From: Albugo candida
Lineage: Eukaryota
DNA length: 64,000 nucleotides
Assembly (NCBI GenBank): GCA_040437565.1
Contig: JBDOQK010000018.1
Location: 1 to 64,000, forward strand
Reading direction: 5' to 3'
Each line of letters starts with the position of its first letter. Positions within the stretch are counted from its first letter, which is position 1. Of this stretch, positions 1-64,000 are shown in pieces. The notes beneath the pieces are model-generated. The model worked only from the letters and a program-made list of their open reading frames with translations, did no database searches and was not told where the DNA came from. Made by a program: the position numbers and the translations under genes.

Positions 1-369
1 AGTTCTAGATGGCCAGACAGCCAGGAGAATCATTATTTTCGGAGCATGTTAGAAAGCTAGGGTAGACGTATCATAGAACATCTATTGAGATAGAGAAACG
101 TTAGCTCAATTCTTTTTTGACCGATGAAGAATACATACGTTAACGATCAATCTTGCGGTATAGTGCATATGCGTTGATTATCCCTTATAGCTTTTCTTTT
201 TGGTGAGAAGCATCTCTACAGACGAAACGCCACTTTTGAGTCGGTGCGATTCTCATCCCTGCTGTTGTGTAGCATATCTGCCGCAAAATTGGCCTTCCAC
301 AAATTTCCAGTCCTCAAATCCTAATTCGACTCACACAAAAGACTTCAATATCCACAGGTGCTATTCGAA

Positions 370-642
370 ATGTATAACTGCAAAAAACTCACTCTCATTG
401 CATGCGCATATGTCGCACTAACGCAATATGCAATGGCAGGATCAGATGAGCTTTTGTCAGACCAGATAACCATAAATGAGAATTTTGAGCAAGTTCCTTC
501 TAAAACTGGTGAAGTACAAAAAGGCGATAATTGGGACTTATCGCGAGGGGATCCCAAGCCTGATTATCCTGAAGACCCTACGACAACTCAAGATGCATGT
601 GGTTGCATTCCAGTAAGCGTGGTAGGGGACGCGACATATTGT
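370..642 (+). CDS. Secreted oomycete Cys-containing protein (carbohydrate-binding / cyst-germination acidic-repeat family), 5' part only, runs into gap
   Basis: ATG 370; signal-peptide-like MYNCKKLTLIACAYVALTQYAMA, acidic spacer, then CIPVSVVGDATYC matching the oomycete VSVxGDATYC motif; cut by N-gap 643-742. Confidence 0.65.
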
Positions 643-751
643 NNNNNNNNNNNNNNNNNNNNNNNNNNNNNNNNNNNNNNNNNNNNNNNNNNNNNNNNNN
701 NNNNNNNNNNNNNNNNNNNNNNNNNNNNNNNNNNNNNNNNNNCAAAACCTT

Positions 752-1170
752 TTAGTCAATCACCACTGAACAAAGTGATACCAATTCGCAGTATAGATGG
801 CTCTTGCAACTACTCATGAGAGTTTCAGCTCTCAGTCTTTTCTTTTTGTTAAATACATAGTTCATGTTCCCATACTCCAATTTTTCGTCGTTCCTACATC
901 TGAATGTCTGACGGGATGAAGCCTCTTTACCTGTAAACACTTCAAAGCACGGATAAGCAATCTGCTCAAAGCTTGACGAATAAAAAACAATCGGGACATG
1001 CTTTCGAGATATTGACTCTGCAGAATTAAACTTCTAAATTCTATCCGTAAGAAGTGGGTACAAAGTATATGCACTACTTGAATCGTCTTGATGCGGGTTT
1101 CGAACTTTGATCTATCTAGTAACCGCTGTTGCTTTAGTATCCTACTTCTTTTACTATAATAGACATCCAT
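752..1170 (-). CDS. Possible small spliced hypothetical gene divergent from the photolyase
   Basis: ATG-started basic ORF MDVYYSKRSRILKQQRLLDRSKFETRIKTIQ followed by a plausible GT..CAG intron; no recognisable family, structure uncertain. Confidence 0.2.
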
Positions 1171-1283
1171 CGCGATGGTCTTCCAAAAACAGCCGTGCGA
1201 CTGTAAATACAAAGTTAGACGTTTCGGATTGCACCGACTAATCGTAAGCTTAACACCGTTTACTCAATACGATCCAGAAGAGA

Positions 1284-2912
1284 ATGACGACAATTCGATG
1301 TCGACTGGAATCCTGTCTTAAAACTGAAAGAATTCAACTGGATCGGATTAGATGGTTGTATGATGGAGCCATCTCTGCAAAAAAAACGGACACAAGCGCC
1401 CAGGACAAAAAGTATATATTGTATTGGATGCAGACAAGCGTTCGTACGACCTACAATTACGGCTTGGAGTATGCTCTTGAAGCTGCTACTGCGTTAGCTC
1501 TTCCGCTTCAAGTGATATATTTTCTTAGCGATCGATCTGCTGTTCCAAAAAAGCAACTGGCCAGAGATCCGAATGCGTTTGCATTCTCTACGGAAAGGCA
1601 CGCCAAGTTTGCTTTGGAAGGATTAGCTAGTACCAAATCACGGCTGAAAGAGCGAGGTATCGATCTCAAGATTGTACTGTCTGGGAACACCAAGCAAGAA
1701 TCCGAGAACGAAGAAAATGAGGATGAATTTGGTGCTACTCGTTATCATCTACTCGACAGGTGCGCTCGCAATGCGGTGCTCGTGGTGACGGATAGAGCAT
1801 ACATTCGCTTCTCAGCAAACGATACATTGCGTTGTGCTGAATATGCCAAAGAGAGTACAAATGCGTGGGGCCTGGTACAAGTAGAAGGAGATGTTGTAGT
1901 GCCGTCTGCGATTGCTTCTGACAAAGAAGAATATTCAGCAAGAACGATACGGCCCAAAGTGACACGTCACCTCGCAAAATTTCTCGTACAGTTGAAGGAA
2001 CAAGATATATCGGACAAAATCAAAAGCTCAAACTTGAATCTCCTTCATTTCCTACCTTTCAAGCTGTTAAATAAAAATACGAGCACCAAGGATTGCATCC
2101 TGGAAATAGACCCAGCACGTAAAGCAGAAATGCTAGAGGCACTTGACTTGGATCGATCGGTTGTCCCTGTCGAATCGATGCTTGGAGGTGAAGACGAAGC
2201 AGAGCGACATGCAAGAGAGTTTGCCAGGGGTAAGTTGTGCAAATACGCTGAAGCTCGAAATGAACCCGGTGCGGACGGGAGTAGCAATCTCAGTTGTTAT
2301 CTACATTATGGACATATCAGTCCTGTATGGATTGCATTGCTTGTCAAGGAAATAGACGATGCAAATAACAAGAACAGTCAGGACGCTTTCCTGGAAGAGA
2401 TGATTGTTCGTCGGGAGCTATCAGTCAACTTTGTCGTTTATAATCCGGATCGGTACGATTCCATAGAAGGCATTCCTGATTTCGCGAAAAAAACTCTAAA
2501 CGATCACCGCGGTGACGAGCGACCCCATATTTATACTCTCAAGGACTTGGAAAGCGGACTAACCGAAGATAAGTATTGGAATGCAGCGCAATTGGAAGTT
2601 GTACATAGTGGGCGCATGCATGGATATATGCGCATGTACTGGGGAAAGAAAATATTGGAATGGTCAAAAACACCAGAAGAAGCTTTTGAACGAACTGTGT
2701 ACCTGAATAACAAATACAGTTTGGATGCACCGCATCCAAATTCTTACACTGGAGTCGCTTGGACTTTTGGAAAACACGACCAAGGATGGAGAGAGCGAGA
2801 AATTTTTGGGAAGGTGCGTTATATGAATGAAACGGGTTTGAAGCGAAAATTTGACATGGATGGCTATGTCCAAAAAATCAAATCATTGCGGGAAAGTTGC
2901 GGAGATGAGTAG
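1284..2912 (+). CDS. PHR: Class II CPD photolyase (deoxyribodipyrimidine photo-lyase)
   Basis: Intronless 542-aa ORF; YILYWMQ, SNLSCYLHYGHIS, FLEEMIVRRELS, MHGYMRMYWGKKILEW, GKHDQGWREREIFGKVRYMN. Confidence 0.95.
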   Translation: MTTIRCRLESCLKTERIQLDRIRWLYDGAISAKKTDTSAQDKKYILYWMQTSVRTTYNYGLEYALEAATALALPLQVIYFLSDRSAVPKKQLARDPNAFAFSTERHAKFALEGLASTKSRLKERGIDLKIVLSGNTKQESENEENEDEFGATRYHLLDRCARNAVLVVTDRAYIRFSANDTLRCAEYAKESTNAWGLVQVEGDVVVPSAIASDKEEYSARTIRPKVTRHLAKFLVQLKEQDISDKIKSSNLNLLHFLPFKLLNKNTSTKDCILEIDPARKAEMLEALDLDRSVVPVESMLGGEDEAERHAREFARGKLCKYAEARNEPGADGSSNLSCYLHYGHISPVWIALLVKEIDDANNKNSQDAFLEEMIVRRELSVNFVVYNPDRYDSIEGIPDFAKKTLNDHRGDERPHIYTLKDLESGLTEDKYWNAAQLEVVHSGRMHGYMRMYWGKKILEWSKTPEEAFERTVYLNNKYSLDAPHPNSYTGVAWTFGKHDQGWREREIFGKVRYMNETGLKRKFDMDGYVQKIKSLRESCGDE

Positions 2913-3565
2913 TCGCAGTTAAGGCAGCTTGCTTGGTAACTGACGTTATGTTTGCGTATTGCTTAGTGACGTTGAATGTTACATTGTTCCAATCAGTGTA
3001 TCATCGTCTTGAATGCAGAGTGATGTTGGGGTGCAACCCTCAGTATACTGAATATTTACATGCTGACGGGAAAGATACATGATATAAGTAAATATTTATG
3101 CTCAAGTAACGATTGTATTGAATCAAGTAAAAATGGGGTACATATACAGCATATGAGACGCTCGTAACAAAACGTTGAAGAGTGTCAACCAGCGACTTGA
3201 CAGATGTCGATTTCAACGGGTCCATCGCCACATCTGATACAAAATCGTCGACTGTACGATTAAAATAAGGAGACTTTTTTATTGTTTGTTATAGATGGTA
3301 TTCACTGCGCCCCGTCACAGGCAATCGTGCAGGCATTCACCGCAAATGAGCCATTAGAATTTTGAGGTTTGCAGGATACGATGGGTACCTAAAGTACCCA
3401 CCAAGGAACGTTACTCTGATCGATAAGAGCGTATTTTAACGACAAATGACCCAATTCAGTGGCAAGATACATAAATGGAGCATTTCTCACGCCCAACAAT
3501 ATCTCGGAATACTTTCGGGCACGGGTTCAAGACTGTCCTATACAAATACACTTGCATAAGTGATC

Positions 3566-4003
3566 CCACACAGAAAATCAATCCCAAGCGCGTTAGCTTA
3601 TATGAATGTGATCTTTGGACTTTTCGGCGAGTCCGAACATGTTAGTGTCAAAGATGTTTATGATTGACCGAAACATTCTGTGGTCAATCTGACGCACTTA
3701 TCGCCATCAAATTTCCTTTCGCACTCCTTCCTGCNNNNNNNNNNNNNNNNNNNNNNNNNNNNNNNNNNNNNNNNNNNNNNNNNNNNNNNNNNNNNNNNNN
3801 NNNNNNNNNNNNNNNNNNNNNNNNNNNNNNNNNNCCACACAGAAAATCAATCCCAAGCGCGTTAGCTTATATGAATGTGATCTTTGGACTTTTCGGCGAG
3901 TCCGAACATGTTAGTGTCAAAGATGTTTATGATTGACCGAAACATTCTGTGGTCAATCTGACGCACTTATCGCCATCAAATTTCCTTTCGCACTCCTTCC
4001 TGC
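3566..4003. repeat. Gap-flank direct duplication 3566-3734 / 3835-4003
   Basis: Same 169 nt either side of a 100-N gap. Confidence 0.9.
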
Positions 4004-4358
4004 TGCAACGTCTTCTTCTCTCTTCATTCCCTATTTTTTCGCTTTGAAGATATGCGCAAGAAGAGCGTCGAATTTGACGATCACCTAATGGCTCCGCAGT
4101 TGATGATTCTTCGCCTTAGATTCTCCAAGTGATCGTGCATATTGACAGGAAAGGATGGTGTTTCACGAAATATTGCTTCCAACAGAAAAATTGATTCACT
4201 GATATCATTCAAAGAATCAGATGAAAATATCGTCTGTATCTGATTAGGATCGACTCAGACATGCGCCACGATAAAAGATCTGATTCTTGATCATACCGTT
4301 TTGTGTACCAAAGTACTGTCGAGTCAAATTTTGTCAGGGGACAAAAGTAAACCAAACG

Positions 4359-5794
4359 ATGAGATTAACTGTGAAGACACTACAAGGGAACGCTTTTTCG
4401 ATAGAAGCAGAGCTTACAGACACGGTAACTCTCTCCATTCGCTCATACTCTACCCGATTTATAAATCTGTATTCTGTATAAGGTGGCAGTTGTCAAGACA
4501 AAGATCGAAGAAGCACAAGAATTCCAGGCATCTCAGCAGAAATTGATACATGCAGGAAAAATTCTCAAAGATGATACAGTGCTGAGTGAATACAACATCA
4601 AAGAGAACGATTTTATCGTCGTCATGGTGTCCAAGGTATCCTGACTTGCATTTACAGTTTTGCTCAAATTTGACTGAATCGGTCGGTAGCCAAAGGGATC
4701 ACGACCCACTAGCGCAGTACCAAGTAATACGACCGCACAAACACCCACGGTACCATTTCCGGTTCCAAGTACCTCAGCCGCATCTAGCGGGGAAACTTCG
4801 ACTCCATTACCAGTATCTTCATCGACACGTCCGACTACTGAAAGCACAACTTCTGGCAGCTCTACTGGAACGAGTACAGGTGCTTCAAACTCCAGTGCTG
4901 AGGTACACACCTTTTTTTGGAAGATTTGTAAAACCTCATTCATCGTGTAATATGTTGTGTCAGCAGGATGCAAATGTGCGGCAATTGTGTGACATGGGCT
5001 TTCCAGAAGAACAAGTCCGCTCATGTCTGCAAGCTGCGTTCGGAAATCCGGACCGTGCGGTGGAATACCTAATGAATGGAATACCGGAAAACCTGGTCAA
5101 TCCTACAACAGCTGCAGTACCCAGCACAGGAAGCCCAGGTGTTGGTAGCCTGGAACAGCTGCGAAATCACCCGCAGTTTGCTAGTTTTCGTGAAGTAGTA
5201 CGGACAAATCCTGCAGCTCTTCCAGCATTACTACAGCAGATCGGTGGTCAAAATCCTGAGCTTCTGCGTCTCATCCATGAAAATCAATCGCAATTCCTCC
5301 AGATGTTGAATGAAGAATCGACTGCGCCAGCGGCAGAGTCTAGACAAGGTGGACAGGATGTAGCAGGAGGTGGTCAAACGCTATCCGCAGACCATATTCA
5401 GCGCCTTTTGGCGTCGTTGAGCCCAGCACAAATGGCTCAGATGGCCGCTCAAATGGGTTTGTCACCGGAGCAATTGCGTGATGTCTCGCACATGCTTGGT
5501 GAACTACCACCAGGAGCATTGGAGCAACTGTCAAGGGCATATGGTGGTGGCGCTGGTAGTGCCGCAGGAGAAACCGGTGGACATCGTATCATGTTATCTG
5601 AGGAAGAAGCGGCGGCTGTGGATCGGTTGTGCGATATGGGGTTTGACCGCTCGGAAGCAGCGCAAGCATACTTGGCTTGTGAGAAAAATGAAGCGCTTGC
5701 CGCTAATCTATTGATGGATAGTATGAATGAGAACACTGCTCCATCTTCTGGTAGTGGAAGTATGGGCGAAGGAGGTGACGATATATACAACTGA
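4359..5794 (+). CDS. RAD23: UV excision repair / ubiquitin shuttle protein Rad23 (spliced)
   Basis: UBL MRLTVKTLQG...QQKLIHAGKILKDD; UBA1 LCDMGFPEEQVRSCLQAAFGNPDRAVEYL; XPC-binding LRNHPQF...QNPELL; UBA2 LCDMGFDRSEAAQAYLACEKNEALAANLL; short GT-AG introns. Confidence 0.95.
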
Positions 5795-5978
5795 AAGCAG
5801 CACTGCTACAATTTGAACTGCAGTCCTTTAACGCGACAAAGGCGAGAACCAACAGTACGTATTCATTCTTCCAAGTAGTTTAAATTGGAATAAACTCGTT
5901 TTATTTCAAATCCGTTTTCCAAATGCTATTTCCAGTCGTACCAAGTCCTCTTTTTGCTCCCTCAATCATATCACATTT

Positions 5979-7214
5979 ATGGTGGACGAAGTAGAAAAGC
6001 ATATTTTACGCAAATATGAAATTGTGCAAAAAATCGGAAAAGGAGTACACCTTGTGCTTTGCTTTGTGTTTTTGTCGGCGTATTAACTCTGAGATTGCAG
6101 GCGTATGGAATTGTGTGGAAAGCTATCGATAAAAACACACGCCAAGTTGTAGCTGTGAAGAAATGCTTTGATGCATTTCGGAATCCCACTGATGCACAGC
6201 GAACATTTCGAGAAGTGATGTATTTGCAAGAGCTTCGAGGTCACGAGAATATCATTCGGCTTTTGAATGTGATCAAGGCAGACAATGATCGTGATATCTA
6301 CTTGATTTTCGACCACATGGGTAAGGCTCGCATGCAGCTGTTTTGCGAAGGAATGAAGCTGAGTGTCCGAATAGAAACAGATCTCCATGCCGTTGTTCGA
6401 GCCAACATTTTAGAGGATATACACAAGCGATATATCACGTACCAGCTTTTAAAATCGCTCAAGTATTTGCATTCTGCGGATGTCATACATCGTGACATCA
6501 AACCAAGCAATTTGTTGCTGAATGCGGACTGTCACACGAGGCTTTGTGATTTCGGGTTATGTCGATCCATATCAGAGGATGTAGGTCCGAATCCCACGCT
6601 TACAGATTACGTCGCAACTCGATGGTATCGGGCTCCTGAAATTCTCTTTGGGTCGACGCGATACACAAAAGCTGTCGATATGTGGGCAGTGGGATGTATT
6701 ATTGCCGAAATGATTGCTGGTCGTCCTACATTTCCCGGGACTTCGACAATGAATCAATTGGAGCGAGTCTTGGAAGTTACAGGAATCCCTTCAAACGAAG
6801 ACTTGGATAGTATTGAGTCTCCTTATGCATCAACAATGCTAGAAAGCCTCCGACCATCACGACGGAAGAGTTGGCAAGAGATATTTCCCAAAGCCTCTGA
6901 AGACGCAATCGATCTCATGCGTCAGTGTTTTCAGGTAGGATTTCTTTGGTAGTAGAAAAAATGAAACGCAAGATATTTTGTAGTTTTCGCCTACAAAACG
7001 CATCAATGCAAAAGAAGCTATCAAACATCCATATGTTGCCACCTTTCACAACGAAGAACAAGAGCAGGATGCGCCGGGATCGTTGCAGATTGTCGTTGAC
7101 GACAATACAAAATACTCTGCCGAAGATTATCGTGACCGATTGTATCGAGAAATCATTAAAAAGAAAAAAGAATTACGGCGTATTTTGAAAGGATCGGGAA
7201 GTGGTGGTCGATGA
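5979..7214 (+). CDS. MAPK15: Atypical MAP kinase of the MAPK15/ERK7 family (4 exons)
   Basis: HILRKYEIVQKIGKG|AYGIVWKA; DAFRNPTDAQRTFRE; HRDIKPSN; DFG; LTDYVATRWYRAPE (TDY); last exon DDNTKYSAEDYRDRLY ends TGA 7214. Confidence 0.92.
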
Positions 7215-7351
7215 CCACTCAAGTGTGATTGATAGTATGGAGTCGTACAGACAAAAAGAAGGATAGATCTATGTGTTAAAACGTAAGCATCAGATGTTGC
7301 TCTATTGTGTTTGGAAGCGCTGGTAAAGATCATGCTTCAAGATGGCGATGC

Positions 7352-8512
7352 TTACTGAAATATGGGTTGCTCCACACGGTGAAATCGCTGATTTCGAGTC
7401 GATTTTGACGATGGAGTTTGCAATATGCTCTGACTGCGTACGTATTTCCGCTTTTTGCTAGACGTTGGTCCCGTTGATGGGGGATTTGCAAACCCGACAT
7501 TTTTTGCATACGCACTTGAGTTGGATTGGACACCATCGCTTTGGACTGAGGCATTGCTTCCTCCTTCAAATCTGACGCGTTGTTGTTTTGGGTACAAATT
7601 GCGCGCTTCTGATGGCTTTTTGAGAGCGCTTTTAGGAGCTGTTTTATATGAATTGTCGGCTTCCCACTCGGCCTCATCGTCAAGCTCTTCATCAGATCCT
7701 TGCCAGGAGAAAAGACTTGGTCTATCCTCTTCATCCCAGTCTGCATTTGAGAGAACTTCAGTTTCAGCGAGCGAGTTTCGGCATTCTGGGATGCAATTCG
7801 ATGAAGCTCCAGACATGGTTCCGCCGTACTGAGGCAAGCAATTTGTCAACAGTACGAGGACGTGGGCCTGTCTTCGTAATTGAGCACAGTGGACAGCCAG
7901 ATTCATTGTCTTTGACGGAATGTCTTCTGTTGTTGTCAAAAGATAGCCCGCACATTCGTAATGTCCATTAAGACTTGCCACAGAGAGTAATGTATGACCA
8001 CAGAAATGATAATGAGGCCAATCCAATGGCTGTTGTGTGAGTAAATGTTTCAAGAAGTGAAGATGGCCGAGTTGAGCGGCAAGGAATACTGGAAGAGGTT
8101 CTGTATCTACTTTTTCTTGGCCAGAATTTTCATTCTGTCCGACGCAGTTGAATTGGAAACCTCGTTGCTGCAGTCGGATAAACACTTGCCATTTATCGAA
8201 ACGAATGCTGACACAATACATTGCGTACCCCCACCACTTGATTGACGACTTGTTTTCCTTTTGGAATGCATTCAAAACCAAGTCTAAGATCTGGATGTCA
8301 CCTTGCTGACACGCCAAGAGCAAAGCATTCATATGTTTTACTGATACATTTTGGGGACTTTGCTTTATAGTGTACTCATTCCAAATAGGATTTGCACCTG
8401 CATCGAGCAAGTCTGCAACTTGCCGAAAGTGGCCATTCTTCACAGCCTTGCGGAGACGAATATGAGCTTCATTTTCTTTGTTATGGAACAATTTACGAAA
8501 TATTTTTGACAT
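7352..8512 (-). CDS. Ankyrin-repeat protein with acidic/low-complexity C-terminus
   Basis: 386-aa ORF; LRKAVKNGHFRQVADLLDAGANP, ALLLACQQGD, PVFLAAQLGH, TLLSVASLNGHYECAGYLL. Confidence 0.85.
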   Translation of the reverse strand: MSKIFRKLFHNKENEAHIRLRKAVKNGHFRQVADLLDAGANPIWNEYTIKQSPQNVSVKHMNALLLACQQGDIQILDLVLNAFQKENKSSIKWWGYAMYCVSIRFDKWQVFIRLQQRGFQFNCVGQNENSGQEKVDTEPLPVFLAAQLGHLHFLKHLLTQQPLDWPHYHFCGHTLLSVASLNGHYECAGYLLTTTEDIPSKTMNLAVHCAQLRRQAHVLVLLTNCLPQYGGTMSGASSNCIPECRNSLAETEVLSNADWDEEDRPSLFSWQGSDEELDDEAEWEADNSYKTAPKSALKKPSEARNLYPKQQRVRFEGGSNASVQSDGVQSNSSAYAKNVGFANPPSTGPTSSKKRKYVRSQSILQTPSSKSTRNQRFHRVEQPIFQ

Positions 8513-8811
8513 ATCTTTCTTTGGTCGTACGTTTTGAACAAGTCTTTGGAAAATGATCTCGCATGAGCCAAATTTGTCGGAATTCCATTTCAGCAGAAAT
8601 AGTAATTGCTAACGCTAGTAATTTAGAAGCGAGAGATGGCTAGATGCTTTAACAAATGCGTTGAAACGCTAGAAATGAGAAGGGAAAATTACTGCTTAGA
8701 TTCCATGTTACACACGCAGAAGTATGCATACAGATGAGACCGAAGACGAAGAGAAATGTGACGTAGAATTCTCGTAATATAGGAGCTGATATTTCTTACA
8801 TTATTATCTTA

Positions 8812-9498
8812 TCACAAATCCGATTCGTTATTTAAAGATTGTAATGGCCCGATGAACGCCAATGGGTCATATTGGGCGACTCGGATACATCTTGTAGCAA
8901 TCTCAAGTACGCGGGCGTGCACTTCCTCGATTGTTTTTGTGGCATCAACAACATGCCAACGGCTCTCAGCTACAGGAGTACGATCAAGCTCGATAAGTTT
9001 ATGAAAATTGGCTCGAACTTTTTTTTGAAATTCTACATTCTCGTATCTTTCCCCACCATAATGTTCTCTCTTTGATGCGTCGTCGACAGGAACGTCCAGG
9101 AATATCACAGCATCAGGACGAGGGAGCCCAATTTCTGGCTGCCAGCACCACTGCAAATCCATGCTTGTTTTGGAAGCGGAGAATACGGCACCGCTGTAGG
9201 TGTAACGATCCACCACAATATGTTTTCCGTTTTTCAAATCTGCCTCAATCTTCTCCGCAGCTTCCCATCTATTCGCAGTGAATAGTAAATGAATAGCCCG
9301 ATCATTCACGTGTTCGTCTTTACGTGTCAAATACGCGTCAATGAGCTTTCCAGTCGGCGTTGAGCGATCTGGAAAGCGAAGTAATTCCGAAGCTAACGAC
9401 ATTTTAGTAAGCGCTTCATGTAACAACTTTGTTTGAGTGGTCTTCCCACAGCAGTCCACTCCTTCAATTAAAATGAACACACCTCGCTTCGCACCCAT
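8812..9498 (-). CDS. DTYMK: Thymidylate (dTMP) kinase
   Basis: RGVFILIEGVDCCGKTTQ P-loop, RFPDRSTPTG, HLLFTANRWE, VDRYTYSG, GLPRPD, ERYE..EFQKKV; first ATG 9498. Confidence 0.95.
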   Translation of the reverse strand: MGAKRGVFILIEGVDCCGKTTQTKLLHEALTKMSLASELLRFPDRSTPTGKLIDAYLTRKDEHVNDRAIHLLFTANRWEAAEKIEADLKNGKHIVVDRYTYSGAVFSASKTSMDLQWCWQPEIGLPRPDAVIFLDVPVDDASKREHYGGERYENVEFQKKVRANFHKLIELDRTPVAESRWHVVDATKTIEEVHARVLEIATRCIRVAQYDPLAFIGPLQSLNNESDL

Positions 9499-9556
9499 TG
9501 GTGTCCGACAACTTAACAAAAATGGGCGTAAACTTATACAATTAACAAGAGTATGT

Positions 9557-10372
9557 TTATTGTGCGAATACTTTGTCCTCGATGTCGTGATACTGCCCGA
9601 AATACTCGCCGGTGATACAGATAAGTATGTTGATACATTTCAAGTATGTGTCATTTTGACCGGTCATTTCATTTCGGAGGTTCCAACAACGACGTAGCAG
9701 CTGCCGGATGATTGCGCTAACGTCAGCACTGGTTGGTCTGTCTAATCTTGCTAGTAGAGCGAAAATCCACACAGCGTGCTCTTTCGTGAGCTGTATTGTT
9801 TCAAGCCATTCTACCTGATACATGAGCAACTTTCTGGTCAGAATTTGGTCAAACTGTAACGCCAGACGCAAGTACGGGGGCGAGCCCGTGTGCTCAGTTC
9901 TATCAGTACTGCATTCTGCATCTATTTCCATAGGTGCATCTTTTACTTCTGTATCTGTATCCAAATCTCGTCCATAGAAAAATCGCATCCAACCAGCTTC
10001 ATCACTTTGTCGTGGTACTTGCGCATGCTCTTCGATGCTACTTTCCTCGGAACGAATCGCTTGCCATCGTCTTATAAGCTGTCGTAACTCTGCGAATTCG
10101 GCCAATACAAATGATTTCCACTCTTCTGAGGGTAAGTGAGCAGGGTCACTAACTATGGAGCAATCTTTAAGGACCGGCACGCGAATGGTTTGACGCTTGT
10201 CGTAATCCCGAGGGTTCACATCGGACACAACAACTTGCGGTATTTCTTCCACTTCATGACGTACGCGCCACAAATATTCTTGAACATCAGCTGGAGGAAG
10301 TCTGTCCTCCATACGCTGCAAGAAATACACTTTGTCAATTCCATCTTCATCAATCGGAAGGACCGCGTTCAT
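9557..10372 (-). CDS. GEMIN2: Gemin2 / SMN-interacting protein 1
   Basis: PPADVQEYLWRVRHE N-terminal motif; WIFALLARLDRP..ADVSAIIRQLLRRC; ILICITGEYFGQ C-terminus. Confidence 0.88.
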   Translation of the reverse strand: MNAVLPIDEDGIDKVYFLQRMEDRLPPADVQEYLWRVRHEVEEIPQVVVSDVNPRDYDKRQTIRVPVLKDCSIVSDPAHLPSEEWKSFVLAEFAELRQLIRRWQAIRSEESSIEEHAQVPRQSDEAGWMRFFYGRDLDTDTEVKDAPMEIDAECSTDRTEHTGSPPYLRLALQFDQILTRKLLMYQVEWLETIQLTKEHAVWIFALLARLDRPTSADVSAIIRQLLRRCWNLRNEMTGQNDTYLKCINILICITGEYFGQYHDIEDKVFAQ

Positions 10373-10588
10373 GCCTTTTATCCGAGTTTAGCGTGTCTAA
10401 ATGTATTTAGGATATATTATAAGCACTGTGAAGCGCTTAAACAACTCGATTCGATCCTGTAGCATACGATTCTGCTTCTTTATGCACACGTCAGATGCTG
10501 TAAACGGTAAACGCTGGTACGTGCTCGTGAACGTTGACAGCGAGTCTCCAAGAAGATTGAAAACATTTGGATTTATGTGCCGCACACT

Positions 10589-11632
10589 ATGATGAACGTC
10601 TACAAATGCACTGAAAAGCGATGGAAACAGTGTGTTGTGTTCCAAAATAATACGCTTCGAAGTAGTCCGTATTTTTTTGATTGGGAGAATCCGGATACAG
10701 AGGAAAATCACACTCAATCGGCCGATACATATTGTCGACCGGATGATAGAATTTGTCCGATTATCAGCTTTGATTTGCGTCAAGTCGATCCACATTGGGA
10801 ACAGCATCGAGGCTTCTATCTGATTCCCAATGCTATCGATAGTAAAAGTCAGCTGAGACTCGCGCGTGCTTGTCTGTACGTAACTTCTCTTCTACAGATT
10901 CATGATCCTTAGCATGTCTTCATTTGCAGTGCCGAGTTTATCGAGGAGCCTAATGTCACAAATATGCACTTACAGGGTCTCAAGGTCGGTCGAATTAGTA
11001 AAGCAAAGTTCATTGGGGCTGATGGTGCTCATTGATAGATATCTCATCTGTGGGATAAAGCATGTGAGGGCTTCTCTGGAAATCCAATGAGCTGTAAACT
11101 GTTTCGTAAGCTTCATTGGGCTACGGCAGGATACCATTATGACTGGACAGCTCGAAAGTATGACCGAAAAAGTTTTTCAAAGGTGCCCAAATTACTGTCC
11201 GATCTTGCGGTATCCTATGCTCGTGCCTGCAACCTCAATATCATTCCCGAGGCTGTTATCATAAATTTTTACACGACAAAATCATTGATGGGTGGACATC
11301 GAGATGATGTGGAGGATACAATGGATCCCCCTGTCATTTCAATATCTCTAGGCAGTCCATGCGTCTTTTTAAAAGGAGGGAATACTAAGGAAGTTGTACC
11401 GCTAGAAATTATGCTTCGAAGCGGTGATGTGGCAATATTGAGCCAAGAGTCCAGATTGAGTTACCATGGAGTTGCCCATATAATTCCAACAGCATTTCAC
11501 ATCGATGAGGAGGCATGGACTTGTCTGCTAGAAGAAGAGAGCGACCGTATCGAAGAATACAAAACCATCCGATCGCTATTAAGCTCCTACCGAATCAACA
11601 TCAATATTCGACAAGTGTACCCTGGAGTATAA
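10589..11632 (+). CDS. ALKBH1: AlkB homolog 1 (Fe/2OG dioxygenase), spliced
   Basis: KLHWATAGYHYDW, EAVIINFY, MGGHRDD (HxD), ISISLG, LRSGD, YHGV, RININIRQV; upstream exon GFYLIPNAI. Confidence 0.92.
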
Positions 11633-11884
11633 GAAAAAGTCGTTTCAATTCCATCAACGCGAGCAATGTTTTACTAGCCTCAGTATGAGATGAATACCTC
11701 AGACGGCAAGTGTCCTCTTAGTCAAATGGCTGGTTGCTTTCCTGACGTATTCTTAAGAGCAACACAATGCAAATGAACATCTGCAATCATTGACCGCGAC
11801 ATGTTTGTGATATTTCTGGTGCTTACTGCTGCTTAGCTCGCTTGCCATTTACTGTGATTTTGTGCACAATGTACGGAGCATCAA

Positions 11885-13900
11885 TCATCCCCGTACCGCC
11901 TTGCGCATCATGAGACGCTGAAATCGTTCCTGAACGAGCTGACGCTCTGCGATGCGGTCAAATTTCATATTCTCCATATTCTGTCGCCACAATGTCAACT
12001 CTTGTTCGGGTATCGCATCGTATTGATGCGATTCTTTCCCCAAAGAACGCAATTTGACATTTGGCGCCTTCCATCCCATTGAGCATAAGAGTCGCAATTC
12101 TTCCGCATCGTCTACAATGTCCACAAATGTTTCTGGAACGGTGTCCGAATCAATTCTGCGATTTTTTAGCTCCAAATTCGAATCAGTCAGCTTTTTCTCG
12201 TGAGGAGATTGTCGAACAGACTTGTATTGATGATGGTGGGAGGTCTGATGGATGGCATTCACCTCAACCGTTTTCCGCTGCTTTTTGGCTTTTTCGTAAT
12301 GTCGTTTCCGTTTCTTTCGATCGCTTCGTCGCGCACGGACCTGAGCAAGACGCTGAACATCTCGATCTTCTTCTTCGAGCAGTTGTGCCATCAACTCGTG
12401 GCCATGATAGCGTTCAACAGAATCTTCAAATTTTCGGCGAATGGATACTACGATACAGTATACAGTCAAGCGTTCATGGAAACCGTTTTTGAGAGATTTC
12501 CATAGAGTTTGTATTTGAAGCCATAATCGAACTCCGAGACAATTCAAAACCTCGTCTCGTGCTTGGGTCGTTGTCGAAATCGTGACATTTCTCCGCGTCC
12601 AATTTTGATTTGCAAAGGTAACGAGCTGGAGTAAGGTATCAAAGCAGATAGATAGTCTAACATGTTGACTTTGACTCGGGACTGGCTCCAATAGCAAGAT
12701 GCTTGTTGCAAAAGCGGTCGACTTACGAGCTAATCGACACGCTACCAATTCCTTGTATGCTGCAAAAATATGCCGTCTGGATGCTTCAGACAGCCCAAAT
12801 CGATCAATATCAGCTTCCAAATCCTTACACAGCTTGGAGGTCGGAATACAGGTGACTTGCTTCTGTTGTTGGGAAGTAAGATGCAACCATTGAATTCGAA
12901 ATTTGGCTGGAATTGGACGTTTCGCATCCGGGCGGCCAGAATGTATAGTACAGCGACATCGTGTGTTCTTTTTCGGCACTGCCTGTGATCGATTCGCAGC
13001 AAACAGAATTCCACGCATGTTCTTCCCATAGCTTTCATAATGCAGAAATAGACACAGCGTGTCAAGTGGATTGACCAACACTACGTCGGAAAGTGAGAAG
13101 ACATCCTCATTGATGACTTTGATCCCATATTGTTCCATTTTCGTCTCTTTTTTGCAAAAAACAGAATTGAGCCTTTCATCGACATGCATCTGGCACTCGG
13201 CGCACGTTGATACAAGCGATACTGCTGAGGAGATCCCGACTCTCGATACCATCATAGCTTCGTTTCGTTCCCTAGAGCTCAGTAAGCTCCACTTTTGATT
13301 GAAATCACGTATCTGTGCGTCCGAAGGCTGATGGCAATCACAATGAAATGTCTTTGGTATTTTCTCAGATAGCGNNNNNNNNNNNNNNNNNNNNNNNNNN
13401 NNNNNNNNNNNNNNNNNNNNNNNNNNNNNNNNNNNNNNNNNNNNNNNNNNNNNNNNNNNNNNNNNNNNNNNNNNAGAATTGAGCCTTTCATCGACATGCA
13501 TCTGGCACTCGGCGCACGTTGATACAAGCGATACTGCTGAGGAGATCCCGACTCTCGATACCATCATAGCTTCGTTTCGTTCCCTAGAGCTCAGTAAGCT
13601 CCACTTTTGATTGAAATCACGTATCTGTGCGTCCGAAGGCTGATGGCAATCACAATGAAATGTCTTTGGTATTTTCTCAGATAGCGGATTTGATAAAGAT
13701 ATAACAGGTGGATTGCGATCATTTGTACTGTCAAATGCGACGTCGATCTTATGCTCTTGGATTGGATCATTCTCGTTGATAAGACAAATTTGTTCGTGTG
13801 AGTGAGTCCGATGTGAGAGCAGAGTTGTGAGACACTTCCAAAGCGCTATACTGTTGCGCCAAATGTAATGCAAAACCGTTCTTGAGACGCACAGAAACAT
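11885..13900 (-). CDS. Gametogenetin-binding protein 2 (GGNBP2)-like; contains an artefactual duplicated segment
   Basis: CAEC, RCTIHS, QARDEVLNCLGVRLW..IQTLW, IRRKFEDSVE...QLLEEE followed by a basic run, as in GGNBP2; start uncertain. Confidence 0.7.
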   Translation of the reverse strand: MFLCVSRTVLHYIWRNSIALWKCLTTLLSHRTHSHEQICLINENDPIQEHKIDVAFDSTNDRNPPVISLSNPLSEKIPKTFHCDCHQPSDAQIRDFNQKWSLLSSRERNEAMMVSRVGISSAVSLVSTCAECQMHVDERLNSXXXXXXXXXXXXXXXXXXXXXXXXXXXXXXXXXXLSEKIPKTFHCDCHQPSDAQIRDFNQKWSLLSSRERNEAMMVSRVGISSAVSLVSTCAECQMHVDERLNSVFCKKETKMEQYGIKVINEDVFSLSDVVLVNPLDTLCLFLHYESYGKNMRGILFAANRSQAVPKKNTRCRCTIHSGRPDAKRPIPAKFRIQWLHLTSQQQKQVTCIPTSKLCKDLEADIDRFGLSEASRRHIFAAYKELVACRLARKSTAFATSILLLEPVPSQSQHVRLSICFDTLLQLVTFANQNWTRRNVTISTTTQARDEVLNCLGVRLWLQIQTLWKSLKNGFHERLTVYCIVVSIRRKFEDSVERYHGHELMAQLLEEEDRDVQRLAQVRARRSDRKKRKRHYEKAKKQRKTVEVNAIHQTSHHHQYKSVRQSPHEKKLTDSNLELKNRRIDSDTVPETFVDIVDDAEELRLLCSMGWKAPNVKLRSLGKESHQYDAIPEQELTLWRQNMENMKFDRIAERQLVQERFQRLMMRKAVRG
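13163..13686. repeat. Gap-flank direct duplication 13163-13374 / 13475-13686
   Basis: Same 212 nt either side of gap, inside the GGNBP2-like CDS. Confidence 0.9.
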
Positions 13901-14223
13901 CGACAGGTTTTCCTGTGTGTGCGAACGTTGCTGGTATACGAGGTACGAACATCCAACACATCGCGAAAGTACGTCTACGAACGTGGAAAGCGCAGAGGTC
14001 TTTAGAAAACATCAAATCTGAGCAAACCAATCACCATTCACGACTTTGAATAGGAATTGCTGAGTGAGAATGCGATTATTACAACCTGAGCCTACGCTAT
14101 GCTTTTGACATTCAATAACATGAACAATTTGAAGTCACTGCAAGCTGATAAAGCCAGGTCGAGAACTTTAGCAGGCAAACAAAAACTTTATTTCAAATTT
14201 CATTTGCTAGCTGCATTGCAAGT

Positions 14224-14601
14224 CTACTTGCAGACTTGTTCCAAAATGTCAATTCGTTTACGCAAAAGGGTATTCTCTTTCTGAAGTTCTCGTTCCAGGA
14301 CTTTCAGTGTGTTTTTTATTTCCGCGGTAGAGTCTTGAATGGACTTGTTGATTGCATAGAGTCCAAAGGCGCCAGCAACAGCGAATCCCACACTGAAAGA
14401 AAGTAAGCGTTGACCAAGAGTGTTGCGTGATCCTTTCTCTGGCTTTGTTATTGGAGGTGGTGAGGCAATCGGTACGCTCTTGGAATTATAAATCGACTTT
14501 TCGGTCTCATTAGAGAAGAACCTTTGTACTTTTGACCTTTTCACCGATTTACTAGCTTGAAAAACTCCGATCTGAATCAAGCTTTTTCGTCCCGCCGTCA
14601 T
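14224..14601 (-). CDS. Small, probably mitochondrial, single-TM protein with C-terminal coiled coil
   Basis: Basic presequence-like N-terminus ending RFFS, TM LLSFSVGFAVAGAFGLYAI, coiled coil LERELQKENTLLRKRIDILE. Confidence 0.7.
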   Translation of the reverse strand: MTAGRKSLIQIGVFQASKSVKRSKVQRFFSNETEKSIYNSKSVPIASPPPITKPEKGSRNTLGQRLLSFSVGFAVAGAFGLYAINKSIQDSTAEIKNTLKVLERELQKENTLLRKRIDILEQVCK

Positions 14602-14727
14602 AGCTCTTGCATAAAACGACCTTAATAATAGCCTCCAAGTGATGTTGCTGTGAAACCGAACCTTGTGTCCTTTCAATATATCAGGCGGAGAAACCTCGAC
14701 CACTTTGACGTAGGCAACTTACGTGCA

Positions 14728-16434
14728 ATGAGATCTGTTACCGATACTACCACTATTTCCAATGGAGCGCAATTGAAACAATTACAGCGAGAGTATCGGA
14801 ACATGGAAATGAATCGAAAAGTATACGCTGATCAAGTCAACCGCGTGGTGAAACGGCAGCAAAACACAATCGACAAATTGAGAAAAGAAAATGGATTATT
14901 GAAAGAAGAAGTGAATCTTTCAACCCGCCAAGAGAACGGCTCTTCACTGCATCAGCAACAAGAGCAATCCGCCAAAGCGAGAGACCAGATACGTAGATTG
15001 CAGAAGAAAATTGGCTCGGAACAGCAGAAGTTTGACAAAGTAAGTAAACTAGTAGAATCTATGCGACATCAAGTGCTGTATCAGAAGAAAAATATGGGAG
15101 GTGTGCATGCACCGAAAGACAATCAAGAGCTTGTGCAGAAACAAATCAGAATTTTGGAGAATCGATTGCATACATCTCAGTCAAAGTTTAATAGAACATT
15201 AGCTCAGAATAAAATATACAGAGATGAGATTGATGATCTGCGACGTGAACGGCTTATTTTCGATGATATCTACAGAAAAATTGAAAAAGAACATGCTGAC
15301 AAGAAGAAGCAAATGACTGAAACCATCGAATGGAGTAATCAGGCTTATCAGCAAAGAGATGACTTCCATCGACAGATACGAGAACTTCAAGAAAAGAACC
15401 GGCAAGAAATGGAAGCTCATCGTAAGGCTATGGCAGAATCGCAGCATCGAATAGATGAGATAATAGGGACGGGACGTACTGATCCGACCTCTTCTATATC
15501 AAGTACTTACAAGGAGCGAGTTGCAGGATGCAGGACAATCGAGACAAATGTTATCGGTAGAGAGTATGAGAGAAGGAAGGAAGATCCCGCAGTAGACGTA
15601 CATTCGAACCAATTGTGGGAGAATTGTGAAGAGGCGATGCGGAAGATACAAGCGGCCACAGGTTTCAGCGATCCTAATAAATTAGTCGACACTTTTCTTT
15701 CAAGAGAGAATCGGAATTTCTCCCTCTTCAACCACGTTAATGAACAACATGACGAGATTGAAAGAATGCAACAAGTGTACGAGAATTCACGGGAAAGAGA
15801 ATTGGCTCTCGATGATGAATGTTGTGGTGACGGTCAACATCAAGGACAGAGGTGTAATGACAAAGACATCCTCATGAGAAAATCAGCGAACAGCAATGAC
15901 ACGGATATAGATCATCGTCGATTGATGCAAAGTTACGAAGCAAAGTGCCTGCTTACTCGTAAAATAATAAGCGCTGTACGATTCCACGTGCAGACCCTGT
16001 ATACTAAGATTGGGTGCAATACAAAGACACCTTCGGAGTGCTCCGACATGATAATGACAGAAGGAAATATAATCCAGTCTCTTGCCACAATTGAAGAACA
16101 TGCAGATCGAATCCTACAAGAGTATGCAGCAGTGGTTCAAGATGGAAAATCATCAATGGTATCACAAATAAGCAAAGGTAGTGGTCAAATTGTTCAAAGT
16201 CAGAACAGCATCATTCATGGTAAACACGAACCAAAACTATCACTTTTGATGCAACATGCGATGCGAATGGGTGTGTTGATTGCAAGCGATCAAGATCACA
16301 TGCAAATTGGTTTTGCAGATTTGCAGCATTCTAGTGATGAGGACAGTGTCTCGAATCAGAAAGCATCAGATGAACAGATTCGTGGAAGTATTGGGCACAG
16401 AAACTTTCATATTCATAAAAGTGAGCAAGAATGA
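14728..16434 (+). CDS. Outer dynein arm docking complex subunit DC2 (ODA1/CCDC63/CCDC114-like)
   Basis: Long coiled coil; LQREYRNMEMNRK, MGGVHAPKDNQELVQKQIRILENRL, IDDLRRERLIFD, FLSRENRNFSLFNHVNE. Confidence 0.88.
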   Translation: MRSVTDTTTISNGAQLKQLQREYRNMEMNRKVYADQVNRVVKRQQNTIDKLRKENGLLKEEVNLSTRQENGSSLHQQQEQSAKARDQIRRLQKKIGSEQQKFDKVSKLVESMRHQVLYQKKNMGGVHAPKDNQELVQKQIRILENRLHTSQSKFNRTLAQNKIYRDEIDDLRRERLIFDDIYRKIEKEHADKKKQMTETIEWSNQAYQQRDDFHRQIRELQEKNRQEMEAHRKAMAESQHRIDEIIGTGRTDPTSSISSTYKERVAGCRTIETNVIGREYERRKEDPAVDVHSNQLWENCEEAMRKIQAATGFSDPNKLVDTFLSRENRNFSLFNHVNEQHDEIERMQQVYENSRERELALDDECCGDGQHQGQRCNDKDILMRKSANSNDTDIDHRRLMQSYEAKCLLTRKIISAVRFHVQTLYTKIGCNTKTPSECSDMIMTEGNIIQSLATIEEHADRILQEYAAVVQDGKSSMVSQISKGSGQIVQSQNSIIHGKHEPKLSLLMQHAMRMGVLIASDQDHMQIGFADLQHSSDEDSVSNQKASDEQIRGSIGHRNFHIHKSEQE

Positions 16435-16799
16435 AAATCGAAAGCAAATATATATCCAATACGGCGACTTACGGGTCTCGTACATTTGGGAGATTGCTAG
16501 AGTAGGAGTTCATCAGAGATCAACCGATACTGTTGGTACAAACATGTCGCGCTGATTGTCGTGACCATTGTGCTGATAATACTATCATTTATTTATTGTG
16601 TCCTTTGCGCGTAGTTGTAGTATTTCCACAGAATTTGGTCAGGTACAAAGCGATTGTCAAGGCTCTGATATATTATTATGGATTCATGCTAAGAAATGAC
16701 TTTTGAGAGAGACGAAGGAGTGTCAAAGAGAAAGGAGGAAGAAGAGGTCGGGTCGTATCGATTATATGTAGATTAGCTACAAATGGTGAGTGCAATAGA

Positions 16800-17798
16800 T
16801 CAAGTTTCATCTTCTGTGTGACGTGACTTGAATCCGAATTTTACTTTATCTTCGTTGACCATCCTGAATTCAGTGATGTAATCAGTGGAAAATCGACTGC
16901 CCAGGATCCAATGATTAGCACCCGGCGCACTAGGTTCAATTGCCATGTAGCAATAATCACTGCCGGGAAAGATTTGCATTATATAAGCGCTTGGATTGAA
17001 TTCGTATATTTTCGAATCGTCTTGAAAATTAAGCCGAATTTTTGGCAATGAGTGTATTTCAGCATCTTCACATATGAAACTGCCCTCCAATTCCAGTCCT
17101 TTAGACGCACCGATGCGCGCTCTTTCCATAACTTCCGAGGATAAATGTAGCCATACATGTTGTGGAACCACGCTAGATAGACTTGTATAATTAAAGCGCA
17201 CTTGTTGTTCTTCCCAACATTGCGAATCAAAATTCTGAACTCTCGCCTTTATATCACCGAAAACGTAGGACGATGGGTCATAAAATGCATCATAGTAAGT
17301 CTTCTCTTCTTCATTCAAGTCTGCAAAAGCAAGTAACCTTGGAACGATTGATTCCTCCCAATAGAAAAGAAGGGCATAATGTCTTTTCAGTCTTAGATAC
17401 CCAAGTAGCGCCTCAATCGAAAAAGGCACCTTCACACCCCTTGTCTGGTATGTTGCTTCATCACTCCTAGTCTTGATTCGTTTTCTCTCTGATGCGATCT
17501 CCCTGTCCAAGTCAAGTCCTGCTTTTCGCTTTTGGCCGATCTTCACGTTAAATTGCCCATCTAAGGACCCGCTTACGTCCGTTGCTGAACGAACCAAACG
17601 AGAAGTGGATTTATTATTCAAGTCAATCACTGATTCAAATGCGGGGTACGACGCGGCGAACGAATACGATTGAGCTTGACAAAGTAACAAATCCTTATTT
17701 TCCACATGCACAGGGACAATTAACTGTGGAATTGGTACTGAGTTGACCAGTGTCCTGAAACTATGGACGAGAAAGATTTGCACAAACACGATGTTCAT
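16800..17798 (-). CDS. Secreted aspartic-protease (pepsin A1)-like protein lacking catalytic DTG/DSG motifs
   Basis: Hydrophobic N-terminus; pepsin C-lobe LPKIRLNF..YEFNPSAYIMQ..CYMAI..WILGSRFSTDYITEF...VKFG; no D[TS]G in 332 aa. Confidence 0.7.
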   Translation of the reverse strand: MNIVFVQIFLVHSFRTLVNSVPIPQLIVPVHVENKDLLLCQAQSYSFAASYPAFESVIDLNNKSTSRLVRSATDVSGSLDGQFNVKIGQKRKAGLDLDREIASERKRIKTRSDEATYQTRGVKVPFSIEALLGYLRLKRHYALLFYWEESIVPRLLAFADLNEEEKTYYDAFYDPSSYVFGDIKARVQNFDSQCWEEQQVRFNYTSLSSVVPQHVWLHLSSEVMERARIGASKGLELEGSFICEDAEIHSLPKIRLNFQDDSKIYEFNPSAYIMQIFPGSDYCYMAIEPSAPGANHWILGSRFSTDYITEFRMVNEDKVKFGFKSRHTEDET

Positions 17799-18754
17799 CG
17801 AAGTCGAGAAATTTATAAATGATCACAAAAAGTGCTCTGTAATATTTCATCCCGGAACCGAGCAATGCTCGTTCGTGGCATAAAGGCATACAGTGAAGTT
17901 GTACGCATGTAGAAATTTTAAAGCCGAAACAAGTTTTGAGCACATGAAGTGTTGCTTTTCATCAAGGTGTACTGGATCGAATGTGTTTATTTTCTCTGTA
18001 CGTATCTTTCTATAATTTAAATTACGGTAATAAACACCACCGTAGCAACGTGTGGCTGTGCAGGTGCGAATCTAATACTTGAGTATACACTTCAAGCAAG
18101 TCCAGATTATTATCATTTAGAAGTCTGAGATAAAATGAATGCTATTTAACCAATCCTCGTTCCTGATCGGGTTTGAATCGCAGTCCATATTACCATGTTT
18201 GGAGCAAGAACTTACTATGTATTGTATGGCTTAGAAGGAACACATCTTCATCCACTCATCACGTCACTCCAAACCCTAATTCATTGGACCACACTATCAA
18301 AGAGCGACAAAAAGAGCTCGATATGGGCATTGCATTGCCGGGTGGCCATACCAACAGGAGTAGACTGATGCAAAAAAGCATATGCATGAATTCACTGGAC
18401 ATGATTCGATCAAGGCTGGCTGTTCTGATGAGGACATACGTCGCAATCTTAAATGCGTGGAAACTAGATCTACCCAATCTGACTGGACTTTCTTAATCGA
18501 ATCAATGTATGGGTGATTATATGGAGACTGAATTAGCCTATTCCGGGCTTAAGAACGCGATGGAGACCGCAAACTTTACTGGTTTAATGGCACCACCAGA
18601 CTCAATTGATTATCGATCTGATTATGTATTGTCTGGTGCAAAAAATGGGAGCATTGTGCTCGCCCTTGCACAAGGTAGCAACTGTATATCCAAATCTATC
18701 AGGAACGTGTAATTAAACTGTTCAAAAATACCTTGGATCGTCTTTTCTTTGGAG

Positions 18755-19251
18755 CTAGTGACTTGCAGATACAGATGCCTTGCAGTAAGATGTCATCTCT
18801 TATGAATATGACCGTGGTGCCTAACACCTTTTGACACACCGTCGAAGCCTATTTGTAAATCGCTCTTGGCTGTCAGTTGCTATAAACGTTATGCTATGCT
18901 CAGATTGTTACAATTCTTCACTAATAGTAAACTATATCACATCCCGTTCGTATNNNNNNNNNNNNNNNNNNNNNNNNNNNNNNNNNNNNNNNNNNNNNNN
19001 NNNNNNNNNNNNNNNNNNNNNNNNNNNNNNNNNNNNNNNNNNNNNNNNNNNNNCTAGTGACTTGCAGATACAGATGCCTTGCAGTAAGATGTCATCTCTT
19101 ATGAATATGACCGTGGTGCGTAACACCTTTTGACACACCGTCGAAGCCTATTTGTATTCGCTCTTGGCTGTCAGTTGCTATAAAGGTTATGCTATGCTCA
19201 GATTGTTACAATTCTTCACTAATAGTAAACTATATCACATCCCGTTCGTAT
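18755..19251. repeat. Gap-flank direct duplication 18755-18953 / 19054-19251 with mismatches
   Basis: ~199 nt repeated with three differing sites. Confidence 0.9.
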
Positions 19252-19543
19252 GTAATGTATATCACCAGAAGACTCGGTCGGTATCACAAAAGTACGATGA
19301 AAGGTTTTTGAAGACCACGAGTCGGAGGTAATTCAAAGATATATAGATGGACATTTAACTGTGTTTCAGCCGCCTATTATGACTAAACTGGCATAAGAAT
19401 AATTTTAGTTATCTATCACTTCGGATGGACTAATTATTTCAGCGGATGCTCCTATGCCTCGATCGGGGGCAGTGAAATAGTCAAAGCTTCTGACGGCGTC
19501 AAGTCGAAACGTCGCGATACACTTGTGTCGGGTCCCAATAAAA

Positions 19544-20081
19544 ATGTATGAAAAGTTGGTGTCAAATGATCGGACAGATACTGTGTTAGCGCGACTCGGG
19601 GAGGCAGGTGTGAAGACAGTGACGGCCTTTTCCTCGTCTTATGATGATCGTTTTCCTTCTTCTTTGGATGGAATCAGTACATTTCATACCGCCTTGTTGT
19701 GAATTGGTGATGCTCAGAGATGTTTCTCTTCCATGTAGTCACTCGTAAAGAATTCGCCATTTGTATGCAGTCAATCAATGATACTGTCGCAGAGTATTTT
19801 CCGTGTGTGCCTTGCTATGCGATTGGCTACTTTTGTTGCATGACAACCTTCGGACTCTCTCTCTGTTGTCAAGAACCATGCACACGAGATGTATGTTTGC
19901 TAGCGCATTGTCTCATTTGTATTCATTCTTCATACTGTAGCTAGAAGTGAATTTACACCGAGTGCTGCGCCAAGTCAGCAATCGAGAAGTCTTTCTGTAC
20001 CGGGGGATTTATTGGCGGTTTCGGCGGTCCGTGCGCTCTCACGTTTCATACATAGAAATTTGTCAAGCAACGTATGATTAG
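19544..20081 (+). CDS. Erf4/Golgin-A7 (CHIC)-like Cys-rich membrane-associated protein, 3 exons
   Basis: Spliced by hand: MYEKLVSNDRTDTVLARLGEAG...YDDRFPSSLDGI|ITRKEFAICMQSINDTVAEYFPCVPCYAIGYFCCMTTFGLSLCCQEPCTRD|LEVNLHRVLRQVSNREVFLYRGIYWRF...SYIEICQATYD*; both introns GT-AG and frame-consistent. Confidence 0.7.
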
Positions 20082-20195
20082 TAGTTAAATCAGGGCGTCT
20101 ATGTAGTCCAATACAACGGCATTTGGATTTCTTGTTATAGTAAATTTCTTTTGGAATTCACGGTACTGAATCACTGCATTCCAATCAATCAAAAT

Positions 20196-22609
20196 ATGAG
20201 AAACCATTGCATAATCGGCATTGCAGCGATCGTGCTTGTTACACTATCAAACAATGGAGGCTGTCATGATATAGATGATCAAGTTTTCCGTCAAACAGCA
20301 TCCGATCCAGCTGTTTGGCTGGACGAAGGCGTCATGGCTAAAGGAGAATTTCATGACTGGGAAGAGCAGAAAACATTTTGCTTTCACAATAATGCAACAC
20401 TTCGAATACGACTGGATCCGCTCGACAGGTATCAGAATATTGCCTTCATGTTTATCATGAGTACTGCCCATCCTCTACAATAGCACATTACAGCCATTGC
20501 TGATTCGAAAATTCGGGCAATCCAAGCACGCGAAAACTATCCATGCATTCATTGGAACTTTTCTGCATACAATACAAGTAACGTCCTCTTCGACTGCTTT
20601 TCGTAGTGCGAGCTTTATGCGTTATTTGCAGAAAAAGCTGTGGCCTCTCAAAACACTATTATGGTCTTGGAACCAATTACGGGTTGTCGTACAATCAATA
20701 GAAGTTGAATCGATACATATCTCGTATAAACGGTTTCTCCCATCCCTTTCATGTCTAATGACCACATATTCTGATCGTTTCATATGTCATCAGCAAGCCG
20801 GGCTCAGTCTGTTCTTATCTTTTGCAGCTGCAGCGAATTGTAGGAAGCACTCCTATGTTACCATCAATCATACAGAACGCATTAGACCTGACGATTTACA
20901 CTGCGAGTACGATATGACATACGTTCTGAATTTTGCATTATCGTGCTGAAGGTTGCTAATGATGCAGAAATTGGTCTCTGTGAGAATTGCGTCAATGATT
21001 GCCCGCTTACTGAAGGATATAGATTCAACGATACACAAATACTCATTCTAAGCCCATATCATAGTCCATGTATCACAATCCGGACTTACAAAAAGCCATT
21101 ATTGGCTACTTCACCACCAACAATTTCATATGTATTCAGCTTTTATACAGGCATGTCGTGCATTCGCTATACAGCTATTCAAATGTGTGATTATCCATCT
21201 CTCTGTAGTATTGTCAACTTTGTATATACAGAACTTCATCTGCGGCATTATTTTATACTATGCATCTACAAAATTGGCTCGATCGCGAACATTCCACTAC
21301 ATTCTGGGAGCTAGCATTGGTATATGCTTTTCGGCTGGCCTAGCGCTGTATTTACTATCGAGACAAACACGCTCGTTTACAAAGATGATCCCCGGTATCA
21401 CTCTTCTCCAAAGTGTGAGCTCTATATTTTCAATCGCGCTTCCTTTCACAAGCTTTGTCATTATACCTTCGACATATCGTTTTCTTACATGGATTCTGAG
21501 ATCATTCGTTTACTTGTGGGAAATTGAGTCCCTATTTGGCATTCCTCATTTTGGAAAATTATATTTTGCAGTGTTTGGATTAATTGGATGTGTCTTTGTT
21601 TGGTGGTATCAATGGGGAGCGACTCCGAAAGAAGTAGATGCAGATCCGGAACGCTGTCCTCAAGATCCGGATGAAATCGAAGAGATTGGAAAGTTAGATC
21701 CCGTTTTCCCATTAACATTCTCACAACTCTATTTATCGCGTATACTGAGATTATTGGGCATTGTGTTCTTACTCCAAAGCACTTCCTCAACCGAAGCTTC
21801 ATTACTCGTGATATTATTGGTCTCTATGTCTCGTGTTTTCGAAATTATTGGCTTGATCATGTACTTTTGGTATCATTACGAGGTGAGGTTGGGAATCGTA
21901 ACCGAACTTCCACTCATATTGCGTATGTATAGAAACCCGGCAAACATAGCGTTTTAATTAGCACTAAAGACTTTGAAGAGCAGGCAGTTTCAGAAACGGA
22001 AAAAGCACTGAAAGAATTACANNNNNNNNNNNNNNNNNNNNNNNNNNNNNNNNNNNNNNNNNNNNNNNNNNNNNNNNNNNNNNNNNNNNNNNNNNNNNNN
22101 NNNNNNNNNNNNNNNNNNNNNCCCGTTTTCCCATTAACATTCTCACAACTCTATTTATCGCGTATACTGAGATTATTGGGCATTGTGTTCTTACTCCAAA
22201 GCACTTCCTCAACCGAAGCTTCATTACTCGTGATATTATTGGTCTCTATGTCTCGTGTTTTCGAAATTATTGGCTTGATCATGTACTTTTGGTATCATTA
22301 CGAGGTGAGGTTGGGAATCGTAACCGAACTTCCACTCATATTGCGTATGTATAGAAACCCGGCAAACATAGCGTTTTAATTAGCACTAAAGACTTTGAAG
22401 AGCAGGCAGTTTCAGAAACGGAAAAAGCACTGAAAGAATTACAGAATTATATAAGAACCCACCCAGACGCGCTGGATACAGTCAAGGAAGAGAATGAGAT
22501 TCGATTACGTAGATTTGCAAAAGGCCGAAACCACTTAGATGTAGCGATGCGGCGTCCGACGAGGGGCAAAGAGACGCGATCAAATAAAAGGAGTTGTGTA
22601 ATGCAATAG
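20196..22609 (+). CDS. Nuclear envelope integral membrane protein NEMP/TMEM194-like (multi-exon; part duplicated across gap)
   Basis: Signal peptide; GIILYYASTKLARSRTFHYILGASIGI; several TMs; DFEEQAVSETEKALKELQNY...RLRRFAKGRNHL; ends SCVMQ*. Confidence 0.8.
21700..22443. repeat. Gap-flank direct duplication 21700-22021 / 22122-22443
   Basis: 322 nt repeated around gap inside the NEMP-like gene. Confidence 0.9.
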
Positions 22610-23491
22610 ATCTACTTGCTATGTATATGTACCAGAGTGTGGGACGAAATCGCGTTGCATGGAATACGCTTTAATCCTCAGTCTATGACACGATCCATAG
22701 CATTCTTCGCGATTATCTCTTAATTACACTTCTATGACCACAAGTTGATCAGCAACTGGCATCTCGATGTAAGCAGACTCCACTTCCTCGATCTCGGTAT
22801 TGTAATTGTATCAAGGTGAACGAAATAGTTATACGTCGGGCAAACGATACATGATTTTGTATTGTACGTGCTGCTTTCGATTATCGCTCTTTCTGGCTCC
22901 GATATTTAGTGCGAATGACCTGAGCCGATGTGCCGCAAAATTAGCTTACGTTCCAGAAAACTGACTTTTAAGAATTCACTTGCTTGGTTACAATCATCCC
23001 TATCAAGTACCATACATATCCCAGGATTAAACGGACTTCCGGAATGACGGTGAATGGTGCGATGGATTGGAAATAGACTCTGCCGTTATCGATGAAGTGG
23101 TTACTCGTGAAGAAAAATACACAAGCGAGAGTAGGGTTGTACCGTACATTAGGGATTGCTTCTGCACAAAAATTTAGGAGTAGGGCGATACGTGCTTGTA
23201 ATTTAGACTTTCTCCTATCTTCTAACCCGAACCAATCATTTTCTATGGTCATGTACACAACACTAAATATAACCTTGGATCAAATTACTCAAACTTCAAT
23301 TTACTGCTTCAACTCACACATCCACCCCAATAGAGAGCTCTTTTTCACCAACACACAAAACGTATACTTTGAGGAAAGCAGCAAGGAAGCCAAGACGAAA
23401 TTAGCAAGTGTCTCGTCTGCTGAATCCTTATCGAGAATTTTCAGAACCGTATAAAGCAACTCTTATAAACCTTAACAAGTTCTTTTCCAAA

Positions 23492-24349
23492 ATGTTGGAG
23501 TCTGACTCTAGAGTTAATTCGGAACAACTTTTAAGCGGTGGAACAAGACGCTCATTATTACCAAGGAACACAAATCCAACTTCAACATCTACATCAAAAG
23601 CTGAATCAAATGTTTTGAGGGAGAAGGAATTTTTGAAACGGAAACGTAATTTTCGAGAAAAATCGCGGTCAACAAAGTCAAAATGCACGCCGGGTCTTCG
23701 TAGCGGTAAATGGACCAATGAAGAAGAAGCGTATACTGTCCGCATCATTCATTACTTCAAGCTTGGTCTATTAGATATACAAGAAGGCACCTCCTTGCGC
23801 TGGTACTTGGCGAAGAAATTGAATTGCGAAGCGATGCGAGTAACGAAGAAACTGAAAGGGAATAGCTCTATCGGTAAGCAAATCTATCGTGGATCAGCTG
23901 TCACGAAAGAAAAAAAAATTGAAATGCAACGCGCTTCGGAGGAATTGGCAAATTTGAAGAAACTATTCCTAACTTCTTTGGTCATCAATTCGAAACGAAA
24001 CAGTCCAAATGATGGAAAAGGCGGTGACCTTTCTGGAGAATACCATTACGATGAATCTATTGATGACTTAATGTACGAAGAAGGTTCGCCGGAATATAGT
24101 CATGGGATCTCACCAAAAAAGTCGGCAATGGTCTCGCAAAATTCTGCTTCGGAAGTCGCAAAAAAAGCACTTTCTGAAACTGAGAATATTCAGGCTGATG
24201 CAGGTCTACTGTTGTATTTTTGTATCAAAGCAAGACACAGTTTGGTAATTTCTACAGGAATGACTAGAAAGCGTCTTTTTGCTGATTGCACGAGTGGAAA
24301 AAAAGCTTCAAGGGATGAAATTGGAGAGCGGAGTTTCCAGGTTAAGTAG
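23492..24349 (+). CDS. Stramenopile Myb/SANT-like putative transcription factor (LRxGKWTxEEExY family)
   Basis: LRSGKWTNEEEAYTVRIIHYFKLGLLDIQEGTSLRWYLAKKLNCEAMRVTKK; basic NLS KRKR; the second copy 24547-25352 is a gap-flank duplicate. Confidence 0.8.
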   Translation: MLESDSRVNSEQLLSGGTRRSLLPRNTNPTSTSTSKAESNVLREKEFLKRKRNFREKSRSTKSKCTPGLRSGKWTNEEEAYTVRIIHYFKLGLLDIQEGTSLRWYLAKKLNCEAMRVTKKLKGNSSIGKQIYRGSAVTKEKKIEMQRASEELANLKKLFLTSLVINSKRNSPNDGKGGDLSGEYHYDESIDDLMYEEGSPEYSHGISPKKSAMVSQNSASEVAKKALSETENIQADAGLLLYFCIKARHSLVISTGMTRKRLFADCTSGKKASRDEIGERSFQVK

Positions 24350-25449
24350 CGCACATCGATGGTACTTCTGTCTCGTAAAAACCACCAAATAGACCATTGT
24401 TGATCAGTGTTGCATGCGTGTACTATTCGAATCAATTCCATACTCGNNNNNNNNNNNNNNNNNNNNNNNNNNNNNNNNNNNNNNNNNNNNNNNNNNNNNN
24501 NNNNNNNNNNNNNNNNNNNNNNNNNNNNNNNNNNNNNNNNNNNNNNCAAGACGCTCATTATTACCAAGGAACACAAATCCAACTTCAACATCTACATCAA
24601 AAGCTGAATCAACTGTTTTGAGGGAGAAGGAATTTTTGAAACGGAAACGTAATTTTCGAGAAAAATCGCGGTCAACAAAGTCAAAATGCACGCCGGGTCT
24701 TCGTAGCGGTAAATGGACCAATGAAGAAGAAGCGTATACTGTCCGCATCATTCATTACTTCAAGCTTGGTCTATTAGATATACAAGAAGGCACCTCCTTG
24801 CGCTGGTACTTGGCGAAGAAATTGAATTGCGAAGCGATGCGAGTAACGAAGAAACTGAAAGGGAATAGCTCTATCGGTAAGCAAATCTATCGTGGATCAG
24901 CTGTCACGAAAGAAAAAAAAATTGAAATGCAACGCGCTTCGGAGGAATTGGCAAATTTGAAGAAACTATTCCTAACTTCTTTGGTCATCAATTCGAAACG
25001 AAACAGTCCAAATGATGGAAAAGGCGGTGACCTTTCTGGAGAATACCATTACGATGAATCTATTGATGACTTAATGTACGAAGAAGGTTCGCCGGAATAT
25101 AGTCATGGGATCTCACCAAAAAAGTCGGCAATGGTCTCGCAAAATTCTGCTTCGGAAGTCGCAAAAAAAGCACTTTCTGAAACTGAGAATATTCAGGCTG
25201 ATGCAGGTCTACTGTTGTATTTTTGTATCAAAGCAAGACACAGTTTGGTAATTTCTACAGGAATGACTAGAAAGCGTCTTTTTGCTGATTGCACGAGTGG
25301 AAAAAAAGCTTCAAGGGATGAAATTGGAGAGCGGAGTTTCCAGGTTAAGTAGCGCACATCGATGGTACTTCTGTCTCGTAAAAACCACCAAATAGACCAT
25401 TGTTGATCAGTGTTGCATGCGTGTACTATTCGAATCAATTCCATACTCG
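23544..25449. repeat. Gap-flank direct duplication 23544-24446 / 24547-25449
   Basis: 903 nt repeated; one SNP noticed (A23610 vs C24613). Confidence 0.9.
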
Positions 25450-26247
25450 TTTGTTTCGAGTGGGTTTGATCCGCGCCTTTTGCTTCCTTGCATACTTTAA
25501 CCATGCAACAATATCTGGGTGCTCCATAATTTTTTCCAAAGTATTGTACTCTGTCGCAAGTGTTTTCTCATCTTCAACCGAGTGGATTTTAGTATGACAA
25601 GGCCGACATATCACAATGCACATATTAAGTAAAGTTTTGTCATAACCTTTCTTCAAGAACTTTGCGTGCATGACTCGAGGGATCAGATGATGCTTGCTAA
25701 GATTCATCGGACGATCGCACATTGCACATAGACGATCGTTTGTCCAACCACCTGATTCGGCAATATCATGCTCCAGCACAACTTTATCCGTATCCACCCA
25801 TTGTTTCTTTCCATATTCATCAAATGTCACCCTGATGCGCAGCTGATCCTTCCCCATCAACTCATCGTGCCCTACTATGATTGCTTGATGCCATTCCTGG
25901 TCTTCTTCTAATACTGCTTGACATTTGGCGTTCAATGGAAACTTTGCTTGTATTTTCTCTAGCGGGTTCTTCTCCTTCACGATAAGAGGTTGATCCAGAT
26001 ATTTTTCGATTTCCATGACTGCCCCAGATACATCTTGTATCCAATCGATATCTTCTATAAGGTTCGTTAGTTGGGCTCGAAGGGCTTCACGATCCGATTG
26101 GAAAGTACGGTCATCACGATGGTGCAGCCAATCATCAAGAAAGTCAACGAGAAGCACTGCCACATATTCGACTTTGTCTTCTATGATATGGCCTTCTATA
26201 AAAGGGGCAATAATCTCGCGAATGCGACCATCGTTGCGACCTTCCAT
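25435..26247 (-). CDS. Tudor-domain plus HNH (YisB-like, Zn-binding) nuclease-domain protein
   Basis: Tudor CQAVLEEDQEWHQAII...VTFDEYGKKQWV; HNH CAMC..HHLIP...CRPCHTKIH...YNTLEKIMEHPDIVAWLKY. Confidence 0.8.
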   Translation of the reverse strand: MEGRNDGRIREIIAPFIEGHIIEDKVEYVAVLLVDFLDDWLHHRDDRTFQSDREALRAQLTNLIEDIDWIQDVSGAVMEIEKYLDQPLIVKEKNPLEKIQAKFPLNAKCQAVLEEDQEWHQAIIVGHDELMGKDQLRIRVTFDEYGKKQWVDTDKVVLEHDIAESGGWTNDRLCAMCDRPMNLSKHHLIPRVMHAKFLKKGYDKTLLNMCIVICRPCHTKIHSVEDEKTLATEYNTLEKIMEHPDIVAWLKYARKQKARIKPTRNKRVWN

Positions 26248-26329
26248 GTAGTCTGTGTAACTGTTATGTCATTGGAAGTGCAGTACAGTGAGAAAACACA
26301 TACTGTGATATAAGATGTAAGCTGTGGTG

Positions 26330-28355
26330 TTAGTTAACGTCGTGATCTTCTGATTGAATTGAGACTATTTCTTGACTTATCAGAAATGGTTCAAGCCGTT
26401 TTTTCAGCTCATAGATTTCGGCTTGTGCGCTTTTGAGCTCCACTTCCGAGAGTTTTACTTTTTGGGAAATCTCACCGAACTTTAACTGATCGTCTGCAAG
26501 TAATTTCGTTTTAATTCCCAGTTGTATTTCCATGTTCTGGAGACTCTCTGCCGCGGTCAGAGCGAGTTGTTGCTGAGATTGTGCAAATTGCTGCATCGTA
26601 TGTCGCGCCCCCATTGCGATTTGTATCAGTTTGTCTTTTCGTTCATTGTCCTAAAGGATAACGAGCGTCAGCTGCTGTATGCTAACGAATATGAACGCGG
26701 ACATGTTTCAGGGCTGAAAACTTTCGAATTTCGACTGTCAGCAGCTTCGCTAAAGAATCGCGCTCCTTCGTGTGACAATATGTATAAGTCTACAGTTTGA
26801 TGAGAACCATGATGATCCACCTGCATTACTCTCTTCAAATAGTGTTCTTGAGCAGTGTTGGCTTCGTTCAAAGCCTATTAGATGTAAAGATGATGAGCAA
26901 GATTGCGTATAGGGAAATGTATAGTGACGCACCTTGTATAAATTTGTGACTAATTCGACATTTAATTCGAGCGCTTCCACCGCTTTCGACGATGCAACAG
27001 CCATATTCTCCAACTATCATTGACAAGTAACATCATTCACATGGCTAAGCAGAATTCAATACAAAGTACTCTCTCTATATTGGTGTGATAAATGCGTTGC
27101 TCCCAGTTTCGTGACTCTTGTTCTTGTATACTCTTTGCTCGATGATACGCTACCTGATCCTCCAGATATAACATGGTTGCTGTTTCAGGTACGACGGATT
27201 CAGCAAAGTTATTTTTCTGTATGTTTGAATGCAATGGGCTGTCCACGAGAGCATTTCCTTCAGTACGAGGAGCGGAATGAACATGCGGCGTGAATGGCAC
27301 ACTCATCGCGGCACCAGCCGTTGTGAATTGGTGCTCTAGACTTTGCTTTGATTCGCCAGTCTTATTGGAACGATGTCGGGCTTTTTGGTACAAAGTTTGT
27401 AATTTTTCCATGAGAATGACGAATGCTTGTACATCATTTGAAGCCAGCAAGTCATCTTGCGGTTCGTCTATATACCGCAATGCCATCAGAGGCGATCGCA
27501 CATGACATTGTATCTTTTCCCCGTCGCTGTGTTTTGTTCGGTCACTTGGATCGTTATTGAAGCTTAGATAATCAAAATATTGGAATCAGAGAATGACTCC
27601 GTGAAACCTGAAGCTGCGTACCCAAATTCGCTATTGAGCCATTCGCAGATCTTGAGATTGTCTTGTGTTACATGTAGCATCAGTTCGCTTTTGAGATATA
27701 GAAGGTCTCGAAAAATTCGTTGCTGTACAGTGACACGTTGCTGCTTCTCTTTTTCTTCTCTCTTAATGCGCTGCAAGAGACCTGATATCTTTTGCTACAT
27801 CAACAAAGAATGAGTCTTGCAGCCGTCTTCACCATCAAAAATTCGTACAGCTTCCTTTTCAACTTGTTCCATTACAAGAATTCTGCGTTCAACATCGCTA
27901 TCGGTATTTTCGTCATACTGCGAGTCCCGTTCCTCCTGCACACATCTCTGATGCAGCGTGAGGCGGTACTCATACAGCAGCAACAAATCGGATCGGAGCA
28001 TGCGAATAAAAGCCAGCTCATCGATCTTATCGCTTTTCTGCGACAAAGAAGGATCAACTTGGGAAAATAGCCCGTCCGTAGACTGTATCATTTCCGATTC
28101 ATTATTGAGAATTTTTAGTGTGTCGGTCGATCGAAGTTCACGACTAATGTCCAACTGTCTATGAATGGATTTCACAAGTGTTTTGCTATCTTCCCGCCAT
28201 TCAATGACTTGCATTGCGAGTTGTGATATTCGTGTGTGGCTAAAATGTGCCACAATGCTGTCAAAATCATTCGAATCTCCTTCGGCTAGAGCGACTTTTA
28301 TCCCATCACTCAATGCGTCCAAGCGAAGTTGTAGCGCTGCTGTCTTGGCAGGCAT
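26330..28355 (-). CDS. Multi-exon coiled-coil hypothetical protein
   Basis: Chain of same-strand E/Q/L-rich ORFs (27795-28355, 27564-27776, 27037-27501, 26668-27013, 26330-26614) separated by intron-sized gaps; exon borders not fully resolved. Confidence 0.55.
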
Positions 28356-28598
28356 TAGAAACCTTTAAATAGCTCTTCATCTTTTTTTTATTTCAGTGGA
28401 TCAAGTTTTATCGCGTTCATAACGCCTTTACGCCTAACTTTATTTCTAACGAAATTGCGTACGGAATCGGGTGCCCAAAGTCGTAATGTGGCCGAAAAAC
28501 GCGAGAAATTCGAAACTATAAAAGTGAAAAGGCAACAATCACGCGTACATCACCTTACAACTGAATTTGTTGTCTCTTTGGCGCGGCCATTTGCTTTT

Positions 28599-31500
28599 TC
28601 ACAAAAAAGAGGAAGAGCTAAAACTCTTGAGATCTTCCTTCAGCACGCTATGGTTGGTATGATGAGTCTCCAGAGATTCTGCGAGAAGAGTTTCTCGTCC
28701 AGAATTCAGTGCTTTTGAGCGAGCGAGCTCTGCTTCACGGACTCGTTCTTCTTCTGCAACTCGGAGTGCGGTCTCTTGTTGCTTCTTTAGTCTTTCAACT
28801 TCCTCTCTTTCTCGCTGTTTTTCTTTCTCGCGTTGCTCCATTCGTCGACGGCGTTGCGCTTCGATCTCATCGCTTCGATCTCTTTCCTCCTGCTTCATTT
28901 GCTGTTGCTTCATTTGCTCCATCGAGCGAGCAGATAGCCATAGCGAGCTTGATTGATTAACCTCCGAATGTATCGACACGGATCCGTTCATTGTCTCTTT
29001 CTTGGCTAGCATGCTCCAAGCTCCTTTGTTTTCGACTTTAAGTGGCTCACTTGGAACGACATCGCGGATTTTCTTAGCAGCGTCTACGAGCGGATGAAAT
29101 CATAAGCTTGCGTTTACAACATAGAGTTGATTCCAAAGACTAACCGGCATGCTGAGTCAGTGAGTAAGCACCCATCAAAGCTGGAGACTGCATGGAACGA
29201 TATGTTCGCACAATCGTTACTACGTCATTCATCCTTCTAGATTCAATGAGAGTCACCCACCATTGTTTTCGGTGCATCAGATTGAGAGTCGCTATCGCTG
29301 TCATTCTCTGACTCGGAAGAATCTGATGAGCTTGAAGAACTATCGTCAGACGAACTAACTCCAGTCTGACTCGGTTTTGGCAGTGGTTGGGTACTGCTTG
29401 CAAGCGCACCAATGGCCATCTCTGCATTCTTACGTGCTCCTTCCATCTGCGCCAATTCATTTCGAAGCTCTTCTTGTCGATTTCGGATGTTGAGTGCAGC
29501 CAATTTGGCAGATTGTAGCCGATTCTCCGGAGGGACCACTTTTGACTTTTTTGTCGGGCGCTTCCGCTTCCGAGTGACATCACTTTCCTGATTCCAAAGA
29601 TGAGAAATTGTCAGACTAATGAGCCGAATGAATGCAAGTTCACGCACCCTAACGTAGCCTTCTAACATGCGAAGACATCTCGTGTCAAACGATTCAAAAT
29701 CTAACTCTATCTCATCATTCTCATTCATTAAATTCGCAACAGGAACTGCCTCTGAAATGATTTGCAACACTCGACTAATTTTATTTTGTGGCAGCAGTTT
29801 GATATCCGCGCTAAGTTTGGAGATCTCCCATTTTGACATTGGTCTATTCAGCTCTTCTTCGGTCAGATCCTCCATTTTGAATGGTCTACAAAACGATTTG
29901 TGATCCTCAACGTGATTTGGTGATAAAAGTGTGTTGTACCTCGAGCTAGTTTTGGACTGCTTTGGAGTTCCATTACGACAAGTTCCGGGCTGTAATTGCT
30001 CCAAAGTAGCTTTTAATCTTTCAATGTCCTCTCGAAGCGAGTTGATAAGTCCTTGGTCATCACATGACATTCGTCGTTTCGAATTGCCTTTAGCTCCTTG
30101 ACCACCACGTAATTTCTTGGACGAATGCTTCATTTTCGATCTGTCATCCAACTTGGGTCTAAAGCCATTATCTGACGTTGGAAACGTGTATTTGATATTT
30201 GCATTTCTGATTCGCTTTTCAAAATCGTCCATCAGTTTTTGAGCAAATATATGAACCTGACTATGTGCTGCATTGTATAACATTGCGTTACTAAACACAA
30301 GTCGGACATGTTCGATCAAAATGGATGCATCCGAATAGAAACCACTTTCCAAATTATGTCTAATTGTTCCCAAGTCCATCGGTTCCTTGATGACCTTGAA
30401 ATAATCTGGAATGCCTAGTGCAACGGGATCTACTGGTGCCAAGAAAGGTCCCGCTTTGGAGTTTGCCATCAGCCGTTTAATGATACTATGACATTTTTTC
30501 AGCATTGCGGGTGCATTATCATATTCCAAAGAGTTCTCTTCTCTCAAATACGCTGGCACAACACGTTTGCGAGACGATCGATTTCTGATGGATGGGGATC
30601 CAATACTTGATCCCGGAGTGCTAGTGCCGAGACTGTCATTTTGAGAACTTGTTGTCATTGCGTGTATCTGTAGCCGGGAATTCCTTCTTGAAGCAATACT
30701 TCCAGATGTAGGCGGGCCAGAGCCTGAGGGAGTACTTGAGGTAATCACACTCAGATTCGGTCGGTTTTGTAACTTAACGAAATTCGACTGCGCTGATGCT
30801 CTTGGCGTTCTTCCGCGTCTACCGAGTGTTTTCTTCTCCTTTTCTTTTGGTTTGTATACCTTATACACTTGCAGCTGACTCGTGGTTTTATACATAAGAC
30901 CGTGCAGAGTGAAAGAACCAAACCGGTTTTCTCCTGATCCCGTCACCAAATATCGCTCGGGGGAACTTAAATCGTGAACAAATCGTATTTCGACGTTCTT
31001 TTCCACAACAGTTTGAGGTTTAGTCTTATTCGCCTGAATCTGAAAAGATCCTCCGTACTTCCCGTCATAAGGCATCGACGAGCGCAGCGTAGCTTCATGC
31101 TCATAGCCGAAAAAAACAGGAGCAATCATGTCAGCACATGGATTGTGACAGCTATTAGAACGACCGATTGTGATATTCTGGAAAGAAGGATGTATTTCCT
31201 CAGAGTTTCCGTGCAGAAATCGACATTCGACGTTTTCTTCTGAGCTCATTTCAAATGGACTCGTCAGCCCGTCCTCGAGAAAAGCTGCCTCGTTCATACC
31301 CCAACGTCCACTCCAAACGGCTTTTTCGTCTCTGAGGTAGTACTTTCCAACCAAAAGAGGCGCAACTTGAGCCACTTCTGTAGAAAGCGTATCTTTCAAA
31401 TCCGTTTGAAGTTTATCCATNNNNNNNNNNNNNNNNNNNNNNNNNNNNNNNNNNNNNNNNNNNNNNNNNNNNNNNNNNNNNNNNNNNNNNNNNNNNNNNN

Positions 31501-32014
31501 NNNNNNNNNNNNNNNNNNNNAGAAATCGACATTCGACGTTTTCTTCTGAGCTCATTTCAAATGGACTCGTCAGCCCGTCCTCGAGAAAAGCTGCCTCGTT
31601 CATACCCCAACGTCCACTCCAAACGGCTTTTTCGTCTCTGAGGTAGTACTTTCCAACCAAAAGAGGCGCAACTTGAGCCACTTCTGTAGAAAGCGTATCT
31701 TTCAAATCCGTTTGAAGTTTATCCATCATTTCACGACTGATAGTAACATCCTCTATAGACTCTTTTGTCGCTACGCTTTCGTCGCTAACTGATATCTCGA
31801 CCTCATTTCCATTTTGGTCGTTAATGTCGGACGGTACCTGCTCCTCACAAACATTCTTTGGTCCATTTGATGTACCGGGAGGATCCGACTCATTACTTTC
31901 AGAGTCGGGATGTTCTTCATTTGAGGACTCTTTGGTGATTTTTGCGTTAGTTTTATCCGTGTTAGTAAACTTTTGAGTCTCGTTCGAATTGTTGTCGACT
32001 TGCTCAACCATCAT
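28599..32014 (-). CDS. BET/GTE-type bromodomain + ET domain protein
   Basis: Bromodomain AGPFLAPVDPVALGIPDYFKVIKEPMDLGTI...LVFSNAMLYN; ET PMSKWEISKLSADIKLLP...EIELDFESFD; Ser-rich tract; two introns near 29085-29260 join to KVENKGAWSML and the charged tail ORF 28599-29012; first ATG 32014. Confidence 0.9.
31215..31726. repeat. Gap-flank direct duplication 31215-31420 / 31521-31726
   Basis: 206 nt repeated inside the BET gene. Confidence 0.9.
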
Positions 32015-33316
32015 TACACAGACGCGTAAATGCTCTCGCGTCTGTGGTTGACGCTCGGACTCGCGACCGGCCTCGACGTTTTCGAGTGCAGTGATCTGCC
32101 ACAAATTAGACGATACTTGATCTGATTTGCAAAAATTTTCAGAAGTGTCGGAGTTGAAATAGTCCACAGCACAATTGGAAGTAGGTGAGAGAAGAGGAGT
32201 GATGTACTTGTTGATAATTGATCCCCCAATGATTGCTTACTCGGTTGCGCTTCCTCGTGTATGTGGAAGTGATAGCGCACAGAAGTTTGAGTACCAGAGT
32301 GAATGCAGCGACTTTGAATTGCGCAGTGATACTGATCTGATAATGTGATCTGAATTGATTTGTATTGGAACGAAACTTGTACTGCGATCAGTTGATATGA
32401 AAGTTTTAAATGAATTGGATCGGTATTGTGTAAACAATTGATCAGATTTGCAAAACCGATCGAATGAGTCGATCTAACGTGAGATTGGAGTAAATTGGCT
32501 GTTTTATTCAGTACGCTTTGCGCGAAAATGATGAAATTGGGAAATGATAAAAACAAAAAACCTGCTTTGGAAAAAGAATGTTGGTCGAAGGGAGAGATAT
32601 TCGCCTCTCGGGACGTTTTAGGGTAAAGTATACGTATTAGTATACTAGTGTTGCTTTGTCGGTAAATTGATATTTTCCTCTCCAAGATAGGAGGGTCACC
32701 GAGCTGTTTTAAAACTGGCCTGGTTTGGTTGGTGGGTAGTGGGTGCGATACTGAAAAATTGATTTTGGGAAAAGAGAAAGATTTTGGCTTTCTGGGAAGC
32801 GCTTAGGGTAAAACGTTTTGGAGTGATTACACTTGCTCAAGTGTCGGTGCACTGTCATACTGTATAGCTTGATATCTGCAATAACTTATTTCAAAGCCCT
32901 AACCGTCCCATTGTCCGAAAAACCTAATGTGGAGTAATGCATGTGTGTATACTTACAAGTTACTTCTTTCATGTGTGCGGTCTGAGGTTTTATCTGTAAG
33001 GGGTCCTTATAATATCCCGCAGGCTATGAATTGCCACAGCTAGACTCGATCCGTCATAACAGCAAAAGTGAAGTTGCATTCCAAGCTGTCCGATCGCATT
33101 ATTCAATTAAATTTTGTGCAGTCGACTGGTTGTGATTACGGAGCATAGAGCGAGATATCTGACATAAAAGATGTGTGTCGACTAAAATTCTTTTCTACAA
33201 TGCAAAAGGAAGAATAGTTAACGAATACTTTCTTACCATCAAACATGCGTCGAGTAGCCAAACTCAAATTCTACGATACGCCTTTAAGTTTGGACCTCTG
33301 GAGTAATTTGCGTTAG

Positions 33317-36300
33317 AAGCATCTCAAAAGAAGATATTTTTGAAGCTCGGCCGTTACACAAAACGGTTTGCCGAGTTCAAGATGAGAGCATACGACACAC
33401 CGCACACTTTACACATAAAAGTGAGATTAAAAACGAGATGGATAAGAAAAAAAAACGAAATTTCCAGCTTTCCACCAAATGTGATAAATCATTATCCACA
33501 CCTCCATTCTACAGTGGCAATAACGAAAGTCAGCACATTAGTAATGAGGTACAAGAAGTAACCAACATGTTCCTTTGCGCTCGCTAACAACATATTTTAT
33601 AGAGCCTTCCTCCATTAAATTACACACAGCAATTAAATGAGGAGCACGAACCCGAGTCGCAAAGTCTTGAGAGATTGGAGACATTTAGGTATGCTAAGTA
33701 TCATGTGACCTAATCTCTCGAATTGAGGAAATTAGTGCATCGCATTTTTATTGTAGATCAACAAGATCAGACTCACAGTCAACACATTCAAAGAATGGAA
33801 GCATTTATGAGTACCTGGACGCTCTGGAGCAAGAATCAGAATCAGGAACTCATTTTTGCTCGCCCACATCAACAGCTTCTTTCGGTTCAAAGAAGTCTTA
33901 TCGACCCAGTAGCTACGCTTGGGGCGATAAAAGATTTAGCTGGAAAGAAGGCTTCAATCATGCGTCTTCAGCTGCCACTCGCAATGAAGATAATCAAGAA
34001 TACACTCCGAATGAAAATCGTGGCCTAAAAGAGAAACTAATTGCACTCACAGTTGAGCTCCAGGTGAGTGGCAGATTGAATCAATTCATGTTGCTTGAGG
34101 AAGTAAAATTGCTGCGTTGCTCAGGATAAAGCAAAAACCGTCGATCTTTTGAAGGCTAAACGCAAAAAAGACGATGCGAGGTGGAAACAAAATGCACAAC
34201 TCGTTGAAGCAGAGGCAAAGAAGCAGATTCAGTTGCAAAAACAGCATTTTGAGAAAGAGATTGAAAAGCATTTGGATTTCACCCAGCAAGTAGTGCAAGA
34301 CAAGGCAAAGCGTGCATCTGTACAATATGTCAGTCTTTTTCCTTATGTCCCTGCTACAGGCAAACCTTATGAGGCGATGCGATGATCTTCTTGCTGAGTT
34401 GCAAAAGCAAAGAGCGCATAACGCACGAGAAACCGAACGCTACAAGCTGCAATTCAAAAGCGCTAAACAGCAATGGTCAGCTCAGGAGAAAGTGAAAAGA
34501 GAAGAGTGGGTGAGTAATATACCAAATGTAAGCTTACAGGATGTAAACCGTCATTTTGTCACATAGCTTCGGAAAAAAACAGAGGAAATTAAAAAAACAA
34601 CCGTGAAGGCACTGGAGCCTGACATTCAAGCGATTTTGGCTAAAAACAAAGATGAAATCGATAAAATTCGTGAAATGGCAGCGGTATACCAACTCCCTAC
34701 CCAAGAGTATAGTTTTCATGCTGATTGGGTATTTAACATGTATAGGAGGATCGCCGAAAATTTCAAGTGCAACTCAATAGGGAACACGCAATGACTTTGG
34801 AACGAGTCAACGAGGACTTTGAACGTCGTCTCNNNNNNNNNNNNNNNNNNNNNNNNNNNNNNNNNNNNNNNNNNNNNNNNNNNNNNNNNNNNNNNNNNNN
34901 NNNNNNNNNNNNNNNNNNNNNNNNNNNNNNNNGCGTTGCTCAGGATAAAGCAAAAACCGTCGATCTTTTGAAGGCTAAACGCAAAAAAGACGATGCGAGG
35001 TGGAAACAAAATGCACAACTCGTTGAAGCAGAGGCAAAGAAGCAGATTCAGTTGCAAAAACAGCATTTTGAGAAAGAGATTGAAAAGCATTTGGATTTCA
35101 CCCAGCAAGTAGTGCAAGACAAGGCAAAGCGTGCATCTGTACAATATGTCAGTCTTTTTCCTTATGTCCCTGCTACAGGCAAACCTTATGAGGCGATGCG
35201 ATGATCTTCTTGCTGAGTTGCAAAAGCAAAGAGCGCATAACGCACGAGAAACCGAACGCTACAAGCTGCAATTCAAAAGCGCTAAACAGCAATGGTCAGC
35301 TCAGGAGAAAGTGAAAAGAGAAGAGTGGGTGAGTAATATACCAAATGTAAGCTTACAGGATGTAAACCGTCATTTTGTCACATAGCTTCGGAAAAAAACA
35401 GAGGAAATTAAAAAAACAACCGTGAAGGCACTGGAGCCTGACATTCAAGCGATTTTGGCTAAAAACAAAGATGAAATCGATAAAATTCGTGAAATGGCAG
35501 CGGTATACCAACTCCCTACCCAAGAGTATAGTTTTCATGCTGATTGGGTATTTAACATGTATAGGAGGATCGCCGAAAATTTCAAGTGCAACTCAATAGG
35601 GAACACGCAATGACTTTGGAACGAGTCAACGAGGACTTTGAACGTCGTCTCACAGAATGTCGAGACAAAGAGCACGCAAAGCTGGTTTCTAGACTCGATA
35701 GCGCAGAGGTCGAGTTACAACAGCAATTGAGTAAACAACGTCGTCGAATACAAGAGGAAGCGGAAGCTGCAAGAAACGTGCTCCACGCGGAATTGCAAGC
35801 AACGAATTCGCGTCATGCCCAGGAAATACAATCACTCAAAACCCAATACGCGATGAAGATTGACCAATTGATTGAAAAACACCAATCGGAAAAGAAAGAT
35901 TGGTATCGTAAACACGACGTTAATGTTACAATGTATCAAGAACAGAATCAGAAAGAATTGGACGATTGTAAGGAAGCGCTTCGTCGCAAAGTTGAACTTC
36001 AATTCGAAATTGAAAAACGCAAACTGGACCAACAGATGAAAGAATCGCGCGATGCCAAAATTCAAGTCGTCATCGACAAACTTCAGCAGGAATGTCGTGG
36101 GATGGTACATGTGGCAGAGGAGAAGGCTCATGAAAAATGGGAAAGTGAACGGAAAGAATACGAACAACGATTACGTCATACGGCTGAAATTGAAAATGTG
36201 TGGATGGAGAAAACCCGGTCACTGCAAGAAAAGTGCTCGTCATTACAACTCGAGAGGGAGCAATTTATCTTACAGAATTCCTCGTTGGCTCAGGAGGTTG

Positions 36301-36686
36301 ATAAAGGAAGGGAAAAAACGGCAGAGTTGGCACGATTCTTGCAGGAAGAAAAGGAAACGCATAAGCGAGAGGTAGAGGAATTGAAAGGTAAATTGAATGA
36401 GACAATTCAAACACAGCAGGAAATGGAAAGGAAATACCAACAAGGAGCTGAATTGAGGCAGCAGCAAATTACCAATTTGACCGAATCACAGACGAAGCAA
36501 CTGCAAGTAATAGAGAGAAAACACCAAGAGGAAATGGACAGTCTTCACTCACGAGTGCGAACGACTATGAGTCGTAAAGACCAGATTATTAGTGAGTTGC
36601 AAGAGCAACTGCATTTAAGTGACGTGAAGTTGGATAAGAGCCAGGCGTTGATCGAGGAGCAACGTGCGCAAATTTTTGAAGATTAG
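33317..36686 (+). CDS. CEP131: Centrosomal protein CEP131/AZI1-like (multi-exon; 5' end uncertain; part duplicated across gap)
   Basis: KHLDFTQQVVQDK, EKVKREEW.RKKTEEIKKTTVKALEPDIQAIL, RDAKIQVVIDKL, LHSRVRTTMSRKDQIISEL. Confidence 0.8.
34114..35651. repeat. Gap-flank direct duplication 34114-34832 / 34933-35651
   Basis: 719 nt including introns repeated inside CEP131. Confidence 0.9.
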
Positions 36687-36868
36687 CGTTCGAGTGTATG
36701 AATGTAAAAATGTATGTGATATTGACTATTTTTGAATAGTTTGTAGCACGGTGTACAGTGAAAGACGGTATTACAGCAACCCACTAGGAAGGAAAGACAA
36801 TTTGGCATTCTTGACGAACTTCTCTGATGCGGACTTGACATTCTTGACACTGTTTCGTTCGGGGACGG

Positions 36869-37267
36869 CTACTTTTTTGAAGCCTTGGTCGTTTTTCTTT
36901 TCTTGGCGACTGATTTGACTTTTTTAATCTTAAGCAAACTCGGTTTCTTCGCTAGGGGTTTTTTCTTTTTTGACGGTTTGGTCACTTCCGCGGATTTCAC
37001 TTTAACTTTGACTGTTTTAATACGATCCTTGTTTTCCGCAGTGGCTAGTTTGAAAGATCCCTTGACAGGAACCAATTTTCCATTTTCGACTCCCTTTTTT
37101 AGCGCGAGATTCAGTCGAGAACGCGAGTAGTTGTCGCCTTTCTTTGTAGAAACATACTTATCGATAGCTTGTCTGGACAAGCCCGATTTATCATTGATCA
37201 TCAGTACCGCTTCCTTGATCAGATCATAGTATCCTGGGCCGGAGATTCCTTTTTTAGCGCTCGTCAT
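36869..37267 (-). CDS. Linker histone H1
   Basis: Winged helix YYDLIKEAV...GLSRQAIDKYV...ALKKGVENGKLVPVKGSFKL plus Lys-rich tail; first convincing ATG 37267. Confidence 0.93.
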   Translation of the reverse strand: MTSAKKGISGPGYYDLIKEAVLMINDKSGLSRQAIDKYVSTKKGDNYSRSRLNLALKKGVENGKLVPVKGSFKLATAENKDRIKTVKVKVKSAEVTKPSKKKKPLAKKPSLLKIKKVKSVAKKRKTTKASKK

Positions 37268-37499
37268 GACTCTTGTGTAGGGTGCAAGAGTATAAATGGA
37301 AAGAACTCTCCTCCGGGGAGTATTACACGATAACGTCGGTGATTGGTGCAAAATATGAAAGAGAAGAAGGAAACATAAATGGCCAATGCTATTGTACAAA
37401 ATAACAAAGAGCGGTGCTGATTGGCGGAAACGACCTCACAATTGTGTTGGTGATCGAAACTGCGCCATTTCACTAGGTTCGGATAGTCAGTGGAGCAGT
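37268..37499. promoter_or_regulatory. Bidirectional promoter (H1 / aspartate aminotransferase) with three CCAAT boxes
   Basis: 232 nt between divergent ATGs; ATTGG 37342-37346, CCAAT 37383-37387, ATTGG 37420-37424. Confidence 0.55.
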
Positions 37500-39217
37500 A
37501 TGAACGCAGCACACTTCAAGTCGTTACGCACAACAACACATCAAATCAGTCGATGTGTGCAATCAAGTGCAAGTAGCAAATGGCTGGAGAACATACCCAT
37601 GGGCCCGCCCGATGCAATCTTGGGCTTGACGGAGCGATTCAATCAGGTTACTGCGAGCTTTAGTTCATATTTTCGACATATTTTACAAAACTTATGTTTA
37701 GGATACATTTCCACAAAAAGCATCACTCGGTGTTGGCGCTTATCGTGACGATAATGGAAAGGTACTTGCGCTTCCCTTACTCACAGAAGCAAACCTAAAC
37801 TGCAGAAATACAGCCTTATGTGCTTCCATCCGTCTTGGAAGCGGAAAAGAGATTGATGCAAGCAAAAACGAACAAGGAGTATGCGGGAATTGCAGGAATC
37901 AAAGAATTTGTTCAATTGTCTCTCCAATTTGCTTATGGGAAAGAATCTGTACCGCTTGCTGAAAAACGGGTGGCAGGTGTTCAGGTATATCCTATCATAT
38001 ACGTACTGTGTCCTGTAAAAGTGTAACATTGCGTGGTAGACTATATCCGGGACCGGTGGGTGCCGTCTTGCAGGTGACTTTTTTGTCCGATTTCTTGGAC
38101 GTGACACACCAATTTACCTACCGAACCCGACTTGGGTGAATCATCACGCTATCATGAAAGNNNNNNNNNNNNNNNNNNNNNNNNNNNNNNNNNNNNNNNN
38201 NNNNNNNNNNNNNNNNNNNNNNNNNNNNNNNNNNNNNNNNNNNNNNNNNNNNNNNNNNNNCGTTTATTAAGTTCGCTCTCTCGCCTGTACAAATTTATCG
38301 TTGTATTACCGTAGGACGCCGGCCTTCGAGTCTTGAATTACGCGTATTATGAACCTGCCTCACGAGGACTTGCATATGACGCGCTTCTGAGCGACTTACA
38401 AGGCGCACCTGATGGCTCCATCTTTCTTCTGCACGCGTGTGCTCATAACCCGACGGGCGTGGATCCGAACATGGATCAATGGAAAGAAATCTCTCGTGTC
38501 ATGAAGGCCAAGCAACACATCCCCTTTTTTGACTGCGCCTATCAAGTAAGCAGAATTGGAAATAGTTTATGGAACTCATATAATGCATTTATTCCAGGGA
38601 TTTGCTTCCGGAGACGCAGACAGAGATGCAGCAGCTTTCCGTCATGTATGCAGACTTCATTTCTTATCACCTGCAACAACTAATATATATGCTAGTTCGT
38701 GGATGAAGGACACAATGTCGTACTTAGTCAATCGTACGCAAAAAACTTTGGACTTTATGGAGAGCGTGTCGGCGCGTTAAGTTTCGTGACCAAAGATGAA
38801 GAAGAGAAACAACGCGTGGAATCTCAGCTCAAAATTCTCATTCGTCCATTGTATTCAAACCCACCGATTCACGGCGCTCTGATTGTCTCTACCATCTTAT
38901 CGGATGCAGACCTTCGAAAGCAGTGGTATGAAGAATGCAGAGGCATGGCGGACCGAATTATCTCTATGCGTAAAATCCTTCGGTCTGAGCTTGAATGTAT
39001 CGATAAGCAACATGGACTCGTTTCGGACTGGCATCATATCACGGATCAGATCGGAATGTTTTGCTACACTGGATTGACGCAAACGCAAGTCGAACGCATG
39101 ATCGAGAAGCATCACATCTATCTCGCTAAAGATGGACGCATCAGTATGGCTGGAGTCACCACCAAAAACGTGCGATATCTAGCTGAAAGTATGGCTGAAT
39201 CTGCTCAAAACGCATGA
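37500..39217 (+). CDS. GOT2: Mitochondrial aspartate aminotransferase (multi-exon)
   Basis: Presequence; [68 protein letters not shown] (PLP Lys), DGRISMAG. Confidence 0.96.
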
Positions 39218-39286
39218 TCACGACTCGATTCGAAACTTAACTAGCGTCAATACAAGTCTATTCTATACAACCGACGATGTCTCTTA

Positions 39287-40114
39287 TCACGCGTTTGGAC
39301 AATCGCTCGCCGTAACACACTTTTCGCGTTTGACGAATCGACCTCGGATGCGAGGACATGCATTTGCCAATCTTTTTCGACAATCGTACTTGACTGTCTT
39401 ATGGTATACTCGATGCTTACGCTTTTCACGAAAGCGCTGAATCCTCTTAATGCGAGCTTCTGGTGAGTATGCGCCAATCTGTCGATCCGTTCGGACCCAT
39501 TTTTCCAACAGTACGAAAGGTTTGGTTGATTGCTGCACAAGTTCTGAGGCAATAGAAGCCTCCAATCTCTCGCTCGCTTCGATTTTATCAGTGGAAAGCA
39601 TAGAAGCGTTAGACTCCACGCTTTCATCCAAGCATAAACTTGACTCGGAATTGCACTGAGGCTGTCCCAAAATGGAATCGAGCTCGAAAATATCGTCAAA
39701 GAATGCCAGATCGGCTTGATCGAGCTGCAGATCTCCATGAATCGAGTCTGTGGATCCTTGCTGCTCTATTGTATCGCCATTCGAATGCGAAGTCAAAGAA
39801 ATGTCAACTTTACTGCTTCCGAGTACTTTATCCTCAACATTCCTGCTTTCGTGAGTATGAGGTACTTTGGTCTTTCGGAGCTTGAGGTCTTCTGAAGAAA
39901 TTATTCGTTTTGGAGTAAATGTATGCGATCGAAATGCAAAAGCGTTGTGAAAATATGGATGCAATTCATTCATTTGTCGTCTCATGTCAACAATGCTCAA
40001 TGGATGACAAGATAGCGCGACTACTGGAAGCGATTCCAAAGCCATTTGACTCGGAATCGCGCGATTATACAATGACGCAGAAGACAAACCAACTTTTCCA
40101 TCGCGTTTAGACAT
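39287..40114 (-). CDS. CCT-domain (CONSTANS/TOC1-type) protein
   Basis: IGAYSPEARIKRIQRFREKRKHRVYHKTVKYDCRKRLANACPRIRGRFVKR. Confidence 0.9.
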   Translation of the reverse strand: MSKRDGKVGLSSASLYNRAIPSQMALESLPVVALSCHPLSIVDMRRQMNELHPYFHNAFAFRSHTFTPKRIISSEDLKLRKTKVPHTHESRNVEDKVLGSSKVDISLTSHSNGDTIEQQGSTDSIHGDLQLDQADLAFFDDIFELDSILGQPQCNSESSLCLDESVESNASMLSTDKIEASERLEASIASELVQQSTKPFVLLEKWVRTDRQIGAYSPEARIKRIQRFREKRKHRVYHKTVKYDCRKRLANACPRIRGRFVKREKCVTASDCPNA

Positions 40115-40266
40115 ACTTCCAAAAGCAAGCGTCGCGTTCGATAGATCAGAAGCGACTGGTTATGAACGCAATAGATATTGGCCAGCGGTTGAAGCGATGC
40201 AAATACATTCGATTTGCATTATGTTTTCAAAGTGACCTTTTAAGATCGCTTACACTTGCTATTTGG

Positions 40267-41184
40267 ATGATCTATACTGAATTCAAATACTTTATCCTTT
40301 GGATCGCGCGATTACAATTGTGGCACGTGCGCTCACAATGGCGACGACGCTGCTGTGTTCCAACAGAGTCTCTTCCTTTGACGCATACTGAGCGCTCGAT
40401 AAAAGCTCAGAAAGTAGCACTTTTACTTCCTCCTGCTGCTCGATGAGAACCGGTAAAACGCTTGCCAGAAACTCTGCGTCCACTTGAATTTGCTGGAAGC
40501 CGTGCACAGACAGAGTACTCGCTCGTGTCCATTCACTCAGAGCTTTGATCACCATTTTCGATACAAATTGGAGCATCCATTCGGTCGAAATTTGACGTAT
40601 CGAATGCGTCGGATACACTTGAATGCGTTTTTCGAGGATCCGCTTTACATTGTCGTGGATGCTAGTCGAGTCCAANNNNNNNNNNNNNNNNNNNNNNNNN
40701 NNNNNNNNNNNNNNNNNNNNNNNNNNNNNNNNNNNNNNNNNNNNNNNNNNNNNNNNNNNNNNNNNNNNNNNNNNNATGATCTATACTGAATTCAAATACT
40801 TTATCCTTTGGATCGCGCGATTACAATTGTGGCACGTGCGCTCACAATGGCGACGACGCTGCTGTGTTCCAACAGAGTCTCTTCCTTTGACGCATACTGA
40901 GCGCTCGATAAAAGCTCAGAAAGTAGCACTTTTACTTCCTCCTGCTGCTCGATGAGAACCGGTAAAACGCTTGCCAGAAACTCTGCGTCCACTTGAATTT
41001 GCTGGAAGCCGTGCACAGACAGAGTACTCGCTCGTGTCCATTCACTCAGAGCTTTGATCACCATTTTCGATACAAATTGGAGCATCCATTCGGTCGAAAT
41101 TTGACGTATCGAATGCGTCGGATACACTTGAATGCGTTTTTCGAGGATCCGCTTTACATTGTCGTGGATGCTAGTCGAGTCCAA
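40267..41184. repeat. Gap-flank direct duplication 40267-40675 / 40776-41184
   Basis: 409 nt repeated, covering the Vps51 3' end. Confidence 0.9.
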
Positions 41185-43816
41185 TGCGTGTAGAGAACGC
41201 AAAGGTTCAATTCTTTGATGTCGCGTGTCGTAATTTGATAATCGAAAACCACTCGCTACGTTGGATGCAAAATAACAGTCTCTTTCACCCAAAATGCACG
41301 AGATATCTTTTCCGATTCGAAAGAGCCCGATGACCACTTGCTCAATGGAATCTTGGACCGATCGAGGTTCGTCTTCCAAATGACTCGCCCAACTAAAGTG
41401 TGATGTAACGAGTTGAGCATAAATTATCGAACAAAGCTCTGTGCCGTATCGCTTGGCGACGAAATGGAAAAGCTCATTGCCAGTGCTTTCGGTAATATGA
41501 ATGATACTTGTGATGTCAACTGTATTGCGTTTTGACTCGTGCAAAGTGTTGGAGTGAACGGATCGATTCACTGGAAGACATTCGATCAGATTGTGGATAC
41601 ACTCGGAAATTCCATTTTCCGCAAAATGACAGCAGACTTGAGCGAGTAGGAGCAAGAAACCTGACGAGATCGGTTCCAAAGGATCCATTCGCAGTTTGCT
41701 TGTCACTGGCAATGTCGGATCTGTGTATCGAACAAGTTCCGTGTTGAACCATTTCAGACAGCTGAACATTTGCATCTGCACCAAGTTGGAAATGCTTTCA
41801 GCGAGATCTTTTAGAACGATTGCACAATATTGGATAAAAGGATCCATTTGGTGAAGAACTTGCTGGACTTTGTTTGTCAAGTTTTTCGAGAGCTTTTCTG
41901 AAGCCAAAGGAATGACAGTCGATTTCCCGAGATCTTGCAAGGCAGCTGTATGGGCTTCACGTACTAATTCCATCATATATTGCTTGATAGCGACAAGGAA
42001 CAGCTCGATCTGATGTGCGATGCAATTCTCAACAACAGTGTTGGCTTTCGATTGTGCACGCAGTAAAGGCCACAGAGTGTCTAATGCTTTCATATTGTCT
42101 AAAAACGCCTTCAACACGTACATCAGCACGAGATACTCTTTTGTGCCTGCAATATCGATCTGACTAAACGTGCTCTTTTGTATCTCTTCCATCTCATTTT
42201 CGTCCAAATCGACGAGGGATCCCTTTCATAGACAGAGAGCCATTGAAATTCAGCATTGAGATCATAACAAAGTCTTACAAAATCAGACGCTGCTTGCTGG
42301 AACATATTGCCAATTGTATCGATATACTTTTCCAACACCTCGCGAGCAAATGCTATAAACACTTCATCTTGCGTCTTTTCTGTCTTTTTCTTTGGAGATT
42401 CATCCAACTGGGGGTCGAGAAATTTTGCTGTGTAAATCGTTAGCACTTTTTGGAAGCTGGTAAGAACGTTTTCATTCAGTCGGCGAATTCTGAGAAGCAC
42501 AGGCACAGGGTCCTGATATGCCCATTATGATGTCAGCCACATGATATTGGATCCGCGTGGAATGGACGTACTGATGAAAACTGATTCAATTGTGCGTCGA
42601 AATAACTCTGATGCCACTCTAAAAATTGGTGTCGTTCCGTGTCCGAGCAGCATTTGAGAGTGCGGAGAGATATAAGCGCTGAGCAAATCTGTTGGGATGC
42701 GTCAGATTTTGAGCTGATTAAGAAGAAAGAACGCTTCTCAACTTGGCTCGATGAACAGGTCGGATCCGTGAGCTTAGCTTTGAGAACGACTTGTAATTCT
42801 TTCATGATCTTTTCCGAGTCATTTTGAATGGTCTGAGAAATTTGAGTGGGTTACGGGATCAGTGAAGGATCAGTTATAGGATGAATGACCTTGAATGAAG
42901 TAATATGCTCATATCGACCCAAAATGCGTCGAGCAACCAGGAAGTAGCTGATGGCGTCGTCGTAGTTTTTGTTTTTGATAGAACTATGCATATACGAAGG
43001 TTATGTAAGTATACAATAAATTGTGTCCTACAAATAATAAGCATAAGAAAGATATAAGGTTACGATTCTAGCCGTTGAGGAAGTTGGAATAGAAACTCCA
43101 ATCGCTTTAATAATCTTCGGACGCTGATTAGTTTTTCTGNNNNNNNNNNNNNNNNNNNNNNNNNNNNNNNNNNNNNNNNNNNNNNNNNNNNNNNNNNNNN
43201 NNNNNNNNNNNNNNNNNNNNNNNNNNNNNNNNNNNNNNNATATGTTTCGGAAAATGATTACGTGAGACAGGATATTGTAGGCTGAAGGAAATGCGTAAGT
43301 TTGCACCTTTATCCGATGAGGCGCCAAGGCTACGTTAATTTCTTCACTCTTTCTCGTAATGATGTCCATGCTCTTGACAACTTTTAGCACATCTTGCTCC
43401 ATGCTGGCAACATTTGCCTGACGTACCGCACTTAATAAGACAAGTGTGAAGTTCGAATGCGGTCCAAAACGTACTTTCATTTTCCGGATGGAATCTGTTG
43501 CGCTGATAAATTTGTTATAGTTTTCATACACAAGCATCTGCATGTTTGTATCCAGTGATTTTATTTCTCGTATAAGTTGGTCATCCTTTCGCAATAACTC
43601 GTTCAAATTACAGCTTCGTAACAAGCTCTGATAAACAACATTGGATAAATTCAGGCGTGCGGAGCACTTCAAGCAACATACTCGGACATAAGCATCAGAA
43701 TCGAAATGAGGAGAATTGACGTCAATACTAGATTCGCTTTTATCATTTGTCTCTTCATGTATGCCGTAGTAGTCACCCAAGATCTCTTCCATTCGCGTTA
43801 ATCCATGACTCTCCAT
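40801..43816 (-). CDS. VPS51: GARP/EARP subunit Vps51 (Ang2/fat-free), multi-exon
   Basis: DVNSPHFDSDAYV...EIKSLDTNMQMLVYENYNKFISATDSIRKMK; C-terminal IKALSEWTRASTLSVHGFQQIQVDAEFL; copy 40292-40675 is a gap-flank duplicate. Confidence 0.92.
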
Positions 43817-44405
43817 TGTGAAACGAAGGTGTTTCGAAGGTTGTAGAAGCCCATTTTGTATTCTATCAAGGCATAACCTTCAATTTCGGGTCAAGTCCTT
43901 GCTCCCTTTATTTTGCAGCTTGTCCTTTGAAATAACATTGACCAATTAGATACTTGCATCTTCATTGTCAAAGGACATGGAGCTTCTAATCAAGAAGCAT
44001 TTGTTTGTCAGCATTACTGGGCACTACGCAAGTGGTCTGAAGAACGAAATTCTTTACCCTCAGCGATATTAGCTAACGGCTATCCGCACAAATAAGCTTT
44101 GATGTTGTCTGCAACGGATTAGTTCGTCGGAGTTAAGACAGGTCTGAGGCGGAGTTCACTGCTCCGAGCACGTTCTGTATGTAGACATACTTTGAGCGTT
44201 GATGTAACAATCGCACGTTCTGCTTATTCTTTATAGAAATTCAATTGTGATCCTCAATCACTTTCGGAGTCATGACAGTCTCGATGGTACCTGAATCTGC
44301 CAAATATAAGGGAAATCTAGGTGGCTCATAATGGAACACGACACAATGATTGACTAAAAAACCTTTGGTCCTACATTATCTTTCGACTATGTTGTGTAAG
44401 GCATT

Positions 44406-45552
44406 CTATAAAGCAGTTCCTCGCTCCAAATTTTGTCGGATTTCGACCGTGTATTTATCAAACGCTTTAGAAGCTTTTCGGTTGAAAAGTCGATTCTGAT
44501 CATTGATATAATCGACATCTTCTCCTTCATAATGCTGTCGTCGGCGACTAAATTTTTTCCGTGTTTTCATGCGTTCTTCCAATTCTTTCGACATTCGATC
44601 CAAACCTTCCTGTGTGACTTGGTGGCAGCGTACCNNNNNNNNNNNNNNNNNNNNNNNNNNNNNNNNNNNNNNNNNNNNNNNNNNNNNNNNNNNNNNNNNN
44701 NNNNNNNNNNNNNNNNNNNNNNNNNNNNNNNNNNATTTTGTCGGATTTCGACCGTGTATTTATCAAACGCTTTAGAAGCTTTTCGGTTGAAAAGTCGATT
44801 CTGATCATTGATATAATCGACATCTTCTCCTTCATAATGCTGTCGTCGGCGACTAAATTTTTTCCGTGTTTTCATGCGTTCTTCCAATTCTTTCGACATT
44901 CGATCCAAACCTTCCTGTGTGACTTGGTGGCAGCGTACCATAGTGTCTTCACTACGAACAGCGGTCTCTTCATCAGTCAGAGTTGTTGTCGGTAAATTCT
45001 GTAGACGCTTTTTGTATGCTTTGTATAAGGAATCCTACGTGGGAGAACTCGGATAAAAAGTCATTTGTTGTTTGATAGTACGCGAACCTGATTAAAAACA
45101 TCCCATCCAAAAGCTGCGCGTCTTTTATCTTTCTTCTGTTGCTTCTTTAATTGTTGTTCCACACATTCGGCTATCAGATATGTTATGAGTCGTTAAATGA
45201 AAGTCAGACTTGAGCCGTACCGCTTTCATTTAGATACACAGTTTTAAAACTTTTTCTCCTTTTTTTCTCCTTCAGGCCAGTACTTTTGATCAGAACCACT
45301 ATCAGAAATGTAACTCGCTTATTCGTTACCTTTTGCTCTCTAGAGTCACTGGGCTGACTTGCGTTATTCTTTTTGCCAGATTGAACCATCCGATCATGCT
45401 CTGCTATCAATTCCTGTTTCGTTGTAATCAGTAAAATTCTGAATGTTTATGCAAATACTTACTGTTTTATTCGCTTTTCGCCCAGCGTTTACTCGCATTC
45501 GTAACTCAAAAAGCTTCTTCTGAGCCGCTGACATTTCATTTTCTTCTACCAT
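44406..45552 (-). CDS. SYF2: Pre-mRNA splicing factor SYF2 (multi-exon; 3' part duplicated across gap)
   Basis: QKKLFELRMRVNAGRKANK; AAFGWDVFNQDSLYKAYKKR; KFSRRR...DVDYINDQNRLFNRKASKAFDKYTVEIRQNLERGTAL*. Confidence 0.93.
44430..44939. repeat. Gap-flank direct duplication 44430-44634 / 44735-44939
   Basis: 205 nt repeated inside SYF2. Confidence 0.9.
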
Positions 45553-45851
45553 TATGTGGCCGCATGTACTAAGTTTTGCGTCACTGATATAAATTCATAC
45601 AGGTTCCAATCATGGAAAAACGACGGAGATCCGAACTAGGTATTATATCACTACTTAGCAATAATCGAAACAAGTCAATCTTTGGTGCAATGTGGACCAC
45701 TTGATACCTGCTTACAGTTGCAGTGGTTACAAGCGTCAGTTTCAGTATTCCAAACCTTATTCAAATAATTCAATGGAAATAAAACTGTACGTGATTCTCA
45801 TAATCTACCGTCTAATGATGCTCATCGAGCTGACGTCTTCGTTGGAAACAT

Positions 45852-46369
45852 AGAAGATCCATCACAAAATACATGGATGACTGGTGCACGTCACGGCTTG
45901 AGCCGCTGTCATTTACTACAGAAAAGCCATTCAAAATGCTGATACAGCGAAGATTATTTTCCGAGATCGATTCCTTACACGGAAAAAGCTGTCGTTACTC
46001 GTGGTGTAATATTACTAACGATTGAAAGCCCCAGCATAAGCAAGACTCTTTGTTTGTTCANNNNNNNNNNNNNNNNNNNNNNNNNNNNNNNNNNNNNNNN
46101 NNNNNNNNNNNNNNNNNNNNNNNNNNNNNNNNNNNNNNNNNNNNNNNNNNNNNNNNNNNNAGAAGATCCATCACAAAATACATGGATGACTGGTGCACGT
46201 CACGGCTTGAGCCGCTGTCATTTACTACAGAAAAGCCATTCAAAATGCTGATACAGCGAAGATTATTTTCCGAGATCGATTCCTTACACGGAAAAAGCTG
46301 TCGTTACTCGTGGTGTAATATTACTAACGATTGAAAGCCCCAGCATAAGCAAGACTCTTTGTTTGTTCA
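45852..46369. repeat. Gap-flank direct duplication 45852-46060 / 46161-46369
   Basis: 209 nt repeated, intergenic. Confidence 0.9.
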
Positions 46370-47198
46370 CGGACTCTAAGTGTGCGTGTTGATCATTTCT
46401 TATTAGTTTGTAGCCGGAAATTGTACGCTCGATCATTACTCTAGCCCTTGACCTTATCCGCAGAAAAGACGGCACACGCAAGTGGGTAGGTGTAGATCGA
46501 TCGGAGAAAGAATTTATTGTACATATTAGATACCACAGGTGAATTAACGAAGTGAGTCACAAAATTCTGGCAGCACACGGCGCGATGTATGCACTATAAA
46601 AGGTTCTCTGCTGTCGATATATCACTGCTTTGTGTTAGGTGTAATCCCATTTACTACGGGTAGGGGAGCTTGCTACGGGGGTAGGCTACTTATTTATTTC
46701 CAAGATGACTCTTTTACAGCAACATGTTTGCTCGCATGTATTACGATGGAATGTACCACATTCCTTTTTACTCAGCAGATCGTACTTCCTGGACTCCCAG
46801 CGATTGCTATTACACTTGCATTGTTTGAAATTTATAGCCAGTGAAGGAGGAGTATTCGTTCGCTGTGCGTATCCTTTGCCTTTGCCTTTTGCTCAAATCG
46901 TCAAGAGATACGGTGAAACCTTCATCGTCGCGATTATCCACATTTTTTAGAATCTTGAGGACTGACCCTCAGCGCTTTATATTTCAAAACTTGCGTCAGT
47001 GAGTTTCGGGTTGTCTATCAAACTACTCGAGCACAAAATCGTATTTGTAAAGAGTTGGTCACTTGGACATAGTCACAAGTCGGTTAACATTCGTTGCGTG
47101 CTTCACATTACCCAACTTGGTGTGGGACCTTGCTGCATACATCATTTCCTTTCAAGTGTGACTGATAGTCAAAACATAAAAGTTGTTCCGAGTACAAC

Positions 47199-48524
47199 AT
47201 GAATGCGTTTTTTTGGTCCCGACGAAAGAAATCCTCAAAAGAGATCATTTTGACTATCGATGAGTTGATCAACCACTTGGCTCCATCTGATCTCATTGCA
47301 CAGACATTAAGCGCATTATCCATTCAAGACGTACTTGAAGATAGAAGGATGGAATGCAACAACTCCACAGCACGATACGAATCAGACGAACCAGGCGACT
47401 CTGAAAACGATGGCAATAGCGATGAAGTTTTACGTGCTACTATGGATCAGGATAGACACCCACATGAGACCTCGAATGCTGTGGAAAACACTATTCCTGA
47501 AGAATTGGAACGCTGCTGGTTCCAATTGCGATCGATTTTCCACGGATGGGATGAAAGTCAAAGTGATCGAGAAAGGAGGATGAATCGGGTTACACAGCTT
47601 ATCTTGCGTCATCGCATCATGGAGAAAACGCTTCTACCAGCAGTGATGTCGAAATTAACTTTTGAAACACGAAAATGTATTGGAAATGTCTTTCGTGCAA
47701 TGACGGTACATAATCTGCAAGGTTTCACCCAGTTTCTGGAGAATCAACCAGAGATTATGATCTGGCTGACAGAAGGATATAAAAGCAGTGACACTGCGTT
47801 GACATGTGGCTCCATGTTGCGGGATTGTTTCGAATACGAGTGTTTGGCGGTTCATTTTCTAAGAGACTTAAAGTCAGAATTCGCGTACTTGTTTCAAGTG
47901 GTTCAAACGAATTCCAACTTTGAAGTTGCGTCCGATGCTTTTATGAACATAACGCGATTATTGATGGCACACAAAAAAGCAACAGTCGATTGCTTGGATC
48001 ACGATTTCGATCGTATTTTTGGCTTACTAAATGGACTACTTGACACTAGCAATTATGTTACGAAACGACAAGCACTTCAACTTTTATCTGAATTACTATT
48101 GGATCCCGTCAATTTCGTCGTTATGCAGCGATATATATCTGCACGTAACAACCTACGACTTGTCATGTTACTATTGCGCGAACCAAGCGATGCGTTGCGT
48201 ATGGACGCTTTTCACGTTTTCAAAATTTTTGTCGCAAATCCACACAAGTCGAATGAAGTTAAGCAGTTGCTTATGCGTAATCGTGACAAATTGCTTTCGT
48301 ATGTGAAAGAATTTGGAAAGAACGAAACAAATCGCGACTTTCTGCAGGAACGATCACTATTGATCTTCACGCTCCAGCGCATGAATGAGCCGCTTACTCA
48401 AGATGTCAGTCCGCCCAATTCCGGCCCAATTTCATCACTTACATCGTCTGGTTCGTCATCAGTTTCGTCCTCATCCTCTGATATCGGAACCGCTCTTCCA
48501 CCAATGTCCAAAGCCGAAGTATAA
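47199..48524 (+). CDS. Mo25/CAB39-like scaffold protein
   Basis: LTFETRKCIGNVF, ALTCGSMLRDC, NFEVASDAF, NYVTKRQALQLLSELLLD, DAFHVFKIFVANPHK, RNRDKLL. Confidence 0.92.
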   Translation: MNAFFWSRRKKSSKEIILTIDELINHLAPSDLIAQTLSALSIQDVLEDRRMECNNSTARYESDEPGDSENDGNSDEVLRATMDQDRHPHETSNAVENTIPEELERCWFQLRSIFHGWDESQSDRERRMNRVTQLILRHRIMEKTLLPAVMSKLTFETRKCIGNVFRAMTVHNLQGFTQFLENQPEIMIWLTEGYKSSDTALTCGSMLRDCFEYECLAVHFLRDLKSEFAYLFQVVQTNSNFEVASDAFMNITRLLMAHKKATVDCLDHDFDRIFGLLNGLLDTSNYVTKRQALQLLSELLLDPVNFVVMQRYISARNNLRLVMLLLREPSDALRMDAFHVFKIFVANPHKSNEVKQLLMRNRDKLLSYVKEFGKNETNRDFLQERSLLIFTLQRMNEPLTQDVSPPNSGPISSLTSSGSSSVSSSSSDIGTALPPMSKAEV

Positions 48525-48712
48525 ACTCCAGAAACATGGCGAGGAGTAAGTTGACGAGTTCGGTTAGACATGATATAGATTATTATCCCAATGCTGTGTA
48601 TAGACTCTGTAAAGTAATTTGTGCATGATATAAATCTGCTGGTCGATCGGCTGTAATGCATCTCTATCTTTTTATACACTCTACTATTGTATTGCCGTGC
48701 AACTCCATCGAA

Positions 48713-49764
48713 ATGAGAGGGTGGCGGCGATTTGATGCGTACGCGAAAGCCGTTGAGGGAATACAAGAGCGCACAATCGGCGGTGGAATCATAACGCTAC
48801 TAAGCTTCTTATTTGTGTTTTTCCTTTTCATTTCTGAAGTCTCTGTATGGTGGACCGTCAACGTTCTTCATCGCATGCACGTGGACACGATGCCGGTAGG
48901 CTATAAATCACTCTATCAACTTTATGACTTGAGCAAATTTCATGCAGCAAGAATCTCCCATCACATTAGACGTCGATATATCCATGCTTCATGAATCGTG
49001 TAAAGGTACTCGCTCTTGTAATTAGTTCTATCAGTCCCTCACGCTTCTCACAGATATCAAAGTCGACGTGAGTGATGTCCAAGGTGACACATCCATTCTT
49101 ATCGCAAAGGACTTGCAAGAAATCCCACTTATCGATCCTGAAAACCCGTATAATGAAGGGTGTCGATACAAAGGTACACTCACAATTCAAAAGCTCCAAG
49201 GAGATATTTTCTTTTGTCATGGTGGAAGTTTATCGATTTTCAACTTAATGGAAATGTTTGAATTCAACTCGTCACACGTAATCACAAAGTTGAATTTTGG
49301 GCCGTCAATTCCAGAAATGGAAACGCCGCTTACAGATGTGCATAAAACGGTTATGGCTCAAGGTACGTTTCTATGATAATGAAGATCTATTTCTCAGTGA
49401 ATGCGGTAGTTGCCACCTACAAGTACTTTGCCAAAGTCGTTCCAAGTCGATATGTGTATTTGGATGGAGCGAGCACAATGACGTATCAGTACTCGGTGAC
49501 GGAGCATCTTGTCCAGGTAGATGTGAATTGCGGATAGAAACAAACGGTATTAAGAGCTGATACTTGTAGACGGAAGGGTTTGTCACAAATATTCCAGGTG
49601 TCATCATTTCGTATGATTTCTCGCCAATTGCAGTCGAGTATATCGAAACAAAGCCCAACATTTTCCACTTCATTACCAATACATGCGCAATCGTGGGCGG
49701 AGTGATAGCGGTGGCAAGAATCTTTGATGCAGCTCTTTACAGCATGTCGAAGAAGCTAGATTAG
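48713..49764 (+). CDS. ER-Golgi intermediate compartment protein (Erv41/Erv46/ERGIC family), multi-exon
   Basis: RRFDAYAK..ERTIGGGIITL; EGCRYKGTL; FNSSHVITKLNFG; YKYFAKVVPS; PGVIISYDFSPI; HFITNTCAIVGGV; C-terminal KKLD* (KKXX). Confidence 0.92.
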
Positions 49765-49835
49765 CTGGCTCAATGGCCCATGTGCCCATTGGCGATAGAA
49801 AACACGATTGTTGTTCTGGCTTACATTTTTTCCTA

Positions 49836-51229
49836 TCACTGCTCAGAATCCGACGGGAAACATTCTGAGAACATTTTGCCGATACATTCGATGACATCCG
49901 TAGCAAGCATCGATCTGCCGCTGGCTTGATATGCTTGGAACGAGCTGTAATCACCAGTCGATCGCTGAGGAACGACGCCATTTGAGAATTACGCACACAC
50001 CTCATTCTAGTCAATAATGATCCTGCATACGCGGCCAAGAGATAAGGATTCGGACTTCCTTGCATCACTCTAGTAACAGGCGTCAGGAATGATTACCCGT
50101 TGTATTTCTTGTATACCCGTCCGATTCAACGTTTTTTGCCCAGGCAGCGAACGTCGCGATACAGCCGCTCATGATCTAGAGTGTTGCCTGAAGGTAGTAC
50201 ATTCATTCTGAAGCTTTTTACGTACATCTCCTTGTCCACCACAACGCCGAGGAGAGCTATGTTCCTCAATGACCAAATCTGCACATAAAAATGAGCTTGA
50301 TTTCAGAACATCTATGGAAAAAGCCTCAGACTTGTGACGCCATCCGAGATAGAATCCGCCAATGCTTTTCGTACTACAATTGGATTTCCCAATCTACAGC
50401 CGTGTTCATACGCATCTCTGCTCGTGATATCGTGGGGCTTTTACCGTTCGGATAGAATCGCAGGATCGATTTCACTCGCTTTTTTTGGATCGGCTTCTTC
50501 GATAATATGAAGTGCTGCACACAATCGAGCATATTCCATCTACACGATCCATCAGACCCGATAGTATGCATTGTCAAAGGTCGACTTGCCGCATTTGGAG
50601 TGAGAATAAGGTGCGTATAGCCTTTAATTAGGTCGGGCTCACTACTGATAAAGTAGAGGGCATCTCCATCAAGGATCAGCGGCATTTGAGCGGATCGAAG
50701 TTGCGGAAGAAGCTGTCGCAAAGTCTCACGGACGCTTTTATCACGACCGAGTCCAGGTCCAATTACAAGAACGTCCAAGCGCGGAACAACAGCCATCACT
50801 TTCTCTACCGATAAGTTGATGCTCTCGGATCGACTTGGTTCAGTTTCATTCGCTAATATTTGATCCGAGCGTAAGAATGGGTGAACTTATGTTCAGGGCT
50901 GTAGCTTTTGATTGAAAATGCGGCTTCTTCTGCGCAGAAAACGTGACATAGATCCGCGCCCTGTGCATGTATCTGGTTAGAGGCGCTTTTGACGACGTGG
51001 GTGCAGCAACGAACTGTTCTCAGTGCTGAAATGCCTGCGTAATATGGTGCACCTGTGTACTCGATTGAGCCCCCCAGAATGCCGATTTTACCTAATTTTG
51101 AAGGGATCTTAGTAAGAATGTGAGTGAATATGGTATTATCGTATGACTACCGTGTTGTCCCTTCCTAGATGCGCCAGAAAGCGTAGGAATGAGGCGCGCA
51201 ATGTGACTACGCAGTTGGTTGTAGTGCAT
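49836..51229 (-). CDS. NAXD: ATP-dependent NAD(P)HX dehydratase (NAXD/CARKD); 1-nt frameshift in this assembly
   Basis: [71 protein letters not shown]; frame break at 50887-50891. Confidence 0.9.
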
Positions 51230-52287
51230 TTTGAAATTAATCTATAGAAGTAGGCTATTGATTGAGATTATGATAATTGGGCCCTATCGAGATCTAAGGT
51301 TTTCAATACACTGTTGATCTGGTTCTTCAACTACCTTCCATATCATGAGCCCCTGATGGTTGTGCCCTATCTGTGTGGCACTCTAACTTTTCACTACCGC
51401 TTAGAACTAATCACCCCTTTAGAAAGCCTTGGAACATACAGAGCGTCGATACTGGGCAATATCGTTAAGCTTGACATGCTAGAGGCACGCCCAGCAGAAT
51501 ACTCTTCAGTGTCGGCAATTCAGCTCACTTTTCCGTCGCTTGCTTTGAATTGTTGAGAGACGAATGCAAAAGAGAAGTTAATAATCGATAATTCCGACTG
51601 TATGCACATTTCTGTGGTCGACTGCGAAGCAATCAGCCGTGTGAATTGACTCTGGTCACATGATTTCATCTTCATGCAAATTCAAATCCATACACCACTA
51701 AATAAGTTCAGATTCCAAGCGACCCCGCAATCGCAATTCATTTAAGGCAACACAATTGTCCTAATTGGCGTGAGTGGCGAGTGGTTTTTTTCGTTGCGCG
51801 TACTTCAAGTCCCTGTTCATTCTGAGCATCACCAATGCGAGTTTTGATTGATTACTCTGCTTCGAATCGGAAAGACTTTCCTGTCAGAACTTGAGGAGTT
51901 ATAATGATAATAGTTTTTTGACAGTATTCTATGCTGATGCATCACTTGATCATGCATGGAAGGAGATTACAGCATAACACAATGATTTAACCATCATTCT
52001 GGCTACGTATCCGATACTGGAATCGTTCATTCAATGCCAAGTGCAATCTCAGAGTTACGGTCTCTTTTCGAGATGCAAAGTGCTTTGCCACAAAGGAGAA
52101 GTATACCGCATTCTGATTGAATAAATAAGATTAGGATATTAGCAAATAACTGTGTCGGCTTTGAACGCATGCCGCTTCTATTAAGAGGCTCCCTCCACAA
52201 TACGATACTCGTTTATAATGAAATCACCTTAAAACGCAATTCAGGTCACAGTAAAAGTCCAGAATTAAGTACTATCAAAATTAATTA

Positions 52288-53088
52288 ATGAAGACATTGC
52301 GTCATGAAGATGTCGATGACAATGGCAAGCCCATTCTCGACACCGGTTCGCTGCAAGAAGGGAATGTCGAACCTGAAATTGTACTGGATACATTCGATGA
52401 CGTTAAACTCGCCATTTGTACCAATTCCTGCAAACCAGTGGAAGGATCAGAACTCAGTGAAGGCAAAGTTTATGTCACATCACGGTAAGCTTCACCTCTT
52501 CATCTTAGCGCCCATTTATCTCCTTTTTGGAATCAGACGAGCAGTATGGATCGCCAACACGTCCATCGACGCGTTTCGAGGTTACTCGTGGGATATAAAA
52601 TGCATCACGCTCCACGCGATATCGCGTGATCCCACAGCATTTCCTGTCCCTTGCCTCTATTGCCAGGTCTACCGTTTACTGCAAAACAATACACATCCCT
52701 CAATTTCTTCTATTATTCAGATCGAAGCAGAGAACGCCACAGAAATGCGATTTGTACCGAGCCAAAGCGAAGACTGTACACAATTTCACTGAAAAATCTG
52801 AGAATTCGTCTTATATTCATTTGCGCAGTGACTCGATTGTATTTGGCTTTCTCCAAAAGCGCAGAGATGAATCCAGATGAAGAAGACGTCCCCGAAGGTG
52901 CAGGAGAAGAAGGAGATTGGATCTACGATGAAGATGAGATACTCCAGGATGCACAGGCTGCAGAAATGGCTGCTCATTACGACTCAATCTTAGAAGTATC
53001 ATCTGAAATGGAGCAAATGCAATTTGTTACGGGGCAGTTTGACGACGCTGAAGAAGATGATCCAGCGGCCGAAGATCACCTTTTATAG
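52288..53088 (+). CDS. CLNS1A: pICln / methylosome subunit (Voldacs domain), multi-exon
   Basis: GKVYVTSR, ITLHAISRD, FPVPCLYCQ, EMRFVP, LYLAFSKSAEMNPD, acidic tail GQFDDAEED. Confidence 0.9.
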
Positions 53089-53123
53089 GTTATAATTTAA
53101 TATGGAGATTTTGAAGGCGAAGA

Positions 53124-54667
53124 CTAGCTAACAACACGAAGATAACTCGATTCGACGACTACAGTCTGCCTAGACTTTGACACATGCGATGCAACAGGCA
53201 ATTTTTCAGCTTTCTGATCGCATTTGTTCATTGAGACAGGTTTCCGTACGAGTCTTCCGGTCGGAAATCCATCGATAAGCTCCGGAACATCGATCTCAAA
53301 AGAGAAGTCTTTCAAATAGCAACATACGAGATTGTGCATGTGATTGTACGCTGATGTTCGCTCGACTTGTGACATTGTGTGCAAGCGTTTCGTGCTTCCA
53401 AACAGAATCATACGGACGTTTTTCGGCCTTGTGAGGCATAAATCGCTGGTCGTTAGATTGTGGGAGTGCTGAGGAGGGATGTCGCAGTCGTCGAGAGGTC
53501 GTAATGTTCGGAAAACACGCTCTTTACTCGCTTTCCTGTCGATTACATTTGCGTCAGCCTTTGTGAATCGATCGAGTAATGGGACGATCAGGATGGTAGG
53601 ATCATTGACAGTGTGCATGAACAGTAGAACCGACATAAGAACGCGGATTGTGCTCGAGTTGAGCTCCTGAAAGAGCATTTGTGCGCCGGCAATGAGTCCA
53701 TTTACAACAGCAAAACCTCCAGAAACCATCAAGACGCTATTGGCTGTAAATTGCTCCGGATGGCGCNNNNNNNNNNNNNNNNNNNNNNNNNNNNNNNNNN
53801 NNNNNNNNNNNNNNNNNNNNNNNNNNNNNNNNNNNNNNNNNNNNNNNNNNNNNNNNNNNNNNNNNNACTCGCTTTCCTGTCGATTACATTTGCGTCAGCC
53901 TTTGTGAATCGATCGAGTAATGGGACGATCAGGATGGTAGGATCATTGACAGTGTGCATGAACAGTAGAACCGACATAAGAACGCGGATTGTGCTCGAGT
54001 TGAGCTCCTGAAAGAGCATTTGTGCGCCGGCAATGAGTCCATTTACAACAGCAAAACCTCCAGAAACCATCAAGACGCTATTGGCTGTAAATTGCTCCGG
54101 ATGGCGCACTATATGGAGCAAGAAGCCTCCAGCCAGAGTATCTGTTGTTGCATTGTGGTGCATCGTGTGATATAACGATACGCAGTTATCTCGCAAGTCT
54201 CTGAAAAACACTCTCACATCTGAAATTCCAATGGACGGATGATGAAATGTTAACAAAATCCACTGAAACGCTCTCAGAGCATAACTGATACCATCCATGC
54301 TCGTGGATACGATGCTTTCCAGAGTGTTTGTCACGGTATGCTATTTAATGGCTCAATTAGTACTCTTCAAATTAAACTGTTGCAAATTGCTCACCGATAG
54401 CTTTTTCAATAGCGAGAGGCTTCCATAGTATTCAAAGTTGCGTCGACTTTTCAATTTAAAATAATTCCATAATGTTTCTTTTGGATGCGTGAGTACAAAT
54501 TCCGTCATAAATCGATCTTTTTCCAAAATCTGCTGTTCTTCGGAGGAAATGTTTTGCCTCTCATAAATAAATGCTTGTAATACACGACATGTGGTGGGAG
54601 TCGCGTCGAGGCTGAGCGTGTGAGTCAAAAACGCGTTTAGATACGCAAAACGTAATATACGTCGCAT
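53124..54667 (-). CDS. Orphan secreted or membrane protein, 2 exons (segment duplicated across gap)
   Basis: Signal-like MRRILRFAYLNAFLTHTLS; intron GTGAGC...CTAAT...TAG joins ORF 54353-54691 to 53729-54334 in frame (KKLS|HTVTNTLE); internal hydrophobic segments. Confidence 0.6.
53526..54107. repeat. Gap-flank direct duplication 53526-53766 / 53867-54107
   Basis: 241 nt repeated inside the orphan gene. Confidence 0.9.
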
Positions 54668-54976
54668 CGCGTTTGCAAAAATGACAGTCAAATGCTTAGG
54701 AATCGGATGTTAACATTGATGTTGCTGCATCGTCAGTGGGACGAGCTCTCGTTCTATCCATTAGATCCATCTCAACGCACTGTTCGAAAAAACTGCGTGA
54801 GACTCGGTGTCGTTTGATTGTATCAGCACGGCGACCGATACAACAAGTAAAAGCCCTCGACATCTTTTTGTCCAATTGTAACAGACATAAATTCGGAATG
54901 TTTGTCAAACGTACAGCCAATGAGAAGGCATAAGCAGCAATGCGAGCGCATAAACAACCAATCAGTCGCACGCAAA

Positions 54977-57900
54977 ATGAACGGAAGAATTCTTTGCATT
55001 TACCGCCAAATCGCGTAAGTAGTCCGCATCGAAATGGCATTTTGACTCCCTTGCGCATCACACAGATACCAATTCGATGCTCCTCTAGACGAGGATGTCA
55101 ATGGAAATCACCAAATATCCATCGAACTCGTCCAAAATCTCATTTTCTCGCTGTTTTCTCTCCCGCCAGAAAACCAAATCTTCGTATCTCTCAATGATTT
55201 CTGCGTAATTGGCTCCTTTCACGAAAATATGAAGCTTTTTGCCGCGGAGAATGCCATCAGCATCAACGCTCCTTTACTTTCTTTCGGAAATATTGCTCAA
55301 CCGGAGCTTCGATTACTCCTTCTCGATGAAACCGCATCTTCCAGCGATCCCATTTGCTCGGATTACGCGAATATTTGTACTCGATGCGTCTTTGGTGACG
55401 TGTCGGTGTTCCAGCCGGTATATCGCTCCACGAAGATCACATCGGATTCCCAAAGTATTTGTGTGATGTGTCGTGCTTGTGCACAAAGTTGTACAACGGG
55501 TATGGAGAGACCTTTTGTGGCGATGCTTTAACACCTTTTCTTTGGATAGCTTCCAAGCTTTTGGATCCGTTAGAATGGCATCAAATGATTGCGAAGAATT
55601 CTCATCCTTCGTTCATTTCTTCTGTAATAACTGTCTCTGGCGATTCCGATGTGACCGCCCCCCAGAGCTACATCAAGCTTCCGTGGGATCTCAATATCAT
55701 GGGTTCAGGTCAATCTGTCTTCCTCTGCGTCCAACGCGGTAAGAACGGCTGCTAAGAATCCTTTCCAAAGGCGCTGACTCCCTCGTCACAGATAAACGGC
55801 GGGCGCTGACTTCAATCGATCTCGTTGAGATTTCCAATTGTCAGTTCCAATTGACGTCGGAAGTGGTACCTCTTTGCAGAAACAACGACGCATTCGGGAT
55901 CACAGATGTGCGGGTGCTTTACGGAAAGGATGCCGAGATACCGAAAGGATACATTCGATCATCCACAAGTATGATGTCGGACAACTTTGACGTGTATCTT
56001 TGCTATCAATTGGCTCCACTTTCCGGCTTCGTATGCAACAATGAACACAGCGATATTGGAAAATGTCTTTTTTCAAGTCGCTTTTCCACAACGCGATCTT
56101 TATTGGACTTTGATGTATCTCAATGGCTCATTTTTCTGTCGATACGAGCGGCTCGTTTAAAATCGGATCGAGAAATGATGCAAATACGATACAAAGAGAA
56201 GGAGCCCGAGATGCTGAGTCGTCTACATGCCGGTCTTGGTCGTGTGTTGCAGTATGAAGATCCTTCCATGCAACAAGCAGCAAGGATGCACATTCCGATT
56301 GAAAGACTGAAACGCGATGCAGCTCTTGCCGTTTCAGACTCGAATTCCTCGATGGACGAAGCGCTTGTGCGCCAATTGTTGCATTGGTTCAAAGCTGAAT
56401 TCTTCACTTGGACAAATCAGCCGAAATGCTCTTCTTGCGGAAATGAAAAGACTCGTTATTTACGCACTGAAGGCCCACAAAGCGACGACGAAATCCAAGG
56501 CAATGCGAGTCGAGTCGAGATATACGAATGTGACGTATGCCATGGCCTTACGCGATTTCCTCGGTACAATAATCCAATCAAACTCTTAAGCACGAGGACG
56601 GGAAGATGTGGAGAATGGGCAAATTGCTTTACACTTTGCTGTCGTGCGATGGGCTTTGATGCTCGCTATGTTTTGGATGTGACGGATCATGTATGGACGG
56701 AAGTATATTCCACTGCTCAGAATCGCTGGCTTCATTGTGATTCATGTGAAGATCAATTGGATGCTCCTTTGACGTACGAAGTTGGATGGGGGAAAAATCT
56801 ATCGTACATTTTCGCTTTTTCCAAAGACCAAGTGGTTGATGTTGCTCGACGATACACAAAAGATTGGGAATCTGTGCTTTCACGTCGAGTCGATGTGCCA
56901 GAGGAATGGTTGGAACAAGTGCTCGAGAGGCTAAATGTGGAGAAACAAAGCAGATTAAGCGCTTGTCGAATTGCCACATTGAAAGAACGTCACGTTTCCG
57001 AGCAAAGAGAGCTTCATGAGGAAAGAAAAAAGCCATCGGGTAACGTCCAAGGAAGAGTATCCGGCTCGGCAGAATGGAAGCGTGTGAGAGAAGAAGATGG
57101 GTTGAAGTCGACGTTTGTTGATCATGGATGTGTAAAGCTCATCTCACGCTTGGACTCGATAAAGACAGTTTCTGTTCAGCACGTTGCAAAAGAGCTGTGT
57201 CAAGTGATGACAATCGGATGCAAGAATCCTGATTGTGTGAATCCTTACTGCTTCCACCTAAGGAAACAGAATAGTGACTTTGCGTCATATGATGCAACGG
57301 ATATGCTCGTTCGAAACTTGCAGTCGATTTCTGCCGTCTCTGGTGTCGTAAGTGCTGCTGGGATATCGTCTTTGTTGTGTTCAGAGAAATCGGATATCCG
57401 TAGCGTCATTCTCCGGCATTCACCGTCGTTATATTTGCCCATGCAGGATGAACTGGTCCCACCAAAGTGTATGCTGGTCGATATTTCAGGGAAGGAAAAC
57501 CATGTGGAGAATATCGATCGCTGCCCAATGAGAAAACCTTTTCGATTATACAGTCTTGCTGATTCGGATTCTGACTCGGAGAGAAATTGCAGCCTTGCTA
57601 TGGTTCCCCGAAAAAAGCTCCAAATTGCATTGAGTGGCACTCAAATCGAATCGTCTCAAAGCATTGGCCTCTCCTTCTTGCTTCGTTTCGAGCAACTTCT
57701 GCTGGGCGACACGGAGAATGCATCGGTGTTTACTATCAGCTTTCAACAAGGAGAGAATGTGATTGCTTTGGCGGACTTTGTGATTGTCAAATCTTCAGAA
57801 CGTGCAGTTGCAGTGAATATGAGGATGAAGTCGGAATGGTGTAGCGCCAAACAAGTGCTCCACTTCCATGAGGCGATCGCTGTTGGGCTTTCGTTCTCGA

Positions 57901-59025
57901 AGAATGGGATGATTCTCTGCCAAAATGGAGAGTCGGTGGCAACTATACCCGCATTTCCACAATGCTTCTCAGTACTCTCATTAACATTGTGCGCTACCGG
58001 AAAGCAAACAATTATCTTGTTGACTCATTTGGCTATCTTCACGTCTCCAACATTTGAAGAGAAGCTTCTGTCTTTATCGGCGGAATTGTATCGGCGCTTT
58101 ATCCCATGGAAATCGCTAAAAGCGATATCTGTGAACGGTGCAAGGGCCAAACTTTGCCAGGATCCAATCGCAAGTGTGCAATCAAGCTGCAGAATCGCAC
58201 GTGTTCGATGTAAGAATCCAATTTTTTTCGCTCAATATCCCCTCATTCTCTTGCGTGAAGTATGGGGAGAAACCTTTTTCAATGGCATCGAATTCGTCTA
58301 CGAGCGCGATCAAACTGAGACATCCACAGACCCAGCTCCAATTTATGGCACGTTTTTCGGCAACTCAATTGCTTCCGCCCTCAGAGAAATTCCCACAGTC
58401 GAAGTCACACTAATGCCATTCGAGTTCATCACCGAAATGAGTGGCCATAAAGGCGCTTGGCTTGACTCCATAACTCTCCGTACAAACTTCAAACGGACGT
58501 TCATGTGCGGTGGATCTGGTGGGGATTTTTTCAAGATCTCTAGTCCAAGTTTTATGGAAGAAATCCGCTCTATCGAATTCGCTGTTGGCGACCATTTGAA
58601 TGATCCAATTGCGTTCTTTGGACCGGTCAAAGCACCTGAGCGTACGTGTGCTTTTATCTGTAAGAAATTGAGGCTGAAATTGTGACTTAGATGCAATGGC
58701 AAGGGAATTGGACGATCTTTGTCGTTCTCTGACAGATGCGTCAAAACGCGCATTGACGCTGACAGCGATGCAGCGGTACGTAGAGAACCTTTGTGGGAAC
58801 CCAACAGAGCCGAAATATCAGCGAATTCGCGCTGGAAATCCGTATTTCGTTGAGAGCTTTGGGCATTTGAATTCTTTGCAGTTGAAGTTGAAGTTGAGGT
58901 GGTGCGGATTTTATGAAGAGGAGAGTGATGGTCAGGTGTATTATCATTGGAAAGAAGGCAAAGAGGAAAGATGGATGCTCTATTTTAGAGTGTATCTACT
59001 TGAATTGAGAAATAGATGTGAATAG
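54977..59025 (+). CDS. PNG1: Large multidomain peptide:N-glycanase (PNGase/NGLY1)
   Basis: Transglutaminase-like core LLHWFKAEFFTW, CSSC/CDVC Zn pairs, TRFPRYNNP, GRCGEWANCF, DHVWTEVY, HCDSCE, YEVGWGK, GRVSGSAEW; upstream and downstream exons joined by frame-consistent GT-AG introns from ATG 54977. Confidence 0.9.
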
Positions 59026-59111
59026 TTGTTTATTGGTTTAGAGTCAAGAAGAGTTCTATTGAAGAAATGACGGTAATACATGTTCGTGGCTATTGCTTCA
59101 TCGGTATTTAG

Positions 59112-61637
59112 ATGAAGCGTGCATTTGTATCTGCTGGCTCGAATGCGATATCCAACGCATTTGTTAGCAACGATGCGATACGTTTGAGGTTTGAATGTGA
59201 CGAGAGGAAAGATAGTGTCGCATATTGGGGCGCGTATGGATCCTCCCACTCTATTGCTTTGTTAACAAGAAATGCAATAGTTCCATCGCTTCTTCAGATT
59301 GGACCTATTTTACATCCATCGATAGACGCATCGGCGTCCGAAAATATACGAATCACAAGTATTTATCTATACGATTACGAAGGTGTCGCAATTATATTCG
59401 CTGGTGATAGTAAAGGATCCGTTTATCTCTGGAATCAGTATCATACTCATACCATCAACTCAGAATGGAATCTGATTCAATTACTTAATGGTATCAGTGG
59501 TATTTCTGCAGTTTGTGCTGGAAAAACCGTAAGAAACTGGTTTTTTCTCGCTTCGGTCTCTGATGGAGTCATAATTGCCTGGAAATGGGACATAAACGAT
59601 AGTGCATGCATCAGAGAAGCTCCTGTCGAAATAAAGCTCTCCAATCCTTCAGATCAACGTCGTATCGTCAATGCAATGTCCATATTGCCCGTAAACACCC
59701 AATTAGAGGACCGAGTTTTGGTCGCTTTAGGCGGAGTGGACCACAAGATATTCGTTTACGAGCTGACAAGTGCCAATTCGTGGATGCAAGTGTTGATTCT
59801 TGAAGGTCATTGTGGCTGGATTCGTGATATTCAATTGTTTCCCATTTGCCAAATCGAGAACGCGACTGATACACAAGAGCTTCTCTTGGCATCTGGAGCA
59901 CAAGATCATCGCATTCGAGTATGGAAAATCATGATAGATAAGCGGAATTCGATAGATCGCGTGTATGAAGCGAGTTCAGAGACAATACTGACTGCACATG
60001 AAGACTGGGTCACATCGCTTCAGTGGATGGTACTCCCTTCAAGTGCTTCTCAATACTCACTAATGCTTCTCTCCTCATCGATGGACAATTCACTCATTCT
60101 GTGGGATGCCGGAACCATTGAGAAAGATAGCTGCCAATATGTTTCGAAAAGATCTTGGAAGCCAATCTATCGTCTTGGAGAGCTTGGAGGACATGGCGTA
60201 TTATCCGCATACGCAGTACCAGGGGTGAGCCATTATCACAAGATCCCGCTAGAGCTTACAATATTGACATTTTCTGGTCAATTGGAACGTTGGCATGCGG
60301 ATATTGACACATGTGTAAGCGGAATGCGATTTGCTCCTTCCATAGGGCTCACAGGACACACTGCAGCCGTAACAGATCTATCATGGTCTCCCCAAGGTGA
60401 TTATTTGCTCACAGTATCTTCCGACCAAACGGCTCGTATTTGGGCACCATCGCTACTCACCAAAATGTATCATGAGATATCCCGAGCTCAAGTTCACGGC
60501 TACGACATCAATTGTGCTTGTTTCGTCAAAAAAGCTCCGATACGATATGTTTGTGGTGCTGATGAAAAAGTGCTTCGGATTTTTATAGCGCCTGACGAAA
60601 TTGGGAAAAGAGTCGATCAATTGAGTCAGATAGAGCCGAAAGTTGTTGCAGAGCACGACTTTATACGACACGCATATCTTCCCGAACTCAGCTTGACCAA
60701 TAAAAGATCGGGTACGGAGCACAACGAATGGGTTTCTGAGAGTGACGGATACGTGAATCTGGATCCCAACGATTTGCATGGAGCTGTGCAGCTTCCTGTC
60801 GGTAGTGTGTTGAACAGACAAACTTTGTGGCCTGAGGTCCGGAAGCTGTACGGCCATGCAAATGAGATCCTGTCAGTTGCATCAAGCCACGACGGACGAA
60901 TTTTAGCGTCTTCTTGTAAAAGTCGTGAAGAACGTTTCGCAGGTGTTTGGCTCTGGGATACGGATAGCTGGGAACCTTTACCAGTATCACCTTTGCAAGG
61001 ACATACTTGCTCTGTGGTGCAATTGGCATTCTCTCCAAATGATTTCTACTTGGTTTCTGTGTCTCGAGATCGTCATTTCTGCGTATATGAGCGTGAGCGA
61101 AATTTCACTGAGTCTGCACCTCCATATCAACTTGTGACCAGACAAAAGGCGCATAAACGCATTATTTGGACGTGCTCCTGGTCTCCAGACTCTTTGTACG
61201 TTGTTACTGGCTCTCGAGATCAGACGATTGCATTATGGAAGAGGCAAGAGTCTGCGTTGGATTGGCATTCTCCCTGTAATTCTCTTTGTCTCAATGACTC
61301 AGTTACCGCTGTAGCTTTCGCTCCAATTCTTCTCCATACTCATGGGGAGCCTCAGTATGTATTGGCAGCAGGTCTGGATAATGGCGAAATCGTATTCGTG
61401 CGTATCGTACTCGAGAATGAAAAGATCATAATGACACGCACTGAAGTAACTTTGTTAAGTACGAAGGGCACCGATGTGTCTGCACAAAGTACGAATCACA
61501 TGAGTTCTCCGTCATCGACTATTACGCGTTTGGCTTGGCGACCAGGCTCTGATGCCGAGTTGACCCTTGCAGCGTCGAGTCGAGATGGATCTGTTCATAT
61601 TTACGAGATGCATCGCTCTATTTTCGAGGATATTTGA
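59112..61637 (+). CDS. ELP2: Elongator complex subunit 2 (WD40)
   Basis: LEGHCGWIR, LLASGAQDHRIRVW, HEDWV, SSSMD, EISRAQVHGYDINC, GADEKVLRIF, TLWPEVRKLYGH, AHKRIIW. Confidence 0.93.
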   Translation: MKRAFVSAGSNAISNAFVSNDAIRLRFECDERKDSVAYWGAYGSSHSIALLTRNAIVPSLLQIGPILHPSIDASASENIRITSIYLYDYEGVAIIFAGDSKGSVYLWNQYHTHTINSEWNLIQLLNGISGISAVCAGKTVRNWFFLASVSDGVIIAWKWDINDSACIREAPVEIKLSNPSDQRRIVNAMSILPVNTQLEDRVLVALGGVDHKIFVYELTSANSWMQVLILEGHCGWIRDIQLFPICQIENATDTQELLLASGAQDHRIRVWKIMIDKRNSIDRVYEASSETILTAHEDWVTSLQWMVLPSSASQYSLMLLSSSMDNSLILWDAGTIEKDSCQYVSKRSWKPIYRLGELGGHGVLSAYAVPGVSHYHKIPLELTILTFSGQLERWHADIDTCVSGMRFAPSIGLTGHTAAVTDLSWSPQGDYLLTVSSDQTARIWAPSLLTKMYHEISRAQVHGYDINCACFVKKAPIRYVCGADEKVLRIFIAPDEIGKRVDQLSQIEPKVVAEHDFIRHAYLPELSLTNKRSGTEHNEWVSESDGYVNLDPNDLHGAVQLPVGSVLNRQTLWPEVRKLYGHANEILSVASSHDGRILASSCKSREERFAGVWLWDTDSWEPLPVSPLQGHTCSVVQLAFSPNDFYLVSVSRDRHFCVYERERNFTESAPPYQLVTRQKAHKRIIWTCSWSPDSLYVVTGSRDQTIALWKRQESALDWHSPCNSLCLNDSVTAVAFAPILLHTHGEPQYVLAAGLDNGEIVFVRIVLENEKIIMTRTEVTLLSTKGTDVSAQSTNHMSSPSSTITRLAWRPGSDAELTLAASSRDGSVHIYEMHRSIFEDI

Positions 61638-61695
61638 CCAATGGCGATATTTCTGACACTATAGCTTTCATCTAGAGGTAATCCGAATACAGTCT

Positions 61696-62568
61696 TTATG
61701 TATGATTGCCTTCAAGTATATCTGCCATTTGCCTCGCTAATACTGCATGCCGTTCACGTAATTCTTCTACTTGTGTAGCTGTAGCTCCTTGTTTACGCAC
61801 TTGTTCTTCCAGCAGTTCCAAACGTTCCTCAGCAAGCTTCAAACGTTCCATCACTATTTCCATACTTTGTTCGAAACGACATATTATTTGCTCTGTGAAC
61901 GAATTCTGCACCAATCCCAGCTTTAGAATCGCTTCGTGGCTGAGATGCGGCATTGTCGCGACATTTGCGATGTTGAGGCGCTCCATAGAGTCATACAAAC
62001 GCGTATTGTCGACGGCAGGTTGAGCTTTTTGTTGAACTTTTGGAACGATTTCCCACTTCAACTTCAAGTTCCTTAACTGTAACTCTGCTTCATTACTTGT
62101 TAAGGAGATGCATTTCAACTTGCAAGCATACAAACGGTCAAAATTGTAATTTTTCGTGAGTTTGGTCTCAAAAAAGAAAAGATTGGTTGGATTGGCAGAG
62201 CTGCTTCTGCAACCTCTTAATGTCTGGATGTAGAAATTAGATTCTTCTTGTTCGCCCCACGGCGTTGATTTGAATCCTGATGCGTATATCTCAACGTGAC
62301 GTACGGTAGCTGAAAACTGAAAATGGATTTGCTTGCACGTATACTCGCACTGTTCCCAGTCGAAATCAATTTCACACGCGATGTGCTCGTTTCTATCTAC
62401 TTGTTTCGAAGCACGTAGCTGCAGAAAAGGTTCTACCTTTTGAGAAATATCAACATCGGATATGTTAAAAGCATTTATGATAGAGAAACCGGAAGGTAAG
62501 GACGATTTATAGGCCTCTACGGGCATTTGATCAAGGCCTTCCGGGCGCCATGAGCTGAACATCTGCAT
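61696..62568 (-). CDS. Hypothetical protein, possibly C10orf88/PAAT-like beta domain plus C-terminal coiled coil
   Basis: Long intronless ORF; SATVRHVEIY...YIQTLRG...KLKCISL resembles the PAAT N-domain pattern from memory; start ambiguous. Confidence 0.5.
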   Translation of the reverse strand: MQMFSSWRPEGLDQMPVEAYKSSLPSGFSIINAFNISDVDISQKVEPFLQLRASKQVDRNEHIACEIDFDWEQCEYTCKQIHFQFSATVRHVEIYASGFKSTPWGEQEESNFYIQTLRGCRSSSANPTNLFFFETKLTKNYNFDRLYACKLKCISLTSNEAELQLRNLKLKWEIVPKVQQKAQPAVDNTRLYDSMERLNIANVATMPHLSHEAILKLGLVQNSFTEQIICRFEQSMEIVMERLKLAEERLELLEEQVRKQGATATQVEELRERHAVLARQMADILEGNHT

Positions 62569-63129
62569 TATAATCCGAACTTTGTTTAAGTACGGGTCGA
62601 GTGAGTACAAACTTTAAGGGATGATACAACCGATGCTGTATACTCGTTTGCTGAGAATATCGTTACAGCCCAACTTCAAAAAGCACGCTTTATACAAACG
62701 GCAGGATGGACGTGGGTCATTGCAAGAGAGTGACATGTTCGAAATCCATTTTTGCTAGTTTCATCCAATCAAATGCACTCATTAATATGAGGAGCGAACG
62801 AAATTTTTTCCGATCATCTGCATTCTCAATAATGACCAATCCAAAAGTAATGATAGAGATGTGCTATCCTTCGATTTTTAGACTTTAAAAAACAATCAAT
62901 CCGATTGACTAATACTCAGCCAATCCGATCCGTCCGCGCGGGTAAAAGCAGGAATTTAGAAATGCAATATCCGGCGAAATGAATGTAAGAATCAGATCAA
63001 ACAAAGGTAGTGCGATCGAATGAGATATAGAAATAAAGGAAATATAGAACACACGTCTTTTCCCGTCTTGGATCCTGCTGAATCGCTAAAGCTACGACTG
63101 CTCAGAATACAACTTCAAGGCAAGTGCCA

Positions 63130-64000
63130 ATGACGACAGAAACCGATAAAATTGCGCACTCTAGCGCAAATACATACAAAAGCGTAGACTGTAGCGAAAG
63201 CGCATCCTCCCGTAATAGTGATTTTGACAGTCATGGAGACGGTAGGGTCTTGATGCCTTGACTAGCTTCCGCCATTACTTATCTGACTACTTGATAGATT
63301 CAACGGAACCCGAAAATGAAGATGAGCTCTTGGAATCTGAATGCGATGAAAGCGATGGAACGAGCGAAAAATCTCTATCCTGTGATATATCGGATGCAAA
63401 GGCGACTTCCGAGTGCGTGGAGAAAGCGTCTGACTCGAATAGAAGCTCTCAAAGTTTCGAGTCTTTCGATGCGGAAAGTGTCGAGAAAGAAAGTGAAATA
63501 ACTGATACGATTGATAAGACACTGGAAGACTTGGTGACTTGTGTCACTCATAATCATCACACTCGGACTCACAAAGACATAGTCACAAACGCACGTATGA
63601 GTGATGAGGATAAAGTCGTGAGTGAGAGAAAAAGCACTCAAATGATAGAGAACAAAGACGATTGTGAAATCAGCAGTATGACTGCTTCAGCGGAAGGGGA
63701 AGAGACTACACTTCCAAAAGAATCCAATGAGAGTCAAGAAATGCAAAAAGAGAGCGTTAAAGAAAATGAAGAGGTGTTCGAGGATACCGTCACGATTGAG
63801 GAAATCAGTCAGGAGGCTACTGTTAAAATTGAGGAACTGAGGGACACGAACCGCAACAAACAATTGAGTGAGGGGAGCTGTCCTCCCTCTTTCATTCCAC
63901 CGACGCGAAAAAGCGAAGGAATAGAGCTTGGAAGTCAAAGAAATGACAAAGAGAGACAGACGAAAAGCAGTAATGTATTGCGTATCACTGAACGCTTTGG
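63130..64000 (+). CDS. Acidic/Ser-rich low-complexity N-terminus of a gene running off the window
   Basis: ATG 63130 MTTETDKI..., intron GTAGGG...TAG, then an open E/S/D-rich frame DSTEPENEDELLESE... to the window end. Confidence 0.7.

Follow-up and report, generated by a model that had tools for sequence, protein, structure and literature searches.

The biology of cytosolic peptide:N-glycanase (PNGase) has been established in yeast and animals, in which the enzyme depends on distinct partner proteins (Rad23, p97 adaptors) and on a PAW lectin; the binding of Rad23 by yeast PNGase is described in the accessible text of PMC2791212. For stramenopiles, De Souza and Aravind (2010) reported a "MABP + PNGase-type transglutaminase + PUG" fusion, and the accessible text of that paper (PMC2881412) gives this architecture for PITG_02329 of Phytophthora infestans. 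The Albugo candida gene described here encodes a PNGase of the oomycete type in which seven accessory modules flank the core, the support being graded by module. The order is ubiquitin-like (UBL), Cys-rich element, MABP, core, AZUL-like, ConA-like sandwich, jacalin-like and PUB.

In the window (the whole stretch analysed, 64,000 nucleotides of contig JBDOQK010000018.1), positions 54977-59025 of the forward strand hold one gene of six exons with a product of 1,264 aa. The spliced coding sequence of 3,795 nt starts with the ATG at 54977 and is open through to the TAG stop at 59023-59025; an in-frame ATG at 54920, upstream of 54977, may be an alternative start. The GT..AG introns measure 51, 50, 53, 51 and 49 nt, and the ORF pieces join in frame. 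Spliced contigs come from two public runs of the same study, X1 and X3, which we presume to be RNA. The exons and introns are:

54977-55014, + strand: exon 1, aa 1-13, first strand of the ubiquitin-like domain; from sequence and fit to orthologue N-termini
55015-55065, + strand: intron 1, 51 nt, GTAAGT..ACACAG; predicted only
55066-55499, + strand: exon 2, aa 13-157, remainder of the ubiquitin-like domain and Cys-rich element
55500-55549, + strand: intron 2, 50 nt, GT..AG; spliced out in the X1 and X3 contigs
55550-55738, + strand: exon 3, aa 158-220, first blade of the MABP beta-prism
55739-55791, + strand: intron 3, 53 nt, GT..AG; spliced out in the X1 and X3 contigs
55792-58209, + strand: exon 4, aa 221-1026, MABP blades 2-3, PNGase core, AZUL-like motif, ConA-like sandwich and first jacalin strand
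58210-58260, + strand: intron 4, 51 nt, GT..AG, in frame, no stop; spliced out in the X1 and X3 contigs
58261-58641, + strand: exon 5, aa 1027-1153, jacalin-like lectin domain
58642-58690, + strand: intron 5, 49 nt, GTACGT..ACTTAG; 58641 joined to 58691 in the X1 and X3 contigs
58691-59025, + strand: exon 6, aa 1154-1264 and TAG stop, PUB domain

Introns 2 to 5, four of the five, are skipped in the X1 and X3 contigs, and a near-identical genomic contig (X7) is unspliced. The X3 contig (3,805 nt) runs from 55066 to 59071 over exons 2-6 with four frame-restoring splices. It starts exactly at 55066, i.e. after intron 1, the splicing of which was not seen in the two contigs, X1 reading through; because intron 1 is retained in X1 and X3 begins where it does, the support for exon 1 is homology to orthologue N-termini. 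Given that the X1 contig (9,475 nt) also extends over neighbouring genes, the contigs alone are no proof of single transcripts. Taken with the orthologues described below, the gene is an expressed, single six-exon unit. Intron 4, being in frame and stop-free, is not visible to ORF reading; with it spliced out, the beginning of the jacalin domain is spaced as in the orthologues. An alternative in-frame donor of intron 5, at 58660, is unused in both contigs. The initial annotation had joined five ORF pieces into one protein of about 1,250 aa: its positions and in-frame joining hold, whereas the exons number six and the product 1,264 aa, intron 4 having been missed. The junctions that it predicted are borne out by the contigs except at intron 1, and both peptides that it quoted were located, IELVQNLIFSLFSLPPENQIF within exon 2 and HSPSLYLPMQDE...LVDISGKENH within the long ORF.

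Within the product, the modules and catalytic codons are located as follows:

54977-55333, + strand: ubiquitin-like (beta-grasp) domain, about aa 1-102, split by intron 1; from the fold of orthologue P0123
55355-55499, + strand: Cys-rich element, aa 110-157, conserved D-[WY] and C117...C148-x2-C151-x3-C155
55600-56020, + strand: MABP (MVB12-associated beta-prism), about aa 175-296, three blades, split by intron 3
56208-57080, + strand: PNGase transglutaminase-like core, about aa 360-650; from Pfam and profile against solved PNGases
56607-56609, 56688-56690 and 56739-56741, + strand: codons of the catalytic triad, Cys493, His520 and Asp537, respectively
57177-57386, + strand: AZUL-like Zn motif, aa 683-752, C697-x4-C702-x4-C707 ... 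C750
57414-58112, + strand: ConA-like (LamG-type) beta-sandwich, aa 762-994; predicted fold
58182-58632, + strand: jacalin-like beta-prism lectin domain, about aa 1018-1150, split by intron 4
58723-59022, + strand: PUB (PUG) domain, about aa 1165-1264, last exon

The core is the best-conserved portion of the protein. In the window ORF it matches Pfam Transglut_core (57.3 bits, cut-off 23; 2.2e-15) and Rad4 (45.9 bits, cut-off 27; 6.1e-12), and a profile HMM built from 22 full-length orthologues (1304 positions) recovers mouse PNGase 2f4m at 1.6e-110 and yeast PNGase 1x3w at 1.6e-72. Cys493 lies in GRCGEW, His520 in DHVW and Asp537 in HCD, motifs that, from the yeast and mouse PNGase structures, we take to be those of the triad; all three columns are invariant over the 22 orthologues, as are those of the two CxxC pairs of the Zn site (C433/C436 and C467/C470). 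Judging from these residues, the product is an oomycete-type cytosolic peptide:N-glycanase with a core predicted to be catalytically intact.

The modules on the N-terminal side of the core differ in how they were recovered. The beta-grasp fold was modelled on the orthologue P0123, an odd gene model of 305 aa to which the Albugo segment was aligned; residues 1-80 of the AlphaFold model have pLDDT of about 85-90, and residues 1-84 match ubiquitin, FAT10 and the UBLs of Dsk2, Rad23, BAG1 and BAT3 with Z of 7.5-9.4 (rmsd 1.6-2.5, 68-81 residues aligned). Albugo aa 76-100 stand opposite gaps in about half of 19 aligned orthologues. No Pfam family matched the exon 2 peptide at E <= 0.1, and the orthologue profile found no UBL among solved structures at E <= 1. 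The Cys-rich element retains its four Cys in 31-32 of 32-33 aligned rows, with a Cys at 120 in 7/32; it is modelled with pLDDT of 60-77, matched no family in family searches and is presumed to be a Zn site. The MABP domain is a strong call: the exon 3 peptide matches all three MABP blades of the MACPF protein Mpf2Ba1 (8b6v; whole-sequence E 6.3e-13) and the orthologue profile matches the 8b6v chain at 5.3e-22 in three stretches, with no match for blades 2-3 searched alone. It shares with the MABP of MVB12 and Mpf2Ba1 the three-blade repeat and the P-x-x-Y / P-x-G-Y strand signature, which is described in the accessible text of PMC2881412. Unlike in those two proteins, it is fused to a deglycosylating enzyme, and lipid binding by it is putative.

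On the C-terminal side, the AZUL-like motif is a borderline assignment, made from sequence comparison. The Albugo sequence scores 23.0 and 20.2 bits with Pfam AZUL, both under the cut-off of 23.8, which is exceeded in orthologues P0002 (29.4), P0004 (27.2), P0005 (25.9) and P0008 (24.5); at E <= 0.01, 18/22 orthologues match. C697, C702 and C707 align gap-free with the Cys triplet of the E6AP AZUL (2kr1), at E 0.96 for the Albugo sequence alone; the orthologue profile matches the E6AP AZUL at 0.06-0.15. The column of the distal C750 is nearly invariant, and we infer that this residue is equivalent to the fourth Zn ligand of the E6AP AZUL.

The ConA-like sandwich, like the UBL, was recovered at the fold level only. 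The AlphaFold model of window positions 57150-58208 (pLDDT 79.7, pTM 0.81) gave Foldseek matches at E of about 1e-10, and VIA-align of model residues 89-321 with ConA-like lectin domains gave Z of 17.7-12 over 160-230 residues. The matches include ERGIC-53, VIP36, calnexin, sialidase lectin domains and legume lectins at 4-14% identity, the best rows being the lectin-like subdomain of clostridial toxin binding regions, a likeness of fold only. No Pfam match was obtained for this region of the Albugo protein; Laminin_G_3 matches 13/22 orthologues at E <= 0.01, and among the seven orthologues with scores, P0050 alone (28.7) exceeds the cut-off of 27.6.

Strong calls were made for the two last modules. 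Window positions 58263-58640 match Pfam Jacalin at 29.5 bits (cut-off 22), a family found in 21/22 orthologues; the orthologue profile matches griffithsin at 9.3e-5, and the Gly-rich loops CGGSGGDF and VGDHLND are conserved. The PUB domain scores 48.3 bits with Pfam PUB (cut-off 34.3; 9.7e-13), which is found in 22/22 orthologues; three listed orthologue models (P0012, P0026 and P0050) carry no precomputed PUB match. By profile, UBXD1 PUB (6sap) is matched at 1.8e-9 and NGLY1 PUB at 0.012, and an orthologue PUB model superimposes on the PUB of mouse PNGase in complex with p97 (2hpl) with Z of 11.7. Pfam PAW matched neither the window ORF pieces (E <= 1) nor the 22 orthologues (E <= 0.01); the orthologue profile meets chain 2g9g ('peptide N-glycanase'), which we take to be the PAW domain, over 27 residues at the chain start with E 0.47.

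Collinear orthologues of about 1,200-1,320 aa (1,197-1,323) are present in Phytophthora, Pythium, Peronospora, Plasmopara and the Saprolegniales. The spliced Albugo product matches the orthologue profile at 1178.5 bits over positions 6-216 and 263-1277 of 1304, a span and score that exclude a chance match, and it keeps 165/176 of the invariant columns, with 11/176 changed. Module order is alike end to end in the P. infestans and Plasmopara halstedii proteins (P0013 and P0020, titled in databases 'PUB domain-containing protein [Phytophthora infestans]' and 'Peptide:N-glycanase [Plasmopara halstedii]'). The Albugo gene differs from its oomycete orthologues in its divergence and its five short introns: identity reaches only 37-39% with the proteins of Peronosporales and Pythium and about 31% with those of Saprolegniales and, in the tree, the protein falls on the Pythium/Phytophthora side with a very long branch (2.17 versus a median of 0.2). 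Its AZUL-like and ConA-like regions also score lower than those of most oomycete orthologues.

The initial annotation had read the domain order by eye around an intact Cys-His-Asp core and knew of no characterisation of the architecture. The order was recovered by profile or fold searches, the core is as described, and all other oomycetes examined have the same layout. With respect to novelty, the MABP + PNGase + PUG portion was published in 2010, the remaining domains are auto-annotated in databases and the architecture is conserved over oomycetes in public databases. In the literature searched, we found neither experimental characterisation of an oomycete MABP-PNGase-PUB protein nor a mention of jacalin or AZUL modules together with PNGase. 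The finding is thus sound but not new, and it opens no new class of system. It yields a gene model with transcript support from an oomycete lineage that evolves fast, and a caution for annotation, in that short in-frame introns escape ORF reading and prodigal-type calls (P0001) retain 17 extra residues.

The presence of these modules suggests a mechanism of the ERAD type, in which the enzyme would strip N-glycans off misfolded glycoproteins that reach the cytosol by dislocation from the ER. The enzyme would be anchored by its C-terminal PUB to the Cdc48/p97 C-terminal tail, the PDB entry 2hpl being of a PUB in complex with p97; the two lectin-fold domains would read the glycan, replacing the animal PAW domain; and the MABP domain would retain the enzyme at acidic membranes, the MABP of MVB12B being described in the accessible text of bioRxiv 10.1101/2020.11.25.398396 as binding acidic lipid and phosphatidic acid. 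A link to proteasome receptors, made in yeast by Rad23 in trans, could be provided by the ubiquitin-like domain in cis and perhaps by the AZUL-like motif as well; binding of the E6AP AZUL to the Rpn10 RAZUL is described in the accessible text of PMC7064531. By analogy with these proteins, it is reasonable to infer that one chain combines membrane binding, glycan recognition, p97 binding and proteasome docking, with docking via the UBL or the AZUL-like motif a conjecture. Taken jointly, a single expressed six-exon PNGase gene with the stated modules and such a mechanism appears probable to us.

Several other explanations bear on parts of this reading. The long protein could be an artefact of joining the ORFs of two or more separate genes, for instance a UBL-MABP gene and a PNGase gene, as the lack of contig confirmation for intron 1 and the reach of the X1 contig into neighbouring genes might suggest; given the four frame-restoring splices of the X3 contig and the collinear profile match to 22 full-length orthologues in the same order, we regard this as extremely improbable. 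It is also highly unlikely that the protein is a PNGase-like pseudoenzyme, a non-catalytic scaffold retained for its binding modules. Some fungal PNGase orthologues have been reported to lack catalytic residues, and the very long branch and the 11 changed invariant positions would fit such a fate, but Cys493, His520, Asp537 and the four Zn cysteines of the core are intact in invariant columns, and it is the core that is best conserved.

The remaining alternatives concern the setting in which the enzyme would act. The N-terminal beta-grasp could be a UBX-like binder of the p97 N-domain that, with the PUB, makes a two-point p97 adaptor like UBXD1: the PUB is closer by sequence to that of UBXD1, itself a PUB + UBX adaptor, than to NGLY1 PUB, and the beta-grasp fold by itself cannot separate UBL from UBX. 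However, among the 50 matches listed for residues 1-84 of P0123, ubiquitin, UBLs and SUMO predominate and UBX is absent, and the helix is followed by a loop of sequence P-[DE]-[ED]-Q-x-L, which is presumably ubiquitin-family-like, so that we consider this quite unlikely. Unlikely, too, is a main role in endosomal/multivesicular-body cargo sorting or other trafficking rather than ERAD, with MABP targeting endosomal membranes. The accessible text of PMC2881412 places MABP-deubiquitinase/deglycanase fusions with the sorting of trafficking cargo, and that of bioRxiv 10.1101/2020.11.25.398396 has the MVB12B MABP going to late endosomes through phosphatidic acid; PUB domains and PNGase cores, in contrast, are in general tied to p97 and cytosolic glycoprotein disposal.

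Beyond the ERAD-type reading, which we prefer, a bolder one can be entertained tentatively, although we doubt that it holds in full. The protein would be a self-contained, Rad23-independent shuttle, in which proteasome receptors are contacted directly by the cis UBL and the AZUL-like motif, the PUB holds Cdc48, the stacked ConA-like and jacalin domains replace PAW and MABP fixes the assembly to an acidic membrane. More widely, a lectin module (PAW, jacalin, L-type) and a p97-binding module (PUB or PUL) would have been swapped repeatedly and convergently around a fixed PNGase core. If this were true, the PNGases of eukaryotes would represent the convergent assembly of one machine.

Other proteins share parts of this layout. 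An Arcella protein (P0070) consists of core, L-type lectin and PUL and, like the oomycete enzyme, carries a lectin and a p97-binding module after the core; a lectin fold after the core is shared also by a chytrid protein (P0105; core, legume-type lectin) and two metagenomic ones (P0065 and P0068; core, jacalin), and two metagenomic ORFs (L005 and L001) combine a long N-terminal part, the core, about 600 aa and a C-terminal PUB. The N-terminal UBL/finger/MABP block was seen in none of these six, and a tblastn search of 80 loci with P0008 and P0049 found nothing that matches the N-terminal part. UBXD1, with the closest solved PUB by sequence (6sap), resembles the oomycete PNGase in having a beta-grasp and a PUB in one chain but has no enzyme or lectin domains.

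Yeast Png1 has the same core fold and triad (1x3w, 1.6e-72) and, according to the accessible text of PMC2791212, is essentially core only, with the UBL on the separate partner Rad23, whereas the oomycete UBL is in the same chain. Animal NGLY1 (PUB, core, PAW) has a homologous core (49-51% identity over about 30% of the query), a homologous PUB and, like the oomycete enzyme, a carbohydrate-binding-type module after the core. The differences are that the oomycete PUB is C-terminal to everything else and that of NGLY1 N-terminal, that ConA-like and jacalin domains stand in the place of PAW, and that the oomycete enzyme has in addition a UBL, a Cys-rich element, an MABP and an AZUL-like module. 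With analogous modules in one chain and other lectin folds, the oomycete enzyme thus offers, next to the yeast and animal systems, a natural experiment on the contacts that deglycosylation needs.

From 54.9 to 59.1 kb, the stop-to-stop ORFs of the + strand are broken into pieces in differing frames:

55046-55531, + strand, stop-to-stop ORF piece ahead of the largest one
55399-55755, + strand, stop-to-stop ORF piece ahead of the largest one
55743-58685, + strand, largest piece, stop-to-stop, 980 aa
58678-59025, + strand, stop-to-stop ORF piece after the largest one

In tblastn searches with three full-length orthologues, these pieces are collinear with one protein. The gene ends reported in the initial annotation, an ATG at 54977 and a TAG at 59023-59025, were both found at these places, as were the two peptides quoted there. 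GT..AG introns that restore the reading frame were first placed by eye and then compared with contigs from public sequencing runs. Contigs of X1 and X3, two runs from a single study whose RNA nature is only guessed (no run is recorded as RNA), lack 55500-55549, 55739-55791, 58210-58260 and 58642-58690, all four being GT..AG introns, and exons 2-6 lie together on a single X3 contig of 3,805 nt; a near-identical genomic contig from run X7 is continuous through the gene. The intron at 58210-58260, which is 51 nt long, in frame and stop-free, and thus concealed within the long ORF, had been overlooked in the initial exon pieces; the X1 and X3 contigs skip it, and once it is removed the first jacalin strand is spaced as in the orthologues. 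Read-through of this intron has given P0001, a protein call of 925 aa in a near-identical assembly, 17 spurious residues where the jacalin domain begins. An alternative in-frame donor at 58660, which leaves a 31-nt intron, was ruled out, since 58641 is followed directly by 58691 in the contigs. Intron 1 (55015-55065) is read through by the X1 contig, and the X3 contig starts only at 55066; exon 1 is accordingly predicted, on the grounds that it suits the opening strand of the orthologue N-termini, and with an in-frame ATG at 54920 the N-terminus would be 19 residues longer. Six exons make up the final model:

54977-55014, + strand, exon 1
55066-55499, + strand, exon 2
55550-55738, + strand, exon 3
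55792-58209, + strand, exon 4
58261-58641, + strand, exon 5
58691-59025, + strand, exon 6

The resulting CDS of 3,795 nt encodes 1,264 aa. With intron 1 predicted only and the RNA nature of the runs guessed, the gene yields one spliced transcript for a protein whose catalytic centre is intact and whose modules run in the order UBL, Cys-rich element, MABP, PNGase core, AZUL-like, ConA/LamG-like, jacalin and PUB. Compared with the window, the strain behind X1 and X3 carries 17 substitutions across 54900-59100 and a 2-nt insertion directly after the stop (59026); for the X7 contig, 6 positions differ.

The PNGase gene is closely followed by another gene on the same strand:

59112-61637, + strand, Elongator subunit 2 (Elongator complex protein 2) orthologue, matching 8avg at 2.2e-78, with many WD40 repeats

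This ORF is intron-free, encodes 841 aa and starts 86 nt past the PNGase stop. The X1 contig (9.5 kb) covers both genes, which suggests that their transcripts overlap or are very tightly packed. The scaffold contains 14 gaps of 100 N in the window, none of them inside the PNGase gene; the gap at 53767-53866 (100 N) is flanked by a direct duplication of approximately 210 nt (53541-53750 repeated at 53882-54091) that is most likely an assembly artefact.

A search with the long ORF, in which 8,000 candidates were scored, yielded 192 proteins at E <= 0.001. Among the 120 of these that were listed with names and taxa, the orthologues are 1,200-1,320 aa long, show 33-42% identity to the long ORF and bear names that include 'MABP domain-containing protein', 'PUB domain-containing protein' and 'Peptide:N-glycanase'. 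The survey of the architecture across oomycetes proposed initially found full-length orthologues in all the oomycete genera listed, namely Phytophthora, Peronospora, Plasmopara, Hyaloperonospora, Bremia, Pythium, Lagenidium, Saprolegnia, Aphanomyces, Achlya and Thraustotheca. We aligned 22 full-length orthologues (A1), leaving out P0005 and P0010 (longer, probably fused models), P0007, P0011 and P0021 (unnamed entries), and P0012, P0026 and P0050 (PUB missing from precomputed Pfam lists). The A1 HMM matches the spliced product with 1178.5 bits, covering 6-216 and 263-1277 of its 1304 positions, and the product keeps 165 of the 176 invariant columns, with 37-39% identity to the Peronosporales and Pythium rows and approximately 31% to Saprolegniales. 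The gene is thus orthologous to a family found throughout the oomycetes of the match list. In a quick maximum-likelihood tree, a fully supported split separates Saprolegniales from the product, which falls with Pythium and Phytophthora; its exact position is uncertain given its branch length of 2.17, compared to a median of 0.2. The host is accordingly an oomycete that evolves fast or branches deeply.

The domain reading of the initial annotation proved essentially right in profile and fold searches, with a strength that varies by domain. The core of the window ORF matches the Pfam families Transglut_core (2.2e-15) and Rad4 (6.1e-12), and the A1 profile finds the solved PNGases of mouse (2f4m, 1.6e-110) and yeast (1x3w, 1.6e-72). 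Cys493, His520 and Asp537 are present, together with the zinc cysteines 433, 436, 467 and 470, all in invariant columns. The PUB domain scores 48.3 bits against a Pfam cut-off of 34.3 and is found in 22/22 orthologues; the nearest solved sequence is the UBXD1 PUB (1.8e-9 with the A1 profile), and the model of an orthologue PUB superimposes on the mouse PNGase PUB of the p97 complex with Z 11.7. The jacalin domain in exon 5 (29.5 bits, Pfam cut-off 22) is detected in 21 of the 22 orthologues, and the A1 profile retrieves griffithsin at 9.3e-5.

For the MABP module, the exon 3 peptide aligns with each of the three MABP blades of Mpf2Ba1 (E 6.3e-13) and the A1 profile gives 5.3e-22; blades 2-3 of the window alone yielded no match in a single-sequence search. 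The AZUL-like segment of the window scores 23.0 bits, slightly below the Pfam cut-off of 23.8, and AZUL is above the cut-off in 4 of the 7 orthologues scanned and at E <= 0.01 in 18/22. The C-x4-C-x4-C motif can be aligned with the E6AP AZUL free of gaps, at a single-sequence E of 0.96, which is not significant. The ConA/LamG-like region of the window had no Pfam match; Laminin_G_3 is found at E <= 0.01 in 13 of the 22 orthologues. The AlphaFold model of window positions 57150-58208 (pLDDT 79.7, pTM 0.81) is a beta-sandwich, residues 89-321 of which match ConA-like lectin modules with Z 17.7-12, and in Foldseek with E of about 1e-10. Ranked highest is the lectin-like subdomain found in the binding regions of clostridial toxins, followed at lower ranks by a pilin lectin module, sialidase lectin domains, ERGIC-53, VIP36, Emp47, calnexin, calreticulin and legume lectins; at 4-14% identity, these model-based matches indicate a common fold, no more.

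No Pfam match to a ubiquitin-like domain was obtained in the window. Because the N-terminus of the window protein is split by exon 1, we folded, with a 34-row alignment, P0123, a 305-aa orthologue model in which PUB directly follows the UBL, the Cys-rich element and the first MABP blade. P0123, the N-terminus of which is intact, is probably a mis-modelled gene; it is either a mis-spliced prediction or an enzyme-less short isoform. Its residues 1-80 have pLDDT of about 85-90, and residues 1-84 match ubiquitin, FAT10 and the UBLs of Dsk2, Rad23, BAG1 and BAT3 with Z 7.5-9.4 and rmsd 1.6-2.5 over 68-81 residues. A phmmer search of 1.84 billion representatives with the exon 2 peptide gave 12 matches, 11 of which are oomycete orthologue N-termini; the twelfth, P0122, is a low-complexity repeat judged spurious by eye. 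In the Cys-rich element, 31-32 of 32-33 rows retain C117, C148, C151 and C155 and just 7/32 retain the cysteine at 120, with model confidence of 60-77. A zinc site in this element is putative but likely; Pfam, a profile search of solved structures and the ESM Atlas assigned it to no family. Sub-threshold Pfam matches of the Fer4 type (E 0.13-0.95) were put down to cysteine composition, and the ESM Atlas scores of 0.77 to Fer4 clusters are under the meaningful level.

By analogy with the respective families, the PUB domain would bind the Cdc48/p97 tail, as in the 2hpl complex, MABP would bind acidic lipids (bioRxiv 10.1101/2020.11.25.398396), and the two lectin folds would take the place of PAW, a mannose-binding module according to its Pfam description. 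The UBL in cis would do for this PNGase what the UBL of Rad23, a partner of yeast Png1 (PMC2791212), does for that enzyme, and for the AZUL-like motif a possible partner is of the Rpn10 type, as with the E6AP AZUL, which binds the RAZUL of Rpn10 (PMC7064531). These last two roles, drawn from analogy, are the weakest steps of the mechanism, and a UBX-like action of the beta-grasp domain on p97 is a live alternative to the Rad23-like role.

The architecture was initially not known to have been characterised. In the literature outside subscription journals, we found no experimental study and, among the titles and abstract openings listed, none on an oomycete's own PNGase gene; no paper linked jacalin or AZUL to PNGase, combined 'MABP domain' with PNGase or named 'PITG 02329', and PMC6222260 makes no mention of MABP, jacalin or oomycetes. 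Part of the architecture is nevertheless already in print: De Souza and Aravind (2010; PMC2881412) listed a stramenopile fusion of MABP, PNGase-type transglutaminase and PUG, and counted the deglycanase fusions among those tied to cargo sorting. Jacalin is not named in the main text of that article, the Fig. 2A and FTP supplement of which may show more of the architecture. The gene is a well-supported new member of a known, experimentally untouched kind of PNGase.

Two long, intron-free metagenomic ORFs combine a PNGase core with a PUB at the C-terminus:

L005:4227-8021, 1,264 aa, core at approximately aa 340-530, C-terminal PUB
L001:4242-8123, 1,293 aa, core at approximately aa 340-530, C-terminal PUB

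Their N-terminal regions of approximately 330 aa and middle regions of 600 aa match no Pfam family at E <= 0.01, the exception being one sub-threshold match in L005 that overlaps the end of the core. When A1 was compared with the L005 ORF using hhalign, the core alone was reported. In a metagenome scan for an intron-free N-terminal block, 80 loci out of 385 relatives were retained, and tblastn with the database proteins P0008 and P0049 gave no match to this block, only matches in the jacalin/PUB region in L001, L005, L006 and L066. L005 and L001 may represent a second lineage of long PNGases, one outside the oomycetes. Animal NGLY1 matches the oomycete protein in the core alone, approximately 30% of the query. 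In Arcella (P0070), the PNGase core is followed by an L-type lectin and then by PUL, a different p97-binding module, placed where oomycetes carry PUB; a chytrid PNGase combines the core with a legume-type lectin, and metagenomic PNGases combine it with jacalin. These PNGases of other eukaryotes are the same design built from other parts.
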